Source: an uncultured Sphaerobacteraceae bacterium
GTDB lineage: Bacteria; Chloroflexota; Chloroflexia; Thermomicrobiales; UBA6265
Assembly: GCA_964622205.1 (NCBI GenBank)
Contig: CAZUPA010000004.1
Location: forward strand, 1,622 to 62,187
Direction of reading: 5' to 3'
DNA: 60,566 bases
Part shown: positions 1 to 60,566 of the stretch, piece by piece
How the letters are laid out: each line of letters starts with the position of its first letter
Numbering within the stretch: the stretch's first letter is position 1
The notes under the pieces: generated by a model
What the model saw: the letters and a program-made list of their open reading frames with translations, nothing else
Told to the model about the DNA's origin: nothing
The model's database searches: none
Program-made: the position numbers and the translations under genes

Positions 1-2
1 GC

Positions 3-416
3 GCCTATCCGGAAGATCTTCGGAAGGGCGTGCTGGCGGCCCAGCGCCTGCCGGAGTCCCTGCTCGACGAAGGCGTCACCGGCGACGTCTTTCCCATTCG
101 CGGCGTTGGCGAGGTGATGAAGGGCGGCACCGATGTCGCCGATGTCTCGTGGGTCGTCCCGACCGGGCAGGTCACCACCGCCTGCTTCGTGCTTGGCGTC
201 CCCGGCCATAGCTGGGCGAACACCGCCGCCTCCGGCATGTCGATTGGCCACAAGGGGATGATCCACGCGGCAAAGGCGCTCGCCGTCACCGCCGCGCGGC
301 TGATCCTCGACCCGGACCTGATCGGCGCCGCGAAAACCGAGTTCACCCAGTCCACCGCCGGTCGCCCGTACCAGAGCCCGATTCCCGAGCACGTCACACC
401 CCGCGTGGTGGCGTAG
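3..416 (+). CDS. M20 family amidohydrolase (AbgB-like), C-terminal fragment; the 5' end lies outside the window
   Basis: The reading frame is open to the window edge. The whole fragment aligns by eye with the C-termini of the full paralogues at 15281-16726 and 16775-18202 (DVSW..PTGQ, G.PGHSWA, SIGHKGM, STAGRPY..PIP). Confidence 0.8.
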   Translation, partial: AYPEDLRKGVLAAQRLPESLLDEGVTGDVFPIRGVGEVMKGGTDVADVSWVVPTGQVTTACFVLGVPGHSWANTAASGMSIGHKGMIHAAKALAVTAARLILDPDLIGAAKTEFTQSTAGRPYQSPIPEHVTPRVVA

Positions 417-545
417 CAACCCCCGATCGCGGGATGCCCATCATGCGGGGGGTGCTGACATGTGACCGGTGTTTCATTGCCCACTCGAGGGGCGTGAAGC
501 ACCGGGCCCGGAGGTATGTGCAAAGGAATTCAGGTGGAGCGAACG

Positions 546-1178
546 ATGAATGAATCAACGGTGATGGTGATCGACTATCGGACCGGCAATTCCCAGAGCG
601 TGGCCTACGCGCTGGAGGCTCTGGGCGTCGATCACCAGGTGGCTCGTTCGCCGGACGAGGTCGGCGATATCACCCACATCATCCTGCCGGGCGTGGGCGC
701 GGCGGGCACGACCATGCGGTATCTGGCGGAGGGCGACTGGCTCGATTGGCTGCATGATCGCGTCATCGAGCAGAGAACGCCCTTTCTCGGCGTCTGCGTA
801 GGCCTGCAGGTGATCTTCGAATCGAGCGACGAACAGGACGCAGCCTGCCTGGGATGGTTCCCGGGCCATGTCCGCGCGTTCGATCGCGGGGCGGTCCGGG
901 TTCCTCACATGGGCTGGAACCAGGTGACACCCGTTTCGCGTCATCCGTTCGTGGCGGAACTCCCGGACGATCCCTACTTCTACTTCGTCAACTCGTACTT
1001 CGCCGTTCCTTCGGACGGGGCCTTGCTGGCGGGTATCGCCGAGTACAACGGGCCGTTCGCCGCGATCGTGGCCCGGGAGAACATCATGGCGACGCAGTTC
1101 CACATCGAGAAGTCCGGGCCAGTCGGCCTCTCCCTGCTCCGTCGCTTCGCCTCGCTCTCCCTGGAGGACCTGTCATGA
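546..1178 (+). CDS. hisH: Glutamine amidotransferase, HisH type (imidazole glycerol phosphate synthase subunit H-like)
   Basis: Class I GATase motifs are present: ILPGVG, nucleophile elbow GVCVGLQ, and QFHIEKS (His-Glu). GGTGGAG lies 6 nt upstream of the ATG at 546. The stop overlaps the hisF start (ATGA). Confidence 0.85.
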   Translation: MNESTVMVIDYRTGNSQSVAYALEALGVDHQVARSPDEVGDITHIILPGVGAAGTTMRYLAEGDWLDWLHDRVIEQRTPFLGVCVGLQVIFESSDEQDAACLGWFPGHVRAFDRGAVRVPHMGWNQVTPVSRHPFVAELPDDPYFYFVNSYFAVPSDGALLAGIAEYNGPFAAIVARENIMATQFHIEKSGPVGLSLLRRFASLSLEDLS

Positions 1179-1987
1179 CCTCGCTGGTTCCACGGTTGAT
1201 CGCCTGCTTCGATGTTCGCGACGGCCTGGTCACGAAGGGCCATGCCTTCCAGGACAACATCGACGTCGGCCCGGTGGAAGATCTCGCCGGGTTTGTCTAC
1301 GAGCAGCAGATCGACGAAGTCATCGTCTTCGATATCCTCGCCAGCGCCGAGCAACGCGGCCCCGATCTGGAGATGGTCCAACGGGTCTCTCGCCAGATGT
1401 TCGTGCCACTCTGCGTTGGCGGCGGCATCAAATCGCTGGAGGACATGCACGCGGTGCTCGCCACCGGCGCCGAAAAGATTTCCATCGACTCGATGGCGGT
1501 CCGAAACCCACCGCTCATCACCGAGGGGGCCAGGGAGTTCGGCTCCCAGGCCGTTGTGCTCTCGATGCAGGTGAAGCGGGTCGAGCGTTCTCACGCCATC
1601 CCCAGCGGCTATGAAATCGCGATCGATGGCGCCAGGACGTTCACCGGGATGGACGCCGTGGAGTGGGCGGTGCGGGGCGCCGAACTTGGCGCGGGCGAGA
1701 TTTGCGTTAACAGCATCGACCAGGATGGAACCCACGCCGGGTACGACCTGGTGATCACCCGCATGGTGGCGGACCGCGTGTGCGTGCCGGTGATCGCCTC
1801 GGGCGGCGCGGGGAACGCCGCCCATATCGCCGCCGCCTTCACTGAAGGAGGCGCCTCGGCGGCGATCATCAGCTCGATCCTCTACTCGCCCCGCATCGCC
1901 CGGAACACAGGCGTCCGCGCCCTGAAGGCCGAGCTCGCCGACCTGGGCATTGCCATGCGCCCCTGGCGGGAAACCATCCCGGCCTGA
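1175..1987 (+). CDS. hisF: Cyclase subunit, HisF type (imidazole glycerol phosphate synthase subunit F-like)
   Basis: HisF hallmarks: ACFDVRDG, CVGGGI, FGSQAVV, NSIDQDGT..GYD, PVIASGG.G. The ATG at 1175 overlaps the hisH stop. The longer tracked ORF from 854 is an out-of-context extension across hisH. Confidence 0.85.
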   Translation: MTSLVPRLIACFDVRDGLVTKGHAFQDNIDVGPVEDLAGFVYEQQIDEVIVFDILASAEQRGPDLEMVQRVSRQMFVPLCVGGGIKSLEDMHAVLATGAEKISIDSMAVRNPPLITEGAREFGSQAVVLSMQVKRVERSHAIPSGYEIAIDGARTFTGMDAVEWAVRGAELGAGEICVNSIDQDGTHAGYDLVITRMVADRVCVPVIASGGAGNAAHIAAAFTEGGASAAIISSILYSPRIARNTGVRALKAELADLGIAMRPWRETIPA

Positions 1988-2254
1988 TCGGAGAAACGGC
2001 TACACGTGCCGGTGGCGACCCAGTGGAAACGCGATACGGGGACAAATCTTGACAGAGAGGGTAACATGATAATCGATGGACATGGAAGGGACATTTCTGG
2101 GGCACGATAGGAGCTGAGTCCACGTTCTGAATTGAATTCGGCCCCAGTACGGCCTGCCCCAATGCCACGTCATCTCCAGATGATCTGTCGACTCGGTAAC
2201 CCAGCATGCGTGTTTTCGTGTCTGGCGATCCTGGTCTGGAGTGGAGGTAAGCGA

Positions 2255-2617
2255 ATGGTGCGGCAAGCTCATCGCCGGGCGGTTGAAGCGCCGGTGTCAA
2301 GCGTTGTTGGGTTCGCCCAGGATCTGTTGTCACGGCGCGTGACGGCATACATAGTTGGCGTCAAGGATGCCAAGACAATAACTCGATGGGCCAATGGAGA
2401 GGTCGCGGGTATCCGCGATCACAATCAGGAACGCTGCCTTCGAGCGATCTACGAGATTGGCCAAACACTGCTGGAGTTGGAATCCGAGCGGACAGTCAGG
2501 GCGTGGTTTGTCAGTTCGAACCCTTACCTCGACGACCTCTCGCCAGTCGAGGCACTCCATGCTGGAAACACAGCGGATGTGAAGGCCGCCGCGCATGCCT
2601 TCATTGCCAATGGGTAG
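2255..2617 (+). CDS. Xre-type antitoxin with a C-terminal toxin-binding (DUF2384-like) domain
   Basis: The C-terminus AWFVSSNPYLDDLSPVEAL..G is typical of Xre/MbcA/ParS antitoxins. GGAGG lies 7 nt before the ATG at 2255. The gene ends 6 nt upstream of the RES gene. Confidence 0.75.
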   Translation: MVRQAHRRAVEAPVSSVVGFAQDLLSRRVTAYIVGVKDAKTITRWANGEVAGIRDHNQERCLRAIYEIGQTLLELESERTVRAWFVSSNPYLDDLSPVEALHAGNTADVKAAAHAFIANG

Positions 2618-2623
2618 GGGAAA

Positions 2624-3445
2624 GTGGTGTTGACTGTTGTTTCGCCGGGCGATTTGGAGACTTTCCGGGTCGCCCGGCGTTCAACCCGGGTGTTTGCTCC
2701 CACCGACTGGCAATGGGCGAACCCTGTCGACGGAACATTCGGATGTCGTTTCGACGATCCAAGGGCCTCGTTGGGACTCCAGCCCGAGCAACGCTTCCGG
2801 GTCATCTATTGCGCGACTCGAAGACTGACCGCGCTGGCCGAGTCACTGGCCAGCATCCGGACTCCAATAAGTCAATTGCACCGTCTCCTGATGGACATTG
2901 AAGACAATGGACGAACAGTAGACGAGAGCCTGGCGGGCGTGTATGAGGGAACGTTCGATCCCGCGGACCCCACTCGTGCCGTGATTAGCAGTGATTGGCG
3001 ATCCAGTCGCCAGATTGGTCGCGCCAATCTGGCGGGAAAACTCCGGTTCGCGGACATCACGACCGCCGAGAGCTTCCAGGAACTTCGGCATGCGGTTTCT
3101 GACGTAGCCTATGCCTTGGGCGTGGAAGAACTTGATCTGAGTTCAATAACGAGCAGGCAGAGGCGGCTTACCCAGGCATGTGCCCGGTACATATTCGAGT
3201 TGACGGATGAACATGGGAAGCGACTCTTCGATGGTATTCGATACGCTTCCCATCTGGATGCGAACTGGGAATGCTGGGCGATCTTCGACGACTCCATGAG
3301 CTATTGCAACGAGTTCGTGGAGTCGACGATGCATCCGGATGACCCCGACCTGGAACAGGTTGCTCGCCTGTTCGATCTGAGTATCGAAGTGGTCGATGGT
3401 CATTACCTTCGTCCCACCAAAATCAGGAGCGACCGTCCCACATAG
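2624..3445 (+). CDS. RES domain toxin (MbcT/ParT family NAD-targeting enzyme)
   Basis: R/E/S signature blocks are present: GCRFDDP, YCATRRLTALAES, IRYASHLD. GTG start. It is paired with the upstream Xre antitoxin. The islet has locally lower GC. Confidence 0.75.
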   Translation: MVLTVVSPGDLETFRVARRSTRVFAPTDWQWANPVDGTFGCRFDDPRASLGLQPEQRFRVIYCATRRLTALAESLASIRTPISQLHRLLMDIEDNGRTVDESLAGVYEGTFDPADPTRAVISSDWRSSRQIGRANLAGKLRFADITTAESFQELRHAVSDVAYALGVEELDLSSITSRQRRLTQACARYIFELTDEHGKRLFDGIRYASHLDANWECWAIFDDSMSYCNEFVESTMHPDDPDLEQVARLFDLSIEVVDGHYLRPTKIRSDRPT

Positions 3446-3506
3446 CACCCAGCCCGGATTCCTTGACGGATGGCCGGCACAAGCGAGGCATTCCTGGTTC
3501 GTCCTG

Positions 3507-4928
3507 TCAGAAAATCGACATGCGGCCGGGCGCGAGTTCGTCCGCCAGGGCAGATCGCACCGCCCGCAGCGCGCGCTCAAGTTGCGGCCGGGCCACCGTG
3601 CTCAGGCAGAGTCGCAGTCCGGAAATCAGGCTCCCGTCCACCAGGTACGACGAAGGCGGGGTCAGCACCACGCCGCGCCGTAGCGCGCCGTTCGCGATGC
3701 GCTCGGCCGCCAGTTCCGGCATCGGCATCCAGGCGTGCAGGCTGGACCCGAACGAGGGCTCTTCGATCGCGTCGCCCAGCATTCGACGGGCCAGCGTCAT
3801 CCGGTGACTCGCCTCCTGTGCCACCGCTCCTCGGACCTCGTCCGCCGCGCCGTCCTTGATCAACTGGCAGGTCAGCAACGCGCTTACCGAACTGGTCGCG
3901 TAGCAGGTGGCGTGCATCGCCCGCTCGAACCGCGCGAACCGGTCCTCGTCCGGAGCCACCAGGATGCCCACTCGCAGCCCCATCGCGATCGGCTTCGACA
4001 CGCTGCTCACGTAGCATGTCCGCTCCGGCGCAAGGCTTGCCAGCGGCACGATATCCGGCCGCTTCCCGCCCAGCGCGAACCCGACCGGCGCGTACACGTC
4101 GTCCTCGATCAGCGTCAGGTCGTGCTTGCGGGCGACGCGAACGATCTCTTCTCGCCTCGCGCGGGGCATCGTGCGGGAGGTGGGATTCTGCAGCGTCGGC
4201 ATCACATAGGCCAGCCTCGCGCCGGTCGCCACGACCGCCGCTTCCAGCGCGTCGGGCAAGAGTCCTTCCTCGTCCATCGCCACGCCCACGCATCGCGCGC
4301 CGCGGTAGTCCACCAGGGTTCGGAACCCGCTGAAGGTCGCCGCTTCGGTCAGCACCACGTCGCCAGGCTGGCAGTACGCATCCATCACCAGCGACAGCGC
4401 GTGCTGCGCGCCAGTGGTCACCAGCAGTCGCCGCCAGTCGATCCCGTCGAATTGCGCCGCCTTGCGGAACCAGGCCGCCAGCGTCTTGCGATGCCACTCG
4501 ATCCCGGCGTGCGGCGCCACCGTCAGGTGCCGCAACAGGTCAGGCCGCTGGTGGACGCGCGCCATGCCTTCCGCGATGGCTGGAACCGCGAGGTCGAGCG
4601 CCTGCAGGTTAAGCGACAGGTCAATCGTCGTCTCGCTTTCGAAGAGTTCACCTGCCCCGGTTGATTCCCGCGGCGGCGAGGCCGCGCTCGCCACGAAGGT
4701 CCCGCGACCCACCGCGCTCGTCAGCAGGCCCAGCCGTTCCGCCTCAGCGTAGGCCCTCGTGACCGTTCCCACGCCGATGCCAAGCCGGGCGGCCAGTTCG
4801 CGATGCGGCGGCATCTTGCCTTCAGGAATCAGCGACCCGGTCCCGATATCGGCCCGCAGCGCCTGTACGATGCGCTCGTACAGCGTCCCGTTGTGTGTAT
4901 CCAGCCTGGGCTGCCATGTCTCGTTCAT
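3507..4928 (-). CDS. MocR/PdxR-type regulator (GntR HTH fused to an aminotransferase-fold domain)
   Basis: N-terminal GntR HTH (LYERIV..L...I..G.L..G.K.P..RELA..LG..R.TV..AY). It is followed by a long fold-type I aminotransferase-like domain. It is divergent from an aminotransferase gene. Start chosen at MNETW. Confidence 0.8.
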   Translation of the reverse strand: MNETWQPRLDTHNGTLYERIVQALRADIGTGSLIPEGKMPPHRELAARLGIGVGTVTRAYAEAERLGLLTSAVGRGTFVASAASPPRESTGAGELFESETTIDLSLNLQALDLAVPAIAEGMARVHQRPDLLRHLTVAPHAGIEWHRKTLAAWFRKAAQFDGIDWRRLLVTTGAQHALSLVMDAYCQPGDVVLTEAATFSGFRTLVDYRGARCVGVAMDEEGLLPDALEAAVVATGARLAYVMPTLQNPTSRTMPRARREEIVRVARKHDLTLIEDDVYAPVGFALGGKRPDIVPLASLAPERTCYVSSVSKPIAMGLRVGILVAPDEDRFARFERAMHATCYATSSVSALLTCQLIKDGAADEVRGAVAQEASHRMTLARRMLGDAIEEPSFGSSLHAWMPMPELAAERIANGALRRGVVLTPPSSYLVDGSLISGLRLCLSTVARPQLERALRAVRSALADELAPGRMSIF

Positions 4929-5033
4929 GCGCCGATGGTACAACCTGAGTGTCTTAATGACAATCATGGAGACAATTGGATTATGTGTTGATACAGTTTG
5001 GTGCATCGACCTCAATGAGCTGGAGGAGCACCC

Positions 5034-6314
5034 ATGAAACTCACGCCGTTGTCACCCGCCATCGACTGGTCCACCGCGTTCGCGGGACGCAACGCCCACA
5101 TTCGCCCGTCCGAAATCCGCGAGTTCCTGAAGCTGCTGGGCCAGCCAGGCATCGTCTCGTTCGCCGGTGGCATCCCAGCCCCGGAACTCTTCCCGGCCGA
5201 TGCCCTCCAGGCGGCGATGACCAGGCTCATGGGCGATCCGGCCCGCCAGGCCCAGGCCATGCAGTACGCCTCCAGCGAAGGCTACCTGCCGCTTCGCGAG
5301 TGGATCGCCGCCCACATGGGCCGCATCGGCGTCGAATGCACGCCCGCCAACATCGTCATCACCACTGGCTCCCAGCAGGGCCTCGATCTCATCGGCAAGC
5401 TCTTCCTCGATCCCGGCGACGAAGTGCTCCTTCCTGCTCCCGCCTATCTCGGCGCGATCCAGGCATTCAATGTCTACGAGCCTTTCTACGGCGCCATCGA
5501 CCTCGCCACCGGTGAAATCGATGGCTCCGGAAACCCCGCCATTGCCTACATCGTTCCCGACTTCGCCAATCCAAGCGGCGAGACCATCTCTCTCGCCCAG
5601 CGCCAGGAACTGCTCGACCGCACCGAGAGCCTCCACCTGCCGATCGTCGAGGATGCCGCCTATCAGGCCCTCCGCTACGAAGGAGAGCCCGTTCCTCCTT
5701 TGCTCGCGCTCGATATCGAACGCGCCGGAAGCATCGAACGCTCCCGCGTCATGTACGCCGGCACCTTCTCGAAGACCATTTCGCCCGGGATGCGCGTGGG
5801 CTGGCTCTGCGCTTCCGAGGAGGTGATCCGGCAAATCGTCCTCATTCGCCAGGCCGCCGATCTTCACGGGTCCATCCTCGACCAGATGCTGATGGCCGAT
5901 GTCATCACGACCGGCTTCGACAATCAGGTCGCAACCATCCTGCCGGTCTACCGCCACCGCCGCGACGCCATGCTCGCCGCCCTCGACCGGCACATGCCGG
6001 AGGGCGTCACCTGGACCCGCCCAGAGGGCGGCATGTTCATCTGGCTCACGCTTCCGGAGGGGCTGGACAGCCGCGCCCTGGTTCGCCAGTCCATCGACGA
6101 GGAAGGCATCGTCTTCGTGCCCGGCACGTCGTTCTTCGCCGATGGCTCCGGCCAACGCCACATTCGCCTCAACTACACCTGCTCGGACGACGCCACCATC
6201 GAGGATGGCATCCGTCGCCTCGCCGCGCTGATCTCACGGCAGGCGAGCCTGGGCGTTGTATCCAGTGATTGCATGCAACACCACCCTGCCCTCAAGGAGG
6301 CTGTCATGGCCTGA
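5034..6314 (+). CDS. PLP-dependent aminotransferase, class I/II (2-aminoadipate/kynurenine aminotransferase-like)
   Basis: PSEIREFLKL..PG..SFAGG.P.PELFP N-terminal signature. The SKT..PG.R.GW lysine block is present (FSKTISPGMRVGW). Confidence 0.8.
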   Translation: MKLTPLSPAIDWSTAFAGRNAHIRPSEIREFLKLLGQPGIVSFAGGIPAPELFPADALQAAMTRLMGDPARQAQAMQYASSEGYLPLREWIAAHMGRIGVECTPANIVITTGSQQGLDLIGKLFLDPGDEVLLPAPAYLGAIQAFNVYEPFYGAIDLATGEIDGSGNPAIAYIVPDFANPSGETISLAQRQELLDRTESLHLPIVEDAAYQALRYEGEPVPPLLALDIERAGSIERSRVMYAGTFSKTISPGMRVGWLCASEEVIRQIVLIRQAADLHGSILDQMLMADVITTGFDNQVATILPVYRHRRDAMLAALDRHMPEGVTWTRPEGGMFIWLTLPEGLDSRALVRQSIDEEGIVFVPGTSFFADGSGQRHIRLNYTCSDDATIEDGIRRLAALISRQASLGVVSSDCMQHHPALKEAVMA

Positions 6315-6330
6315 CCACGGGAGAGACCCG

Positions 6331-6534
6331 ATGGAACTCCTCATCTTCCTCGTGTTGCTGACCACCCTTGCTCTTTCCGCCATGCGCTTCGGCGCCGACT
6401 CCCGCGATGGCAAGCCGAACTGGCCGTCGAATCGTCGCACCCAGCCAGCCCGGCGCCGGGCTCGCGAATCAATGGGGCCCCGCTCGCGGATGCATCGCCT
6501 GGTGCATCCGCGCGGCTATCGTCCTTCCGCCTGA
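6331..6534 (+). CDS. Small hydrophobic-N-terminus protein (MELLIFLVLL...RFGADSRDG type), hypothetical
   Basis: One N-terminal TM-like helix is followed by a basic tail. GGGAGAG lies upstream of the ATG. It resembles a recurring class of small ORFs in high-GC Gram-positive-like genomes. No functional evidence. Confidence 0.4.
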   Translation: MELLIFLVLLTTLALSAMRFGADSRDGKPNWPSNRRTQPARRRARESMGPRSRMHRLVHPRGYRPSA

Positions 6535-6639
6535 AATCTTCACGTTTCCCCACTCCTGTAATTCCTTCGGCTGGGCGGTACACTGGCACCCAATCCGGGT
6601 CCCCGCCACTCAATCCGCCGTGCCATCAGGGGAAACCAC

Positions 6640-7410
6640 ATGACTGCTCTCCCGCACCGCCCGTTCACCCGCCGTGCCCTGCTCGGCGGAGCGTCGATCG
6701 TGGGCGTGGGCGCCTGGGCCCACCGCGCCAGTGGACGCCAGGCTTCCGACCCCGTCGTGGAAGGAGACTGCGAAGACGAACCAGCCGTCAGGATGCTGTT
6801 CAACTGGCGGGCTGGTCTGCCCGTCTACCAGTCGGTCGCGGAATCCGGGCCCCAGCTCGACTGGCAACCCTTCAACCACCCGGACTTCCTCGGACCGTTC
6901 CTCATTCCTCCTGGATGGACCGGCTCCGCGGCCTGGGCCGCCAGCTTCACTCGCGACGGGGTTCCCGAGTGGCGGGACGAGCCGATGAGTCTCCCCCAGT
7001 TGACCCTCTCCCGCGTCACCTCACCCGATCGCGATGCGTCCTTCGAGTACGCCATCGGGTCGATTCAGAACGCCCTCCTCACCACCCAGCAATCCGCGAC
7101 TGTCGCCAAACAGAGTGTCCTTGGCGCCAACCCTCGCCTGCGCTCCGTCTGCTCGGTCGACGACCAGGGAAACGCCCTTGCTCCCGGCTGGTTCTCCGCT
7201 GACCGCCACCGCTCGAGTCTCCTCATCACCTTTGGCACGGCCCTCCCGTTGCCAAGCGAGGTCCTTCCCGGCACCGTCGTCTCCTTCAACAGCATGTTTG
7301 GGCGCCGCCGTGAGATGGAAGACCTCATGTACGACGTCTTCCTCCGGATTCTCTTCCAGTTTCTGGGCGGTGGGAGCGGCGATCCGACGCCTACCCCGAC
7401 ACCCACCTGA
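6640..7410 (+). CDS. Tat-exported hypothetical protein
   Basis: Twin-arginine signal FTRRALLGGASIVGVGAWA. The C-terminal tail is GGGSGDPTPTPTPT. I recognise no family. Confidence 0.6.
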   Translation: MTALPHRPFTRRALLGGASIVGVGAWAHRASGRQASDPVVEGDCEDEPAVRMLFNWRAGLPVYQSVAESGPQLDWQPFNHPDFLGPFLIPPGWTGSAAWAASFTRDGVPEWRDEPMSLPQLTLSRVTSPDRDASFEYAIGSIQNALLTTQQSATVAKQSVLGANPRLRSVCSVDDQGNALAPGWFSADRHRSSLLITFGTALPLPSEVLPGTVVSFNSMFGRRREMEDLMYDVFLRILFQFLGGGSGDPTPTPTPT

Positions 7411-7419
7411 CCGTTCGAA

Positions 7420-7452
7420 GATATTGACAATCATCTATATCCTGGCTATTCT
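7420..7452 (+). promoter_or_regulatory. arsR promoter with an overlapping ArsR-type operator O1
   Basis: TTGACA (7424-7429), 17-nt spacer, TATTCT (7447-7452). The ATG at 7459 lies 7 nt after the -10, with no SD, so the mRNA looks leaderless. The 22-nt site GATATTGACAATCATCTATATC matches O2 at 17 of 22 positions. Confidence 0.55.
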
Positions 7453-7458
7453 GCAAGC

Positions 7459-7842
7459 ATGACAACGACCGTACGTGTGATCCAGCCTGACAATTCCTGT
7501 TGCCGCAATGTGAACGAGCCTTCCGTTCTGGAGGGTGACACCCGAGGGCAATTGCTTGGCGTATTCAAGTCGCTTGCCGATGGCACACGTCTCGATGTCT
7601 TCCGGTTAATCGCCGCGCAGGACGAACCGATTTGCGCCTGCGACATCGTCGATCGGTTCGATGTCAGCCAGCCAACGATTGCCCACCACCTGAAGGTGCT
7701 GCGGCAGGCGGGGTTGATCTCGGTATCGCGCCGGGGTGTCTGGGCCTATTACGCGGTGGCTCCGGGCGGAATCGAGGCGCTGGAGCAGTTCCTTTCGATG
7801 ATAGGTACGCGGCGGCCGCGCGTGCTGGAGCGTGCCGGGTAG
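7459..7842 (+). CDS. arsR: ArsR/SmtB family metal(loid)-responsive repressor
   Basis: Winged HTH: LADGTRL.VF.L, ICACDIV (CxC in helix 3), SQPT.AHHLKVL..AGL. It also has an N-terminal vicinal Cys pair (S-C-C at residues 13-15). Confidence 0.85.
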   Translation: MTTTVRVIQPDNSCCRNVNEPSVLEGDTRGQLLGVFKSLADGTRLDVFRLIAAQDEPICACDIVDRFDVSQPTIAHHLKVLRQAGLISVSRRGVWAYYAVAPGGIEALEQFLSMIGTRRPRVLERAG

Positions 7843-7866
7843 GCCGGTACTCTTTTTTTGGGATTG

Positions 7867-7888
7867 GATATAGACAGATGTCTATATC
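7867..7888 (+). promoter_or_regulatory. Perfect 10-2-10 palindrome, candidate ArsR operator O2
   Basis: GATATAGACA-GA-TGTCTATATC lies directly upstream of the flavoprotein gene RBS (GAAGGAG). It follows a T7 tract at 7853-7859. Confidence 0.6.
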
Positions 7889-7903
7889 GTGAAGGAGCAG
7901 GTC

Positions 7904-9346
7904 ATGGATCGACAGCAATTGCCGGTACTGGTGATTGGAGCGGGACCGGTCGGACTGGCCGGCGCCGCCCACCTCGTGTCGCGCGGAATCGAGCCGCTCG
8001 TGCTCGAACGTGGCGACTCGGTAGGCGCCAGCGTGCGCGAATGGGGACATGTCCGCTTCTTCTCTCCGTGGAAGTACTCGATCGACGATGCGGCCCGGTC
8101 GCTGCTGGCTCCCACCGGCTGGATCGAACCCGAGCCGGAGGCGTTTCCGACCGGAGACGACCTCGTCAACCGCTACCTGCGACCCCTGGCCGAGGTGCCC
8201 GAATTAAAGCCGTGCATCCGGTATGGCGCCGAAGTGGTGGCGGTCACCCGCATTGGATTCGACAAAATGAAGTCTCCCGGGCGGGACGACGCTCCCTTCC
8301 TGGTGGTGACGCGAACCGGTGGCGACGAGCAGGTGATCTGGGCACGGGCCGTGATCGACGCCTCTGGAACGTGGACGCGGCCGAACCCCCTCGGTGCATC
8401 GGGCTTGCCGGCAATCGGCGAGCGTGCCGCGCGCGATCGCATCGCCTACGGCATTCCGGACGTGCTGGATGCTTCCCGGGAGCGATATGCCGGGAAGCGC
8501 GTCCTCGTGGTCGGCGGCGGCCACTCTGCCTTCAATGTATTGTTGGACCTGATCGACCTCGCCGCTGCCGAACCGGAGACGACCATCGCCTGGGGGATCC
8601 GCAAGCCGCTGGAGCGCATGGCCAACCTCTTCGGCGGCGGCATCAACGATGCCCTCCCTGCCCGGGGAGAACTCGGCGCCCGGGTTCGGGAGCAGGTCGC
8701 GCGGGGCCGGCTGGAACTGGTGACCGGGTTGCGAATCGCCCGGATCGAACGAGGGATCGGTGGGTTACTGGTGCTCGGCCAGGACGAAAGCCAGGTGCTT
8801 GGGCCGTTCGACGAGATCGTTGGCGCGACTGGCTTCCGGCCAGACCTGGACGTGGTCTCCGAACTGCGGCTGGCGCTCGATCCCGCCGTGGAAAGCCCTG
8901 TCACCCTCGCCCCGCTGATCGATCCCAACGTGCACAGCTGTGGATCGGTGCCGCCCCACGGCGCGGAGGAACTCCGGCATCCGGAAACCGATTTCTACAT
9001 CGTCGGTATGAAAAGCTACGGGCGGGCGCCGACCTTCCTGATGCTGACCGGGTATGAGCAGGTGCGGTCGGTGGCCGCCGCCATCGCGGGCGATTGGGAT
9101 GCGGCCCGCGATGTGCGCCTGGTCCTGCCCGAGACAGGCGTCTGCTCATCCTCGAGTGTGCTCGGCGAGCGTGGCGTCTCCTGCTGCGGAACCGAAGTGT
9201 CGGCGGATGTGAGTGAAGGCGCGAGTTGCTGTGGTGGCTCCGAACCGGCGGCTGTCGTTGCCGGTGGCACGTTCTCATGTTGTGCGGAATCCGCCCCTCA
9301 GGTGATCCAGCTTGCGGCGATTGGCAAGGGCGGAGCTTGCTGCTGA
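7904..9346 (+). CDS. FAD/NAD(P)-binding oxidoreductase (ArsO/flavin-monooxygenase-like) with a Cys-rich C-terminal tail
   Basis: Two Rossmann motifs are present: VIGAGPVG and VVGGGHSA. The position between arsR and acr3 matches the ars-linked flavoproteins described in actinomycetes. The last ~68 aa carry nine Cys, including four CC pairs. Confidence 0.7.
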   Translation: MDRQQLPVLVIGAGPVGLAGAAHLVSRGIEPLVLERGDSVGASVREWGHVRFFSPWKYSIDDAARSLLAPTGWIEPEPEAFPTGDDLVNRYLRPLAEVPELKPCIRYGAEVVAVTRIGFDKMKSPGRDDAPFLVVTRTGGDEQVIWARAVIDASGTWTRPNPLGASGLPAIGERAARDRIAYGIPDVLDASRERYAGKRVLVVGGGHSAFNVLLDLIDLAAAEPETTIAWGIRKPLERMANLFGGGINDALPARGELGARVREQVARGRLELVTGLRIARIERGIGGLLVLGQDESQVLGPFDEIVGATGFRPDLDVVSELRLALDPAVESPVTLAPLIDPNVHSCGSVPPHGAEELRHPETDFYIVGMKSYGRAPTFLMLTGYEQVRSVAAAIAGDWDAARDVRLVLPETGVCSSSSVLGERGVSCCGTEVSADVSEGASCCGGSEPAAVVAGGTFSCCAESAPQVIQLAAIGKGGACC

Positions 9347-10452
9347 TGGAAACCTCATTGACGTCGGGCGCTCAGCGATCTGCATCGCAGGGGCGCCCGG
9401 ATCGGCTGGGCACGATCGACCGCTTCCTGCCGCTCTGGATCGTGCTTGCGATGGTGGCCGGAATCGGCCTCGGACGCGTCTTTCCGGACCTTGGCGAAGC
9501 GCTCGACCGGGTCAAGGTCGCCGGGGTTTCGCTGCCAATCGCCATCGGCCTGCTCTGGATGATGTATCCCGTACTGGCGAAGGTCCGCTACGAATCGCTT
9601 GGCCGGTTCCAATCACAGGGCCGGTTGCTGGGCCTCTCGATGGTACTGAACTGGCTCGTGGGACCGCTGCTGATGTTCGGGCTGGCCTGGGCCTTCCTGC
9701 CCGACGAACCGGCCTATCGCAATGGTCTCATTCTGATCGGGTTGGCTCGCTGCATCGCCATGGTGCTGATCTGGAACCAGCTCGCCTGTGGCGATGGCGA
9801 GGTGGCGGCCGTGCTGGTGGCCATCAACTCCGTGTTCCAGATCGTGATGTACTCGGTGCTGGGCTGGTTGTTCCTCACCGAGATACCCCAGTGGTTCGGC
9901 TCCTCCGGCACGGTGGTCGATATCTCGATGGGCGAGATCGCGAAAAACGTCGCCATCTTCCTCGGCATACCGCTCCTCGCGGGGTTCCTGACCCGCCTTA
10001 TCCTGGTGCGGAAGCGCGGCGAACAGTGGTACGAGCGGACGTTCCTGCCGCGAATCGGTCCCACCGCCCTGCTTGGCCTCCTCTATACCATCGTCATCAT
10101 GTTCGCCATGCAGGGCGATCGCCTGCTGGACCAGCCGTGGGACATCCTGCGCATCGCCCTCCCCATGGTCATCTACTTCGGCGTCATGTTCTTCGTTGCC
10201 TTCATGGCGGCCCGGAAGATGGGCTTTCGGTACGAAGAGACGGCCGCCATCTCGTTCACCGCCGCCGGCAACAACTTCGAGCTGGCAATCGCGGTCGCGA
10301 TTGGTGTGTTCGGCATCAGCTCCGGCGAAGCGCTCGCCGGGGTGGTTGGCCCGCTGATCGAGGTGCCCGTCCTGGTGGCATTGGTGTACGTATCGCTCTG
10401 GTTGCGGGAGCGGCTGTTCCCGCGCGAAGCAACTGAAGGGAGGCTGGCATGA
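9346..10452 (+). CDS. acr3: ACR3 family arsenite/antimonite efflux permease
   Basis: ACR3 blocks are present: DRFLP.WI, LLWMMYP.LAKVRYE, the ARCIAMV conserved Cys motif, and about 10 TM segments. The ATG overlaps the upstream stop (TGATG). Confidence 0.9.
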   Translation: METSLTSGAQRSASQGRPDRLGTIDRFLPLWIVLAMVAGIGLGRVFPDLGEALDRVKVAGVSLPIAIGLLWMMYPVLAKVRYESLGRFQSQGRLLGLSMVLNWLVGPLLMFGLAWAFLPDEPAYRNGLILIGLARCIAMVLIWNQLACGDGEVAAVLVAINSVFQIVMYSVLGWLFLTEIPQWFGSSGTVVDISMGEIAKNVAIFLGIPLLAGFLTRLILVRKRGEQWYERTFLPRIGPTALLGLLYTIVIMFAMQGDRLLDQPWDILRIALPMVIYFGVMFFVAFMAARKMGFRYEETAAISFTAAGNNFELAIAVAIGVFGISSGEALAGVVGPLIEVPVLVALVYVSLWLRERLFPREATEGRLA

Positions 10453-10694
10453 ATCGAGATGTGGGAACACTCGCGCGCGAAGACATTGCGGCGCGCGTCA
10501 TGCGGATGGTGACCGAACTGTGTGCCGACGAAACGTGTCCGATCCAGCCTGTATTGGAGCAGTGCGTCGATGATGCAATTTCATCGTACTGGCCGAACAC
10601 TGTCGAGACATACACACCCCTGCTGGCCTTCCGGGATGTGCGGGAGTGCATTCGCCAGGGTTCCTGCCCTCCACAAACGACGATGCCCTCATGA
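10449..10694 (+). CDS. Small five-Cys protein, hypothetical (possibly related to the helical N-terminal domains seen next to LMW-PTP arsenate reductases)
   Basis: 81 aa. It has ATGA overlaps with both neighbours. The motifs ELCADETCP, EQC, RECIRQGSCP are visible. The family assignment is from memory only and is not verified. Confidence 0.5.
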   Translation: MNRDVGTLAREDIAARVMRMVTELCADETCPIQPVLEQCVDDAISSYWPNTVETYTPLLAFRDVRECIRQGSCPPQTTMPS

Positions 10695-11425
10695 CGAGGA
10701 TCGCACTCCTGAGCGACATGCACGGCAACAGCGCGGCCACCGAGGCTGTCCTGGCCGATATCGACGTGCAGGAACCCGACGAGGTGATCTGCCTGGGTGA
10801 TCTGGTTGGCTACGGTGCCCGGCCGAACGAGTCGATCGACCTGGTCCGCGAGCGGTCGATTCCCACCATCATGGGCAACTACGACGACGGCGTCGGCTTC
10901 GACCGTGACGATTGCGGATGCGCCTACCGGGACGACGGCGAGCGCCAGCGCGGGCAGCAGTCGCTGATGTGGACCCGCTCGGTGGTGACGGATGACCGCA
11001 AGGCCTACCTCCGGTCCTTCACGCCCGAACTTCGCCGGGAAGTCCACGGCGTGCGCATCCGGCTGGTCCACGGGAGCCCGCGCCGGATGAACGAGTACCT
11101 TTTCGCCGACCGCGACGCCGCATCTTTGGCCAGAATCGCCCGGAGCGCCGATTGCGACGTGCTGGTATTCGGCCACACCCATGTGCCGTGGACGCGCGAC
11201 ATCGAAGGGATTCGATTCATCAATACCGGCAGCGTGGGCAAGCCGAAGGACGGCGATCCGCGTTCCTCCTGGGTCATGCTCACGATATCGCCGGATGGAA
11301 CGGTCGGCAGCGACCTGCACCGGGTCGACTACGACATCGCCGCGATGACCGCCGCTATCCGCGAGGCGAGTGGCCTGCCCGATCGTTTCGCAATCGACAT
11401 CGAAACCGGGGGACGCCACGGATGA
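10691..11425 (+). CDS. Metallophosphoesterase, YfcE/MJ0936 type
   Basis: Metal-ligand blocks: LSDMHGN, CLGDLVGYG, GNYD, LVHGSP, FGHTH, NTGSVG. It carries an unusual insert, FDRDDCGCAY. It has ATGA overlaps on both sides. Confidence 0.8.
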   Translation: MTRIALLSDMHGNSAATEAVLADIDVQEPDEVICLGDLVGYGARPNESIDLVRERSIPTIMGNYDDGVGFDRDDCGCAYRDDGERQRGQQSLMWTRSVVTDDRKAYLRSFTPELRREVHGVRIRLVHGSPRRMNEYLFADRDAASLARIARSADCDVLVFGHTHVPWTRDIEGIRFINTGSVGKPKDGDPRSSWVMLTISPDGTVGSDLHRVDYDIAAMTAAIREASGLPDRFAIDIETGGRHG

Positions 11426-11763
11426 CGACATCGTTCACCGCCAGCGGCAAGCCGAAACGCTCGCTGGAATCGATCCGGGTCGAACGCCAGTACTCCCACG
11501 TCATCCGGCTGTTCCTCGCCGGCGAGTTGCCGAACTTCGATCATCAACGGCACGTGCATGTGGCGAACATCCTGCGCCATATCCCCTGTGGGCGGGAACT
11601 GATGCACCTCGGATTGCAGGTGATGGCGTACCGCGCGTACATTCCATACAAATACAATGTCGATATCACCGATCGCAACTGGGACCAACTGGACGGCACG
11701 CTGCCGGACCCGGCGGCATTCGCCGACCTGCCCGGCGGCGCGAGCGGAGTGACCAACCAATGA
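11422..11763 (+). CDS. Hypothetical protein (113 aa), no recognisable family
   Basis: It is translationally coupled (ATGA) on both sides within the ars-like operon. His-rich segment FDHQRHVHVANILRH. Confidence 0.5.
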   Translation: MTTSFTASGKPKRSLESIRVERQYSHVIRLFLAGELPNFDHQRHVHVANILRHIPCGRELMHLGLQVMAYRAYIPYKYNVDITDRNWDQLDGTLPDPAAFADLPGGASGVTNQ

Positions 11764-11987
11764 CAACGCAGGTCGTTACGGAATCGACGATTACCTGTCC
11801 GCACTGTGGCTTTTCCCGGCTGGAAATCATGCCCACCGAAGCCTGCCAGATTCGCTATTCGTGCCCGGCATGTGCCGAAGTGCTGAAACCACGGGCCGGT
11901 GATTGCTGCGTCTTCTGCTCCTACGGCACGGTCCCGTGCCCACCCATCCAGGTGGATCGGTCCGCCTGCGGCCCTCCGCTCTCGTAA
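11760..11987 (+). CDS. GDCCVxC-motif small metal-binding protein
   Basis: 75 aa. Motifs CPHC...CPAC...GDCCVFC...C. The family is known from heavy-metal resistance neighbourhoods. ATGA overlap with the upstream gene. Confidence 0.7.
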   Translation: MTTQVVTESTITCPHCGFSRLEIMPTEACQIRYSCPACAEVLKPRAGDCCVFCSYGTVPCPPIQVDRSACGPPLS

Positions 11988-12013
11988 CGCGGGAACGCGA
12001 CCTTGAACGGCCC

Positions 12014-13033
12014 TCACCACCCCGCGTTCCGCGCCAGTTCCAGCGCGTATTCCGGATACCACTGCCCGGCTGGCGGCGCTCCCCGGCACTCTCCATCCGA
12101 TTCCCCTGGCCGCTTGATCCACAGGTAGGCGTCCACGAGCGGATCGGTTGTCTCCACCGTCGCCGGTGTCCCCAGTGCTCGCCCCGGCGGGTTGCACCAC
12201 GCCTCGGCGTCGCCCTCTTCCCACGGCCCATTCCCGTTGCGGCTCGTGTCGATCACGAACGGCGTGCCGCCCTCCGCTCCCAGCGCGTCCGAAATCCCCT
12301 GCCCGTATTCGATGGTCACATCGGTTGTGTGGAAGTTGGAGACGTTCAACGAAAACCCGGTCGCTTGCTCGATGCCCGCCAGCTCCAGTCGCCGTGCCGT
12401 CTTCACCGCCGGATGCCACGTCGCGTTCCCCGCGTCCACGTACACATCCACCAGCGGTTTCGCCTCCAGTGTCTCCACCGCGAAGCCGAGCAGCGCGTAC
12501 CGCTCCGCCTCCTGCTCCGCGCTCAGGCAATCTGTCGCCGCCACCGCGTCCGGCTCCAGGATGACCACCGCTGGCTGCTCGCCGATCCCTTCCGCCGCCT
12601 CGCTGATCCACGTCCGGTACGTCTCCGGGTCGTTCGCACCACCGGCCGAATACAGCCCGCAATCCCGGTACGGAATCGTGTAGAACACCAGCACCGGCAA
12701 CGCTCCGGCATCCACGATTTGCGTCACCCGTTCGCCGATTTCTCCGCGCGGATCGGCCGTCCAGTCGCCGAACCAGTCCGCCTGCGGCTGCTCGCCGAGG
12801 CGCTCCATCAGCGCGGCATCCTCCGGCCGGGAATCGGCCCATTCCTCCGCCTGCTTCGCCCCCGGCGACTCAGGGTCCACGAAGAACGTCACGTCCGCCG
12901 CCGCCAGGTTGCGCTCACCGGTCGTCGCCACCGGTGTCGCCTGCGCCACCCCCGTAACGACATTCGCGAAAAGCCCACCGATCACCACCGCGATCGCCAG
13001 CATGATCCGCGCGTCGTGCCATTTGCACTGCAT
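12014..13033 (-). CDS. Glycoside hydrolase family 6 (cellulase/cellobiohydrolase-like), secreted
   Basis: Signal peptide is present. GH6 blocks: YxIPxRDC (YTIPYRDCG), ILEPDA, NVSNF, IDTSRNG, WIKxPGESDG. GGAGGTG lies 5 nt before the ATG. Confidence 0.85.
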   Translation of the reverse strand: MQCKWHDARIMLAIAVVIGGLFANVVTGVAQATPVATTGERNLAAADVTFFVDPESPGAKQAEEWADSRPEDAALMERLGEQPQADWFGDWTADPRGEIGERVTQIVDAGALPVLVFYTIPYRDCGLYSAGGANDPETYRTWISEAAEGIGEQPAVVILEPDAVAATDCLSAEQEAERYALLGFAVETLEAKPLVDVYVDAGNATWHPAVKTARRLELAGIEQATGFSLNVSNFHTTDVTIEYGQGISDALGAEGGTPFVIDTSRNGNGPWEEGDAEAWCNPPGRALGTPATVETTDPLVDAYLWIKRPGESDGECRGAPPAGQWYPEYALELARNAGW

Positions 13034-13281
13034 CCGGTCACCTCCAAACGTAGTTCACTTCCGTCTCACTCTATCACCATGGACGACATCGCCTGATGGA
13101 TGACTGCGCCTGGAACCTATGGATTCGTGCCGCGAAGCACCGCGTCGCAGCCGTCGATCATTCGCCCGAACGCAGCGAGTGTGCGCTCGTCTGCCCCGGA
13201 ACTGTCGCGAAGTCGCCCGACCAGGCGATGGATGTAGTCGACAAGGGAAGCGTTCATGTCGACAAGGTCTGCGTATGGCGT

Positions 13282-13929
13282 TTAATCCAGTTCCTTGATG
13301 GTGGTGGATGGGATGTCAACATCGCTGAACGGTACGCCTGAAAAGTCGACACCTTTGCCCTGACGGAATGCTTCGGCCGTGATGACTGCCTGGCTGAGTT
13401 GGGCGACGTATTTCAGCGCGTTGAGGGTTTGCTCGCGATGGTGGCATTTGGCCAGCATGCCCAGGTCGATGAGGTGCCAGAGCACGAAGTTTTCAATCGT
13501 TCCGAGCGCTGGACGTGGCCAGTCTGGTGTCGATATTGCCGTGGCGGGATGTGCCGGTGCAGATTGGGTCCACTCCACCTTACCTGTCCACCCGAGGTCT
13601 TCCGGCTGGCCATCGTTGTACGGATCGAGCCCAAGGTCGACTTTCACCCAGGGGTGCGTGGCATCCGGGAGTGCCATCAGCCAGTAGTGGTTTGGGTCAT
13701 CGGAGAATGTCCATTCGATCTCCGGCGCGATCACCTCGCCCACAACCGACAGGAACGTCGGAAGCGCCGTCGTGCAGTCGTCCACCAGCAGTTGGAGATC
13801 CAGGTCGGAAAACTCGTCGGGTATTCCATTTCGGTTTGAACCGAAGGTGACGAGTCGCCGCGCGCCAGGCACCTCTTTCAGGGCCGCGCTCAGCCGCGTG
13901 TGCAGTAGCGTGAGATCGGGAGACATCAT
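13282..13929 (-). CDS. Nucleotidyltransferase-domain protein (antibiotic NTase-like)
   Basis: Pol-beta-type NTase motif: GS.RNG..DEFSDLDL. The C-terminal domain is helical. It sits in a lower-GC patch. Confidence 0.6.
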   Translation of the reverse strand: MMSPDLTLLHTRLSAALKEVPGARRLVTFGSNRNGIPDEFSDLDLQLLVDDCTTALPTFLSVVGEVIAPEIEWTFSDDPNHYWLMALPDATHPWVKVDLGLDPYNDGQPEDLGWTGKVEWTQSAPAHPATAISTPDWPRPALGTIENFVLWHLIDLGMLAKCHHREQTLNALKYVAQLSQAVITAEAFRQGKGVDFSGVPFSDVDIPSTTIKELD

Positions 13930-13998
13930 GGCACTCCGTGGTTGGTCGCGGTCGCTTCAGAGGTGACCAATGGTGCCACGGCAAGTAAACCCCGCCCA

Positions 13999-14655
13999 TC
14001 AGTCGCCTGGTGCCAGCAACAACCGCGCCCACGTTTCGGCGAGCCACGCCTCGAATTGCTCGCGTCGCCAGCCCCGCTCGATCACCAGCAGCGTGTAGAA
14101 CTCCGGGCCATTGGTGCTCCAGATCACATCCGCCGCCTGCTCAGGCGGCAGGTCATGCCGAAGCGGAGCAGCCCGGGCCAGGTCCGCCACCAGGAGGCGC
14201 ATGTTGGTGGACCGCCGCTCCGCGATCCCCATCCAGAGTGCCGCAAGCGCCGGTTCGGACGCCGCCGCCTCCTGAATCACCCGGTGGATCGGCTGCAGGC
14301 GCTCCTGGATATCGCAGGTTGCCGCCGCGTAGAGGGCGAGCTTGCGCCGGGCATCGGGCTCGGCCCGCATATCGCGAACGTAGTCTCGCTCCAGCGCCGG
14401 CACTTCCCCATCCTCACCGGATATGGCCGATTCCAGCAGCAGGCGGACCAGTTCGGGTTTCCGGCCCACCGCCTCGTAAATCGTGTCGATGTGGACTCCT
14501 GCCCGCCCGGCGATCGTCGCCATCGAACTCTTCGCATAGCCGCGTTCGAGGAACAACTCGCGCGCCGCCTTCAGGATGGCGCGCCTGGTTTCATGGGCCG
14601 CTTCCTGCCGCGTGGACGCATCGTACCGGCGGGGTGGATTGCGTTTCTCCGTCAT
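13999..14655 (-). CDS. TetR family transcriptional regulator
   Basis: N-terminal HTH: TRRAILKAARELFLERGY..SSMATIA..AGV...IY. Confidence 0.85.
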   Translation of the reverse strand: MTEKRNPPRRYDASTRQEAAHETRRAILKAARELFLERGYAKSSMATIAGRAGVHIDTIYEAVGRKPELVRLLLESAISGEDGEVPALERDYVRDMRAEPDARRKLALYAAATCDIQERLQPIHRVIQEAAASEPALAALWMGIAERRSTNMRLLVADLARAAPLRHDLPPEQAADVIWSTNGPEFYTLLVIERGWRREQFEAWLAETWARLLLAPGD

Positions 14656-14679
14656 GGGCTATAGCATAGCAATCACTCG

Positions 14680-14698
14680 ATCCGAATATGATTCGGAT
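14680..14698. promoter_or_regulatory. Candidate TetR operator (8-3-8 perfect palindrome)
   Basis: ATCCGAAT-ATG-ATTCGGAT lies in the 65-nt divergent intergenic region between the TetR gene and the SnoaL-like gene. Confidence 0.45.
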
Positions 14699-14720
14699 GA
14701 ATAATGAAAGGCGGTTGTCG

Positions 14721-15164
14721 ATGAGTCTCGCGATCGATTCCAACAAGCTCGCTGTCACCCGTGTGTTCGAGGAAGCATTCAACGCAGGTGATCTCTCCGT
14801 GGTCGATGAACTCATCCTGAAAGCCGGGCTCGACCACCAGCATCCTGGCGAGCCGGACTTCACCGATCATCTCAAGTCCGTCATCACCGCGATGCGCCGC
14901 GCCTTCCCCGACCTGCATTTCGAAATCACCCGGATGATCGGTGAAGGTGACTGGGTCGCCCTGCACAGCATCATGACCGGAACCCACACCGGTCCGCTCA
15001 CTCCACCGCTTGCCCCGCGTGAAATTCCGGCCACCGGCAAGGCGATCCGGGTACCGCACATGCACATGATCCGGCTCGAAGCCGGGAATGGCGCCGAACT
15101 GCTGCACCTGATGGACACATTCGCCCTGATGAGCCAGCTCGGGCTGCTTCCTCCTCCCCGGTAG
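14721..15164 (+). CDS. SnoaL-like ester cyclase / NTF2-fold protein
   Basis: VFEEAFN.GDL..VDEL......H and the GTHTG...ATGK........R......E pattern are typical of ester cyclases. The start is uncertain (14688, 14697 or 14721). Confidence 0.65.
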   Translation: MSLAIDSNKLAVTRVFEEAFNAGDLSVVDELILKAGLDHQHPGEPDFTDHLKSVITAMRRAFPDLHFEITRMIGEGDWVALHSIMTGTHTGPLTPPLAPREIPATGKAIRVPHMHMIRLEAGNGAELLHLMDTFALMSQLGLLPPPR

Positions 15165-15280
15165 CCCGCGCCGATTCCCTGCCCAATCCTGTCCGCTTGC
15201 CTGCGAAGCCCTTCTGCAGGATGCTGGTGCCAGCATAGCGAAGCGGTATTCATTGCCGTCCAGTCAGGAAAGGGCACGAT

Positions 15281-16726
15281 TTGGCAACGGAAACCACGGC
15301 GGATATCCAGTCCGGCATCAGCGAGTGGCTCGAGGAACGCCAGGGCCGCTTCATCTCCATCGCCGACGCAATCTGGCGGAACCCCGAGCTTGGCCTCGCC
15401 GAATTCAAGGCATGCCGCCTGCAATCGGACGACCTCGCCGCCGATGGCTTCACTATCACCGGCGACATTGGCGGCATGCCGACCGCGCTCGTGGCCGAGT
15501 GGTCGCAGGGTGAAGGCGGCCCGGTGATCGGCTTCCTCGGGGAATACGACGCCCTGCCCGGACTCTCCCAGAAGATCCAGGACACCCAGGAACCGCTCGA
15601 AACCGGCGGAGCCGGGCACGGTTGCGGCCACAACCTGCTGGGAACCGCCGCTCTCGCCTCGGCCAGCGTCCTCAAGTCCTGGCTGGAGCATACGGGCGTC
15701 GCCGCAACGGTTCGCTACTATGGTTGTCCCGCTGAGGAGACGTTCGACGGCAAGGTGTTCATGGCTCGCGCCGGCGCATTCGACGATCTCGATCTCGCCC
15801 TCACCTGGCACCCGGGCTCGTTGAATACCGTCACCGCCACCAGCAGCCTGGCGGTCAACAACATCTCCTATCGCTTCCATGGCCGAACCGCGCACGCCGC
15901 CGCCAACCCCGAAACGGGCCGCTCCGCCCTCGATGCCGTCGAACTGATGAACGTGGGCGTCAACTTCCTCCGCGAGCACATGCCGGAGAAGGCCCGGATT
16001 CATTACGTCATCACCAACGGCGGTGGCGCTCCCAATGTCGTGCCGGACGATTGCGAAGTCTGGTACTTCATCCGCTCTCCGGATCGCCAACAGGTGGAGG
16101 AACTCACCGGGCGAGTGAGCAAGATCGCCCAGGGCGCGGCGCTGATGACCGAAACCACCCTGGAAGAGAAGTTCGGCTCCGGCACGTACAACCTGCTGTA
16201 CAACGATGTCGTCGGCGAGGTGCTATACGACGTCCTCCAGGCGCTTGGTCCCATCGTGTTCACCGGGGAAGAGCACGCCTTCGCCCGCACCGTCGTCGAC
16301 AGCTTCCCCGCCGACCTCCGCGCCAGCCTGCTCGACAAGCGCGGCCTGCCGGAAGACATCCTCGACCAAAGCCTCAACGGCGATGTCTGGCCTATCGTCG
16401 GCAAGGGTGAGGCGGGGGGAGGTTCCACCGACGTCTCCGATGTCTCGTGGATCGCCCCAACCGGCCAGGTCACCACCACCACCTGGGCGCTCGCGATCCC
16501 CGGCCATAGCTGGGCCGTGACCGCCACCGGCGCGATGTCGATCGGCCACAAGGGTATGCTCCACGCCGCCAAAACCCTCGCCACAACCGCCGCCACGTTC
16601 ATCCTCGACCCGGCCCTGCTCCAGCAGGCGAAGGACGAGTTCGCCGCCTCCACCGCCGGGCGTCCCTACACATGTCCGATTCCGGACCACATCCTGCCGC
16701 CGAAACCGGAGGAGATTCCTTCCTGA
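15281..16726 (+). CDS. M20 family amidohydrolase (AbgB-like), paralogue 1
   Basis: Metal-binding block GHGCGHNLLG. It aligns over its full length with the paralogue at 16775. TTG start preceded by GGAAAGGG. Confidence 0.85.
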   Translation: MATETTADIQSGISEWLEERQGRFISIADAIWRNPELGLAEFKACRLQSDDLAADGFTITGDIGGMPTALVAEWSQGEGGPVIGFLGEYDALPGLSQKIQDTQEPLETGGAGHGCGHNLLGTAALASASVLKSWLEHTGVAATVRYYGCPAEETFDGKVFMARAGAFDDLDLALTWHPGSLNTVTATSSLAVNNISYRFHGRTAHAAANPETGRSALDAVELMNVGVNFLREHMPEKARIHYVITNGGGAPNVVPDDCEVWYFIRSPDRQQVEELTGRVSKIAQGAALMTETTLEEKFGSGTYNLLYNDVVGEVLYDVLQALGPIVFTGEEHAFARTVVDSFPADLRASLLDKRGLPEDILDQSLNGDVWPIVGKGEAGGGSTDVSDVSWIAPTGQVTTTTWALAIPGHSWAVTATGAMSIGHKGMLHAAKTLATTAATFILDPALLQQAKDEFAASTAGRPYTCPIPDHILPPKPEEIPS

Positions 16727-16774
16727 CGAATTGACCGCGTCCCGTAGCGGATAGCACCAACGGAGTCTCACCAG

Positions 16775-18202
16775 ATGGCAATCAACTCAACCGACGTACA
16801 AACCGGCATCGTCGAATGGCTCGAGGAGCGCCAGGGCCGCTTCATCGGCATGGCCGACCAGATCTGGGACAACCCGGAACTCGCGCTGGCCGAGTACAGG
16901 GCCTGCAAGCTCCAGTCAGAGGATCTGGCCGCCGATGGCTTCACCATCACCGGCGACATCGGCGATCTCCCAACCGCGTTCATGGCGGAATGGTCGCGGG
17001 GCGAGGGCGGCCCGATCATCGGCTTCCTCGGCGAGTACGACGCGCTGCCCAGCCTCTCGCAGGAGCGGCAACCCGGCCAGTCGCCCATCGTCCAGGATGG
17101 CCCCGGTCACGGTTGCGGCCACAACCTGCTCGGGACAGCAGCCCTGGCCGCCGCCAGCGTGCTGAAAGCCTGGCTGGAACACACTGGACATGCGGGAACC
17201 GTGCGCTACTACGGCTGCCCCGCCGAGGAAACCTGCGAGGGCAAGGTGTTCATGGCCCGCGCCGGCGTCTTCGACGACCTGGACATGGCGATCACCTGGC
17301 ACCCCGGTATCGAGACGACGGTCTGGGCTGGCAGCAGCCTGGCGGTCAACAACATCAGATACCGGTTCAAGGGGCGCACCGCCCACGCCGCCGGGAACCC
17401 GGAGACGGGCCGCTCCGCCCTCGATGCCGTCGAACTCATGAACATCGGCGTCAACTTCTTGCGTGAGCATATGCCGGAGAAGGCGCGCATCCACTACGTG
17501 ATCACCAATGGCGGCGGCGCGCCGAACGTGGTGCCCGACGACGCCGAGGTCTGGTACTTCATCCGCTCCCCGGAGCGGTACCAGGTCGACGAGCTGACCG
17601 AGCGCGTCCGCAAGATCGCCCAGGGGGCGGCGATGATGACCGAGACGACCCTTGAGGAGAACTTCATCGCCGGGGCGTACAACATGCTGCCCAACAAGGT
17701 GATCACCGGCAAGATGGGCGAAATCCTCGAGGCGCTCGGTCCGATCGAGTTCACCGATGAGGAGTACGCCTACGGCAAGGCCGTCGCCCAGCAGTATCCC
17801 GAAGAACTCCGCGCCGGAATCCTGCGCCGCCGCAAACTCCCCGAATCGATTGTCAATGATGGCCTCTCCGCCGAATTCTGGCCGATGCGCGACGAGGGGG
17901 AACTTGGTTCCGGCTCCACCGATGTGGCCGATGTCTCCTGGATCACCCCCACCGCCCAGTTCCGAACGACCTGCTTCGCGCTCGGGGTGCCCGGCCATTC
18001 ATGGGCGAATACCTCCACTGGCGGGGTCTCCATCGGTCACAAGGGGATGCTTCACGCCGCCCGTGGCATGGCCATCACCGGCGCGGAGTTCGTTCTCGAC
18101 CCCGCCTTGCTCCAGCAGGCGAAGGATGAGTTCGCCGCCTCGACCGCTGGCCGCCCGTACGCGTGCCCGATCCCCGATCACGTCCAGCCCCGCAAGCCGT
18201 AG
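16775..18202 (+). CDS. M20 family amidohydrolase (AbgB-like), paralogue 2 (tandem duplicate)
   Basis: Most positions are identical by eye to 15281-16726. The same GHGCGHNLLG block is present. Confidence 0.85.
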   Translation: MAINSTDVQTGIVEWLEERQGRFIGMADQIWDNPELALAEYRACKLQSEDLAADGFTITGDIGDLPTAFMAEWSRGEGGPIIGFLGEYDALPSLSQERQPGQSPIVQDGPGHGCGHNLLGTAALAAASVLKAWLEHTGHAGTVRYYGCPAEETCEGKVFMARAGVFDDLDMAITWHPGIETTVWAGSSLAVNNIRYRFKGRTAHAAGNPETGRSALDAVELMNIGVNFLREHMPEKARIHYVITNGGGAPNVVPDDAEVWYFIRSPERYQVDELTERVRKIAQGAAMMTETTLEENFIAGAYNMLPNKVITGKMGEILEALGPIEFTDEEYAYGKAVAQQYPEELRAGILRRRKLPESIVNDGLSAEFWPMRDEGELGSGSTDVADVSWITPTAQFRTTCFALGVPGHSWANTSTGGVSIGHKGMLHAARGMAITGAEFVLDPALLQQAKDEFAASTAGRPYACPIPDHVQPRKP

Positions 18203-18225
18203 ACCTATCCGTTCAGGACCGCCCA

Positions 18226-19080
18226 GTGAGCCAGCCCATCCCCTTCACCAAGATGTCCGGCAGCGGCAACGACTTCGTCGTCATCGACCATCGCCAGACG
18301 CTCATCGCCGAAGCCGACATCGCCGGCTTCACCCGGGCGGTCTGTCGCCGTCGCTTCGGGATCGGAGCCGACGGTGTGATCCTGATCGAGCACTCGCCCC
18401 GGCCGGAGGCGGACTTCCGCTGGCGGTACTTCAACGCTGATGGATCGCTCGGGGAGATGTGTGGCAATGGCGCGATGTGCGGCGCCCGGTTCGCGGTCGC
18501 CAGCGGCATCGCCTCCGCCGAATGCCGCTTCGAAACCCCCTCCGGGGACATCGCCGCCCACGTCCCCGACGCCACCGAACCCGCTGTCTCCATCTCGATG
18601 GTCGACGCCTCCATCCCCGCTGAACCCTTCCCCATCGATAGCGCCTTCGGCCCACTCGCCGTGAACACCGTCATGGTTGGCGTGCCACATGTCGTGGTGG
18701 TGATCGACGATGTGGATGCCGCCTTCGACGAGTCCGTCTTCCATGAATGGGGCCGGGAGTTACGTTATCACCCCGCCTTCCAGCCCGCCGGGGCCAACGT
18801 CGACGCGATCCACGTCATCGACCGCCACGCCATCCGCATGCGCACCTGGGAGCGCGGCGTCGAGGCCGAAACCCTCGCCTGTGGAACCGGCGCGATCGCC
18901 TCCGCCATCGTTGCCGTCGAGCGGAACCTCGTCTCCCGGCCCGTCTCCGTCGTGGTCAGCGGCGGCCGGACGCTCCAGGTCGACTTCACGCCCACTCCGG
19001 ATCGCATCACTGGCATTCGCCTCTCGGGCGAGGCGCGCATTGTCGCCCACGGCGAACTCGACCCCGAGGGCCTGACCTGA
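18226..19080 (+). CDS. dapF: Diaminopimelate epimerase-fold enzyme (DapF)
   Basis: F.KM.G.GNDF..ID. Both catalytic Cys blocks are present: MCGNGA.C..RF and ETLACGTGA. GTG start at 18226; an ATG at 18250 is the alternative. Confidence 0.8.
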   Translation: MSQPIPFTKMSGSGNDFVVIDHRQTLIAEADIAGFTRAVCRRRFGIGADGVILIEHSPRPEADFRWRYFNADGSLGEMCGNGAMCGARFAVASGIASAECRFETPSGDIAAHVPDATEPAVSISMVDASIPAEPFPIDSAFGPLAVNTVMVGVPHVVVVIDDVDAAFDESVFHEWGRELRYHPAFQPAGANVDAIHVIDRHAIRMRTWERGVEAETLACGTGAIASAIVAVERNLVSRPVSVVVSGGRTLQVDFTPTPDRITGIRLSGEARIVAHGELDPEGLT

Positions 19081-19426
19081 GTACCCCACTCCGCGGATAG
19101 GTCCGGATGACGGTTGCGGAAACCACGTATTTTTTGGTGGCGTATTGCGTAGGGATATATCCGGGGCGTATTGTGATTTCGGCGGATTTTCATCGACGTG
19201 AAAGGTCCCGCCAGGGTCCTCAAGGGTCACGACATGAACGCACAGGCCATCGCCATGTTTGGCGCGATGGTGGGGGTACTCGCCGCCGGAGACGCGCCCA
19301 GAACCAGTAGGCCGGTTGACCTTCGGCCCACACGCTCGTTGCCCGGCCCTTCGCATAGGTCAAGAATCCGGCTTGCCCCGGACCGTTTCGTTCCGCGCCG
19401 TCGCCTATTTCGGGGAAGAACCCAGG

Positions 19427-20233
19427 ATGAAACCTCACTCCCTCGCGGGGGATTTCACCGCTCGCCTTGCCTGCATCGTGGCCATCGCCCTGATTGCTGG
19501 CGTCTGCGCCAACCCTGACATGGTTACCGCCGAAGAACCCACTGGCCCAATCGGTATCGGCATCGTCCCGACCGAAGAGACGGATGACCCGGGCGATCCT
19601 GGCAGGGGCGATCCTCCTCCCACCGAGCCTGTTCCGACCGAGGACACCGGCGGTGAGCAACTCCCGCCAGACGGGACTCCTACCGGGGGTGGTGGAGGGC
19701 GTGAGGACGAGGCGGTCGCGCCCGGCTTCGTCACGCTCGTGATCTTCACCAGCGACGGCAGCCCCACCAGCGATGGCACGTTCGCCTGCGTCGGCGCCGT
19801 CTGCCAGCCAGCCGGCGGTCTCGCCAGCGGCACGAAGATCCTGTTTCCGGACATCGATTCCGGCTGGAACGACGTCACCGTCGAAACCGGCTTCCGGAGC
19901 GGAAACGCCTCCACCTCCGTCAACGTCGCGGCCGGCCAGGGCTCGTGGGTCGAACTCACGCTCGTTGCCCCGGCCAGTGCGGTTCGCGAGGACCCCACTC
20001 CCCCGCCCGTCTCCGCCACCGGTCCGCTCCGCTCCGCCCCAGCCCTGGCCGATGCCGAGGAACAGCCTCCCTGGTCGACCAACAGCAACCTCGTATCGTC
20101 CATGCCGGTGACCGGAGCCGCCACTGTGGCCGGTTCCACCGCCGAACCGCTACCGGCCGCGGCGGCGCTCATCTTCTCCGCGGTTGCCTGCGGTCTGGCC
20201 GCCCGCTGGACCTCCCGGTCTCGCGCCCGTTGA
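19427..20233 (+). CDS. Cell-surface protein with an LPXTG-like sorting signal
   Basis: N-terminal signal/TM segment. Pro/Asp/Gly-rich linker. The C-terminus has MPVTG, then a hydrophobic stretch, then RWTSRSRAR. Confidence 0.6.
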   Translation: MKPHSLAGDFTARLACIVAIALIAGVCANPDMVTAEEPTGPIGIGIVPTEETDDPGDPGRGDPPPTEPVPTEDTGGEQLPPDGTPTGGGGGREDEAVAPGFVTLVIFTSDGSPTSDGTFACVGAVCQPAGGLASGTKILFPDIDSGWNDVTVETGFRSGNASTSVNVAAGQGSWVELTLVAPASAVREDPTPPPVSATGPLRSAPALADAEEQPPWSTNSNLVSSMPVTGAATVAGSTAEPLPAAAALIFSAVACGLAARWTSRSRAR

Positions 20234-20568
20234 TGACTGGGGGTCTGGCAGCGACTCCCATGCCCGGCTACCATAGAGCAAGCACGGTGCATGCTGGCTT
20301 TCAAGAGCCCCACGTGAGTGCTCATACATGTTGGAAGGCCGGTCTCTTCGGCACACGCCGAAGTCACGAACGCGACAACGCGCTCGTGGGCCCGGGGGCG
20401 TCGTGTGCGGTCACGCTCGTGACCAACCCAGACGAACAATCGAACGCGATACCCCGCCACGGCCCCGCTCCAGGGGATGCGGCGTGGCAGGCTGTCGCGC
20501 CTGGGACTGCTGGCGACGCGCCGCTTGGCGCGGCCCATCCACGACTCGTGCCTGAGAGAGACGCTTTC

Positions 20569-22968
20569 ATGACGGATACACCTACTTCTCGACTCGATAC
20601 GCTCGATACCGGCGACGATGCCACCATTCCACATGAGCCGGACACCGCTCCCGATTCGCCGGAGGAAAACGTCGATTCGGCCGCCACGGAACCGGGGCAG
20701 GCGGATGCTGTCGCCAGCGCCGAACCGGCTGAGGGCGACGCGGAAGCCGATGCCGATGCCACGGAAGCCGGAACCGAAGATGAAGGTGAACCGGAAGCCG
20801 CGGCCGTCGACAACGCCGAACCCGCGTTCGAAGCGACCCCGCTCTTCAACAGCAGCTATTTCTCGCCCCTCACCCCCGAGGCGTCGCCCAACGGCGAGTG
20901 GCTGGCTTACCTGCTCGAGCAGGCCGATGGCGCCATTCGCCTGTGGATTTCCCCCACCGATGGCGGCGATCCTATCCCGGTCGACCTGCCGTTCGAGCCA
21001 GTCGTCGAGCGCGATCCCGATACTGGCCGCCTGATCCGCGGCCCGCAGTGGTCGCCCGATGGCTCGACCATCGCCTTGACTGGCGTGGTCGAAGGCGAGG
21101 ACCGAACCGGTATCTGGTTTGTGCCGTCTCCGGTCGATAGCCGCTCGGTCCCGGCGGTCGTCGTCGCCTCCGTGACGGACGACGATGAGTCCGGCGAGGG
21201 CGACGTGGACGGCGAATCGCCCGAAGCGTCCGAGGAAGTCGCCTCCGATGCCGAAACCGGGGAGGCGGCCGAAGCCGAAGCCACCGGGGAAACCAGCGAC
21301 GATGTCCAGCCCGCGGTTGTCGCCAGCGAAAGCGCCGGCCCCGACGAGGGCAACGCCCCGATCGCGCCGCCCGTTGAAACGGAAGTCGCCGCTCCGGTCG
21401 ACCTCACCGGGGAGCAGCCCGAGCGAACCATCCGGCTCCTCACCTGGGGACCTGGTTCCGAACGCTCCCCCCGCTGGTCGCCCGATGGCAACCTGATCGC
21501 CTTCGTGAGCAATCGCGACCGCCGCGACACCATCGCCCTCGCCACCACGGCCGGAGACGACCCGACCATCGCCGAACTGCTCACCTGGAGCGACCAGGAC
21601 GATCGCGAGCCGGTCTGGTCCCGCGATGGCCGGTTCCTCGCCTTCACCCGGCAACTCTCCGATGGCCTGGAACACGCCGACATCCTCGTGTATTCCCCCG
21701 AGAACGGTGAACTCATCAACCTCACCGAAGCCAAGCCCAGCGCCGTCCGCCACTCGCTCGATTGGGTCGCGGGCCGCAACCTCGTCGCCTATGTCACCCA
21801 GGACGGCGATTGGCTCTCGATTTCCGTCATCAACGCCGACAACAAGGCCGGTTGGGCCGTCACCCGCGAGTCCGGCGACAAGACCGAACCCCGCTTCCAC
21901 CCAACCGAAGCCCGGCTCGTCTACATCCGCTCGGAAGGGTTCGCCACCGTTTGCTGCGAACGCGGTCTCCACGCCTCCGGCGCCGTCGCGCTCGATCCCA
22001 GCGAGGGCGTCGTCCATTCGCCGCGCTGGTTGCGCGACAAGCGCGTGGTCTACGGATTCAGCTCCTCCCAGAAGCCGTTTGGCTTCCTCGCCCAGGAAAA
22101 CACCGCCGCCGCCGAGCGCGTTCCCGTTCAGTCGCCGGAAGCGCCGTCCACGTCCGGCTTCTCCTTTCGCCATCCCGTCCCGTTCGAATTCGCCCTTGGC
22201 GAGGACGAGCAGTTCTCCGGCATGCTCTATCGCACCCAGGGCGCCGTTGGTCCCATGCCCGCCATCGTCTACCTCCCTGACGGCCCGCTCGAAATTCGTC
22301 GCGGCGACTTCAATCTCGAAGAGCAGGCGCTCGCCAGCAGCGGCATCACTGTCTTCACGCCCCTGCTCCACGGCGCCACTGGGTTCGGCCATGCCATCGA
22401 GAGCGATCTTGCCGATCTCTCCAGCGCCGAAATCGAGGCCTCCGACATCGCCGAGGCTGGCTATGGTCTCGCCGAGGACGACAGCATCGATGGCGGCAAG
22501 CTCGCCCTCGTCGGGGCCGGGTATGGCGCGACTCTGGGCCTGGTCACCGCCGGCGCCCGCCCTGGCGTCTACTCCGCCGTAGTGGCCATCGACCCGATCA
22601 CCGACTGGTCGATCGAACTGGGCGAAAGCGATCCCGCCTGGCGAAACTGGGTTTCGGCCCAGTACGGAATGCCGCTCACCCATCCCGACCGATACGCCCT
22701 TCGCTCGCCGTCGACCTTCTCCTCGGTGATCGACGTGCCGGTCATCCTGGTTTCGACCGCCTCCGCGCCGGTCTACCGCCAGGCGCAGATGGAACTCTTC
22801 GCCGCGTATCTCGACGCCACCGGTGTCGCCTACGAGCACATCGCGGCGCCAGACGAGCCGCTCACCGCCACCCTCGAACGCGTCAGCCGCAAGCTGGCCT
22901 CCATGTACGGTGGCGAAAGCGGGTCGCTGGAGATCGTCGATGGCGTCCAGGCCAGCGCGATCGGATAG
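20569..22968 (+). CDS. S9 peptidase homologue (PD40 beta-propeller plus alpha/beta-hydrolase domain), predicted catalytically inactive
   Basis: PD40 repeats are present (SPDGS.IA, SPDGN.IAFVS.RD, SRDGRFLAF). The nucleophile elbow reads G-A-G-Y-G where S9 enzymes have G-x-S-x-G. The HG..D block is replaced by STASAP. It has long acidic N-terminal and internal inserts. Confidence 0.75.
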   Translation: MTDTPTSRLDTLDTGDDATIPHEPDTAPDSPEENVDSAATEPGQADAVASAEPAEGDAEADADATEAGTEDEGEPEAAAVDNAEPAFEATPLFNSSYFSPLTPEASPNGEWLAYLLEQADGAIRLWISPTDGGDPIPVDLPFEPVVERDPDTGRLIRGPQWSPDGSTIALTGVVEGEDRTGIWFVPSPVDSRSVPAVVVASVTDDDESGEGDVDGESPEASEEVASDAETGEAAEAEATGETSDDVQPAVVASESAGPDEGNAPIAPPVETEVAAPVDLTGEQPERTIRLLTWGPGSERSPRWSPDGNLIAFVSNRDRRDTIALATTAGDDPTIAELLTWSDQDDREPVWSRDGRFLAFTRQLSDGLEHADILVYSPENGELINLTEAKPSAVRHSLDWVAGRNLVAYVTQDGDWLSISVINADNKAGWAVTRESGDKTEPRFHPTEARLVYIRSEGFATVCCERGLHASGAVALDPSEGVVHSPRWLRDKRVVYGFSSSQKPFGFLAQENTAAAERVPVQSPEAPSTSGFSFRHPVPFEFALGEDEQFSGMLYRTQGAVGPMPAIVYLPDGPLEIRRGDFNLEEQALASSGITVFTPLLHGATGFGHAIESDLADLSSAEIEASDIAEAGYGLAEDDSIDGGKLALVGAGYGATLGLVTAGARPGVYSAVVAIDPITDWSIELGESDPAWRNWVSAQYGMPLTHPDRYALRSPSTFSSVIDVPVILVSTASAPVYRQAQMELFAAYLDATGVAYEHIAAPDEPLTATLERVSRKLASMYGGESGSLEIVDGVQASAIG

Positions 22969-22981
22969 TCACGCCACCATC

Positions 22982-23009
22982 AGCGGAGCAGCCGGTGGGC
23001 CGCTCCGCT
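22982..23009 (+). terminator. GC-rich hairpin after the S9-like gene (no U tract)
   Basis: AGCGGAGC-A-GCC GGTG GGC-C-GCTCCGCT lies 14 nt after the stop. Parts of it recur at 23268-23296. Confidence 0.4.
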
Positions 23010-23115
23010 ATCGTGTGTCCATGTCACCGGGGGAAACCCATACACCGGCACGCACCGCATGGGAGGCAGTTTTAGGATGCCGGTTAGGGTTTCCGTACTG
23101 GTGCTCCAAGCCATT

Positions 23116-23189
23116 CACCAGTACGGAAGTCCTAGCCAGCCGCGGGCGGACCGCTTCCCAGAGTGCCGTCGGCTGGCGTATGGGCTTCC
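23116..23189 (+). ncRNA. Candidate structured non-coding element, copy A (unknown family)
   Basis: Conserved CACCAG..GTACGG leader. Hairpin GGAAGTCC-TA-GCCAGCCG-[27 nt]-CGGCTGGC-GTAT-GGGCTTCC. It aligns ungapped with copy B at 53 of 71 positions. Two stem pairs covary and there is one U-G wobble. No convincing ORF. Confidence 0.45.
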
Positions 23190-23405
23190 CCGTTGGGCGT
23201 CTGAAAAAGGTTGTCGGGCAAATCGCGCTGGCACCGCCGGATCATCCCTACGTTGCGCGCATCGTGGCCGCTCCACTACCATCAGCGGAGCCAGCCCCGG
23301 CTTTGGGATGGCCAGTTTCCGCAAATACATGCTTCATCCCGTCAATCCGGCCAGATAGTCCGCGCGGTGGCGCGGATCGCTGGCGAATAGGCGCGGGTGT
23401 GGTGA

Positions 23406-25244
23406 ATGGGTCTGCCCTCAATGTCGTCACGGAACTCGTCAGCCGGTCCTGAATCTCCGTCCCAGTCCACATTGAGTCGCCGCCACCTCGCGGTGGTTGG
23501 AGGCGCGTCCATCGCCGCCGTCGCGGGGATCGGCGCGGCCTCAATCTGGGGCGATTCCAACGGGGCCTCGCTCGACGACGGTTCCGGTGGCGCGACACCG
23601 CCTCGATCCACCCAGGCTCCCGCCCCACCAACCGACGAGCCCGCCAGCACACCGGACGCCAGCACTCCCGAACCCCCGGTCGAGACCCAGGCCCCGGTCG
23701 AACAGGTCGATCCCGCTACCTTGCTGGATACCGCCTCCATCCGCGAACTGCGCGGCTACCTCGATGCCGGAGCCTTCACCGTCGCCGATCTTCTCCAGGC
23801 TTCGCTCGCCCGGATCGAGGAGATCGACGGCGGCGATATCGCGGTTAACGCCATCATCACGCTCAACCCCGACGCCGAAACCATCGCCGCCGAGCTCGAC
23901 GCCGAACTCCTGGCCGGAACCGTTCGTGGCCCGCTCCATGGCATCCCCGTGCTGCTGAAGGACATCGTCGCCACCGGCGACCAGATGCCGAACACGGCGG
24001 GATCGCTCGCGATGGAAGAGAACATCGCCAACCGCGATGCCTTTCTCGTCACCCTGCTGCGCGAGGCCGGAGCCGTCATCCTCGGTAAAACCAACCTCAC
24101 CGAATGGTCCAACTTCATGGGCAGCACTGGGCTCAGCGGCTGGAGTTCGCTCGGCGGCCTCACCGTCAACCCACACAATCTCAACATGTCCGCGTCGGGG
24201 TCCAGCTCTGGCTCAGCGGCCGCCGTCGCCGCTGGCTACGTGCCGCTGGCGATTGGCGCCGAGTTCGACGGATCCATCATTGCCCCAGCCTCCCAGTGCG
24301 GTATCGTCGGCCTCAAACCCACCGTCAGCCTCACCAGCCGAACAGGTGTCATTCCCATCGGCTTCACCCGTGACTCCATCGGCCCGATGACAAAGACGGT
24401 CGAAGATGCCGCCATCGCCCTCAGCATCATGGCGGGCTACGATCCGGAAGATCCTTCCCGCACCGTTGGCGCCTCCACCGCCACCTGGGCGATGTTCGAC
24501 GAGGAACCGGTCCAGCAGCCAGGCACGGTCGACTACACCGAAGCGCTCGACCCGGATGCCCTTTCCGGCGCCCGCATTGGGATTTGCGTCAACTTCGGTG
24601 ATTTTGGCGACGCGTCGATGACGCTGTTCGATGATGTCCTCCCGATCCTGGAAGCGGCTGGCGCCGAGGTCATTTCGGACGTTGCCGTACCCGGCTTTGG
24701 AGAACTCGAAAGCACCTATACCAACAGCCTCACCGAGTTCTCCTGGGGCCTCCAGAACTATCTCGATACCTTCACCCCCGATGGCCCGATGCAGACCATT
24801 CAGGACATCGTCACCTTCAACGATGAGCATGCCGAGGACACCCTCGCCATGACCGACCAGAGCGGTCTCACCGACGCCCTCGAAGCCCGAACCATCGACG
24901 ATCCCACCTATCTCGCCGTGACGGAGACCAACACCACCGCCATGCGCGCCCACGGCATCGACGCCATCATGGACGAGCTGGAACTCGACGCCCTTATCGC
25001 TCCCACCGCCACCCTCGCGGTTGGCGCCTGGCAGCATAGCGGCTTCGCATCTTCGTCCAATGCCTCGTCACTCGCCGGCTACCCGTCGATCACCATCCCC
25101 ATCGGCACGTCGGACTCGCTCCCGGCCGGTATCCACTTCTTCGGCCGGGCCTTCAGCGAAGCCCGCCTCCTCGGTCTCGCCTACGCGCTGGAGCAGCTCC
25201 TGCCCGCCCGCCCCATCCCCGAATACATCCCCCGCGAGGAATAG
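23406..25244 (+). CDS. Amidase-signature family amidase, Tat-exported
   Basis: Tat motif SRRHLAVVGG. AS blocks: HGIPVLLKD, GKTNL.E, GSSSGSAAAVAAG. Confidence 0.85.
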   Translation: MGLPSMSSRNSSAGPESPSQSTLSRRHLAVVGGASIAAVAGIGAASIWGDSNGASLDDGSGGATPPRSTQAPAPPTDEPASTPDASTPEPPVETQAPVEQVDPATLLDTASIRELRGYLDAGAFTVADLLQASLARIEEIDGGDIAVNAIITLNPDAETIAAELDAELLAGTVRGPLHGIPVLLKDIVATGDQMPNTAGSLAMEENIANRDAFLVTLLREAGAVILGKTNLTEWSNFMGSTGLSGWSSLGGLTVNPHNLNMSASGSSSGSAAAVAAGYVPLAIGAEFDGSIIAPASQCGIVGLKPTVSLTSRTGVIPIGFTRDSIGPMTKTVEDAAIALSIMAGYDPEDPSRTVGASTATWAMFDEEPVQQPGTVDYTEALDPDALSGARIGICVNFGDFGDASMTLFDDVLPILEAAGAEVISDVAVPGFGELESTYTNSLTEFSWGLQNYLDTFTPDGPMQTIQDIVTFNDEHAEDTLAMTDQSGLTDALEARTIDDPTYLAVTETNTTAMRAHGIDAIMDELELDALIAPTATLAVGAWQHSGFASSSNASSLAGYPSITIPIGTSDSLPAGIHFFGRAFSEARLLGLAYALEQLLPARPIPEYIPREE

Positions 25245-25839
25245 GCGCGACCCGCGTACTCCACATCATCAGAGGTCCAAATGTGCGGGGTGGCGGCTCC
25301 GGCGACGGAACACGCATCGCTCCGTGCCCGGTCCAGCCGGAGTCTGTCACCCCCCACTGATTACATGCCACCTATTGTGAAAGGGGCGGATCCCCGTTCA
25401 TTCAAGGCCACTCCGTATCCGCGCGGAGGGTGTCCGCCCTTCATGCGAAGGCAGCGGCGGTTCCTCGTTCCCTGACCACCACCGTCGCCCATGACCACGA
25501 GCCGCTCATGATTCGGTCAGGGCGGACACCCTGCGTTCGTCCATGCTCGCGCCGCCAAGGTTCCGGGGATCCGACCCTACGCATTCTGGTGACGGAATTT
25601 CGTGATATCCCCCTGGAGCCCAGACAGCCCACTCCGTGATCACCGCCCGCACGGCCCCGACGTTCGTTTGTAGAGCCAGCCACGCCACGCGCTCCCGTGC
25701 CGTAGGGCTGGCCTTGACTCGGTCTCGACCCTGGAACCGGCTCCATCGTGGTCATTCCCGGTTGTGCCGTTCAGGTACGATGGAACCCAGTCCGCGGAAA
25801 AACGACACGGGGCCAAGGCCCTTCACCAAGGAGCCACCG

Positions 25840-26331
25840 ATGACCGATCGCAACGAAACCGACCGCATGCGCTCGCGAAGAATCGCCCGTCGTTCCCTCA
25901 TGAAGGGTGCGGCCTCCATCGCCGCCGCCAGCGCCGGTGGCGGACTCACCCACGGCTTCGCACAGGACGCCTCACCGGTCGCCTCCGATCCCGCCATGCC
26001 GCCACCCTCGCCCTCCGTGGCCGAACTCCAGCAACAACTCGCCAGTGGCGATGTCACCGTCGGGCAGGTCGTCCAGGCCGCGCTCGACCGCATCGAGGCG
26101 CTCGACCAGGCCGGTCCCGCGATCAACGCCGTCATCGAACTCAATCCCGACGCCCTCGACATCGCCGCTGAACTCGACGCCGAACTCGCGGCCGGAACCA
26201 TGCGAAGCCCCATGCATGGCATTCCGGTGCTGATTAAGGACAACATCGCCACCGGCGATCAGATGGAGACCACCGGCCTGACCGCGATTCAGCCATTCGA
26301 CAGGTATGGCATTATCGTCACGTATGCGTAG
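25840..26331 (+). pseudogene. 3'-truncated amidase paralogue (N-terminal ~150 aa only)
   Basis: A good RBS (AAGGAG) and Tat signal (SRRIARRSLMKGAA) are retained. It aligns with the amidase at 23406 through MHGIPVLIKDNIATGDQMETT. It then diverges and stops, so the Ser-cisSer-Lys core (GSSSG) is absent. Confidence 0.7.
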
Positions 26332-26367
26332 GGTCAAGCACGTGCCTGCCAGGATGGGACCCAGACG

Positions 26368-27489
26368 ATGAGCGATCTCAGCGGCAAGGATCAATCGCCG
26401 CCGGACGATGACGACAATCTCGACTATCTGGATGCCGGGCTACCGGAAGACGAGCGAAACGCCACGGAGCCGATTCGTTCGGAGCCGGCAGCTTCGCCCG
26501 CGCCGGTCTCGCGCCCGGCGCCAGTCGTCAATCCAACGCCAGCGTCACCCGAGCCCGGTGAAGCCAGAGATGGCGTCGCCGCCGGACCACCGCTGGCCGC
26601 CAGCGCCGCCGGGATGGAACCGGCCCCGCCCGCCGCCAGCTCCGGCGAGGACACCAGTTGGACCTGGCCGCTCGCCAATCTCATCGGCCTGGTGATCGTC
26701 GTCCTTGCCAACTACGCGGCCAACTACTTCGAACTCAACGGCAACAGCACCGGCGATGTGGTCAACCAGGATCCGGTTCGCTTTCAGCCCGCTGGCTGGG
26801 TCTTCTCGATCTGGGGCCTGATCTACCTGCTCCTGTTCGTCTTCGTCATCTATGGGCTGCTGCCCGCTGGCCGGAAGAACCCCCGGCTCCAGCGCATCAG
26901 CCCGCTCTTTCTCGTCGCCAATATCGCGAACGTCGCCTGGATTTTCTTCTGGCACTACGAACAGTTCGCCGCCTCGCTTGGCGCGATCACCGTCCTCCTG
27001 TGTTCACTGGTGGGTATCTATCTCGGCGTGCGGGTTCGAAGTCCGCTCCGGCGCGGTGAGGAACCGGTGCCCAACCCGGGCTGGATCGAGCGGCTTGCCC
27101 TGCGGATACCATTCTCGATCTACCTCGGATGGATCTGGGTCGCTACCTTCGCCAACCTCATGGTTTGGCTCGACCGTTCCGGCCGCGATGGTGGCGTCTT
27201 CTCACAGTCATGGTGGGCGATCATCCTGATGGCCATCGCCTCGCTGGCCGCGCTCGTCTTCGCGGCCACCGCCCGCGACGCGCTCATCGGCATCGTCATG
27301 GCTGTCGCCTTCGCCGGAATCGCCCACCATAACTGGGGCGAATCCACGATGGTCAGCGTCGCCGCCATCGTCTTCACCGTGATCGCGGCCGGCATCGCGG
27401 GCCTGGCTTTCGTGCTGGCCTTCGACCGCGACACCAACCGGTCGCCTTTTGGCCGCTCGACGGAAACGGGCACGCCCATGGCCACCTGA
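26368..27489 (+). CDS. Polytopic membrane protein, TspO/MBR-related (putative), with a ~100-aa acidic/Pro-rich N-terminal extension
   Basis: F.PAGWVFSIWGLIY and W-rich helices resemble tryptophan-rich sensory proteins. About 7 TM segments. The assignment is tentative. Confidence 0.5.
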   Translation: MSDLSGKDQSPPDDDDNLDYLDAGLPEDERNATEPIRSEPAASPAPVSRPAPVVNPTPASPEPGEARDGVAAGPPLAASAAGMEPAPPAASSGEDTSWTWPLANLIGLVIVVLANYAANYFELNGNSTGDVVNQDPVRFQPAGWVFSIWGLIYLLLFVFVIYGLLPAGRKNPRLQRISPLFLVANIANVAWIFFWHYEQFAASLGAITVLLCSLVGIYLGVRVRSPLRRGEEPVPNPGWIERLALRIPFSIYLGWIWVATFANLMVWLDRSGRDGGVFSQSWWAIILMAIASLAALVFAATARDALIGIVMAVAFAGIAHHNWGESTMVSVAAIVFTVIAAGIAGLAFVLAFDRDTNRSPFGRSTETGTPMAT

Positions 27490-27633
27490 GCCCGGCCTCT
27501 CATATTGCCTCAAGCACGCTTTCATCCAGCCTTCATCTTTCGGGAACAAGATGCCAGTGTCGACGGAAAGCAATGGTCCCCGCGGGTAGTGACGCGTGTC
27601 TCCTGGCATTCGCACCGAAGGAGGAATTCCACG

Positions 27634-28455
27634 ATGAAGCGCTTGACGCTGCTCTGCATGCTGCTGTGTACCCTGGCCCTGCCGGGCATGGCGACCGCCC
27701 AGATGGAAGGCGAAGGTGGCCTGGCTGTCGCCGAAACCCCCGAACTGGGGCAGTTCCTCACCGATGGCGAGGGCATGACCCTCTACATCTTCTCGAATGA
27801 CGAGCAAGGGTCTGGCGTGAGCGTCTGCAACGACGACTGCGCCGCCAACTGGCCACCGTTCTTCGTGGAGAACGCCGCCCTCCCCGAAGGCGTTCCCGGC
27901 GAACTCACCGTCATCACGCGCGACGACGGCTCCGAGCAACTCGCCTACAACGGCATGCCGCTGTACTACTGGGTGAACGATGCCGCCCCTGGCGACACCA
28001 CCGGTCACGCGGTGGGCGATGTCTGGTGGGTTGCCGCGGTTGGCGACGCGACGATGGGCGAAGCCTCTCCCGCCGCCGAAGCCACTCCGGCGATGTCGAT
28101 GGGCGACGGCAACCTGATGACCGCCGAGACCGAGGAGCTGGGAGAGTTCCTGACCGACAGCAATGGCATGACCCTCTACATCTTCTCGAATGACGAGCAA
28201 GGGTCTGGCGTGAGCGTCTGCAACGACGACTGCGCCGCCAACTGGCCACCGTTCTTCGTGGAGAACGCCGCCCTCCCCGAAGGCGTTCCCGGCGAACTCA
28301 CCGTCATCACGCGCGACGACGGCTCCGAGCAACTCGCCTACAACGGCATGCCGCTGTACTACTGGGTGAACGATGCCGCCCCTGGCGACACCACCGGTCA
28401 CGCGGTGGGCGATGTCTGGTGGGTCGCCGAAGTCGGCGAGCCCGAAGGCATGTAG
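27634..28455 (+). CDS. Secreted two-repeat protein of the COG4315 / 'secreted repeat of unknown function' family
   Basis: Signal peptide MKRLTLLCMLLCTLALPGMATA. There are two copies of LY.F..D....S.C...CA..WPPF...Y.G.PLYY...D. GAAGGAGG is the RBS. Confidence 0.8.
   Translation: MKRLTLLCMLLCTLALPGMATAQMEGEGGLAVAETPELGQFLTDGEGMTLYIFSNDEQGSGVSVCNDDCAANWPPFFVENAALPEGVPGELTVITRDDGSEQLAYNGMPLYYWVNDAAPGDTTGHAVGDVWWVAAVGDATMGEASPAAEATPAMSMGDGNLMTAETEELGEFLTDSNGMTLYIFSNDEQGSGVSVCNDDCAANWPPFFVENAALPEGVPGELTVITRDDGSEQLAYNGMPLYYWVNDAAPGDTTGHAVGDVWWVAEVGEPEGM
27772..28031 (+). repeat. Intragenic direct repeat, copy 1 (260 nt, identical to 28165-28424)
   Basis: Base-by-base reading shows identity from GGCATGACCCTCTAC to GATGTCTGGTGGGT. 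The flanks on both sides are diverged. Confidence 0.9.
28165..28424 (+). repeat. Intragenic direct repeat, copy 2 (offset 393 nt = 131 codons)
   Basis: See copy 1. Confidence 0.9.
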
Positions 28456-28674
28456 TCCTGTCACAACGTACCGGCGTCACGTATGGGCAGGGGGAGCGGC
28501 TCCAGACCGGGGCCGCTCCCCGCCATTCACCCTCCAGCCGGAATTGGACCACGATTGCACTTCCGGTCACCGTCGCCGTCCAGTAGGATTACCGAACGTA
28601 CACGGGCCACGTGCCGGGTGAGGTGTCCGGCGGGGACCAGTGGGCTCGTTCAGGCGTGGAGAACACGGTGGCAG

Positions 28675-30102
28675 ATGGCTGATGTAGAACCGGCTGGCGG
28701 GAAGAACCTCGCCTCGGACCCACCGTTGAACTCCGAACCGGAATCCGCCCCGGAACAGGATGGCCGTCGCCGCCGGTTCCGAAGCGTTCCGGCCCCGGGC
28801 GAACCCGGCCGTTTCGCCATCCTCTCGTCATGGCTTCCATTCCAGGATGTCCAGTTGCCGATGGCGCTCCAGCGCGGGCCGTTCAAGCGCTACTGGTCCA
28901 GCCAGATCGTCTCGCTGGCCGGTGGCTGGATGCAGAACACCGCCGCCTCGCTGGTCGTGCTGTCGCTCACCTCGTCCGCCATCGCCATCGGCGCCCTGAA
29001 CGTGGTCGCCGCCCTCCCGCTGCTGCTGTTCAGCCTCTACGGTGGCGTCATCGCCGACCGCATGGACCGCCGCCAGATCATCATCGTCACCCAGTCGATG
29101 ATCGGCTGTATCTCGCTCATCTACGCCGCGCTTATCTTCACCGATCGCCTCGAGTACTGGCACATGCTGGTGCTCTCCGCGGCCGCCGGAACCATCATGG
29201 CCTTCGAATTGCCGGCGGCCCAGTCGTTCGTTTCGGAACTGGTCGACCGCGAAGACCTGCCCGAAGCGCTCGCGCTCAACTCCGCCTCGTTCAACGCCAC
29301 GCGCACCATCGGTCCAGCCCTGGCCGGCGTGGTGATCGGGGCCATCGGCACGGCCTCGGCCTTCGTCATCAACGCCTTCACCCTGCTCGCCCCGATCTCG
29401 GTCCTGATCAGCCTGAAGGGCAAGATCAAGCCGGTGGCGAGGCCCCCCGGCCGAAAGACCGGGCTCGCCTCGCTCAAGGAGGGCATGCACCACATCCGGA
29501 CCCACGACGACCTGCTCGGTCTCGTCTACCTTTCGGCCGCCTTCTCGTTCCTCGTCTTTCCCAACCTGCTGGTGCTCATGCCGCTGTACGTGAAGGAACA
29601 CCTCGGCGGCGGAGACGGCTGGGTCGCCATGATGATCTCGCTCATCGGGCTTGGCTCCCTGGCTGGGTCGATCGGCATGCTCCGGGGCAGCCGCCTCGAA
29701 GCCGCCGCCGCTGGACGGCTCCGCCGCGCGATGGCCGGGCTCGTCATCGGCATGGCCTGGCTGGCCCTCTCCTCGAATCCATGGGTCGCGGTGCCGGGAA
29801 TCCTGATCGCCGGATACTCCTTCACCACCGGCAACACCCAGATTTCCACCCGCCTCCAGCAACTGGCCCCCGATGAACTCCGCGGCCGCGTGCTCAGCGT
29901 CAACAGCCTCGCGTTCAACGGCGTGATGCCCTTCGCCACCATGGGGGTCTCGTTCCTCTCGGCGGCCATCGGCCAGTCCTGGGTCATCCTGGGATCGGCC
30001 GTGCTGCTGGTGGGCGCCTCCATCCTGCTCTGGAAGCGTTACGTGTGGAAGGCGTTCGTCGCGCCCGAGCCGGTGGTCGTCGAAGCTGTGCCGGCGGGGT
30101 GA
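28675..30102 (+). CDS. MFS transporter (EntS/MFS_3-like)
   Basis: F.RYW.SQ.VS..G.W.Q..A...V..LT.S, D R.DRR loop, about 12 TM segments. The start is uncertain (28675, or the Met near 28861). Confidence 0.75.
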   Translation: MADVEPAGGKNLASDPPLNSEPESAPEQDGRRRRFRSVPAPGEPGRFAILSSWLPFQDVQLPMALQRGPFKRYWSSQIVSLAGGWMQNTAASLVVLSLTSSAIAIGALNVVAALPLLLFSLYGGVIADRMDRRQIIIVTQSMIGCISLIYAALIFTDRLEYWHMLVLSAAAGTIMAFELPAAQSFVSELVDREDLPEALALNSASFNATRTIGPALAGVVIGAIGTASAFVINAFTLLAPISVLISLKGKIKPVARPPGRKTGLASLKEGMHHIRTHDDLLGLVYLSAAFSFLVFPNLLVLMPLYVKEHLGGGDGWVAMMISLIGLGSLAGSIGMLRGSRLEAAAAGRLRRAMAGLVIGMAWLALSSNPWVAVPGILIAGYSFTTGNTQISTRLQQLAPDELRGRVLSVNSLAFNGVMPFATMGVSFLSAAIGQSWVILGSAVLLVGASILLWKRYVWKAFVAPEPVVVEAVPAG

Positions 30103-30117
30103 TCGAGCTCGTCCCGC

Positions 30118-30861
30118 ATGCCTGACCTCGACACGACCTTCCTGCTGGCAATGGTGATCGTCTTTTTCGCCGCCGCCATGGCGGGCCTGGCCGGGTTCGG
30201 CTTCTCCATCGTCTCGGTGCCGGTCCTGCTGTTGCTGTACGAGCCCTCCACCGTGCTCGCCCTGAACAAGATCCTGACGCTCGGCACCACCTGGATCATC
30301 CTCGTTGGCAACGTTCACCATATTTCCTGGCGACACCTCCGGCGACTGATTCCATTCGCCCTCGTTGGCCTGGCTGCCGGGGTGTGGGTCCTGAAAGCGC
30401 TGGATGCCGACGCCATTCGTCTGATCGTGGGCGTCTCCGTGCTTGGATTCGCGCTGCTGCTCCTGAGCGGCGTCATCCACCACATTCCGGAGCGCCCGTG
30501 GATGGCCCCGCTCACCGGTCTGGTCAGTGGCGTCTCGTCCACCTCCACCGGCATGTCCGGCCCGCCCCTGGTCCTCTTCTTCACGGTCATCGCCATGCCC
30601 GTGGAGATCTTCCGGGCGACATCGGTCAGCTACTTCCTGCTGCTGGACCTCGTCGGCTTCCCGGTCCTGATCTCCCAGGGCATCGTCTCCCGCGACGATG
30701 TATTGCTCTCGCTGTGGCTCGCGCCGTTGGCGCTGGCGGGCCGCTGGGCGGGATCGTGGCTGGTTCCATATGTCTCCCCGGCTGGCTTCCGGCGAGTGGT
30801 GCTCGGGCTGTTACTCTTGACGGGATCGATAGCGATAGCCAACGTACTCGTGGCGAGCTAG
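30118..30861 (+). CDS. TauE/SafE family anion exporter-like membrane protein
   Basis: Eight hydrophobic segments. The AG.AGFGFS..SVP N-terminal motif is typical of the family. Confidence 0.7.
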   Translation: MPDLDTTFLLAMVIVFFAAAMAGLAGFGFSIVSVPVLLLLYEPSTVLALNKILTLGTTWIILVGNVHHISWRHLRRLIPFALVGLAAGVWVLKALDADAIRLIVGVSVLGFALLLLSGVIHHIPERPWMAPLTGLVSGVSSTSTGMSGPPLVLFFTVIAMPVEIFRATSVSYFLLLDLVGFPVLISQGIVSRDDVLLSLWLAPLALAGRWAGSWLVPYVSPAGFRRVVLGLLLLTGSIAIANVLVAS

Positions 30862-30917
30862 ACCCGGCTCTGCACGAGTAACCCGTAGTGCGGGCACGAG
30901 GGGGAGGGAATGGGGTA

Positions 30918-31493
30918 ATGCACGACGATTCCACGAGGGGACAGTTCGAAAAGGGCATGCGAGACGTTCTCAGCAAGAACTGGTGGATTCTGCTGTTGCG
31001 CGGCATCGCCGCCATTGTGTTCGGCATCCTGGCGATCGCCTTGCCGGGCCTGACCCTCTTCATGCTGGTGATCGCATTCGGCATTTACACCCTGTTCGAC
31101 GGCGTGATCGAAATCTGGAACGGCTTTTCCCACCGGCGGACCAACGACCGTTGGTGGGTGGATATCCTCATCGGCCTGGCGGGCGTGATCGGCGGCATTC
31201 TCATCATGTCCCTCCCCGGCGTGACCGCCGTGGTCGCCATCTACTTCATCGGCGCCTGGATGGCCATAACCGGTATCCTCCAGATCATCGCCGCCCTCCG
31301 TCTCCGCGCGGAAATCTCCAACGAGTGGTGGTTGATCCTGTCCGGCGTGCTCTCGGTCATTGTGGGACTCTACTTTCTCGCCTTTCCGGGCAAAGGCGCG
31401 GTAAGCCTCGTCTGGGTCATCGGCATCTACGCCATCCTGTTCGGTGTGATGATGGCGGTTCTGTCGTTCCAGGCCCGAAAGGGGTTCGAATAG
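30918..31493 (+). CDS. HdeD/DUF308 family membrane protein
   Basis: NWW.LLLRGI.AI.FGILA repeats occur across six TM segments. Confidence 0.7.
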   Translation: MHDDSTRGQFEKGMRDVLSKNWWILLLRGIAAIVFGILAIALPGLTLFMLVIAFGIYTLFDGVIEIWNGFSHRRTNDRWWVDILIGLAGVIGGILIMSLPGVTAVVAIYFIGAWMAITGILQIIAALRLRAEISNEWWLILSGVLSVIVGLYFLAFPGKGAVSLVWVIGIYAILFGVMMAVLSFQARKGFE

Positions 31494-31524
31494 CCTCCGA
31501 TCCGGTTTCGTGTAGGGTGGATGC

Positions 31525-33600
31525 ATGAACAAACACCCATCCTCGCTTCGCGCCGCGCTTGAACGCACGAGCCGGTTCACCGAACTGCTTATCAAGCACG
31601 CCATCATCTGGGCCGCCCAGGCCATCGTCCTGCTGTCGATGGCCGGGATATTCGCCGGCATTGTGGTCAACGACTACGAGGATGCCATCATCGTCATCGT
31701 GGTCACCGCGGGGATTGGCGCCACGGTCATGCCGGCCCTGTTCCGGCTGGCGGTCCGCTTCGCGCCAATCATCTACCCGGTCATCACGTTCCTGCTGTAT
31801 GCCTGGACCCTGCTCCTGCTCGACCAGGTGCTGCCCGGCTGGAAGATCAGCAATTGGTGGGTGGCCGGTCTCACCGCCGCCGTGCTCACCGCCGTCTCCG
31901 CCTTCCTCGGCAGCTTCCTCTCGCTCAGCGACGACGCGGCCTGGCGGCGCTACGCGCTGAATCCCATCCGAGCCCGGTACGCCGGAAACGGAGTGACCCA
32001 CACCGATGTTCCCGGCTTCGTCTTTCTCGAAATCGATGGCTTGGCCGCGCCGGTCCTGCGGAACGCGATCCAGGCCGGCTACGCCCCAAACCTTGGCCGC
32101 TGGCTGGAAGAGGGATCGCACACGCTCACCGAATGGGAGTGCGACCTCTCATCCCAGACCTCGGCAATGCAGGCCGGCATCCTGCTCGGCGCCAACCACG
32201 ACATTCCCGGCTTCCGCTGGTACGACCGCGACCTTGGCCGGGTGGTGGTTTCGAACCGCGCCAGCGATGCCGGCCGCATCGAGGAGGAGCTTTCCACTGG
32301 CATCGGCCTGCTGGTGGACGATGGGGCCAGCCGCGGCAACATGTTCTCTGGCGACGCTCACGACAGCCTGTTCACCTTTTCCAGCCTGTCTCGCCCCGCC
32401 CCGAACAGCAAGTCGGAGTATTTCTTCTTCTATACCAACCTGTACAACCTGGCGCGAACCATGGCGTTGTTCGTCGCGGACTTCTTCCACGAGATCCTGT
32501 CGGCTATCTGGCAACTGGTCCGCAACGAACGCCCCAGGGTTCGCCGCCTGAGCGTCTACCCGTTCGTCCGGGCCGCGACCACCAGCATCCTCCGCGAGCT
32601 GAGCACCTTTACCGTGGCGGGAGACATGTTCCGCGGCGTGAGCGCCATCTACACCACGTACGTCGCCTACGACGAAGTCGCCCACCACTCGGGCATCGAG
32701 CGCGGCGACACGCTGCGCGTGCTGCGCACGATCGACCGCGACATCGGCCGCCTGGAAAAGGTCGCTGGGGAAGCGCCTCGTCCGTACCACCTCATCGTGC
32801 TCTCCGATCATGGCCAGACCCAGGGCGCGACCTTTCGCCAGCGGTATGGTGAATCGTTGTCGGACGTGGTTGAAGCGGCCATCGCCTCATCCGGGTCCCC
32901 GTCGCATCGCCACCACATCGTTCGCCCCACTGAAACAAGCGAGGAAGGCTCGCAAATGGTCAGCGTGCTCGTCCGCGATTTCCTGCGCAAGGACGACCAC
33001 GAGCACCCGATCGTGCAACGCGCCCTGCGCGGCACCCGGATCATGGGTGACGATGGCAACGGGCTCGAAGGCGGGGAGACCGGCGATGTGCTCGTGCTCG
33101 CCTCGGGAAACCTGGGCCTGATTTCGTTCGCCAGCGCGCCCGAACGGCTTACGCTCGAAGCACTGGCGGCGCTCCATCCAGACCTCCTTTCCACACTTGT
33201 CGAACATCCAGGAATCGCCTGCATCCTGGTCGAAACCGACTCGCGTGGGCCGATGGTCATCGGGCGTGGCGGGTTTCACGCCCTGCGGGATGGAGTCGTC
33301 GAGGGGACAGACCCGCTCGAAGGGTACGGTCCCAATGCACCATCCCTGCTGCTGCGTTCGAGCGGATTCCGCAATGCGCCGGATATCCTTGTACTCGGCG
33401 CCTGGTGGCGCGATACCGCCGAGGTGGCCGCGTTCGAGGAACTGGTTGGTTCTCACGGCGGCCTGGGCGGCTACCAGACCCGGCCCTTTGTCCTCAGCCC
33501 TTCCGGGCTGGAGATCGGACCGGAACCGATCGTCGGCGCGGAGGCTGTGCATGCGGTTTTCAAGCGGTGGATCACGGCCACCGGTCAAGATGGAAACTGA
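31525..33600 (+). CDS. Membrane-anchored alkaline-phosphatase-superfamily protein (holin-like 4-TM N-domain fused to a nucleotide pyrophosphatase/phosphodiesterase-type domain)
   Basis: N-terminal 4 TM segments (VLPGWKISNWWVAG). Then F.EIDGL, SQTSAMQ (nucleophile region) and VLSDHGQT metal-site blocks. Confidence 0.65.
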   Translation: MNKHPSSLRAALERTSRFTELLIKHAIIWAAQAIVLLSMAGIFAGIVVNDYEDAIIVIVVTAGIGATVMPALFRLAVRFAPIIYPVITFLLYAWTLLLLDQVLPGWKISNWWVAGLTAAVLTAVSAFLGSFLSLSDDAAWRRYALNPIRARYAGNGVTHTDVPGFVFLEIDGLAAPVLRNAIQAGYAPNLGRWLEEGSHTLTEWECDLSSQTSAMQAGILLGANHDIPGFRWYDRDLGRVVVSNRASDAGRIEEELSTGIGLLVDDGASRGNMFSGDAHDSLFTFSSLSRPAPNSKSEYFFFYTNLYNLARTMALFVADFFHEILSAIWQLVRNERPRVRRLSVYPFVRAATTSILRELSTFTVAGDMFRGVSAIYTTYVAYDEVAHHSGIERGDTLRVLRTIDRDIGRLEKVAGEAPRPYHLIVLSDHGQTQGATFRQRYGESLSDVVEAAIASSGSPSHRHHIVRPTETSEEGSQMVSVLVRDFLRKDDHEHPIVQRALRGTRIMGDDGNGLEGGETGDVLVLASGNLGLISFASAPERLTLEALAALHPDLLSTLVEHPGIACILVETDSRGPMVIGRGGFHALRDGVVEGTDPLEGYGPNAPSLLLRSSGFRNAPDILVLGAWWRDTAEVAAFEELVGSHGGLGGYQTRPFVLSPSGLEIGPEPIVGAEAVHAVFKRWITATGQDGN

Positions 33601-33604
33601 CGGC

Positions 33605-34390
33605 ATGAGCGACAACGAACCGCACCCTCACGATTCCACCATCACGGTGATGACCGCCAATCTCTGGAACGGCCTGGCGCCCGATGCCCAGGCGATCGAG
33701 GCGATTCGCTTGTCCGGGGCGGAGATCATCGGGCTGGAAGAGCTGAATCGCCGCCAGGCAGGGGTGATCGAGGACGCGGTGAGCGATCTCTACCCCTGGG
33801 TCGCCACCTTCGGCGACAGCTACGAAGGGCGTGGCGTCCTCAGCCGCCTCCCGCTGGTGTCGGTCGAACTGGTCTACATCGTCGCCGACCGTCCCGATGT
33901 CCTGGCCGTCGTCGATACCGGAACCGTGCTGCTGTCGGTCATCGTTGGCCACCCTCGACCCCAGATCCTGCGCCGGGGCCGCGTCCGGTTCCAGATGTCA
34001 TCCTTGCGGCAAATCCTGCGGTTGGGCCGGTTGGCCCGCGAGCATTCGCCCGCGGTGCTGCTCGGCGACTTCAACATGAGTCCCCGGCATCCTGGATACA
34101 ACCGCTTCGAGAAGTTCGGCCTCACCGATGCCTACGTGGCGGGTGGGGTCGGAGCTGGACGAACCTTCCCAATCCGGATGCGCGTGGCCGGGGCCGAACG
34201 CGACCCCGGCCTTGCCCGGATCGTCTCCACGCCGCCCATGAAGCGGTTCGATCACATCTGGCACACCCCGAACATCCGCACCGACCAGGCCTGGATCGGA
34301 CCGGATTCCGGCTCCGACCACGCGTCGGTCGTGGCTCGCCTCATCCTCCCGCCGGGCGTATCCAGCAATCGCCACGAGGACGTTGAGTAG
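33605..34390 (+). CDS. Endonuclease/exonuclease/phosphatase (EEP) family protein
   Basis: T.N.W, GLEE, LLGDFN, DH.W and GSDH..V blocks are present. It starts 4 nt after the upstream stop. Confidence 0.75.
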   Translation: MSDNEPHPHDSTITVMTANLWNGLAPDAQAIEAIRLSGAEIIGLEELNRRQAGVIEDAVSDLYPWVATFGDSYEGRGVLSRLPLVSVELVYIVADRPDVLAVVDTGTVLLSVIVGHPRPQILRRGRVRFQMSSLRQILRLGRLAREHSPAVLLGDFNMSPRHPGYNRFEKFGLTDAYVAGGVGAGRTFPIRMRVAGAERDPGLARIVSTPPMKRFDHIWHTPNIRTDQAWIGPDSGSDHASVVARLILPPGVSSNRHEDVE

Positions 34391-34832
34391 GTCCAGATTC
34401 CTGGACCATGCCATGCCCATTTGAACCATGAAATCCGGTCAACCGGGACCGTTTGTTGTAGGTCCCATCTCCATGGCGGTCCTGGAGTGAAACTTCCCCA
34501 AACTGGCCCCTTTGGATGGCGAGGCCGCGGCCCGTTGGGAACTGTTTCGCGAATGAATACGTCTTCATGCCAGTCGGAAGACAACAGCGATCAGTTGACA
34601 ACCCATGGAATGTGTCAGGCATGGCCTGGCAACGTTGGAATCAGGCAATTCCAGTGGGCGATGCCGCGCGCCCTTCGCGCCGTTCAGGATGCGGTCGGGC
34701 ATGGATCGGCTCGCCGCGCCAGGCCATGTCGCCATGGAAGAATCGAGGTGGATTTGCGCGAGAAAACCGGTTTGGGTTGGACGGATTGACGCGACGAATC
34801 ATCGACAATGGACCGCGAAAGGACATCACCCC

Positions 34833-37184
34833 ATGAGACGAGATCGGCAGATTGCCCTGCTGCTCAATGACGCGATGAACGGTGGCCTGAGCCGTCGCGA
34901 CGTAGTGCGACGCACCACCGCCCTTGGCCTCGGCATGCCCGCGTTTATCGCCCTCCTGGGACGCGCCCAGGCTGCCCAGGCGCGCCAGGGCCACAGCCCG
35001 GTGGCATCGCCCGCGGCGGCGGCCGGCCCGCCGGTGGCCGAGGTCATCCCCTCCACCCGCGAGTTCGAGGGGCGGGAAATCGTCGATCCTTATGCCTGGC
35101 TCGAGAATCCCGACGATCCGAACGTTATCGCCTACCTGGAAGCCGAAAACGCCTATACCGAAAGCGTCCTTGCCCCGACGAAGGACCTGCAAGACACCCT
35201 CTACAACGAGTTTATTGCCCGTATTCCGCAGGACACCAGCCAGGTTCCCTATCGTATCGGCGACTATTACTACTACGCACGATTCGAGGAAGGCAAAGCC
35301 TACGAGATTATCGCCCGGCGGCTTGGCAGTCCGGACGCCGAGGAGGAAATCCTGCTCGATCTCAACGAAATGGCCGGTGAATACCTGGTGCTTGTGGCGT
35401 TCACGCCCAGCCCCGATCACCGCTATATCAGTTGCGTGCTGGACGAGTCTGGCGGTCTCGACTACACGATCCATGTGCTCGATACAACCACCGGCGAGAT
35501 GCTGGAAGACGTGATCCCTGGCGCCGATGGATGCGCCTGGGCCAACGACAACGCAACCCTCGTGTACACGCGCCTCGATGACGCGCTCCGGCCATTCGAG
35601 GTCCTGACCCACACGCTTGGCGACGACCCAGCAAGCGACCCCGTGCTCCTCACCGAGCCAGACGAAATCTTTGGCCTGTACCTGTTCAAGCCGAACGACG
35701 GCCGGCACATCATTGTGACTCCCTATGCCTACGGGACGACCGAAGCCCTCTATATCGATGCCGATGGCCCGGACTTCGAGCCGCAAATGCTCGCCGCCCG
35801 TCGTGAAGGTATCGAAATCTATGCCGACCATGGAACAGCCGGCTTCCTGATGTTCACCAACGAGGACGCCCCCAACTTCAAGATCGTCGTCTCGGCGGAC
35901 GACGCGGCGTCACCCGTCTGGACGGACCTGGTTCCGGCGCTGGAAAGCCGCCTGATCGATGGCTTCGACGTGCTCCGCGACTATCTGGGGGTCTACGGCC
36001 GAGAGCATGGCTTTTCCCAGGTCTGGACCTATTCGTTCGCGGACGATTCCCTCACTCCCATCCCGTTCGACGAGGAGTCGTACACGGTCTACCCAGGAAT
36101 CAACCTCGACTTCGAGGCCACCACCCTGCGCATCGGCTACACATCGATGGTGACGCCGTATACAGACTACGAGATTGATCTGGAAACCAACGAGAAGACG
36201 CTGCTCCAGCAGTCCGAGGTGCGCGGGAATCACGATCCCGATGCCTACGTTACCGAGCGCGTTTTCGCCACCGCCCCAGATGGCACGGAAATCCCCATCT
36301 CCCTCGTCTACCGGGCCGATCTCCGGAATGGCGAGCCAATGCCGCTCCGCCTGGACGGCTACGGGGCGTATGGCATCAACTCCGAGCCCGAGTTCAGCGC
36401 GCTTCGCCTTTCCCTCATCAACCGTGGCGCCATCTATGCCATCGCCCACGTTCGCGGCGGCTCCGAGCTGGGCAGGTACTGGTGGGACGAAGGCAAGCTC
36501 CTGGACAAGAAGAACACCTTCACCGACTACATCGCCTGCGCCGAGCACCTCGTCAGCCAGGGCTACACCACGGCTGACCGTCTCCTCGGCAACGGCGCAA
36601 GCGCTGGGGGGCTGCTGATGGGCGCGGCCGCCAACATGGCTCCCGATCGCTTCGGCGCCATCGTTGCCGATGTGCCGTTTGTCGATGTGCTCCGCGTGAT
36701 GCTCGATCCCACCCTGCCTCTCACCACCGGTGAATATGTGGAATGGGGTAATCCCGCCGAGGATGAGTACTACGAGTACATCAAGAGTTACTCGCCATAC
36801 GACAACGTCACCGCCCAGGGCTACCCGGCCCTCTACATCACCGGCGGCATCAACGACGATCAGGTGCCCTACTGGCAGCCGGCCAAGTGGACCGCCAAAC
36901 TGCGCGCCACGAAGACGGATGACAACGTGCTATTGCTCAAGGTCAACCTGGGCGCCGGCCACCAGGGCGCTTCCGGCCGCGACGCATTCTACGTCGAGAC
37001 CGCCGAGATGTACGCCTTCATGCTGACCCAGATGGGGATCGCTGGCGTGGAGGACGACACCATTTCCGGCAAGGTGGTTCCAGCGGGTTTGGCCATGGGC
37101 CGGTCGCTCGCCACGCGAACGGTGGCCAACCGGGCGAAGGCGGCGATCCAGGCGGACGCCCGCCGCGTTCGCGACCGGTACTAA
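34833..37184 (+). CDS. ptrB: Oligopeptidase B (S9A prolyl oligopeptidase family), Tat-exported
   Basis: Tat signal SRRDVVRRTTALG. DPYAWLE, AYLEAEN, G.SAGGLLMG (Ser), GINDDQV (Asp) and GAGHQG (His) are all present. There is a ~50-aa C-terminal extension. Confidence 0.85.
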   Translation: MRRDRQIALLLNDAMNGGLSRRDVVRRTTALGLGMPAFIALLGRAQAAQARQGHSPVASPAAAAGPPVAEVIPSTREFEGREIVDPYAWLENPDDPNVIAYLEAENAYTESVLAPTKDLQDTLYNEFIARIPQDTSQVPYRIGDYYYYARFEEGKAYEIIARRLGSPDAEEEILLDLNEMAGEYLVLVAFTPSPDHRYISCVLDESGGLDYTIHVLDTTTGEMLEDVIPGADGCAWANDNATLVYTRLDDALRPFEVLTHTLGDDPASDPVLLTEPDEIFGLYLFKPNDGRHIIVTPYAYGTTEALYIDADGPDFEPQMLAARREGIEIYADHGTAGFLMFTNEDAPNFKIVVSADDAASPVWTDLVPALESRLIDGFDVLRDYLGVYGREHGFSQVWTYSFADDSLTPIPFDEESYTVYPGINLDFEATTLRIGYTSMVTPYTDYEIDLETNEKTLLQQSEVRGNHDPDAYVTERVFATAPDGTEIPISLVYRADLRNGEPMPLRLDGYGAYGINSEPEFSALRLSLINRGAIYAIAHVRGGSELGRYWWDEGKLLDKKNTFTDYIACAEHLVSQGYTTADRLLGNGASAGGLLMGAAANMAPDRFGAIVADVPFVDVLRVMLDPTLPLTTGEYVEWGNPAEDEYYEYIKSYSPYDNVTAQGYPALYITGGINDDQVPYWQPAKWTAKLRATKTDDNVLLLKVNLGAGHQGASGRDAFYVETAEMYAFMLTQMGIAGVEDDTISGKVVPAGLAMGRSLATRTVANRAKAAIQADARRVRDRY

Positions 37185-37271
37185 CCAGTCGACTTCTCGC
37201 GTCACGGGTCCGGCCAGCCTGGCCGGACCCACTTGGGTTGGCTCCGATGGGTGCGTGGTCATGGAGCGACG

Positions 37272-37496
37272 TTACGGGGCCGGGGTTCCTTCGCTGGCCG
37301 CGGTCACCGTGGGCGTTTCGTCTCCATCGTCGCCCAGGATTTCCTCGCGGAACCCGAAACCAGCCACCGCGATCGCCACCAGGATCGCCAGCAATCCCGC
37401 GAACGGCCGGCCCCGGATCACGAAGAACACACCCGCCAGCAGGCAGGCTCCGGCCACGATGATCGTGATGTCGAACAGGCTCACCCGGACATCCAC
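37272..37496 (-). CDS. Small two-TM membrane protein, hypothetical
   Basis: 74 aa with two clear hydrophobic helices and an acidic tail. GTG start with a weak RBS. This is the only plausible ORF in a 547-nt gap. Confidence 0.35.
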   Translation of the reverse strand: MDVRVSLFDITIIVAGACLLAGVFFVIRGRPFAGLLAILVAIAVAGFGFREEILGDDGDETPTVTAASEGTPAP

Positions 37497-37731
37497 CTCG
37501 CCATTCCCGCCAGCCCCGGCTGGTCAGGTACATCGCACATAATCGCTCACCGGCGTTCAGGTCCCGCGCCCTCCAGTTCCGGCAGTCATGATCGTACCGC
37601 GCCCATCGCGATACGTCGCCCTGGAATCAGCGCGTACAATTGGCGCAGGTCACACGATGAATTGCCCGGGGATATGCCAGACCGCGATGGTTGGTTCATG
37701 ACCCCGGATTTGGCGAGCGAAAGGAAACGGC

Positions 37732-38436
37732 GTGCGCAGGTTCGCAACACTCTTCTCCATGATTGTCCTCGCGGGATTGCTCGTTGCCTGTGGTGGCGAC
37801 GATGACAACGACGAGCCTACCGTGGCGCCCACGGCCGCCGTCACCCCGACGACCCAGATCGAGCCAACCGAGGCGGACGCCCCGAACGCCGCCACGCCCG
37901 TCGCGTCCCCGGACGCCTCGCCCGTCGCGTCGCCAGTGGTCGACGTGGCCGCCTCGCCGGTGATTGGTGTCCCATCCATCGAGGTTGCGTCGCCCATCGC
38001 CTCTCCGGTCGATACAGCCATTCCGGGAGCATCGCCGGTCGCGGACGCCTCGCCCGTCGCCGGGGCGCCGCCTGTTGGTGAAGGCGCGACGGATGACGAG
38101 GAACCGGCGGAAGTCCGGCTGCTTAGCGGGACCGTCAACCTCCCCGGCGCCGTCAACGAGCGCTTCGTGATTTCAGGCGATGGCTGTGTCGGTCTCGGCC
38201 GCTATGCTGGAGTCCAGGCGGGGCAGCAGGTGGTAATCAAGGACGAACGTGGCGCCATCGTCGCGGTCACCACGCTCGCCGCCACCGACAGCCAGGTCGA
38301 TTGCAGTTGGACGTTCGAGGCGGAAGTCCCGGTTTCGGATTTCTACGCGGTCTCTCTCCCGCTCATCGCCGAGCACGTCTTCACCGGCGACGATGTCTCC
38401 CGGACCAATGGCGATGTGCATCTGACCCTTCCGTAG
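37732..38436 (+). CDS. Lipoprotein, hypothetical
   Basis: Lipobox LLVAC|GG. A low-complexity (D)ASPVA repeat linker contains a 19-nt exact DNA repeat. The C-terminal globular domain has two Cys. Confidence 0.65.
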   Translation: MRRFATLFSMIVLAGLLVACGGDDDNDEPTVAPTAAVTPTTQIEPTEADAPNAATPVASPDASPVASPVVDVAASPVIGVPSIEVASPIASPVDTAIPGASPVADASPVAGAPPVGEGATDDEEPAEVRLLSGTVNLPGAVNERFVISGDGCVGLGRYAGVQAGQQVVIKDERGAIVAVTTLAATDSQVDCSWTFEAEVPVSDFYAVSLPLIAEHVFTGDDVSRTNGDVHLTLP

Positions 38437-38483
38437 GGCAGGCCCCGGACTCCGGCCAGCGCCGCTTGATACGAAGGTCACTG

Positions 38484-38525
38484 GACCATCCCGCCCGCCA
38501 GGCGGGATGGTCTGGCGTTGTTTGC
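38484..38525 (+). terminator. Intrinsic terminator after the lipoprotein gene
   Basis: 12-bp stem GACCATCCCGCC / GGCGGGATGGTC with a 5-nt loop, followed by a GTTGTTTG tail. Confidence 0.6.
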
Positions 38526-38879
38526 GATAACAGATATATCATTTCGTCCATCTCCCCGAAATACAGACGAAAACACCCTATTCCTTTGGCCTTGAGTCAC
38601 GCATACGTACAGCGCAGTGCGGGAGGCACACCCCGATGGTGGGAATCCGGGGATGAAACACCGGGTCATGATGGCCATGTAGAGGGTGGACATCTCAAAA
38701 GGACTACTGCACAATGGCCCCACGTACACAAACCCATGGGGTATACCTTTCCGGCCCACCAGCGAAAGGAGCGTTCGCGAGAGCGTATTGACCAACCCTG
38801 ACGTGTACACAGGGTACCGTCAAAGGAACCAGCAGAACATCAGGGAAGTGTTTCCACACATCAGGAGAAAGAGTCAGTC

Positions 38880-40652
38880 ATGGACGAAGTGACAAACAAT
38901 CGCCTTTCTCGTCGAACGCTCGTCGGAGCAGCCGGGGCTGTTCCGGCCATCGCCCTCGCGGGAACCGCCGCCGCCGCGCCAGCCTCCGAACAGGCCACCT
39001 CCAGGGCGATAGCCCAGGACGCCAACCTGCCAACCCCCCGCGAGCAGACCGTCGTCATCGAGCAATCGATCATCAACGTCTGGGACAGTTTCAATCCATT
39101 CATTCCGAACGGTGAGGCCTATCAGTACGGCTACGGACAGATCTGTCGTGAGTCCATGTTTTATGCGAACTTCCTCACTGGCGAAATCCGCCCCTGGCTG
39201 GCCGAAGGATACGTATACAACGACGATTTCACGCAATGCACGCTGACGTTGAAGTCGAACGTAACCTGGAATGACGGCGAGCCGTTCACCGCCAACGACG
39301 TGGTGTTCACGCAGACCCTCTTGCTGGAGAACCCGCAATTCAACCAGGCCGCGGCCGCCATTCGCGATGTCGCCTCGGTTTCCGCTACCGACGATCAGAC
39401 GGTGGTCTGGGAATTGACCGCCCCCAATCCCCGTTTCCACTACCGTTTCCTGGCCGGTATTGTCAACGACGGGTTGCGGGTGGTGCCGCAACACATCTGG
39501 GAAGGTGAGGATGCGGGGACGTTCAAGTTCAACCCACCGGTGCAAACCGGACCGTACGTGCTGCAAGAGGCGTCCAGTTCGAAGCTCTACTACCACTGGG
39601 TGAAGGCTCCCAACTACTGGAACAGCGCCGAGTTGGACCCCGCGCCGGAAAATGTGATCTTCCGGCAGGTGGGCGAGGTCGATGCGTCGGTTCAGGCCTT
39701 CCTGGCCGGCAACATCGACATTGGAAGCATCGACTACCTGAACCAGCAGGTCATCGAGAGCCAGTACGATCAGACGGCCCGGTTCGACTTTCCCGACCCT
39801 TGTACCCGCGGCTTTTATTTCAACACCGATTCGCCGAGTGGCCTCTTCGCCACACCCGAGGGCCGCTGGGTGATGTCGCACCTGATCGACCGTGAGGTGA
39901 TCGGCACCACCATCTGGCAACCATCGTCTCGCCCCGCCACCTATCCCTGGGCGGACTACGATGGCTGGCAGCCATGGGCGCCCGCCGAGGTGATGGATCA
40001 GTTCGACCTCACCTACAATGTGGAAAAGGCCAACGAGTTGCTCGACGCGATGGGCGCCACCGAGCGCGATGGCGATATCCGCATCCTCAACGGCAATCCA
40101 CTCCGGCTGACCATGATTACCCCATCCCAGACCACTGGCCTGGAGTATCAAATCGGCTCCTCCTTCGCCAACACAGCCCGCGAAGCGGGCATCGAAGTCG
40201 AACTCAAGAGCCTGCCTGGCTCGGCGTTCGGCGATGCCTTCAACACCGGCGAATATGACCTGAGCTGCCACTGGATCTGCGGCATGCAGTTCGATCCGAA
40301 TCAGCTCTACCAGAACTTCCATTCCCGCATGTACAAGCCGGTTGGCGAGCGCACGGAAGGTGACCAGGCCTCGGCCCGGCTCCAGAGCCCGGAACTCGAT
40401 GCGCTCATCGAGCAACTCGACACCATCGACGTCGAGGCCGAAGCCAGCAAGCCGGTCTTCGACGACACCCTCAACGTGTTCATGACCGAACTGCCAGCGG
40501 TGGCGAGCATCCAGACGATCTATCCCACGTTCTTCAATACGCAGTACTGGGTTGGTTGGCCATCGGCCGACGATCCGTACACGATTCCCGCCAACTGGTG
40601 GAGCCATTTCCTGTTTGCGATCGCCAACCTGCAGCCAGCGGGCGAGAGCTAG
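38880..40652 (+). CDS. ABC transporter substrate-binding protein, family 5 (peptide/nickel type), Tat signal
   Basis: SRRTLVGAAGAVPAIALAG signal. The length and blocks are typical of the DppA/OppA family. Confidence 0.85.
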   Translation: MDEVTNNRLSRRTLVGAAGAVPAIALAGTAAAAPASEQATSRAIAQDANLPTPREQTVVIEQSIINVWDSFNPFIPNGEAYQYGYGQICRESMFYANFLTGEIRPWLAEGYVYNDDFTQCTLTLKSNVTWNDGEPFTANDVVFTQTLLLENPQFNQAAAAIRDVASVSATDDQTVVWELTAPNPRFHYRFLAGIVNDGLRVVPQHIWEGEDAGTFKFNPPVQTGPYVLQEASSSKLYYHWVKAPNYWNSAELDPAPENVIFRQVGEVDASVQAFLAGNIDIGSIDYLNQQVIESQYDQTARFDFPDPCTRGFYFNTDSPSGLFATPEGRWVMSHLIDREVIGTTIWQPSSRPATYPWADYDGWQPWAPAEVMDQFDLTYNVEKANELLDAMGATERDGDIRILNGNPLRLTMITPSQTTGLEYQIGSSFANTAREAGIEVELKSLPGSAFGDAFNTGEYDLSCHWICGMQFDPNQLYQNFHSRMYKPVGERTEGDQASARLQSPELDALIEQLDTIDVEAEASKPVFDDTLNVFMTELPAVASIQTIYPTFFNTQYWVGWPSADDPYTIPANWWSHFLFAIANLQPAGES

Positions 40653-40659
40653 CCGACCG

Positions 40660-40688
40660 CCGGGGCGGTGGCATTGCCACCGCCCCGG
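40660..40688 (+). terminator. Perfect 13-bp hairpin directly after the SBP gene (intercistronic attenuator/stabiliser)
   Basis: CCGGGGCGGTGGC-ATT-GCCACCGCCCCGG, followed by CGTCTTCGT. Confidence 0.55.
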
Positions 40689-40808
40689 CGTCTTCGTAAC
40701 GTGGTATTCGGGTTCCGCCAAGAACCCATCTCCACGCTGGGCCAAATGTGACCTCCATGCGCATCGCGCCGATGGGTGGCGGTATCCGGGGGTCCCAGGA
40801 GTTCCTTC

Positions 40809-41900
40809 ATGGTTGTAGGCATGCCCTCGGTCGGCGATATCGAACCCGGCATCGAGGACGAACAGGTCGAAGCGCAGAGCGGGCGTTTGAGCCCCACCGC
40901 CAGGTACATCCTGCGACGGTTGGGACTGTACGTCATCACGCTCTGGGGTGCTCTCACCGCATCTTTTTTCTTTTTCCGGATGCTGCCGGGAGACCCAATT
41001 TCGGGCATCATCTCCCAGTTGCAAACGCGCGGTCAGTACTCGTCGATCGACGGTTCGCAGGACATGGTCGAGCACTATCGGCAAGAGTTCGGGCTCGATG
41101 GCTCTCTCGGGGACCAGTACATCAGCTATTACAGGAAGATTTTCACTGATTTCGATTTTGGACCTTCGGTGTTGAGCTATCCCACGCCCGCCACCGACCT
41201 TATCCTTCGCGCGTTGCCGTGGACGCTTACGTTAATCGGCGTTTCCACCATACTGGGTTGGCTCATCGGGGTGCTGCTGGGAACGCTGATTGCCTGGAAG
41301 CGCAAGTCCCGCTGGGCAGAATGGTCGACCAATTTTACCCTTGCCTTCTCCCATATCCCGGCCTATTTCGTGGCGTTGATTCTGATCATTTTTCTTGCCT
41401 ATCGCCTGCCAATCTTTCCCTCCAGTGGCGCCTACGATACGAGTCTGCAACCTTCATGGTCGCTCGAATTCATTGTGAGCGTGGCAAAATACGCAGCCTT
41501 GCCGATCCTGGCCACCGCCATCGTCGGCGCCGCTGGCTGGCTGATTTCGACCCGCGCGCTTGTCATCAGCATTCTGGGTGAGGACTTCCTTACCTTCGCA
41601 TCGGCCAAGGGGCTTTCAAACCGCCGGGTGTTGACATCCTACGTATTGCGCAACGCCTGGTTGCCGCAGATCGCCGCCCTGGGTTTGGCGATGGGCAGTG
41701 TGGTGAGCGGGAACGTCCTGATCGAACGCCTCTTCCGGTATCCGGGAGTGGGCAACCTGTTGATCGACTCGGTGATCATCAAGGATGTCAATACGGCCAT
41801 GGCCGTGGTGACACTATTGATATTCCTGGTGCTGACGATCAACCTGATCATCGATCTCTGCCTGCCGTTGATCGACCCGCGCGTCAAGCTGGTTGGCTAA
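40809..41900 (+). CDS. ABC peptide transporter permease (DppB/OppB-like)
   Basis: YILRRLG..V...G N-terminus and a BPD-transporter EAA-type loop (SAKGLS.RRVL..YVLRNA). AGGAG lies 7 nt upstream. Confidence 0.85.
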   Translation: MVVGMPSVGDIEPGIEDEQVEAQSGRLSPTARYILRRLGLYVITLWGALTASFFFFRMLPGDPISGIISQLQTRGQYSSIDGSQDMVEHYRQEFGLDGSLGDQYISYYRKIFTDFDFGPSVLSYPTPATDLILRALPWTLTLIGVSTILGWLIGVLLGTLIAWKRKSRWAEWSTNFTLAFSHIPAYFVALILIIFLAYRLPIFPSSGAYDTSLQPSWSLEFIVSVAKYAALPILATAIVGAAGWLISTRALVISILGEDFLTFASAKGLSNRRVLTSYVLRNAWLPQIAALGLAMGSVVSGNVLIERLFRYPGVGNLLIDSVIIKDVNTAMAVVTLLIFLVLTINLIIDLCLPLIDPRVKLVG

Positions 41901-41918
41901 CGCTCACCGGAGGTATCC

Positions 41919-42776
41919 ATGGTTTTCGTTCGACTTTTTCGCGAAAGTGGCAAATTCCGGCTCGGGGTGATCATCACGCTTGGCCTGATCGTGCTTGCGC
42001 TGTTGCGCGATCCCCTGCTCAGGCTCGCCATCGGTGATGTGGATCCCATGAAAGTCGGCTCGTTCGGCATCTTCGTCGACCCCAGCAGCGACCATTGGCT
42101 GGGAACCGACCGGTTCGGCCGCGATGTCCTGGGCCTGGTCCTCATCGCCCTGCCTGTTTCGCTCACCGTGGCCTTCCTTGCCGGGGCGCTCTCAACGGTG
42201 CTGGGTGCGGTCATTGGCATGGTTGCCGGCTACAAGGGCGGCAGAACCGACAGCACGCTGCGCACCATCACCGACATGTTCATCGTTATCCCAACCCTTC
42301 CGCTGATTATCATCCTCGCCGCCAACACCCGGAACCTTGGCTCCTTGAGACTCGCGTTGGTTCTGGCGCTGTTTAGCTGGCCATTCGCCGCCCGGGTCAT
42401 TCGTACCCAGGTGATGTCGCTGCGCGAGCGCCCCTATGTGGAACTCTCGCGGATGACCAATCTCTCGGACCGGCAAATCGTCTTCGGTGACATCCTCCCC
42501 GGCATGGCGCCGTTCGTCGCCATCGGGTTTGCCCAGGCGTCCGTTGGCGCCGCCTTCGCGCTCGTCGGCCTTACCATCCTTGGCCTCGGCCCGTCCAGCC
42601 AGATGGACCTTGGCCGCATGATCAGCGAAGCCCTCGGCTATGGCGTGATCTCGCTGGGCAAGGAGTTGATCTTCGCGGTTCCGGTCATCCTGCTGATCCT
42701 GCTCTTCCTCGGTCTCGCGCTCATCAGCCAGGGCATGGAAGAGTTCTTCAATCCACGATTGCGTAGCCAGGCATGA
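41919..42776 (+). CDS. ABC peptide transporter permease (DppC/OppC-like)
   Basis: HWLGTD..GRD motif, six TM segments, RERPYVE loop. Confidence 0.85.
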   Translation: MVFVRLFRESGKFRLGVIITLGLIVLALLRDPLLRLAIGDVDPMKVGSFGIFVDPSSDHWLGTDRFGRDVLGLVLIALPVSLTVAFLAGALSTVLGAVIGMVAGYKGGRTDSTLRTITDMFIVIPTLPLIIILAANTRNLGSLRLALVLALFSWPFAARVIRTQVMSLRERPYVELSRMTNLSDRQIVFGDILPGMAPFVAIGFAQASVGAAFALVGLTILGLGPSSQMDLGRMISEALGYGVISLGKELIFAVPVILLILLFLGLALISQGMEEFFNPRLRSQA

Positions 42777-43927
42777 GCAGCCCCGACGACACGATGCCAA
42801 GGACAAACGCAATGGTAGATACCGCCGGTACGGCAACCCTCGAAACCACCCAGCCCCAATTGGCTCCGGAACCAGCCCGGCAGCCGCTGCTGGAAATCCA
42901 GGATCTCGCGATCCACTTCCGCTCCAAGCGCGGCCTGGCCCGCGTGGTCGATGGCACCACGCTCACCATCCATCGGAACGAAATCGTGGGTGTCGCCGGT
43001 GAGTCCGGATCGGGCAAGACGACCCTCGTCGAGGCGATCCTCCAGATCATCCGCTTTCCCAACCGCGAAACCCACGGCAAAGTCATCTTCCACCCGCGGT
43101 CCGGCGAGCCGATCGACCTGATGAAAGCCAACGAGCGGCAGATGCGCCGCCTGCGGCTCGACGAGATTGCCTACGTTCCCCAGGGCTCGATGAACTCGCT
43201 GAATCCCGTGGCCCGCATCGGCGACCAGATCGTGGACGGCATGCTCGACCATGGCATCAGCGCCCGTGAGGCCCGCTCTCGCATTCCCAACATCCTCGAG
43301 CGCGTGGGCCTGGAGGAACGCGTCGCCCGCCTCTATCCCCACGAACTCAGTGGTGGCATGAAGCAGCGCGTCATCATCGCCATCGCCATCTCGATGAGCC
43401 CATCCCTGATCATCGCCGACGAGCCGACCACCGCCCTCGACGTCAACGTGCAGCGCAGGATTCTCGCCACGCTTGCCGAACTCCGCGACGATCTCAATGT
43501 GGCGATCCTCATCGTGAGCCACGACCTTCCCGTGCACGCACAACTGGTGGATCGCATCGCTGTCATGTACGCCGGGCAGGTCGTCGAGGCCGGAGACATC
43601 CGCTCCACGGTCAAGACCTCGCTCCACCCGTACGCACGCGGCTTGATGAATGCCATCCCGTCCATCTCGAAACCGCGTGAACGGCTCGAAGGCATCAGGG
43701 GAGCAACCCCCAGCCCGCTCGCCTGGCCCCCTGGCTGTCGCTTTAACAATCGCTGCCCCCACGCCATGGATGTCTGCTTGAATGTTCCGCCGATGCTGGT
43801 GGAGGCCCAAACCGGCGAACGGGACACCCGCGACGGGATCGTCACGGTTGTCAAAGGCCGTCAGGTCGCCTGCCACATCTATCCGGAATCAACGCCCCCC
43901 ACGGCCAAGGGAGATGAAACGGCATGA
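42773..43927 (+). CDS. ABC transporter ATP-binding protein (DppD/OppD-like)
   Basis: Walker A GESGSGKT, signature LSGGMKQR, Walker B LIIADEPT. C-terminal oligopeptide domain with a CxxxC..C motif. ATGA overlap with the upstream gene. Confidence 0.9.
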   Translation: MSSPDDTMPRTNAMVDTAGTATLETTQPQLAPEPARQPLLEIQDLAIHFRSKRGLARVVDGTTLTIHRNEIVGVAGESGSGKTTLVEAILQIIRFPNRETHGKVIFHPRSGEPIDLMKANERQMRRLRLDEIAYVPQGSMNSLNPVARIGDQIVDGMLDHGISAREARSRIPNILERVGLEERVARLYPHELSGGMKQRVIIAIAISMSPSLIIADEPTTALDVNVQRRILATLAELRDDLNVAILIVSHDLPVHAQLVDRIAVMYAGQVVEAGDIRSTVKTSLHPYARGLMNAIPSISKPRERLEGIRGATPSPLAWPPGCRFNNRCPHAMDVCLNVPPMLVEAQTGERDTRDGIVTVVKGRQVACHIYPESTPPTAKGDETA

Positions 43928-44808
43928 GCACCCCCGCGGAGAGCAACACGCCACTGCTGGCCATGGACCGCGTCACCACCATCTTTGGCTCCAGTCGCAA
44001 CGCAACCGTCGCCAACGACAAGGTGTCGCTGGAACTCGCCGAATCGCCGCCACGGATCCTCAGCATCGTTGGCGAGAGCGGCTCTGGCAAGACCACCGCC
44101 GCCCGGACCCTGCTCGGCCTGCAGCCCCCCACCCATGGCAAGGCGCTCTGGCGCGGCAAGGACATCTACAAGCTCTCGCGCCGCGAACGGATGGAGTTTC
44201 GTAGCGATGTCCAGGCGGTGTTCCAGGATCCCTACGGAATCTACAACCCGTTCTATCGCATAAATCGCGTCTTCGACATGACGATCAAGCAGTTCAAGCT
44301 TGCATCGTCGGCGGCGGAACATGACAGGTTGATCGAAGAGGCGTTGGAGGTTGTTAACCTCCGCCCGCCCGATGTGCTCGGCCGCCACCCCCACCAGTTG
44401 AGCGGCGGTGAGCGCCAACGCGTCATGCTAGCCCGCGCCTATCTCATGAAGCCGCGCGTCATCGTCGCCGACGAAGCGATCTCGATGCTCGATGTCGCGG
44501 TCCGCGCCGTCATCATGAATATCCTGCTCGACTTCAAGGAACTCCAGGGCATCTCCACCCTCTTCATCACCCACGACCTGTCCGCCGCCTACTACCTTGG
44601 TGGCGACATCATGGTCATGCGCAAGGGACAGGTGGTCGAAACCGGCAACGTCGAAGAGGTGCTAAAGAACCCCCAGCATGTCTATACTCAGCTCCTGCTC
44701 GACTCGATCCCGTCGCCCGATCCCGACCAGCGGTGGGTTGCAAGCACTTCCGACATCGAGCGCCTCGAGGCAGAAGCCGGCGTCTCCGAACGCGCCGTGG
44801 TGTCGTAG
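43924..44808 (+). CDS. ABC transporter ATP-binding protein (DppF/OppF-like)
   Basis: Walker A GESGSGKT, signature LSGGERQR, Walker B VIVADEA. ATGA overlap with the upstream gene. Confidence 0.9.
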   Translation: MSTPAESNTPLLAMDRVTTIFGSSRNATVANDKVSLELAESPPRILSIVGESGSGKTTAARTLLGLQPPTHGKALWRGKDIYKLSRRERMEFRSDVQAVFQDPYGIYNPFYRINRVFDMTIKQFKLASSAAEHDRLIEEALEVVNLRPPDVLGRHPHQLSGGERQRVMLARAYLMKPRVIVADEAISMLDVAVRAVIMNILLDFKELQGISTLFITHDLSAAYYLGGDIMVMRKGQVVETGNVEEVLKNPQHVYTQLLLDSIPSPDPDQRWVASTSDIERLEAEAGVSERAVVS

Positions 44809-44829
44809 GCCGGCGGGTTCGGCACGCAC

Positions 44830-44861
44830 AAGGGCAGGTCGCCGATCGGTGACCTGCCCTT
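44830..44861. terminator. 32-nt near-perfect palindrome after the peptide ABC operon
   Basis: AAGGGCAGGTCGCCGATCGGTGACCTGCCCTT has one G-T wobble. The tail is T-poor. Confidence 0.5.
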
Positions 44862-45046
44862 CCTTGTCGCGCCCACGTCTCCGTGCTCCCGCCTGCCCCG
44901 GGAGGAAACCCATGCGTGGCGCGCGCCCGATGGCATGGCTGGATCTCGCTCCCAGCCAGGATTTCCGTACTGGGTTGACGAAGGGTCACGACACGGTTTG
45001 CGGAACGGTCAGTGGCAGCCATCTGCTACCATGTCCGCACTCCAGG

Positions 45047-45066
45047 ACTTCAAGGACACTTGAAGT
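45047..45066. promoter_or_regulatory. SoxR-box-like 7-4-7 palindrome
   Basis: ACTTCAAG-GACA-CTTGAAGT compared with the enterobacterial CCTCAAG-TTAA-CTTGAGG. It lies 26 nt upstream of the soxR ATG. Confidence 0.6.
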
Positions 45067-45091
45067 CAACCCCTGATGGAGAGGATATGCC

Positions 45092-45580
45092 ATGGCATCC
45101 AGCGTGCGAACATCGACGTGGTTCACCATTGGCGAACTGGCCAAACGCACTGGCGTCGCCACCTCGGCCCTGCGCTTCTACGAGGAGCGCGGGCTGATCA
45201 GTTCGGTGCGCAACGAGTCGGGCCACCGGCGTTTTCCCCGCGCCGTTGCTCGCCGTGTCTCGTTCATCGTGTTCGCCCAACGCGTTGGATTGACGCTTGA
45301 GGAAATCGGGCAGGAGCTTGCCCGTTTGCCCAGCCACCGCATCCCGCGGGAGAAGGACTGGGACCGCCTGACCACCTTGTGGACCGCTCGCATCGAAGAG
45401 CGAATCCAGGAATTGCGCCGCCTGCAATCCGGTCTCACCCGGTGCATCGGCTGCGGCTGCCTCTCACTCCAGGAGTGCGCGGTCATGAATCCCCACGACC
45501 AACTGGCGGAACACGGTCCCGGGCCTCGCTACTGGTTCGGCGACGAGCCGCTCGCCGGGCGTGGTCCTGGCGACGAGTGA
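45092..45580 (+). CDS. soxR: Redox-sensitive MerR-family activator SoxR
   Basis: MerR HTH (IGELAKRTGV..SALRFYE..GL). Exact [2Fe-2S] motif CIGCGCLSLQEC (CX2CXCX5C). Confidence 0.9.
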   Translation: MASSVRTSTWFTIGELAKRTGVATSALRFYEERGLISSVRNESGHRRFPRAVARRVSFIVFAQRVGLTLEEIGQELARLPSHRIPREKDWDRLTTLWTARIEERIQELRRLQSGLTRCIGCGCLSLQECAVMNPHDQLAEHGPGPRYWFGDEPLAGRGPGDE

Positions 45581-45593
45581 CGGTTCCCGGCAA

Positions 45594-47048
45594 TCAGGCG
45601 GTTGGCTGCCGCTCCCGCTGGATGGTGATTCGATGCTCGCGCTGGATGCGGCGTCGCTTCACGGTCGGGCGTGGGCGGTACGCGGCGTAGGCGGGCGCAT
45701 GTTCCCCGGCGCCGGGCGGAGTTCGGTCGATTTCCACGCGCACGTCGCCAGTGGAACTGGCGTTCACGGTGATGTCCGGCGGGCCGATCTGGCGTTCGCC
45801 AGCGCCGTGCCCGGTGGCGAGTTCCACCTCGGTCCCGGCGTCATCGTCGCCGCCGAGCGCCACCAGCACCGTGTCGCTCTTCTCCGTGTCCGGCACCTGC
45901 AGGCGCACCCACAGGAATTCGAGCAACACCCGGAACACCGCCAGCGTGGGAACCGCGAGAATCGCGCCCAGCGCGCCCGCCACCTGCGTTCCGCCGATCA
46001 CCGCCACGAAAATCACCAGCGGATGCACGCGCACCGCGGTTCCCTGGATCCGCGGCGTGATGAGGTTGCCTTCCACCTGGTTGATCGCCACGTACAGGGC
46101 CGCCACCACCACCGCCATCTCCCACGAGATGGTGAGGGCCACCAACACCGCCGGGATACCGGCCAGGAACGCCCCCACATATGGCAGGATCGCCGTTACC
46201 GACATCCACACGCCAAGCACGATGGCGTAGGGAATATCCAGCAACAACAATCCGGCCGTCGCCATCATGCCCTGGATGATGATCGAAATCATGAGCCCGG
46301 CCAGGTAGCGCGAAAGCGACTCCCCGATTGTCGACCACAGTTTCGCGGCATCGGGCCGGTAGGCCGGCGAGAACGACGAAATGAACTGCTCGCGAAACCG
46401 CGGGATATCGATCAGCAGGTAGGTGGCGACGAAAATAACCCCGAAGCTGGTTATCGCCAGCGAAAACGAGCGAGTCAGGCCCTCTATGGCCCCATTGAGC
46501 GCCTGTTCCGCTACCGCCTGGGTGCGATCCAGGAGGTTCCCCTGTACATCCTCGATCACCAGGTCGGGATGACGGTCGATCCAGCCGCGCTGGTAGAAAT
46601 TCATCAGCACGTCGCGTGCCGTTTCCTCCACCGACGCCGCGATCGCTGGAATCTGCTCGGCGAACTGGCTAATTTCCTTGATCGCGAACGGCACGATCAG
46701 GATCAGGCCGATAATCGCCATCGCCACCACCGAGCTGATAACGATCAGGATCGCCAGACCGCGTGGCATGAACCGTTCCAGCAACCGCACCGGAAACGAG
46801 AGCACCAGCGAGAAGGTCGCCCCGATCAGGAGCAGCCGCAGCACGCTTGGGGCAAGCGAGAACAGCCAGATGACCGCCAGCAGGATCGCCGCCAGCAGGA
46901 TCAGTCTGGTGCGTTGGGTGATGTAGATCGGGGTTGGCGCCATGTCCTCGAGGATATCGACAACCTGATCGGTTGGCGAAGGGCCGGCGTCTGGTTTGGA
47001 TACCCGCGATCTGAACAGGGAACGGCGTGCGTTCTGGAGGTGCTGCAT
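45594..47048 (-). CDS. AI-2E (PerM/YhhT) family transporter with a ~120-aa C-terminal cytoplasmic extension
   Basis: Family blocks are present: YL.GL......G......LLLLDIPYA..LG and NQVEGNLITPRI.G. About 8 TM segments. Confidence 0.8.
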   Translation of the reverse strand: MQHLQNARRSLFRSRVSKPDAGPSPTDQVVDILEDMAPTPIYITQRTRLILLAAILLAVIWLFSLAPSVLRLLLIGATFSLVLSFPVRLLERFMPRGLAILIVISSVVAMAIIGLILIVPFAIKEISQFAEQIPAIAASVEETARDVLMNFYQRGWIDRHPDLVIEDVQGNLLDRTQAVAEQALNGAIEGLTRSFSLAITSFGVIFVATYLLIDIPRFREQFISSFSPAYRPDAAKLWSTIGESLSRYLAGLMISIIIQGMMATAGLLLLDIPYAIVLGVWMSVTAILPYVGAFLAGIPAVLVALTISWEMAVVVAALYVAINQVEGNLITPRIQGTAVRVHPLVIFVAVIGGTQVAGALGAILAVPTLAVFRVLLEFLWVRLQVPDTEKSDTVLVALGGDDDAGTEVELATGHGAGERQIGPPDITVNASSTGDVRVEIDRTPPGAGEHAPAYAAYRPRPTVKRRRIQREHRITIQRERQPTA

Positions 47049-47304
47049 GTGCGAGCTGGGTCCCGTGGCTAATCGTGAACGGCGGAACTGCCGGGATCAG
47101 GCTGGCTCCATGATACGCGACCCGCCCTTCCGGCACGCCTGGAGGTAACTCCTATCCCATATGTCGGATTTAATGCCTAATCCATAGTAGATGTATCAGA
47201 ATTAGGACTATTTGCATGTGAACCTTAATTGCGATACCATGGGCGCACGTTGCCGGAAGCACGGTACGTTGCATGGATGATGAGTCGCACCATGGAGGTG
47301 ACGG

Positions 47305-47517
47305 ATGTTGCAGGTACAGCAGGGACAGTGTGGCTATTGCGTTCACTTCGGTGAGAACGAGCCCAGCGAGCAGCCGAAGCTCATCCAGATTCGCCTGAAG
47401 GGTGAGGCCCCCGACGACCTGGTCGAGAAGTGCGGGCTTCCAGCCAACCAGGAAGTCGGCCTCAAGGTCAGCCCGATCAGCGGCTGCCGTGGCTTCGAGC
47501 CCGCGCCACAGGCGTAA
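47305..47517 (+). CDS. Orphan 70-aa Cys-containing protein, hypothetical
   Basis: Strong SD (GGAGGTG, 5-nt spacing), an AT-rich upstream region and a textbook terminator 30 nt downstream. Motifs CGYC...C...C. I recognise no family. Confidence 0.6.
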   Translation: MLQVQQGQCGYCVHFGENEPSEQPKLIQIRLKGEAPDDLVEKCGLPANQEVGLKVSPISGCRGFEPAPQA

Positions 47518-47547
47518 AACCCGCTCCCATCCTGCGGGAACAACAGG

Positions 47548-47586
47548 AAAACACCCAGACGGCCTATTCGCCGTCTGGGTGTTTTT
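47548..47586. terminator. Bidirectional intrinsic terminator
   Basis: AAAACACCCAGACGG-CCTATTCG-CCGTCTGGGTGTTTT. The stem is perfect and flanked by an A tract and a T tract. It lies between convergent genes. Confidence 0.85.
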
Positions 47587-47673
47587 GAATTTTCCGCCAT
47601 CACCAACCACACCATACTGGTAGCGGCGAAGTTTATCTTCGCCTGGCAGACATCTCCCCGCTCACCGCCGGCA

Positions 47674-48117
47674 TTACCAACCGCGTCGCGCGCGTTCTCG
47701 CTCCACCAGCACCAGGCTGTCCCGTGTCCATTGCTGTGCATCCGGATGCGCCATCATGCCGTCGAATGTGAGCCATTCGACCGCCGCGACCTCATCTGGT
47801 GAGGCCGCGAAGGGTGTGCCCGTGAGCGAGCGCGCCAGCATCACCACATCGAGCACGGTCTCCTCGCCCACGCCAAACGTATGGGATTCCACGTACACCA
47901 CGGGCTCATCCAGCTTCAGGCCGGTCTCTTCGTGTACCTCGCGGCGGGCCGTTTCCTCCAGGATGTTGCCCACCGGAAAGCCGGGATCAACCTTCCCGCC
48001 CGGAAACCCGACCCACCTCGCGCCATACGACTCCCCGTCGCCCCGCGTCGTGGCGAGATAGCGCCCATCGCGCACCACGGCGACTTCCACATTCACGATC
48101 ATCAGGTGCGAACTCAT
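47674..48117 (-). CDS. NUDIX hydrolase
   Basis: Nudix box: GGKVDPG....ILEETARREVHEETGL. The start is set at MSSHL because GGAGGA lies 10 nt upstream. The tracked ORF extends in-frame to 48411 without support. Confidence 0.8.
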   Translation of the reverse strand: MSSHLMIVNVEVAVVRDGRYLATTRGDGESYGARWVGFPGGKVDPGFPVGNILEETARREVHEETGLKLDEPVVYVESHTFGVGEETVLDVVMLARSLTGTPFAASPDEVAAVEWLTFDGMMAHPDAQQWTRDSLVLVERERARRGW

Positions 48118-48643
48118 CGGTCTTCGATCCTCCATCGTTCCTAACGAAAAGAGCTTGCGCCAGCAGGCGGAGCGGATGGATTCGCGTCGCACACCGCGGG
48201 CCGCCACTTGCTCATCGTATGCGATGCGTCGTGCCCAATCGCGGCGGGTTCGCCCGTACCCGGTGACGCGAAGATCGCCTGTTGCCGGTTTCGCTTGTGT
48301 GGAATCCTGACACGCGTAGAGCAATCCGGTAGCGGTGAATCGCGTGTCTTCGCCCTGTTTGGGCGCGCGATCCTCGCGAATGGCTCGCCCCTGGACCACA
48401 TTCGGACGCAATCTTATGTCGATATAACGGTTGGTGCAAAAGGCGAGTCATGCTGCTACCATGAGGCAATTCCGAATTCACCCTTGACTAATCGTGGGAG
48501 CGCTTCCACAATTCCACTATCGTTTCCGGAAAACCGGGAAACTGAATACGGGTCCCAGTTCGACGGCGAAGTGCGCACTTCGCCATGGACACAGCGAATC
48601 TCATCTCGATATGGCGTCATCTCGTTATCCATGGAGGTGTTTC

Positions 48644-50041
48644 ATGTCCGGTAAGCGAAGTACATTCTCGCGTCGCGGCGCCTTCAAGGCCGCCGCGGTC
48701 ACCACCGTTGGCCTCAGTTTCGCCAACGCGCCTGTCGTCGGCATCCGCCGCGCCGGTGCCCAGGAGACCACGCTCACCTGGATGTCCAACCAGCGGCACG
48801 ACAAGGCGGTGAAGGAAGAACTCTTCGCCCGCTACGCCGAGGAAACCGGCGTCACGGTCGAAATGCAAATCTTCGCCGACGAGTATCCCGATCAACTCAA
48901 GCTGGCCTTCGAGTCGGGCAATCCTCCCGACATGTTCAACATGAACCAGCCCCGCCAGCAGGCCGAAGCCGGCTGGAGCGAGCCGCTCACCGCTCTCGTC
49001 GATGCCGAGCCAGGCTTCCGGGAATCCTTCATCCCCGGTTCCTTCCTCGAAAACCAGGGCATCTACGGCGGCGAGATTTACGGTCTCCCGATGTATGCGC
49101 AAACCATGCGCCTGTACTACAACCGGCGTCTCTTCGAGGCGGCCGGTCTCGATCCCGCCGCTCCTCCCACTACCTGGACCGAGCTGCGCGAATACTCGAA
49201 GGCCATTTCGGATGCCGGCACCGGCGCCTATGGATTCATCTTCGGCGACAAGTTCCCGTGGGTCTGGGACATGAATGTCCTCCGGCTCGGCGGCGGCGCT
49301 GGGGCGTATCCATACGATTGGTCGACCGGGAGCTACGCCCACAACTCCGATGGCTTCAAGCAGGCCATGGAACTCATCATCGGCATCAACGACGACGGCG
49401 GCCTGTTCCCCGGCGTCCACACGCTCACGGATGACGATGCCCGCCAGCAGTTCTCCATCGGCATGGCCGGCATGATCATCGGCGGTTCCTGGAACCCCGG
49501 CGTGTTCAACGACCAATTCACCTCCGAGGAGGATTGGGAAACCGCCTTCCTGCCGTTCCCCGATGGTGGCCAGACTGGCCGCATTCGCCAGTACATCGGC
49601 GACCGCTACACCATCTCCGCCCAGAGCCAGAACAAGGAAGCCGCCTGGGAGTTCCTCAAGTGGCTCTACTCGGCCGAGATCATGACCGAGATGTTCGAAC
49701 GGGGCATGGGCGTCATGGCAGTCGCCGCCGCCAATACCGGTGAGTCCGACGTCCGCGGCATCCCCAACCTCGCGCCAACCGAGAACGATGTCATCCCGCC
49801 GCCCGAGCCGGAACTCCCGACCCAGACGCCGGACAACACCACCACGCTCCAGATGATCTTCGACGATCCAGGCAGCATGGACTCTGCCCTCGCCGATCTC
49901 GACGAGCGCTACAACGCCGCCTTCGAAGCCTCGGTCGCCGATGGCAGCCTCGTTCGCGAGGACTACGTCGTCGCCGATTGGGATGGCATGACCTGGGTCT
50001 CCGGCGGCGCTCCGGATGAGACCGCCACTCCGGCGTCGTAG
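48644..50041 (+). CDS. ABC sugar transporter substrate-binding protein (family 1), Tat-like signal
   Basis: SRRGAFKAAAVTTVG signal. Family-1 SBP blocks. GGAGGTG is the RBS. Confidence 0.85.
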   Translation: MSGKRSTFSRRGAFKAAAVTTVGLSFANAPVVGIRRAGAQETTLTWMSNQRHDKAVKEELFARYAEETGVTVEMQIFADEYPDQLKLAFESGNPPDMFNMNQPRQQAEAGWSEPLTALVDAEPGFRESFIPGSFLENQGIYGGEIYGLPMYAQTMRLYYNRRLFEAAGLDPAAPPTTWTELREYSKAISDAGTGAYGFIFGDKFPWVWDMNVLRLGGGAGAYPYDWSTGSYAHNSDGFKQAMELIIGINDDGGLFPGVHTLTDDDARQQFSIGMAGMIIGGSWNPGVFNDQFTSEEDWETAFLPFPDGGQTGRIRQYIGDRYTISAQSQNKEAAWEFLKWLYSAEIMTEMFERGMGVMAVAAANTGESDVRGIPNLAPTENDVIPPPEPELPTQTPDNTTTLQMIFDDPGSMDSALADLDERYNAAFEASVADGSLVREDYVVADWDGMTWVSGGAPDETATPAS

Positions 50042-50133
50042 AACTTCCGGGTAGCCCCGCGACCTCGGGCTGGCGGGCCATCCGGGTTCACCCTCCTTCA
50101 ACGACGGTGAGCCCGGGCGGTCACACGAGGTGA

Positions 50134-50157
50134 GCCAGCCGCCATTCGGCGGCTGGC
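50134..50157 (+). terminator. Perfect 10-bp hairpin between the SBP and permease genes (intercistronic)
   Basis: GCCAGCCGCC-ATTC-GGCGGCTGGC. Confidence 0.5.
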
Positions 50158-50181
50158 CGCGGGGAATGGGATGGCTGAACC

Positions 50182-51174
50182 ATGGCGATGACGGCGCCGG
50201 CCGAGAAGGCCGGGGGAAATCTCGTATCGGAAGCCGCGGGATCGAAGGGCAAATCGCTCTGGGAACGGCATGGCCCGGCGTACATCATGTGCATGCCAAC
50301 CATCGCCCTCTTCCTGATCTTCATGGCCTTCCCGATCTGCTACGTGCTGTACACCTCGACCCTCGACTGGAACGGGATCGAAAGCGCCTTCAAGGCCCCG
50401 TTCGTGGGGCTGGATAACTACGAACGCCTGATTCAGGACGAACTCTGGTGGCGCGCGGTGCGGAACACACTGCTCTATGCGGCTATCAAGATCGTGGTCG
50501 AGCTACCGCTCGCGCTCCTGCTCGCCGTCGTCCTCAATTCCGGCATTCGCGGTGTCGTCGGGTTCCGCACTATCGGGTTCATCCCGGTCATCACCAGCAT
50601 CGCGGTGGTGTCGCTGGCCTTCACGTTCTTCTTCTCCCCGCTGCCTGGCGCTCCGTTCAATGAGATGCTGGTCAACCTCGGCATCATCGAGCGGCCCATC
50701 GCATTCCTTGGCGAACGCGCCACGGCATTCTGGACAGTCACGGGCATCGCCATCTGGCACGACCTGGGGATCAACATGGTCTTCTTCCTGGCCGCGTTGC
50801 AAACGGTTCCCAAGGAACTTTACGAGGCCGCCAAGGTCGATGGAGCCAACGCCCGCCAGCGGTTCCTCCATATCGACGTGCCTGTCATCCGGCCATTGAC
50901 CGCCGTTATCATCACGCTTTCCCTTGCCGGCTCGCTCAAGGTTTTCGATTACTTCTCGGTGCTCACCGGTGGTGGTCCAGGGTTCTCCACGACGACGATG
51001 GTGCTCTACATGTTCCGTTACACCTCGTTTGGCGGGGGAGGGCTTGCCGGGGCGACATCCCAGCCTGAGGTCGGCTACGGCTCGGCGGTGGCCATCGGAC
51101 TCGGTCTCATTATCTTCGCGGTCGTGCTGCTGCAGCAGTATGTCAATCGCCTGCAGGATCGGAGGGCGAACTAA
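50182..51174 (+). CDS. ABC sugar transporter permease (MalF/UgpA-like)
   Basis: Six TM segments. EAA loop: YEAAKVDGAN..QRF..I..P. Confidence 0.85.
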   Translation: MAMTAPAEKAGGNLVSEAAGSKGKSLWERHGPAYIMCMPTIALFLIFMAFPICYVLYTSTLDWNGIESAFKAPFVGLDNYERLIQDELWWRAVRNTLLYAAIKIVVELPLALLLAVVLNSGIRGVVGFRTIGFIPVITSIAVVSLAFTFFFSPLPGAPFNEMLVNLGIIERPIAFLGERATAFWTVTGIAIWHDLGINMVFFLAALQTVPKELYEAAKVDGANARQRFLHIDVPVIRPLTAVIITLSLAGSLKVFDYFSVLTGGGPGFSTTTMVLYMFRYTSFGGGGLAGATSQPEVGYGSAVAIGLGLIIFAVVLLQQYVNRLQDRRAN

Positions 51175-52097
51175 TGGCAACCGACGCCAACGCCCCCTCC
51201 TCGCTGGACACCCGTTCATTCGAGGTGGCGGTCGATCCCGATCGTGGCCGCAAGCGGGTGACCGGAGCGCTTTCCAGCGTGGTCAAATACGGCCTGCTCC
51301 TCATCTATATGGTTATCTGCCTCTATCCATTCGTCTGGATGGTGGCGACATCTCTCCGCGATCAACGGTCGGTCTTCACCTCCGGCTCATCGCTCTGGGT
51401 CTCGAACCCGAACTGGCAGAACTACGTCGATATCTGGAACTCCGCCAATATCCCTCGCGCCTTCATCGTCACCATCGTCATCACCGCAGCCTGCATGGTG
51501 CTTACCATCCTCACCACGTCGATGACGTCGTACGCGCTGTCGCGGTCCAATTTCCCCGGGAAACAGGCCATTCTCTTCTGCCTGCTCGCGACACTGCTGA
51601 TCCCCGGCGAAATGCTGGTGATCCCCACCTTTTATGTGAACCGCACCTTCGGTTTCGTGGGCGATGGCAAGGCGCTCATCGCGGTCATCCTCGTCACCAC
51701 CGCCGGCGCCCAGGCGTTCAACGTCTACCTCATGCTCGGGCACTTCCGCACGATCCCCAAGGATTTGTTCGATTCCGCCGAACTCGATGGCGAAACCTAC
51801 TTCGGCACCTACTGGCGAATCGCCTTTCCGCTGATTCGGCCCGCCATCGCCACCATCACCCTGCTTACCTTCATGGGCGTCTGGAACGCCTATCTCATCC
51901 CGCTCGTCTACCTGGCCCCACTGCCCGAATGGCAAACATTGACCATCGCATTGGTACAGTATTCGAAACAGTTCCAAACGCTCTATCACATCATGGCCGC
52001 CGGGGCAGTCATTGGCCTCGTGCCAGTCATCCTGGTATTCATCTTCCTTCAGCGCTATTTCATCCAGGGTCTCACCGACGGCGCGACGAAGGGCTGA
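51174..52097 (+). CDS. ABC sugar transporter permease (MalG/UgpE-like)
   Basis: EAA loop: FDSAELDGET.FG.YWRI..PL. TAATG overlap with the upstream gene. Confidence 0.85.
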   Translation: MATDANAPSSLDTRSFEVAVDPDRGRKRVTGALSSVVKYGLLLIYMVICLYPFVWMVATSLRDQRSVFTSGSSLWVSNPNWQNYVDIWNSANIPRAFIVTIVITAACMVLTILTTSMTSYALSRSNFPGKQAILFCLLATLLIPGEMLVIPTFYVNRTFGFVGDGKALIAVILVTTAGAQAFNVYLMLGHFRTIPKDLFDSAELDGETYFGTYWRIAFPLIRPAIATITLLTFMGVWNAYLIPLVYLAPLPEWQTLTIALVQYSKQFQTLYHIMAAGAVIGLVPVILVFIFLQRYFIQGLTDGATKG

Positions 52098-52133
52098 CAC
52101 ATCGACCATTGACGGAATGGATGGGGGACGAAG

Positions 52134-52166
52134 GACCCGGGCGCATGGCTGGCGCCCGGGTCTTTC
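52134..52166 (+). terminator. Intrinsic terminator after the sugar ABC operon
   Basis: 11-bp stem GACCCGGGCGC / GCGCCCGGGTC, followed by TTTCG. Confidence 0.65.
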
Positions 52167-52663
52167 GCGTCCGCCGATCTTGCATGGATACTGGCTGATG
52201 CGGAGTCCGGAATGTCCTACGGATTCCGGCTGAGGGCCACGGGCAAATGGGGCTACAGACTCTGGCTACGCACCGCATGGAAAGAGGCGTGATCCGACGC
52301 CAGAGCCGTAGCCCCGTACACTGTGATCCCGACACGCCAGGACCCACTCGCCATCTGCTCGCTGGTCTGCCCCTATACGCGCACGGTCAGCACGTCGCGG
52401 GATACCGAGACATGCTCTGTTTCACGCCAATTCACCCGGACTCCGTATGAAACCGGCGCCAATCGAACGTCTCCGCGCTCAGAAAATGTTCATCATGCCG
52501 AGCGGAGCGAGGCATCCCCGGACGAAGGCCATGGCGGCGAAGCCGCCTCTCCCATGCTTGGCGATGGCGCGAGATGAATTCGACCGCTACCAGACCCTTG
52601 CGCGAATGAATTCCCGGGCCGGAGAAACGGGCTGCTGGAAACCTGAATCCTGGATGGTCGCTA

Positions 52664-54076
52664 TCAGGCCGGGTGATGATCCAGCACGTCGTCCAGCCAG
52701 TCGAAGATCACCTGCGACCTCCGGCCCATCGCCTTCGGTTCGCAGTGGAGATCCGCGCCCTCGGCGGCGGTGAACCGCGCGATCGTACCCGTACCCTCTG
52801 GCAACGCTTCGTACACCTGGTCGGACTGCCCCGGCCAGAACGACTCGCCCTCCGGATCGGTCACCAGCACGGGGCAGGTCACCCCGTCCAGCACGCCATC
52901 GAGCGTATAGTCGCGCAGCAGGCGCAGCAATTCCGCCACCGAATCCGTCCCGTAGGGATAGGTGCGGAACGCGACGGTGAACGCCAACTCGGGAGAGGTC
53001 GCCGCCTCTTCCTCGATCATCGAGTCTATGCCTTGCGTGATCGCGGCCAGCTCGTCACCCTCTGCGGCATAGAGTTGCTGGAGCACCTCATCGAACTCCG
53101 GTGGAAAATTCGCCCGCCACGAAGTGCCAACGTCGAATACTCCCGGATCGGCCACGGCCGCCGCGATCCGGTGTTCGAAGGCCACCGCCCGTGGAACCCA
53201 GTAGCCAGCCTGGCTCACTCCGGACAGGGCGATGCGTTCGGCATCGACATCGGGCATGGTGAGCAGGAAGTCGACGACCGGGGTAATCACCGCTTCCCAG
53301 TCGGGCCGGAAGTACAGGTTCTGGCGGAAAAGTGCCGCGTTCTGGCCGGGACCGTCGAAAATGAGTACGTTGTAGCCACGTCGCAGGGCCGCCGCCGCGC
53401 CGAACGTCCACATATCCGTGTCGCTGCCATCGCTGCCGTTGTTGAGGATGATCCATGGCCGGGCGGCGCCGGAATCGTCGACGCGCAGGAGATAACCCGG
53501 CAGGGTCGTGTCCTCATAGGGAATCTCGACCATCTCGGCTGGCACATCGAGCCGGGCGAGGAAGGCATCGAGGCAATCACGGTGCATCTCCCAGTTCGTC
53601 ACCAGCCGCTCTGGCGAATCGGTCCCGAGCGAAAGCCAGGTGGCGCTGGCGTAATACGCGGAGGCTCGCAGGTACGCCTCCCGGGCGCTGATCCTGGCCC
53701 CGGCGGCATCGCTGGCGTCACCGATCGCCTTCAGCCGGTCGCCCAGTTCCACCCAGGCGTCGCACCAGCTCGCGTAGTCGCCATCGGTGATGTTGGAGGC
53801 GGCCGCGAAGCACTCGCCGATGTCGGCGGCCTGCTCGAACGTGCCGCCCAGCTTGAGCAGGAACTCGAAGTTGAACGTCTCGTTCTGGAAAATCACTGGA
53901 ACGGTGGTAAACGCTTCGGCGACTGGAGTGGCGGCCGGGGTTGCCTGCATGCTGGATGCGGTCACGGCGCTGTTGGACGCCAGCAGCGCGAAGCCGCCCG
54001 CGCCGATGAGGGCCGTGCGGCGCGACAGGCGCGCGCCTGGCATCGACCACTGAAGGTAGTGACGAGAATCGACCAT
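52664..54076 (-). CDS. Alpha/beta hydrolase (DUF1100/peptidase-like), Tat-exported
   Basis: SRRTALIGAGGFALLA signal. Nucleophile elbow SGVSQAGYW. The later Asp/His region is consistent with the alpha/beta fold. Confidence 0.7.
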   Translation of the reverse strand: MVDSRHYLQWSMPGARLSRRTALIGAGGFALLASNSAVTASSMQATPAATPVAEAFTTVPVIFQNETFNFEFLLKLGGTFEQAADIGECFAAASNITDGDYASWCDAWVELGDRLKAIGDASDAAGARISAREAYLRASAYYASATWLSLGTDSPERLVTNWEMHRDCLDAFLARLDVPAEMVEIPYEDTTLPGYLLRVDDSGAARPWIILNNGSDGSDTDMWTFGAAAALRRGYNVLIFDGPGQNAALFRQNLYFRPDWEAVITPVVDFLLTMPDVDAERIALSGVSQAGYWVPRAVAFEHRIAAAVADPGVFDVGTSWRANFPPEFDEVLQQLYAAEGDELAAITQGIDSMIEEEAATSPELAFTVAFRTYPYGTDSVAELLRLLRDYTLDGVLDGVTCPVLVTDPEGESFWPGQSDQVYEALPEGTGTIARFTAAEGADLHCEPKAMGRRSQVIFDWLDDVLDHHPA

Positions 54077-54307
54077 GGAGAGTCCTCACTCGATTGGAGA
54101 ATATGGCGGTCCGGACTAGTTGCATGAACCCACATCCACAATGTCGTAGCGAGGAACCGCTGTCAATCCCCATTCATGGTCGATGAGGCGACCATGCCAG
54201 AAGTCCCGGCCTGTTCCGGCGGCACTCCACCCGCCGGGCGGCGCCTATGGGATGCTGGACTCCACACCGCGACATCCTGGGAAAGCCAGGGGCGAAGGGA
54301 GGCCGCA

Positions 54308-54760
54308 TTGTTCACGCTTGAACCGATTGGCGAGGATGATTTCGAGTTCCGCTACCAGGTGTACGAGTCCACTGTCAAACCCTACCTCGATGAAACGATG
54401 GGGTGGACCGGCGAGCAGCACCGCGCCGCGATCCGGTCCAACCTGGCCGGAAGCACAACCCATTTCGCGGTCGTGGTGGATGGTGTCCGGGCCGGAATCG
54501 TGCGGATAGTCGAGCGGGACGAGACGATCACCCTGGAGCAGATCGAAATCCTGCCCGAGTTCCAGGGGGAAGGGATTGGCACGGCCCTGATCGGGTCGCT
54601 CATCGAGCGATCCCGGCTCACTGGCTGCCCAATCGATCTCAGCGTCTTCATCACTAATCCGGACGCGAGACGGCTATACGAGCGGCTGGGGTTTAAGATG
54701 GTGTCCGAATCCGACCGCGATATCCGGATGCGATACACGCCGGCTCCAGGCACAAGTTAA
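54308..54760 (+). CDS. GNAT family N-acetyltransferase
   Basis: Acetyl-CoA block: Q.EI.PEFQG.GIGTALI. A TTG start at 54308 is preferred (GGGAGG 5 nt upstream). In-frame ATGs at 54176 and 54194 are alternatives. Confidence 0.75.
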   Translation: MFTLEPIGEDDFEFRYQVYESTVKPYLDETMGWTGEQHRAAIRSNLAGSTTHFAVVVDGVRAGIVRIVERDETITLEQIEILPEFQGEGIGTALIGSLIERSRLTGCPIDLSVFITNPDARRLYERLGFKMVSESDRDIRMRYTPAPGTS

Positions 54761-55044
54761 GGAAGCAGGAGAACCTCATGGATCGACCAGGAGCCGGGCA
54801 ACGAACGATCAGCCGGAGAAGCGCTCTCCAGGGCGCCGCCGCCACGGGAATGGCGCGCTCGCCATGGATGCGTGCCACGCCCGTGGCGGTCGGCCAGGCG
54901 CGCCATTGCCCTCTCCGCGGGGGAAGATCATGTGTGCCGCCCAGTCCACGACTCGCCGCGATCATCGCGAATTAACGCTATCCGCCGATCGATCGGTGAC
55001 AATACCCGCTGTTTCGAACCACCGTCGAACTGGAGCCACTCGCA

Positions 55045-56310
55045 TTGAGCGCACCGGCCACCCTCGCCCGAAGACTCTCCACCACCGATGCCGTCGTCAT
55101 CGGCCTCGGCTCCATGATGGGCGCCGGAGTTTTCGCCGCCTTCGCTCCCGCCGCCCGCGCCGCCGGGAGCGGACTCCTGATCGGCCTGGCCATCGCGGCC
55201 ATGATCGCCTACTGCAACGCCACCGCCTCCGCCCAGCTCGCGGCCCAGTACCCCACCTCTGGCGGGACCTATGTGTATGGCCGCGAACGTCTCGGCCACT
55301 GGTGGGGATTCGCCGCTGGCTGGGCATTTATCGTGGGCAAAACCGCCTCCTGCGCCGCCATGGCGATGACCGTCGCCGCCTATGCGATATCCGGTCCGTG
55401 GTGGGTCGAGCGGCTGGTCGCCATCGCCGCCGTGGCTGGGCTGACCGGCCTCAACCTGCGCGGAATCACCCGCACGGCCCGCGCCACAATGGTCATCGTC
55501 GGGATCACGATCACCTGCCTCCTCATCGTCGTTATCGCTATCCTCGCCTTTGGCGCCACCAGTAGCGACAACCTCGGCGGCATGTCCGCCTTCGGTGAAG
55601 GAGGTCTGTACGGTATCCTCCAGGCGGCGGGCCTCCTCTTCTTCGCCTTTGCCGGGTACGCGCGAATCGCCACCCTCGGCGAGGAAGTCCGCGATCCGCG
55701 ACGGGCGATTCCCCGCGCCATCCCTATCGCGCTTTTCATCACCGTCGCCGTATACACGGTTATCGGCATCACCATCCTGATTGCCGCTGGCCCCGATCTG
55801 CTGGCCGAATCAGCCGCCCCGCTGGTCACCGCCGTCCAGGCGGCCGGAGTTGGCGACGTCGAAGCGGTCGTTCGCATCGGCGGCCTGGTCGCCAGTCTCG
55901 GCGCGCTCCTCGCCCTGATCGCTGGAATCGGCCGCACCACGCTCGCCATGGCCCGCGAGCGAGACCTCCCCGCCTGGTTCGCGGACGTCCACCCGCGCTA
56001 CAAGGTCCCTCACCACGCCGAAATCGTCCTCGCCGGACTCGTCTGCGCCATCGTCCTCGTCGCCGATGTCCGCGGCGCCATCGGCTTTTCGTCCTTCGGT
56101 GTTCTGCTCTATTACGCCATCGCCAATGCCTCGGCATACACGCAGGACAACGCACATCGTCTGTGGCCCCGCTGGCTGAACGTCTTCGGGCTCGCTGGAT
56201 GCCTTGTCCTCGTTGCCACCCTCCCCTGGCAGTCGAGCGCCATCGGTCTCGCGGTGATCGCCGCTGGCCTGCTCGGACGCCTCCTGCTGAAGGGTCGCCC
56301 GTCCGGTTAG
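55045..56310 (+). CDS. APC superfamily amino acid permease
   Basis: G.GSM.G.G.F.......AG, 12 TM segments, TTG start. Confidence 0.8.
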   Translation: MSAPATLARRLSTTDAVVIGLGSMMGAGVFAAFAPAARAAGSGLLIGLAIAAMIAYCNATASAQLAAQYPTSGGTYVYGRERLGHWWGFAAGWAFIVGKTASCAAMAMTVAAYAISGPWWVERLVAIAAVAGLTGLNLRGITRTARATMVIVGITITCLLIVVIAILAFGATSSDNLGGMSAFGEGGLYGILQAAGLLFFAFAGYARIATLGEEVRDPRRAIPRAIPIALFITVAVYTVIGITILIAAGPDLLAESAAPLVTAVQAAGVGDVEAVVRIGGLVASLGALLALIAGIGRTTLAMARERDLPAWFADVHPRYKVPHHAEIVLAGLVCAIVLVADVRGAIGFSSFGVLLYYAIANASAYTQDNAHRLWPRWLNVFGLAGCLVLVATLPWQSSAIGLAVIAAGLLGRLLLKGRPSG

Positions 56311-56404
56311 CCGTCCGGGTCGTGGGAACACCTCGTCACGCCACATCGCCTGGTACACAATGCACCGGAGACGTCCGAACCTTACACAGCGCGCGAGGAG
56401 ACCG

Positions 56405-56965
56405 ATGACCACCACCGATACTGCCCCCCGACCCGCCCAGCTTCAGATGATCCGTCCGCATCTGACGGACGAACCTGTCTTGCCGCCCCTTCCCGCCGGC
56501 TACGCCATCCGCCTTGCCCTGGGCGAAGCCGATGAGCGTGACCTCTCCCATGTCCTCACCACGGCGTTCGAGGAGGAGTGGTCCATCGACCGCGTTCGCT
56601 CCTCCCTCACCGCCGCCCCCGATGTGCTTGCGGTGTATGTTGTCACCTGGAACGATCGCCCGGTCGCCACCGCGTCCAGCCGCCACGACGCGGAGAAGTT
56701 TCCTGGCATGGGCTACGTTCACTGGGTCGGCGGTTTGCCCGAACACGCTGGTCATGGCCTCGGCTCCGCCCTTATGAATCGGCTCATGCAGGACTTTCGC
56801 GACCGCGGTTATCAGACGGCCATCCTCGAAACCGACGACCAGCGCCTGCCCGCCATCAAGGTCTACCTCCGCCACGGCTTCCTGCCCGTCTACGATGTGA
56901 AGGGCGAAGACCACCGCCCTCGTTGGGTATCGGTTTTCCAGCGCCTCCTCGCTCCCCGCCGGTAG
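56405..56965 (+). CDS. GNAT family N-acetyltransferase
   Basis: V.....HAGHGLGSALM block. GAGGAG lies 4 nt upstream of the ATG at 56405. Confidence 0.7.
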   Translation: MTTTDTAPRPAQLQMIRPHLTDEPVLPPLPAGYAIRLALGEADERDLSHVLTTAFEEEWSIDRVRSSLTAAPDVLAVYVVTWNDRPVATASSRHDAEKFPGMGYVHWVGGLPEHAGHGLGSALMNRLMQDFRDRGYQTAILETDDQRLPAIKVYLRHGFLPVYDVKGEDHRPRWVSVFQRLLAPRR

Positions 56966-57134
56966 TCGCGCGGCTTCTCCCCGCCACGGGAGCGGCGATC
57001 TCGCGCCCGTTTGATACGACACCTTTTCGCAGGGGATGGCCTCGGACGGGGGATGCGGATTGCGCGCGCGGCGTGCGTCCAGGGGTGACATGCCACGCGC
57101 TCGCCATTGCTGGACGCCGCGTCATGCCTTGAAT

Positions 57135-57172
57135 GCAGCGAGGCCGGTCCATGCACGGACCAGCCTCGCTGC
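57135..57172. terminator. Long hairpin between convergent genes
   Basis: GCAGCGAGGC-CGGTCC-ATGCAC-GGACC-A-GCCTCGCTGC. Confidence 0.5.
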
Positions 57173-57202
57173 GTTGCGTATTCGTCTGGGAATCAGCGGC
57201 CG

Positions 57203-58675
57203 TTAGGGCAGCGCGCCGATCACGTCGTCCGCGTCGAGGATATCCATCGCATCCTCACCGCTCGCCTCCACGGTGTCCTCGGCCAGGTCGAGCAGATCCT
57301 CGTCCAGGTTGCTCGCGGTGGTCCGCAGTTCGATGAAGACGTGCGTATCGCCGCTGATGATGTGCGCTTCCAGGATCACCACCACTGGATCGTCGGTCGA
57401 GTTGTCCACGTACATCACGGCCACGCGGTTCGTCTGGGTTCGGGTCAGCGCCACGTCCGTGTCCGCCGAAAGCCCGAGCACCGACTCGATGTAGGCAGGC
57501 TCGACCATCGCCTGGAGCAGCGCGTCCGCGTCCGTCATCCCGTGCGCCGGCTCGATCGTGATGTACAGCAGCGCCTCACCGCTCTCCGCGTCGGCGAGAT
57601 ACACCTCATCGACGCCACTGTCCGTGTGGGAAAGGATGGCGGGATCGTGCGCCGGGCTCAGCACCCAGTCTTCGGTCCATGTCACCGGAACGCCATGCTG
57701 CGGGCTGACGTAGTCTCCCGTGCCAACCAGGCCGGGCAGGTCGGTCGAGGGGCTGGCCACCGGGCTCGCCTCGGCGGTTGGGGTGCCGTTGGGCGGGTCG
57801 ATGATCTGCTCGGTCGCGGGAACTTCGGTCTCGACCGGTTCGGTCGGCTCTTCCGTTTCGACGGGTTCAGTCGGAACCTCTGTTTCCGGCACTTCAGTTT
57901 CGACTGGCTCGGTGGGTTCCTCGGTTTCGACTGGTTCGGTCGGCTCTTCGGTTTCGACGGGCTCCGCGCCACCTTCGAGCGCTTCCAGGATGTCGTCGAC
58001 ATCGAACACTTCGAACGGATCGTGGCCATCGACATCAATGTCATCGTCGATGCTGTTCAGGATGCGCTCGTACTCATCGGCGTCGAACAGGTCCAACCCC
58101 ACCCAGAACGTGAAGTCATCCTGGCCCGGATCGAGCGCGATCTGCATGTACACCACGTGCTCGTCGTTCGGGGCCACGTCGCGAGCCACGATCGCCACAT
58201 GCTCGTCGTCGCCATCGAGCAGCAGCACCTCCGCGTCTTCCGAGAGGAACAGGTTGTCCGTCAGGAACGACGGGTCCCCCATCGCAATCAGTACCAGCTC
58301 CAGGTCCATTGGTTGAGTCGCCGGGCTGAACCCAAGAGACAGCACCGATGTCTCCGATTCGGTGTCCGTCAGGAACACGATATCGCCGAGGTCCGGGTCG
58401 GACGCCACGGGACCGTCGAAGTTGCCGCCAATGGCGTGTTCCACATCGGGATTGTTCGGATCACCCACCGCCCAATCGTCGGTCCAGGTGATTTCCACAT
58501 CGAACTGGGGGCTGACGTACTCCCCTTCCTCGATCAGGCCCGGGAACTCGTCGTCCCCGTCGTCGATGTCCTTCAAGTCCTCCTGGAGGGCCAGGGCCGA
58601 ACCGCCAGAGCCCAGGATCAGGAAACACGCGATCAGGAGACGTAATGGGGTTAGCCAGCTTGTCGGAAGCGTCAT
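57203..58675 (-). CDS. Secreted, highly acidic two-domain protein with a TEEPTEPVE tandem-repeat linker, hypothetical
   Basis: Signal peptide is present. The two flanking domains share PGL(I/V)..G(E/D)YVSPQ..V.(I/V)TWT(D/E)DW. The start is set at MTLPTSW because GAAGGA lies upstream. Confidence 0.7.
   Translation of the reverse strand: MTLPTSWLTPLRLLIACFLILGSGGSALALQEDLKDIDDGDDEFPGLIEEGEYVSPQFDVEITWTDDWAVGDPNNPDVEHAIGGNFDGPVASDPDLGDIVFLTDTESETSVLSLGFSPATQPMDLELVLIAMGDPSFLTDNLFLSEDAEVLLLDGDDEHVAIVARDVAPNDEHVVYMQIALDPGQDDFTFWVGLDLFDADEYERILNSIDDDIDVDGHDPFEVFDVDDILEALEGGAEPVETEEPTEPVETEEPTEPVETEVPETEVPTEPVETEEPTEPVETEVPATEQIIDPPNGTPTAEASPVASPSTDLPGLVGTGDYVSPQHGVPVTWTEDWVLSPAHDPAILSHTDSGVDEVYLADAESGEALLYITIEPAHGMTDADALLQAMVEPAYIESVLGLSADTDVALTRTQTNRVAVMYVDNSTDDPVVVILEAHIISGDTHVFIELRTTASNLDEDLLDLAEDTVEASGEDAMDILDADDVIGALP
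57818..57965 (-). repeat. Coding tandem repeat (27-nt unit, about 5 copies) encoding (T/V)E(E/V)PTEPVE
   Basis: GGTTTCGAC(N)GGTTCGGTCGGCTCTTC-type units can be read directly. The region lies in-frame within the acidic protein gene. Confidence 0.8.
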
Positions 58676-58770
58676 GGAATGAATCCTTCTCGCAATGCAC
58701 AAGGCTGAATCCCGGACCGCCCAGCATTCGCCAGACCCGGTTCACGTGGTGTTACATGGTCAACGTTGTA

Positions 58771-59710
58771 TCAGGTGTCCCCGGTTCCATGCAATAGCGC
58801 CGGAATCACTCCAATGGCCCCCAATCTTGCAGGGAAGTCGCGATTTCCACTCCCCGGACCAATCTCCGGAGCCGCGTATCCGCCTCTTGCCGCGTCTCCC
58901 TTGATGAGTTGGTCGGCCTGGCAAATCGCCCACGTTTCGCCATTGATCTCCTGCCCAAACAGGCGCACGGCCACGGATTTGCCACGATCGGCGGCGATCT
59001 GCTTCAGGCGTTCTTCCGCCACCGAGAGCATGCCACCCGTTCCGCACGCGCCGTCGTAGATGAGCTTGAGCGAGGGTGTCACCTCATCCGCCACCGGTAC
59101 CAGCACCAGGTCGGCCATCAGCGCCACCACATCCCGCGGGGTGAAGTGCTCACCAGCCTCTTCATTGTTTTCTTCGTTGAAGCGCCGGATCAGCTCCTCG
59201 AAAATCGTACCCATCGCGTGATTGTCCCGCCCTCGGCAGGTTGCCAACCGGATTCGGGCCAAGATTGATGCTGGGATCGACGAAGCGCTGGATGAGCGGA
59301 CCAAGCCGGTCGGCCGCCACCAGCTTGGGAATCTGGGCGCGGAACTCGAAATGCCGCAGCAACTCGCGCACGTTCGGCGAGTAGCTATCGAGGTAGTTGA
59401 GGAAATTGGCTTCCAGTTGGGTCGAACTGTTGAGGAGTGACCGCAGCGTGAATCGCGAGGTGTTGTAGAAGTCATGGCCAGCCGCTTTGCGCAGGATTTG
59501 GTCCGGGTCTGTGATGCTGTTTTCCCGCGCCCACTCCAACTGAGCCAGCACCTCGTTCTTGGTTGGCTCCAGCACCGTGTCGAATCGCCTCAGCACCATC
59601 ATTGGCAGGATGATGTCGCGATACTTCGTCTTCTTGTAAACGTGGTGCAGCACCTCGTCGGCAACTCACCAGACGAATGACACGATTTGACCATGTTGAG
59701 CCGAATGCAT
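58771..59710 (-). pseudogene. hsdM: Type I restriction-modification methyltransferase HsdM, decayed (in-frame stop, frameshift, 3' truncation)
   Basis: HsdM blocks are split over two frames. N-terminal blocks: YRDIILPMMVLRRFD..LEPTK. Later blocks: DNHAMGTIFEELIRRFNE..NEEAGEHFTPRDV and YDGACGTGGML. The TGA at 59666-59668 interrupts MHSAQHGQIVSFVW*VADEVL. The frame shifts near 59225-59235. Homology ends after QLIKGDAA, before the NPPF motif. No hsdS or hsdR is present. Confidence 0.75.
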
Positions 59711-59947
59711 TGCGTGCGCTGCCTCTCTTGAGATGTATCGTTTTCCCTATGCATTGTAGGAAGCCCTGGGAGTGATGTCGACACTGTGCTTCACCGAATT
59801 GCTTTCAGCGAGTTCCCGAAGCCCGCTTCCAGCACTCGATGACTCTCTGCCACTGGCCAGTTTTCGGCGAGGTGGCGGGTCTTCTTCGTTTCGATGCGTT
59901 CACTGGGTATGGCGCGGTGCAAAACGGGTGAGATATACCTGTCCCGC

Positions 59948-60025
59948 CACCAGACAGTACGGAAGTCCTAAGCAGCCGTGGAGCGTGTGCCTCGCTGAGA
60001 ACTGTCGGCTGCTGTATGGACTTCC
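59948..60025 (+). ncRNA. Candidate structured non-coding element, copy B (paralogue of 23116-23189)
   Basis: CACCAGACAGTACGG leader. Hairpin GGAAGTCC-TA-AGCAGCCG-[27 nt]-CGGCTGCT-GTAT-GGACTTCC. The arm lengths, loop length and internal loop are the same as in copy A. Confidence 0.45.
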
Positions 60026-60426
60026 TTAATTGGGCGATGGAATGCATCCCGCTTTCCGCGCGCCGCTCTTGATGACCCGGTCATTGCCTACCCACCGACC
60101 ATCCACACACGGAAGGACCAGTCGATATGCACGTCGCTGCGCACGACAACATGACTACCGAGCCAACATTAATTCCGGTGCCTACATTAATCCTCAACCC
60201 CAAAAACCCCGCCACTCCGGGCAGAATCGCTCCCGGAAGTCGATTAAATGTATTAATGGATTATTGTTGGCGAAAAACACATCGCCAGACTATCGATCAT
60301 CGCCGGGCCAACCCTCTTTGCTCATCCCCTCACGACGCTCCTTGTTCCGCCACATGCGGCGTCCTATCCTGACACCAGTGGCACGGCTCCCGGATGGACC
60401 ACCAGACAACACGGATCGAGGAACAT

Positions 60427-60566
60427 CATGACATCACGTATCGGCATCATCGGCGGCTCCGGGGTGGAGCGGCCCGATGAGGGCTTCGCCGAACACGTCA
60501 TCGAAACCCCATACGGCCAGGCGCTGGCCTGGATCGGCGAGGGCGACCAGGAGGGCGTCGTCTTCC
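60427..60566 (+). CDS. mtnP: S-methyl-5'-thioadenosine / purine nucleoside phosphorylase, N-terminal fragment (continues beyond the window)
   Basis: The MTSRIGIIGGSG N-terminus is typical of the MTAP/PNP family. The reading frame is open to the window end. Confidence 0.6.

Follow-up and report, generated by a model that had tools for sequence, protein, structure and literature searches.

A conserved ArsR-ACR3 gene cluster of an uncultured Chloroflexota bacterium with a metallophosphoesterase as its candidate arsenate reductase

How could an ArsR-ACR3 locus without an arsC gene deal with arsenate? The locus consists of seven same-strand (+) ORFs (7459–11987) in a 60,566-nt stretch of DNA, the 60-kb window of this study, from an uncultured Chloroflexota (Thermomicrobiales-like) bacterium (Table 1). 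As an earlier sequence-only reading had stated, ArsC, ArsA/D, ArsH, ArsM and ArsI are all missing among the cluster proteins, and phmmer searches of the 60-kb window for homologues of thioredoxin, ArsM, MIP and both classical ArsC types (LMW-phosphatase and Grx) found none. That reading also described the operon as having no arsenate reductase. We instead consider it about 75% probable that the cluster is a complete ArsR-regulated locus for the detoxification of both arsenate and arsenite, in which the arsenate reductase is the metallophosphoesterase and not ArsC.

The locus is a genuine, conserved arsenic-resistance gene cluster. Base-by-base inspection of its junctions recovered all five of the start/stop overlaps claimed previously (TGATG at 9344–9348; ATGA at 10449, 10691, 11422 and 11760), compared with approximately 3 of the 22 other same-strand junctions of the window in a crude gene call. 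The seven-gene order is identical in two related loci (L008 and L070), and the same gene set occurs in shuffled order in dozens of loci. Since the order and the tight junctions are kept in relatives (uncultured Chloroflexota/Thermomicrobiales genomes), the genes are indeed not chance neighbors.

Table 1 Features of the ars cluster and its predicted regulatory elements (positions in the window).
Feature	Position	Strand	Description
Predicted operator O1	7420-7441	+	Imperfect 10-2-10 palindrome GATATTGACAATCATCTATATC
Predicted sigma-70-like arsR promoter	7424-7452	+	TTGACA-17-TATTCT, 10/12 consensus matches
arsR	7459-7842	+	ArsR/SmtB repressor, 127 aa, Cys14-Cys15 and Cys59-x-Cys61
Terminator-like hairpin and T7 run (putative)	7832-7859	+	Spans arsR stop codon
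Predicted operator O2	7867-7888	+	Perfect 10-2-10 palindrome GATATAGACAGATGTCTATATC
Flavoprotein gene	7904-9346	+	480 aa, two-dinucleotide-binding-domain, Pyr_redox_3/FMO-like
ACR3 arsenite efflux permease	9346-10452	+	368 aa
S81	10449-10694	+	81 aa, acidic, five Cys
Metallophosphoesterase (Car1-type, candidate arsenate reductase)	10691-11425	+	244 aa
S113	11422-11763	+	113 aa, His/Arg/Lys-rich, all-alpha, small orphan family
GDCCVxC-domain protein	11760-11987	+	75 aa, 10 Cys

Control of the cluster by ArsR, as proposed before, is plausible and is supported by two conserved palindromic operators predicted beside arsR, which also occur in other loci. The 10-2-10 palindrome has two matches in the window against 0.00 expected. 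O1 overlaps the -35 hexamer and the spacer of the predicted arsR promoter, whose geometry is kept across related loci, and the ATATTGACAaTCATCTATAT box upstream of arsR is also present in L008, L011, L026, L001, L004, L013 and L069. O2 sits just 5’ of the Shine-Dalgarno sequence of the flavoprotein gene, and in at least ten other loci ATAGACnnnnGTCTAT lies in the gap that separates arsR from the gene following it, which encodes the flavoprotein, ArsM or ACR3. Since the -10 hexamer ends 6 nt before the arsR ATG, the arsR mRNA is probably leaderless. The hairpin after arsR has a 7-bp stem with five G-C pairs followed by TCTTTTTTTG, and a T-run straight after the arsR stop codon is found in most related loci; together with the TTG behind arsR, the T-run may double as the -35 region of a second promoter. 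Because of the hairpin with its T7 run and the second operator, the seven-gene operon described earlier looks more like arsR followed by a unit of six genes than like a single plain operon. The arsR product matches HTH_5 and NF033788 (83 bits), and nearly all arsR genes of related loci keep the N-terminal CC pair as well as the C(A/V)C motif. The ACR3 pump matches TIGR00832 (438.6 bits against a cutoff of 282.8) and also SBF.

The metallophosphoesterase belongs to the Metallophos_2/YfcE family (65.6 bits for TIGR00040 against a cutoff of 56), and its metal ligands are all intact (D9, H11, D37, N63, H127, H162 and H164). The canonical GNHD motif is replaced by GNYD, and Cys75-Gly-Cys77 forms a candidate redox pair. 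This CGC pair is invariant in 24/24 Chloroflexota homologues and also, at residues 74/76, in the ars-operon metallophosphoesterases of Hymenobacter, Adhaeribacter, Rubrobacter and Paraclostridium plasmids. The nearest cultured relatives (46–51% identity) are encoded in ArsR/ACR3 operons on Hymenobacteraceae plasmids, and all six plasmid contexts inspected are ars operons. Among 39 non-redundant S113 loci, 23 contain the metallophosphoesterase, 8 the LMW-phosphatase ArsC, none both and 8 neither (Fisher p = 2e-4), and in the flavoprotein-anchored loci the metallophosphoesterase follows ACR3 or MIP in six of seven cases. The mutual exclusivity is not universal, as Rubrobacter has two ArsC genes in addition to the metallophosphoesterase. 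The metallophosphoesterase type of arsenate reductase was first described in 2024 (Shen et al. 2024, Mol Microbiol 122:201; cited in PMC12124457). According to PMC12124457, Car1 of Rufibacter tibetensis is a metallophosphoesterase that reduces As(V) with essential Cys74 and Cys76, and As(V) is methylated by a Paraclostridium strain carrying a Car1-like gene. The claim that an arsenate reductase is missing thus loses its ground: the window protein combines a Car1-type CGC pair at 75/77 with all metal ligands, and takes the place of the LMW-phosphatase ArsC in sister loci.

Four Cys-Cys pairs (427/428, 442/443, 459/460 and 479/480) are located in the C-terminal tail of the flavoprotein, and this tail is conserved among homologues together with internal HSCG and ETGVC motifs. 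The gene most likely starts at ATG 7904; a start at GTG 7889 is disfavored, as the Shine-Dalgarno sequence AAGGAG at 7892–7897 and the homologue lengths fit the ATG. Far from being peculiar to this locus, the Cys-tailed protein is a member of a family of more than 8000 proteins; in cultured Streptomyces, Rhodococcus, Bacillus, Ensifer and Pseudomonas, family members are encoded beside ArsR or MarR and pumps that export arsenicals. An assignment to ArsO was rejected, as the ArsO model gives only 54 bits against a cutoff of 425. The flavoprotein is probably of the ArsV type. ArsV, known from Paracoccus sp. SY, Ensifer adhaerens ST2 and Achromobacter sp. As-55, is described in two reports (bioRxiv 10.1101/2021.08.12.456183; PMC10080717) as an NADPH-dependent flavin monooxygenase that oxidizes MAs(III), Rox(III) and Sb(III).

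Profile HMMs annotated the passengers in part: the metallophosphoesterase and the GDCCVxC protein were assigned to families, the latter clearly to NF041374 (96.8 bits; cutoff 40), and S81 and S113 had no Pfam family match. Cys39, Cys67 and Cys73 are invariant across the S81 family, and 14 of its 15 members match NF046112, a three-helix-bundle domain (best E-value 2.6e-7); the window S81 scores 18.4 bits, below the cutoff of 25, and its predicted model has three helices at a pLDDT of only 60. Its gene is always directly 3’ of ACR3 or MIP in the related loci. S113 has the invariant motif FxHxRHVHVANxLxHxPxGRxLMHLGL and no conserved Cys, and its predicted all-alpha model (pLDDT 92, pTM 0.85) yielded no PDB match with E below 1. 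The S113 gene abuts a gene for an arsenate reductase (the candidate metallophosphoesterase or ArsC); its distant homologues in Acidobacteriota have neighborhoods other than ars loci. None of the 72,556 plasmids searched encodes S81 or S113, and the inspected metallophosphoesterase operons of Bacteroidota, Firmicutes and Rubrobacter lack both. In the operons of the present type, both are frequent, yet dispensable.

From the observed gene content, motifs, order conservation, operators and mutual exclusivity with ArsC, we infer the biochemical activities of the cluster proteins as follows. Without metalloid, ArsR would bind O1 at the leaderless arsR promoter and O2 before the six structural genes, and As(III) on the ArsR thiols Cys14/15 and Cys59/61 would release the repressor. 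The Car1-type metallophosphoesterase would bind As(V) at its binuclear metal site and reduce it through Cys75 and Cys77. The resulting disulfide would be recycled by a thiol reductant encoded elsewhere, which for Car1 is reportedly thioredoxin; the 60-kb window encodes no thioredoxin or thioredoxin reductase. As(III) would leave the cell through ACR3. The vicinal thiols in the Cys-Cys tail of the flavoprotein would most likely capture trivalent species (methylarsenite, aromatic arsenicals, Sb(III)), which the enzyme would then most likely oxidize at the expense of NADPH and O2, the reaction reported for ArsV. The Cys-rich S81 and GDCCVxC protein would probably bind As(III), either as a buffer or to pass it on, and S113 would serve as an accessory of the reduction step.

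It is very improbable that the cluster is instead an operon without a reductase for the efflux of arsenite alone (or of soft metals more broadly, e.g. mercury), and that its four passengers form a new fixed-stoichiometry complex. The absence of classical ArsC from the window and the five consecutive overlapping junctions would fit such an operon, as would the link between GDCCVxC proteins and mercury, which was correctly stated before: elsewhere this family adjoins MerT/MerTP/MerF genes. However, the metallophosphoesterase bears the Car1 signature and stands in for ArsC in sister loci. The seven cluster proteins match no Mer family other than GDCCVxC, and nothing beyond the presence of this gene speaks for a substrate range extending to mercury. 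Fixed stoichiometry was an over-reading of the overlaps, since the S81 and S113 genes are each absent from some otherwise identical operons; this individual dispensability and the occurrence of GDCCVxC homologues in only 8 of 39 loci (Chloroflexota), at variable positions, argue against an obligate complex. It is also quite unlikely that the metallophosphoesterase is an ordinary YfcE-like phosphodiesterase or phosphatase, which might hydrolyze arsenate esters or nucleotide-arsenate adducts or act in phosphate stress, and that the As(V) reductase is encoded elsewhere in a genome viewed here over 60 kb only. The protein passes the YfcE subfamily model, the PDB relatives it matches best are generic phosphoesterases, an Ap4A hydrolase among them, and Rubrobacter holds it alongside ArsC. 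Nevertheless, 3rqz, the nearest paralogue with a solved structure, lacks the invariant CGC insertion, GNYD replaces GNHD in all ars-linked members, the enzyme and ArsC exclude each other beside S113, and reductase activity has been published for the family prototype Car1.

A doubtful alternative for the flavoprotein is a dedicated NAD(P)H-dependent disulfide reductase that re-reduces the Car1-type enzyme, either itself or with S81 or the GDCCVxC protein as intermediary; it is likewise unlikely that the Cys-Cys tail shuttles electrons as do the redox tails at the C terminus of MerA or high-Mr thioredoxin reductase. Many family members are annotated as thioredoxin reductase by JGI, the N-terminal region resembles YpdA/thioredoxin-reductase-like proteins, the window lacks a thioredoxin system, and the GDCCVxC gene is directly 3’ of the flavoprotein gene in L011 and L038. 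However, no CxxC redox center was seen in the flavin domain, and the motif content is FMO/class-B-like (Pyr_redox_3, ATG motif). Furthermore, the family in cultured bacteria pairs with MFS/ArsK pumps with no adjacent metallophosphoesterase or ArsC, and metallophosphoesterase operons occur without an adjacent flavoprotein, as on Hymenobacter and Adhaeribacter plasmids. An ArsV-like oxidase remains our preferred reading of this protein.

Compared with known systems, the GDCCVxC protein resembles the NF041374 (seleno)proteins in its full-length match, its GDCCVFCSYGTVPCPP motif and its N-terminal CxxC...CxxC; in contrast to the plasmid members, which are found in MerR/ArsR-MerT/MerTP/MerF-GDCCVxC units, its gene overlaps the preceding one at the end of an ars operon and has no MerT-like partner. 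S81 and the GDCCVxC protein are comparable to the ArsD metallochaperone by functional analogy only, as small cytosolic proteins with three or more conserved cysteines encoded beside an As(III) pump gene, but they have no sequence relationship to ArsD and no ArsD family match in Pfam or NCBIfam, and no ArsA ATPase is present here to take the As(III). ArsO (Streptomyces sp. FR-008 arsRBOCT; NCBIfam NF040505) is likewise an NAD(P)H flavoprotein associated with ars genes, and its N-terminal Rossmann region is similar, but it has ~350 aa and no Cys-Cys tail, and in Streptomyces sp. FR-008 and S. anthocyanicus it and a homologue of the window flavoprotein are encoded by separate side-by-side genes. 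Like ArsV, the window flavoprotein would be controlled by a repressor that responds to As(III), and it is coupled to a pump that exports arsenicals. The two were compared by context, using as proxies an ArsR-adjacent FAD oxidoreductase on an Ensifer adhaerens plasmid (arsR-FADox-arsK) and a MarR-ArsN1-adjacent protein on a Pseudomonas nitroreducens plasmid, both 53–55% identical to the window protein and in contexts that agree with the published arsV contexts. Unlike ArsV, whose partner is an MFS transporter, the window protein is paired with ACR3, and it has four Cys-Cys pairs versus two or three in proteobacterial/Streptomyces homologues.

Classical arsR-acr3-arsC operons use a thioredoxin-coupled LMW-phosphatase ArsC, e.g. 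in Bacillus and Corynebacterium, as does the aqpS-arsC type of Sinorhizobium. The window shares with them an ArsR with cysteines for As(III) binding, export through ACR3 (or MIP) and a predicted phosphatase-fold cytoplasmic As(V) reductase, and the LMW-phosphatase ArsC fills the same slot in its sister loci. It differs in having neither ArsC type, so that the reductase role would pass to the metallophosphoesterase, and in adding the flavoprotein, S81, S113 and GDCCVxC genes. By its motifs, numbering, context and proxies at 39–51% identity, the metallophosphoesterase is a candidate member of the Car1 group. Like Car1, it is a calcineurin-like metallophosphoesterase of ~245–260 aa that has every ligand of the binuclear site, its gene shares an operon under (here predicted) ArsR control with ACR3, and its CxC pair has the same position by numbering (75/77 here and 74/76 in Car1, because of one extra N-terminal residue here). 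The proxies are the Hymenobacter/Adhaeribacter ars-operon metallophosphoesterases (46–51% identity) and the Paraclostridium type (39%), which the ISME Communications paper equates with Car1. Unlike Car1, whose host belongs to Bacteroidota, the window gene comes from Chloroflexota and is flanked and start/stop-overlapped by the S81 and S113 genes. The new part of the locus is the two or three small uncharacterized proteins that travel with the candidate Car1-type reductase.

The sequence-only reading had described this locus as an ArsR-controlled seven-gene operon with four unusual, tightly coupled passengers and no arsenate reductase. The gene cluster itself proved to be real and conserved, but the picture of a system with no reductase and unknown passengers is superseded by a metallophosphoesterase most likely equivalent to Car1, the As(V) reductase of Rufibacter tibetensis, and by a flavoprotein that is probably an ArsV. 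All seven + strand genes lie within 7420-11987 (see table), and the five start/stop overlaps reported at their junctions were correct on a base-by-base check. For the flavoprotein gene, the most likely start is the ATG at 7904 behind an AAGGAG Shine-Dalgarno sequence, which yields a product matching its homologues in length. We placed the end of the cluster at 11987 because the GDCCVxC gene is followed, at a distance of only 26 bp from stop to stop, by the convergent gene of a GH6 glycoside hydrolase (12014-13033, - strand); a scan of the interval between the two stop codons (11988-12013) gave no clear terminator. Just 5' of arsR, the gene at 6640-7410 encodes a 256-aa product whose N-terminus is twin-arginine-like (RRALLGGASIVGVGAW) and whose C-terminal tail reads PTPTPTPT. 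This product has no family match in the gene table of the comparison locus L070, where a homologue is present, and the homologue is absent 5' of arsR in the comparison locus L076.

Features of the ars cluster in window coordinates
Feature	Position	Strand	Description
O1	7420-7441	+	putative ArsR operator; overlaps the -35 hexamer of the TTGACA-17-TATTCT arsR promoter
arsR	7459-7842	+	NF033788, 83 bits (ArsR/SmtB)
O2	7867-7888	+	putative ArsR operator; perfect 10-2-10 palindrome between the post-arsR hairpin + T-run and the flavoprotein Shine-Dalgarno
flavoprotein	7904-9346 (most likely ATG)	+	480 aa; Pyr_redox_3/FMO-like
ACR3	9346-10452	+	TIGR00832, 438.6 bits (cutoff 282.8); As(III) efflux permease family
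S81	10449-10694	+	81 aa; no family in profile searches
metallophosphoesterase	10691-11425	+	244 aa; Metallophos_2/YfcE
S113	11422-11763	+	113 aa; no family in profile searches
GDCCVxC protein	11760-11987	+	75 aa; NF041374, 96.8 bits (cutoff 40)

Two copies of the 22-bp palindrome, O1 and O2, are present in the window, where 0.00 would be expected. The arsR mRNA is predicted to be leaderless because the -10 hexamer of its promoter ends 6 nt 5' of the arsR ATG. Relatives keep the two boxes, the T-run and the leaderless geometry irrespective of the gene that follows arsR. Within ArsR, Cys14/15 and Cys59/61 are candidate As(III)-binding residues, and the N-terminal Cys-Cys pair and the CxC motif are kept in ArsR proteins. 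At the sequence level, the proposed ArsR control of the cluster is thus well supported by the conserved palindromic boxes and the conserved ArsR cysteines, and arsR seems to be autoregulated, with the six genes after it forming a unit that has its own operator.

S113, the 113-aa product of the cluster, has about 360 close homologues at 70-90% identity, every one named "hypothetical". Scanning a single genome for each GTDB species gave 50 S113 loci, all in metagenome-assembled genomes, whose hosts are mostly Thermomicrobiales/Chloroflexia and in a few cases Gemmatimonadaceae, Acidobacteriota, Myxococcota or Planctomycetota. When these loci were searched with the seven proteins of the window together with ArsM, MIP and LMW-phosphatase ArsC, a recurrent scheme emerged, in which ArsR is followed by the flavoprotein or ArsM, by ACR3 or MIP, optionally by S81 (the 81-aa five-Cys protein) and the metallophosphoesterase, and then by S113, after which there may stand a GDCCVxC protein, an LMW-phosphatase ArsC or an ArsR-flavoprotein pair. 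The exact seven-gene order of the window was found in the comparison loci L008 and L070, and L076 is a syntenic sibling lacking S81 only. Because this order recurs in relatives, a chance neighbourhood is rejected, as the earlier reading had argued. Its further suggestion of a fixed stoichiometry did not hold: the window cluster is a mosaic of modules and no fixed seven-part machine, and among the flavoprotein-anchored loci with a metallophosphoesterase S81 is present in 5/6 and S113 in 3/6, so that both are frequent but dispensable. Two further features of the comparison loci were recorded. Related ars operons at L067 (8986-10113) and L077 (9118-9948) carry a PBP_like_2 gene between a second arsR and ACR3, whose product resembles periplasmic phosphate-binding proteins and might be an arsenate/phosphate-binding component; in L077 an unannotated 104-aa gene comes next. 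In several long-contig metagenome-assembled genomes with MFD names, 2-3 adjacent ORFs take the place of an intact flavoprotein, ACR3, metallophosphoesterase, S113 or ArsC gene (L025, 8910-10333; L032, 8854-10361; L048, 7163-11352; L046, 6851-8785); the splits are due to frameshifts, which reflect assembly errors or else pseudogenes.

The metallophosphoesterase matches PF12850 (E = 8.5e-25) and exceeds the TIGR00040 cutoff, and its binuclear metal ligands (D9, H11, D37, N63, H127, H162 and H164) are complete and invariant in the alignment. At residues 75/77 the enzyme has a CGC pair, which is kept in 24/24 Chloroflexota homologues. The pair stands at 75/77 also in Rubrobacter and at 74/76 in the plasmid-borne ars-operon enzymes of Hymenobacter, Adhaeribacter and Paraclostridium, the window numbering being shifted by one extra N-terminal residue; the nearest solved paralogue, 3rqz, is without the CGC insertion. 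According to the account of Car1 in PMC12124457, which cites Shen et al. 2024, this As(V) reductase requires both Cys74 and Cys76; the same paper gives about 40% identity to Car1 for the ars-operon metallophosphoesterases of Paraclostridium and related isolates, and describes one strain with such a gene that methylates As(V). Uncharacterised metallophosphoesterase genes have also been called widespread in the ars operons of Mucilaginibacter. The window enzyme is 46-51% identical to plasmid homologues from Hymenobacteraceae, the family of Rufibacter itself, which served as proxies for Car1 in this comparison.

Genomic context points in the same direction. The ars operon that holds the window gene also encodes ArsR and an As(III) exit route, and a metallophosphoesterase is present in 6/7 flavoprotein-anchored loci. 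Across 39 non-redundant S113 loci, the metallophosphoesterase occurs in 23 and LMW-phosphatase ArsC in 8, the remaining 8 having neither and none having both (Fisher p = 2e-4). Taken together, the metal ligands, the CGC pair, the ars contexts, the exclusivity with ArsC and the identity to the Hymenobacteraceae proteins make the product of 10691-11425 most likely a Car1-type arsenate reductase. The absence of ArsC of either type was confirmed, as the seven proteins have no ArsC-model match in Pfam or NCBIfam and phmmer searches of the window with LMW-phosphatase ArsC and E. coli ArsC gave no match. The conclusion that the operon has no arsenate reductase, however, has to be given up, given a metallophosphoesterase with the Car1 signature that replaces ArsC in sister loci. 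The metallophosphoesterase type of As(V) reductase is itself already known, having been published in 2024. Every ars-linked CGC-type metallophosphoesterase examined has GNYD (window 10874-10885; also L057-L060, comparison loci) in place of the usual GNHD/E, and this His-to-Tyr change may be tied to weak phosphatase activity. Car1 is reportedly coupled to thioredoxin and is said to retain a Ni-dependent residual phosphatase activity. Plasmid pHA of Hymenobacter sp. APR13 (L057, 6093-11006) has an ArsR-DUF6428-metallophosphoesterase-GNAT-ACR3 operon and, back to back with it, an ArsR-MerTP-GDCCVxC unit, so that in Bacteroidota too the Car1-type enzyme and GDCCVxC are encoded close together, though in separate units that point in opposite directions.

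The flavoprotein, with its two Rossmann motifs and an ATG motif of the FMO type, belongs to a very large family, with more than 8000 homologues scored under generic names only. ArsV (bioRxiv 10.1101/2021.08.12.456183, PMC10080717) is a flavin monooxygenase that depends on NADPH and has MAs(III), Rox(III) and Sb(III) as the substrates it oxidises; it is controlled by ArsR or MarR-ars. Plasmid relatives of the window protein occur in the orders ArsR - flavoprotein - ArsK/MFS (Ensifer adhaerens, Streptomyces and Rhodococcus), ArsR - flavoprotein - small hypothetical - second NAD(P)/FAD oxidoreductase - ArsN1 (Bacillus cereus) and MarR - ArsN1 - flavoprotein - ArsD - ArsA (Pseudomonas nitroreducens). 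Judged from motifs and gene contexts, the protein is probably a member of the ArsV family. The main alternative is a thiol-reductase role for its C-terminal tail of Cys-Cys pairs; this tail, which the earlier reading had noted, is a trait of the whole, widespread ars-linked family and no peculiarity of the locus. Assignment as ArsO was rejected, since NF040505 scored 54 bits against a cutoff of 425 and aligned with residues 13-227 only, and a MerA-like metal reductase was likewise rejected on the lack of any Mer family match and the FMO-like motifs. Apart from the question of family, in cultured bacteria the flavoprotein gene overlaps the following MFS/ArsK gene by 4 nt in Ensifer and Streptomyces and is separated from it by 5 bp in Rhodococcus (L061, 5001-7633; L063 and L064, 4980-7633; L066, 3983-7652). 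The gene of another NAD(P)/FAD oxidoreductase, about 356 aa long, is often adjacent, downstream in Rhodococcus and Bacillus and divergently upstream in Streptomyces, and the three genes look like a recurrent module.

In the loci examined, the S81 gene is always directly 3' of the ACR3 or MIP gene, and C39, C67 and C73 are invariant in the family. Window S81 scored 18.4 bits (E = 0.002, cutoff 25 bits) with NF046112, the MSMEG_6209_Nter three-helix-bundle dimerisation domain, which 14/15 family members matched with a best E-value of 2.6e-7. The AlphaFold2 model has three helices at low confidence (pLDDT 60, only 7 close homologues); three thiols in such a small helical dimer would suit an As(III) site, and we can only infer that S81 might act as an As(III) chaperone or buffer. 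Sequence searches of the PDB, with single sequences or profiles, gave no relatives of S81 or S113, tblastn of both against 72,556 plasmids gave no match, and PADLOC defence models matched neither these two nor the GDCCVxC protein. A literature search on MSMEG_6209 and GDCCVxC gave nothing useful.

S113 has no conserved Cys and an invariant His/Arg-rich core, FxHxRHVHVANxLxHxPxGRxLMHLGL. Its AlphaFold2 model is all-alpha and confident (pLDDT 92, pTM 0.85); Foldseek against the PDB gave a best E of 2.6 and TM-scores of at most 0.34, and hence no fold assignment. An exact-sequence lookup of S113 gave no record. Among 1.84 billion representative proteins, the family forms 49 clusters, mostly fragments, with no informative domain fusion. 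Distant homologues in Acidobacteriota, Myxococcota and Planctomycetota lie in neighbourhoods without ars genes or a consistent theme; the shorter ones of Acidobacteriota (Blastocatellia; L043, 3468-3884; L045, 7968-8261; L050, 7965-8285) stand alone, with a PhoH/YbeY-type cluster on one side and a two-subunit molybdoenzyme of the xanthine-dehydrogenase type on the other. Within the ars loci, the S113 gene abuts or overlaps whichever of the two reductase genes is present. Because it adjoins a Car1-type metallophosphoesterase or an LMW-phosphatase ArsC gene and never both, S113 could, as a tentative and rather doubtful proposal, be devoted to cytoplasmic arsenate reduction as a partner of two unrelated reductase families. 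Its role might be to bind or present arsenate, to discriminate between phosphate and arsenate, or to load metal. If this were true, S113 and the Cys-bearing S81 would form an accessory layer that had gone unrecognised in the ars systems of Chloroflexota and of a few further soil phyla.

By profile match, the GDCCVxC protein is a bona fide member of NF041374, covering profile positions 1-57 of 58 with the motif GDCCVFC. The association of this family with mercury loci, suggested earlier, was borne out on plasmids, where its genes stand last in MerR/ArsR - MerT/MerTP/MerF - GDCCVxC units without MerA. It is present at variable positions in 8/39 Chloroflexota ars loci. On pHG1 of Cupriavidus necator H16 (L072, 1026-2725), the genes in front of the GDCCVxC gene are DUF1326 and DUF2182 in place of a MerT-like gene, which is a different context for the family.

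Pipelines that count arsC would score the window organism and many soil Chloroflexota as reductase-negative, while the task is most likely done by a generically named "metallophosphoesterase family protein". The same annotation gap affects dozens of related metagenome-assembled genomes, as well as plasmids from cultured Bacteroidota, Firmicutes and Rubrobacter. What is new here is the S81/S113 accessory pair together with the recruitment of a GDCCVxC protein, drawn from mercury-transport contexts, into an ars operon. The genomic behaviour of S113 and S81 ties two uncharacterised families to the arsenate-reduction and arsenite-exit steps, and S113 is notable for an orphan fold and for a gene that adjoins one or the other of two unrelated reductase genes. 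All three small proteins are candidates, cheap to test, for new accessory factors in metalloid handling; the general understanding of arsenic resistance is not overturned by the locus.

Compared with known systems, none of the seven window products matched a Mer family of the mer operon (MerR-type regulator, MerT/MerP/MerF uptake proteins, MerA reductase) in NCBIfam or Pfam, and the FMO/Pyr_redox_3 architecture of the flavoprotein is unlike that of MerA. S81, S113 and the GDCCVxC protein have no match in Pfam or NCBIfam to the ArsD metallochaperone, a protein of thioredoxin-like fold with Cys12/13/18. With the canonical ars operon the window shares an ArsR/SmtB regulator and an As(III) efflux permease, whereas the ArsC of that operon is absent here. 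ArsO is encoded in Streptomyces FR-008 by a distinct gene adjoining a homologue of the window flavoprotein, and the published contexts of ArsV, with ArsR or MarR upstream and an efflux pump downstream, match those of the flavoprotein family.

Follow-up and report, generated by a model that had tools for sequence, protein, structure and literature searches.

A long two-tier tagged hairpin repeat of Sphaerobacteraceae-like Chloroflexota and its probable place in the REP/RAYT class

Described systems and their likeness to the present element

In IS200/IS605 elements (IS608, ISDra2) and in PATEs, their non-autonomous derivatives, a Y1 HUH transposase recognises subterminal hairpins in single-stranded DNA; these hairpins have extrahelical bases and, 5' of the foot, a short guide or tag. 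Integron attC sites are imperfect hairpins as well, with extrahelical bases and a variable centre, and their recombination is specific to a single strand. The 71-nt hairpin described here, which we found in a 60,566-nt stretch of DNA from an uncultured Sphaerobacteraceae bacterium (the whole stretch is called the window below), resembles both. It has the hairpin, presumably read as a single strand, and the 5' tag in common with IS200/IS605, and the RAYT proteins linked to it match IS200 weakly; however, those insertion sequences have different LE and RE around tnpA and often tnpB, whereas here one hairpin type is repeated, tnpB is absent and the protein scores 61.6 bits as RAYT and 20.9 bits as IS200 TnpA. 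The imperfect hairpin, the extrahelical bases and the variable central region are shared with attC, but the R''/R' boxes (RYYYAAC/GTTRRRY), the cassette arrays of uniform orientation and a nearby integrase are not, and the enzyme here is a Y1 HUH transposase.

The closest described systems are the GTAG-tagged repetitive extragenic palindromic elements (REPs) with their RAYT transposases, which are known from more than 80 species, including Thermomicrobium roseum of the phylum Chloroflexi, and fall into 24 GTAG families (Di Nocera et al., 2013; PMC3733652). Their stems comprise 6-13 bp, some of their loops have self-complementary interiors of up to 27 bp, and degenerate tags (GYAG, GTRG, GTMG, GTGG) occur; REP dimers carry the tags inside or outside, heterodimers being preferred (PMC3733652). 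RAYT genes flanked by REPs were named "REPtrons" and those flanked by long TIRs "TIRtrons", G.T pairing in the stems was taken as a hint of roles at the RNA level, and host roles were proposed for REPs in the literature (PMC3733652).

The present element agrees with the GTAG REP/RAYT systems (E. coli REP/BIME, Pseudomonas REP/REPIN) in the unpaired 5' tetranucleotide tag at the foot of the palindrome, in covarying stems that contain G.T pairs, in dispersed extragenic copies with frequent inverted dimers and in the inverted copies on either side of a Y1/HUH RAYT gene. It differs from them in its length (71 nt vs 20-40 bp), in its two-tier stem of 16-18 bp with a bulged TA/GTAT joint and an apical region of about 27 nt, in its tag, which is mostly GTAC, and in its host, a member of the Sphaerobacteraceae and of the same bacterial class as T. 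roseum, Thermomicrobia. The Chloroflexi family of the catalogue, GTAG-23 of T. roseum, is presented in the passages devoted to it as clustered blocks at few loci and inside small palindromes (PMC3733652). Both belong to the same superfamily of tagged palindromes, but the present family, which consists of dispersed singletons and doublets with a longer and different body, is set apart from GTAG-23 as far as those passages describe it. TIRtrons, in which RAYT-like genes (TIRYTs) have long, partly self-complementary flanking inverted repeats described as unrelated to GTAG repeats (PMC3733652), are similar in the long flanking inverted repeats, the moderately abundant families and the dimers. In contrast to them, the present element retains a GTAG/GTAC tag and an outer stem resembling that of the short GTAG REPs around sister RAYTs. 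The string "GTAC" is absent from PMC3733652, and no paper matched "repetitive extragenic palindromic" together with "Sphaerobacter". On the basis of the comparison with that catalogue we therefore file the element as a new, previously uncatalogued family inside the known REP/RAYT class, marked by a GTAC tag, an unusual length and a bulged stem in two tiers.

Anatomy, copies and covariation of the hairpin

A first-pass annotation of the window had drawn attention to a 71-nt core at 23119-23189 that recurs at 59955-60025 and had proposed the pair as copies of a candidate structured RNA. The sequence comparison behind this proposal held on realignment: the cores align without gaps and 53 of 71 positions are identical. 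Both fold on the + strand into an outer and an inner stem of 8 bp each, which are separated by UA on the 5' side and by GUAU on the 3' side and capped by a loop of about 27 nt, and refolding gave energy z-scores of -2.8 and -3.6 against shuffled controls. In the outer stem GGAAGUCC pairs with GGGCUUCC or GGACUUCC, the sole change between the two copies being U-G vs U-A, while two adjacent pairs of the inner stem are compensated (GC/GC vs AG/CU), as had been claimed. The absence of a gene from 22969-23405 also agrees with a rough gene call based on GC at third codon positions.

The window contains four copies rather than two. The pattern ACGGAANNCC-N35-60-GGNNTTCC matches it four times with 0.01 matches expected, at 23032-23096 (-), 23123-23189 (+), 44904-44968 (-) and 59959-60025 (+), the two additional minus-strand sites having been turned up by a leader search. 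Scored with the covariance model R1, whose E-values are rough owing to a shortened calibration, copy A- (23026-23108, minus strand, core 23032-23100) reaches 80.9 bits (E=5.5e-16), copy A+ (23111-23195, plus strand, tag CAGTAC at 23119-23124 and hairpin at 23125-23189) 77.2 bits (E=3.6e-15), copy C- (44898-44980, minus strand) 47.4 bits (E=1.1e-8) and copy B+ (59947-60031, plus strand, core 59955-60025) 68.5 bits (E=2.8e-13); with filters off, the rest of the window nowhere exceeds 16 bits. The outer stems covary across the four copies (GGAAGTCC/GGGCTTCC, GGAAGTCC/GGACTTCC, GGAAACCC/GGGTTTCC and GGAAATCC/GGGTTTCC). Copy A- combines the outer stem GGAAACCC/GGGTTTCC with the inner stem ACCGGC/GCCGGT; copy C- has the same tag, the covarying outer stem GGAAATCC/GGGTTTCC and a rearranged interior. 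The A-/A+ pair is flanked by genes for a peptidase S9 and an amidase, and copy B+ is located between a fragmented hsdM gene and the gene downstream of it. Copy C- has an oligopeptide ABC ATPase gene on one side and a merR gene on the other and is antisense to both. A MerR-type palindromic operator/promoter-like site was seen about 70 nt upstream of copy C- on the same strand.

Copies A- and A+ belong to different subtypes and abut in inverted orientation; together (23026-23195) they make up a tag-inward doublet that may be compared with a BIME or REPIN. Their CAGTAC leaders face one another over a 12-nt spacer, and the tag-to-tag junction (23085-23134) has the 19-nt arms TAGGGTTTCCGTACTGGTG and CACCAGTACGGAAGTCCTA; folding of 23085-23200 returns this 19-bp leader-leader hairpin. 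The annotation had reported a 13-bp stem competing with the conserved one, regarded it as peculiar to the first of its two copies and suggested mutually exclusive folds. The 13-bp complement (23091-23103 with 23116-23128) is exact. However, because A- abuts A+ in inverted orientation, the "competing stem" arises where the leaders of both copies pair with each other, i.e., at the junction of a doublet, and is not a feature of one copy; the doublet organisation thus explains the alternative long hairpin, by which an inverted REP doublet can be told, and a riboswitch-like pair of folds is not supported.

Outside the window, the strict pattern CAGTACGGAANNCCT-N30-60-ATGGNNTTCC was scanned over 185,579 species-representative genomes and returned 20 loci, comprising 18 family loci and two weak matches. 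Three Chloroflexota/Sphaerobacteraceae metagenome-assembled genomes account for 17 of the 20, JAEWEG01 alone holding at least 13 strict-pattern copies, and one locus (L014) lies on a contig binned as Microbacterium, whose study (SRP344714) also yielded two of the Sphaerobacteraceae assemblies. The two matches in unrelated phyla were rejected as members, as they score a mere 21-24 bits with R1 and look like chance. R1 added four diverged copies in the scanned loci. Copies of the same subfamily thus amount to four in the window and 27 further ones in loci of related assemblies, which does not fit the proposed two-copy RNA gene.

The fold is upheld by covariation throughout the family. Among 27 pattern-selected copies 95.1% of cells pair, compared to 81.7% in shuffled alignments and 31-56% when the partners are slid, and changes on both sides occur in 70 cells compared to 24.5 in shuffles. 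In 27/27 copies the outer stem is paired at both of its free NN positions (AU, GC, CG, UG, UA), and RNAalifold independently gives the same structure. A 36-copy alignment that takes in the transposase-flanking copies yields similar values (94.7% of cells pair, 12 of 16 pairs changed on both sides, slid controls 34-53%), although it leans toward the structure because it was fitted to the model. On the tagged strand there are 22 G.T and 7 A.C combinations in all, of which the outer stem contributes 10 and 1, which confirms the strand preference of the wobble noticed at first, and the fold is specific to one strand according to this excess. Both the covariation and the G.T bias would be expected equally from selection at the RNA level.

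In the family, the 8-bp outer stem is GGAANNCC with GGNNTTCC and the unpaired 5' tag is CAGTAC. The tag columns of the 36-copy alignment read G in 36/36, T in 35/36 and A in 34/36, with C (29/36) or G (7/36) at the fourth position; GTAG is carried by the RAYT-flanking copies and by two free copies, GTAC by the remaining ones. The joint has T (36/36) followed by A (30/36) on its 5' side and G, T, A and T (36/36, 31/36, 35/36 and 34/36) on its 3' side. The conserved positions of this alignment are the unpaired ones, those of the tag and of the TA/GTAT joint, while the inner stem of about 8 bp covaries freely and the apical region of about 27 nt is variable. The hairpin is stable under both RNA and DNA energy parameters. 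With DNA parameters the asymmetric joint forms two T-A pairs, a G and a T each bulge out singly from the 3' arm, and the result is an almost continuous 18-bp helix; the 71-nt element with its 16-18 bp stem exceeds the usual REP size.

According to the same rough gene call all 31 copies are intergenic. Their orientation towards the flanking genes is mixed: some precede a gene in the same orientation, others sit between two convergent genes and at least four singletons (C- of the window, L003, L013:5872 and L019) are antisense to both neighbours. All six free doublets are tag-inward and none is tag-outward; three of them abut with spacers of about 12 nt (window 23026-23195, L002, L016:1-151) and three are wider (L011, L014, L016:6192-6445). 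Doublet partners differ in the inner stem. In the abutting tag-to-tag doublets the two 5' ends are about 12-26 nt apart, and thus two promoters have no room. Several short contigs terminate at copies. The aligned flanks of the copies showed no conserved or evident target-site duplication, and blastn of the window against all loci provided no syntenic region for insertion polymorphism. The ABC-ATPase match set consisted only of short Logan contigs with the same arrangement as the window, which offered no filled-versus-empty site; for this reason mobility of the element is something that we infer.

RAYT genes flanked by inverted copies

A trace of a transposase was found at L011, where two genuine family copies (71 and 83 bits) enclose a decayed C-terminal half of a RAYT gene (342-599). 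The 247-bp spacer translates with one in-frame stop, which separates GWFKTVTTKRYIQGVRTRG from PPFDGHVWHTSFRDRIIRDEDAFAAIARYVEANPQRW, and the 67-aa remnant matches positions 80-133 of the 146-position NCBIfam profile NF047646 REP_Tyr_transpos ("REP-associated tyrosine transposase") with E=3e-6, remaining under the full-length cut-off because it is a fragment. A homologue search with the remnant as protein query gave no match, no 5-mer words being shared. A scan of metagenome contigs with this fragment led to L021 and L022, whose gene has a one-base frameshift in a G-run. Once the frameshift is corrected, the protein scores 37.3 bits with Pfam Y1_Tnp (cut-off 23), and its best NCBIfam match is REP_Tyr_transpos with 61.6 bits, compared to 20.9 bits for IS200 TnpA. 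An intact protein (P0001) is 99% identical to the L021/L022 RAYT, 83 further relatives were obtained, and several of the relatives bear the JGI label "REP element-mobilizing transposase RayT".

Hairpins of this architecture accompany RAYT genes of related metagenome contigs; two of these genes have a frameshift in a G-run and three are intact. At L021 the gene (about 237-729) is enclosed by copies at 98-180 (+) and 738-823 (-), at L022 (about 260-745) by copies at 122-207 (+) and 753-837 (-), and at L024/L025 (4855-5352) by copies at 4742-4825 (+) and 5399-5483 (-). The L031 gene (210-707) has one copy upstream at 86-171 (+) and two downstream at 748-832 (-) and 859-942 (+), which form a tag-inward doublet. 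At L028 (gene 365-892) the upstream copy is at 225-309 (-) with 24.7 bits by R1, the downstream copy is cut by the contig end and was read by eye, and the tags face the gene, as they do at L011. The RAYT-flanking hairpins carry the GTAG tag, the outer stem GGGAGGAC/GTCCTCCC, an identical TA...GTAT joint and a covarying inner stem; they constitute a sister subfamily, which scores 21-38 bits with R1, compared to 47-88 bits for the family members.

On L026 and L027, sister RAYTs have short REPs of the classical type around them, for instance GTAG-GGGCCGGCC-loop-GGCCGGCCC and GTAG-GGGAGGCC-ctgtgt-GGCCTCCC, and R1 found no significant match at the RAYT relatives on L026, L027 and L033. These short REPs lead us to regard the outer stem and tag of the present element as homologous to those of ordinary GTAG REPs, and, because sister RAYTs carry them, the two-tier element looks like an ordinary GTAG REP whose loop gained an inner stem-loop. 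Searches by tblastn and motif scans of the window and the first 20 loci revealed no intact RAYT, the L011 remnant being the sole trace, and in about 0.2 Mb of these genomes that was inspected no RAYT stood beside an intact set of CAGTAC-type copies.

Identity of the element and the competing explanations

The annotation had matched the element to neither RNase P, SRP, tmRNA, 6S RNA, group II domain V nor a riboswitch, and this was borne out. Rfam gave no match at gathering thresholds over the whole window on both strands, and permissive E-value scans of all three sites produced only sub-threshold matches, mostly to eukaryotic miRNAs and snoRNAs; mir-12, MIR1094, RT-19, sX5, mir-3622 and SNORD10 were rejected as unrelated families. 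Other identities were discarded by eye: a K-turn (the joint has no tandem G.A pairs), a sarcin-ricin or loop E motif (the AGUA/GAA strands are unopposed), group II intron domain V (GUAC and GUAU do not pair together in the covarying structure), a CRISPR repeat (a regular array is absent) and an integron attC site (R boxes and arrays are absent). An intrinsic terminator was rejected as well, the T-run being absent.

The characters by which REPs are recognised are present in the family: a covarying imperfect palindrome, a conserved unpaired tetranucleotide tag (with the GTAC variant), many dispersed intergenic copies (the copy number per genome being extrapolated from four in 60.5 kb and from JAEWEG01), frequent inverted dimers and, on related contigs, a RAYT gene flanked by inverted copies, i.e., a REPtron. 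In all likelihood the element is a REP of a RAYT (HUH/Y1 tyrosine transposase) system of Sphaerobacteraceae-like Chloroflexota, and this identity replaces the reading as a structured RNA gene. As such it would be a non-autonomous DNA repeat with a predicted activity in the single-stranded state. The annotation's proposal also presupposed that the element is independent of mobile DNA; the physical linkage to RAYT genes speaks against this, and in substance the similarity is part of a mobile or MITE-like system of a known type, as with the larger IS or MITE that the annotation had named as grounds for giving up its proposal.

An independently transcribed family of structured sRNAs, or a cis-regulatory RNA motif, encoded by the tagged strand would agree with the strong covariation, the bias of G.U over A.C on one strand, the conservation of the unpaired leader and the internal loop, the lack of an Rfam match and the position of copy C- about 70 nt downstream of the MerR-type operator/promoter-like site on the same strand. 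However, the mixed orientation, with several copies antisense to both neighbours, speaks against a regulatory or UTR element, and a stand-alone transcript is at odds with the abutting doublets, which leave two promoters no room, and with the region 22900-23500, where no promoter-like (sigma-70-like) or intrinsic-terminator signal was detected. C-runs, not T-runs, follow the stems. An RNA gene family would also have no reason to flank RAYT genes with inverted copies, and we consider such an RNA very unlikely. A further possibility is that the REP has been domesticated or orphaned, is no longer mobilised and persists because it serves the host, for instance by stabilising mRNA 3' ends, as a transcription attenuator or as a binding site for a nucleoid protein or gyrase. 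Such roles have been proposed for REPs (PMC3733652), and the CAGTAC subfamily is without an intact RAYT, its sole associated gene being decayed; on the other hand, the mixed orientation and the frequent placement between divergent genes are ill-suited to a role at 3' ends, and the inspection of these genomes for RAYT genes covered about 0.2 Mb. Maintenance for the host has, in our estimate, just as slight a chance as the RNA reading, and it is compatible with the identification as a RAYT-linked REP because origin and class would be the same.

The least credible explanation, which we regard as highly improbable, is a MITE or the solo ends of an insertion sequence with a DDE transposase, whose arms would act as terminal inverted repeats in double-stranded DNA. 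A short, dispersed, intergenic inverted repeat at which contigs break would be expected from such an element too, but the aligned flanks contain no conserved target-site duplication and the sole transposase adjoining copies is of the Y1/HUH RAYT type. Moreover, the arms covary instead of conserving their sequence, as would suit a strand that folds on itself rather than a TIR bound as double-stranded DNA, and the asymmetric bulges together with the G.T bias likewise point to one strand.

The mode of action of the proposed REP can be pictured with E. coli TnpA-REP and IS608 TnpA as models; from its homology to Y1_Tnp/REP_Tyr_transpos, the RAYT may bind and cleave the single-stranded tagged hairpin. 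The tagged strand would fold into the hairpin when single-stranded, for example in the lagging-strand template, and a RAYT dimer may then recognise the hairpin by its stem shape, bulged bases and 5' tag. Nicking and rejoining nearby could spread or maintain the copies, and the bulges and G.T pairs would leave one strand alone competent. We propose that the stems covary because selection acts on the fold and not on the stem sequence, and that the apical region varies because it is not read. Transcribed copies would form RNA hairpins too, so that stabilisation of mRNA or attenuation may occur as a secondary effect. A more far-reaching combined proposal is that the two-tier, doubly bulged GTAC hairpin represents a distinct mode of RAYT recognition, in which GTAG changed to GTAC in co-evolution with the Sphaerobacteraceae RAYT lineage and the inner stem-loop was inserted into a short GTAG REP ancestor, where it is either tolerated or functional, and that the transcript of the tagged strand possibly has a conserved role at the RNA level as well, so that the element would be at once mobile DNA and a structured RNA motif. 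Taken as a whole we hold this to be doubtful, if worth keeping in mind.

What results is a clean explanation together with a new family from a lineage that has been sampled little; the kind of system is not new. It extends REP/RAYT systems to the Sphaerobacteraceae (Chloroflexota), where only the clustered GTAG-23 of T. roseum was catalogued earlier. Strong covariation, strand-specific wobbles and a missing Rfam match resemble a new riboregulator, and a tempting false positive is hereby removed; as single-strand DNA repeats mimic the covariation of RNA, genome copy number and gene neighbourhood should be checked first. The short GTAG REPs, the two-tier GTAG hairpins and the two-tier GTAC hairpins form a natural series of variants that bears on how RAYTs read tag, bulges and stem. 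With the R1 model and the pattern, these repeats can be masked when genomes are searched for non-coding RNA, and both also help to account for contig breaks in metagenome assemblies of the Sphaerobacteraceae group.

An AT-rich module on a common backbone

A second conserved module, about 125-145 nt in length, accompanies the REP hairpin repeats both in the window (60141-60285, + strand) and in two loci of the REP-rich Sphaerobacteraceae assembly JAEWEG01, namely L004 (110-245, - strand) and L007 (7255-7383, + strand). Each of the three modules sits downstream of a REP copy, at a distance of 110-230 nt, and the window module is 74-77% identical to the two JAEWEG01 modules. Its AT content is unusually high compared to the 64% GC of the genome, and it consists of a small GC hairpin surrounded by direct and inverted ACATTAAT / ATTAATG repeats. 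The gene downstream of the window module starts at 60428, and the one downstream of the L007 module differs from it, with a product that reads like methylmalonyl-CoA mutase. Thus it is unlikely that the module is a gene-specific leader. A search against Rfam gave no match for it, and the module may be a further repeat or a regulatory site that these loci have in common.

The three loci also share an exact 13-mer, TCGATGCGTTCAC, with YGGG after it, at 59891-59903 in the window, at about 365-377 (- strand) in L004 and at 7104-7116 in L007. In the window the 13-mer precedes REP copy B (59947-60031, + strand) by 52 nt, whereas in L004 and L007 it is found downstream of the REP copy, and therefore the position of the REP varies along a common backbone that runs from the 13-mer to the AT-rich module. 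This varying position hints that the REP insertions were independent.

Genes and sites beside the window copies

The hsdM gene (type I restriction methylase; 58774-59653, - strand) adjoining REP copy B seems to be divided in two. One ORF (59165-59653, - strand) encodes the HsdM_N domain, and a second (58774-59475, - strand), which overlaps it in a different frame, encodes part of an N6_Mtase domain, matching positions 2-101 of the 311 in the profile. The gene is probably frameshifted or decayed.

Between merR (45092-45580, + strand) and REP copy C- (44898-44980, - strand) there is a perfect MerR-type palindrome, GACTTCAAG-tgtc-CTTGAAGTC (45046-45069), within a promoter-like TTGACT-N19-TGGAGT arrangement on the minus strand that is directed toward the REP copy. 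A GC hairpin follows at about 44830-44861, and no gene is called on the minus strand from the promoter-like site to the end of the convergent ABC transporter gene.

The longest amidase ORF spans 23406-25244 (+ strand), with the Pfam Amidase domain beginning only at residue 128. The gene may therefore have its true start codon well beyond 23406, and the REP doublet may sit in a non-coding gap of more than 437 nt.

Transposase frames and contig ends

The RAYT (REP-associated tyrosine transposase) genes of L021 and L022, both from metagenome Ga0299914, are out of frame in the same G-run (about 590-600 and about 600-612, respectively), which has 4 G in L021 and 6 G in L022, the in-frame length being 5 G. 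A 99% identical protein, P0001, is intact. The frameshifts are either sequencing errors in the homopolymer or the result of slipped-strand variation that switches the transposase on and off.

One typical doublet of the Sphaerobacteraceae-type REP is borne by a 1.9-kb contig binned as 'uncultured Microbacterium sp.' (L014, CAYNTU010000077.1), from study SRP344714, which is also the source of two Sphaerobacteraceae assemblies. The contig is probably a case of mis-binning rather than evidence for the REP family in Actinomycetota. Five short metagenome contigs (L005, L009, L018, L020 and L030) terminate inside or directly beside a REP copy, in many cases on the side of its tag, which fits with inverted REP doublets interrupting short-read assemblies.
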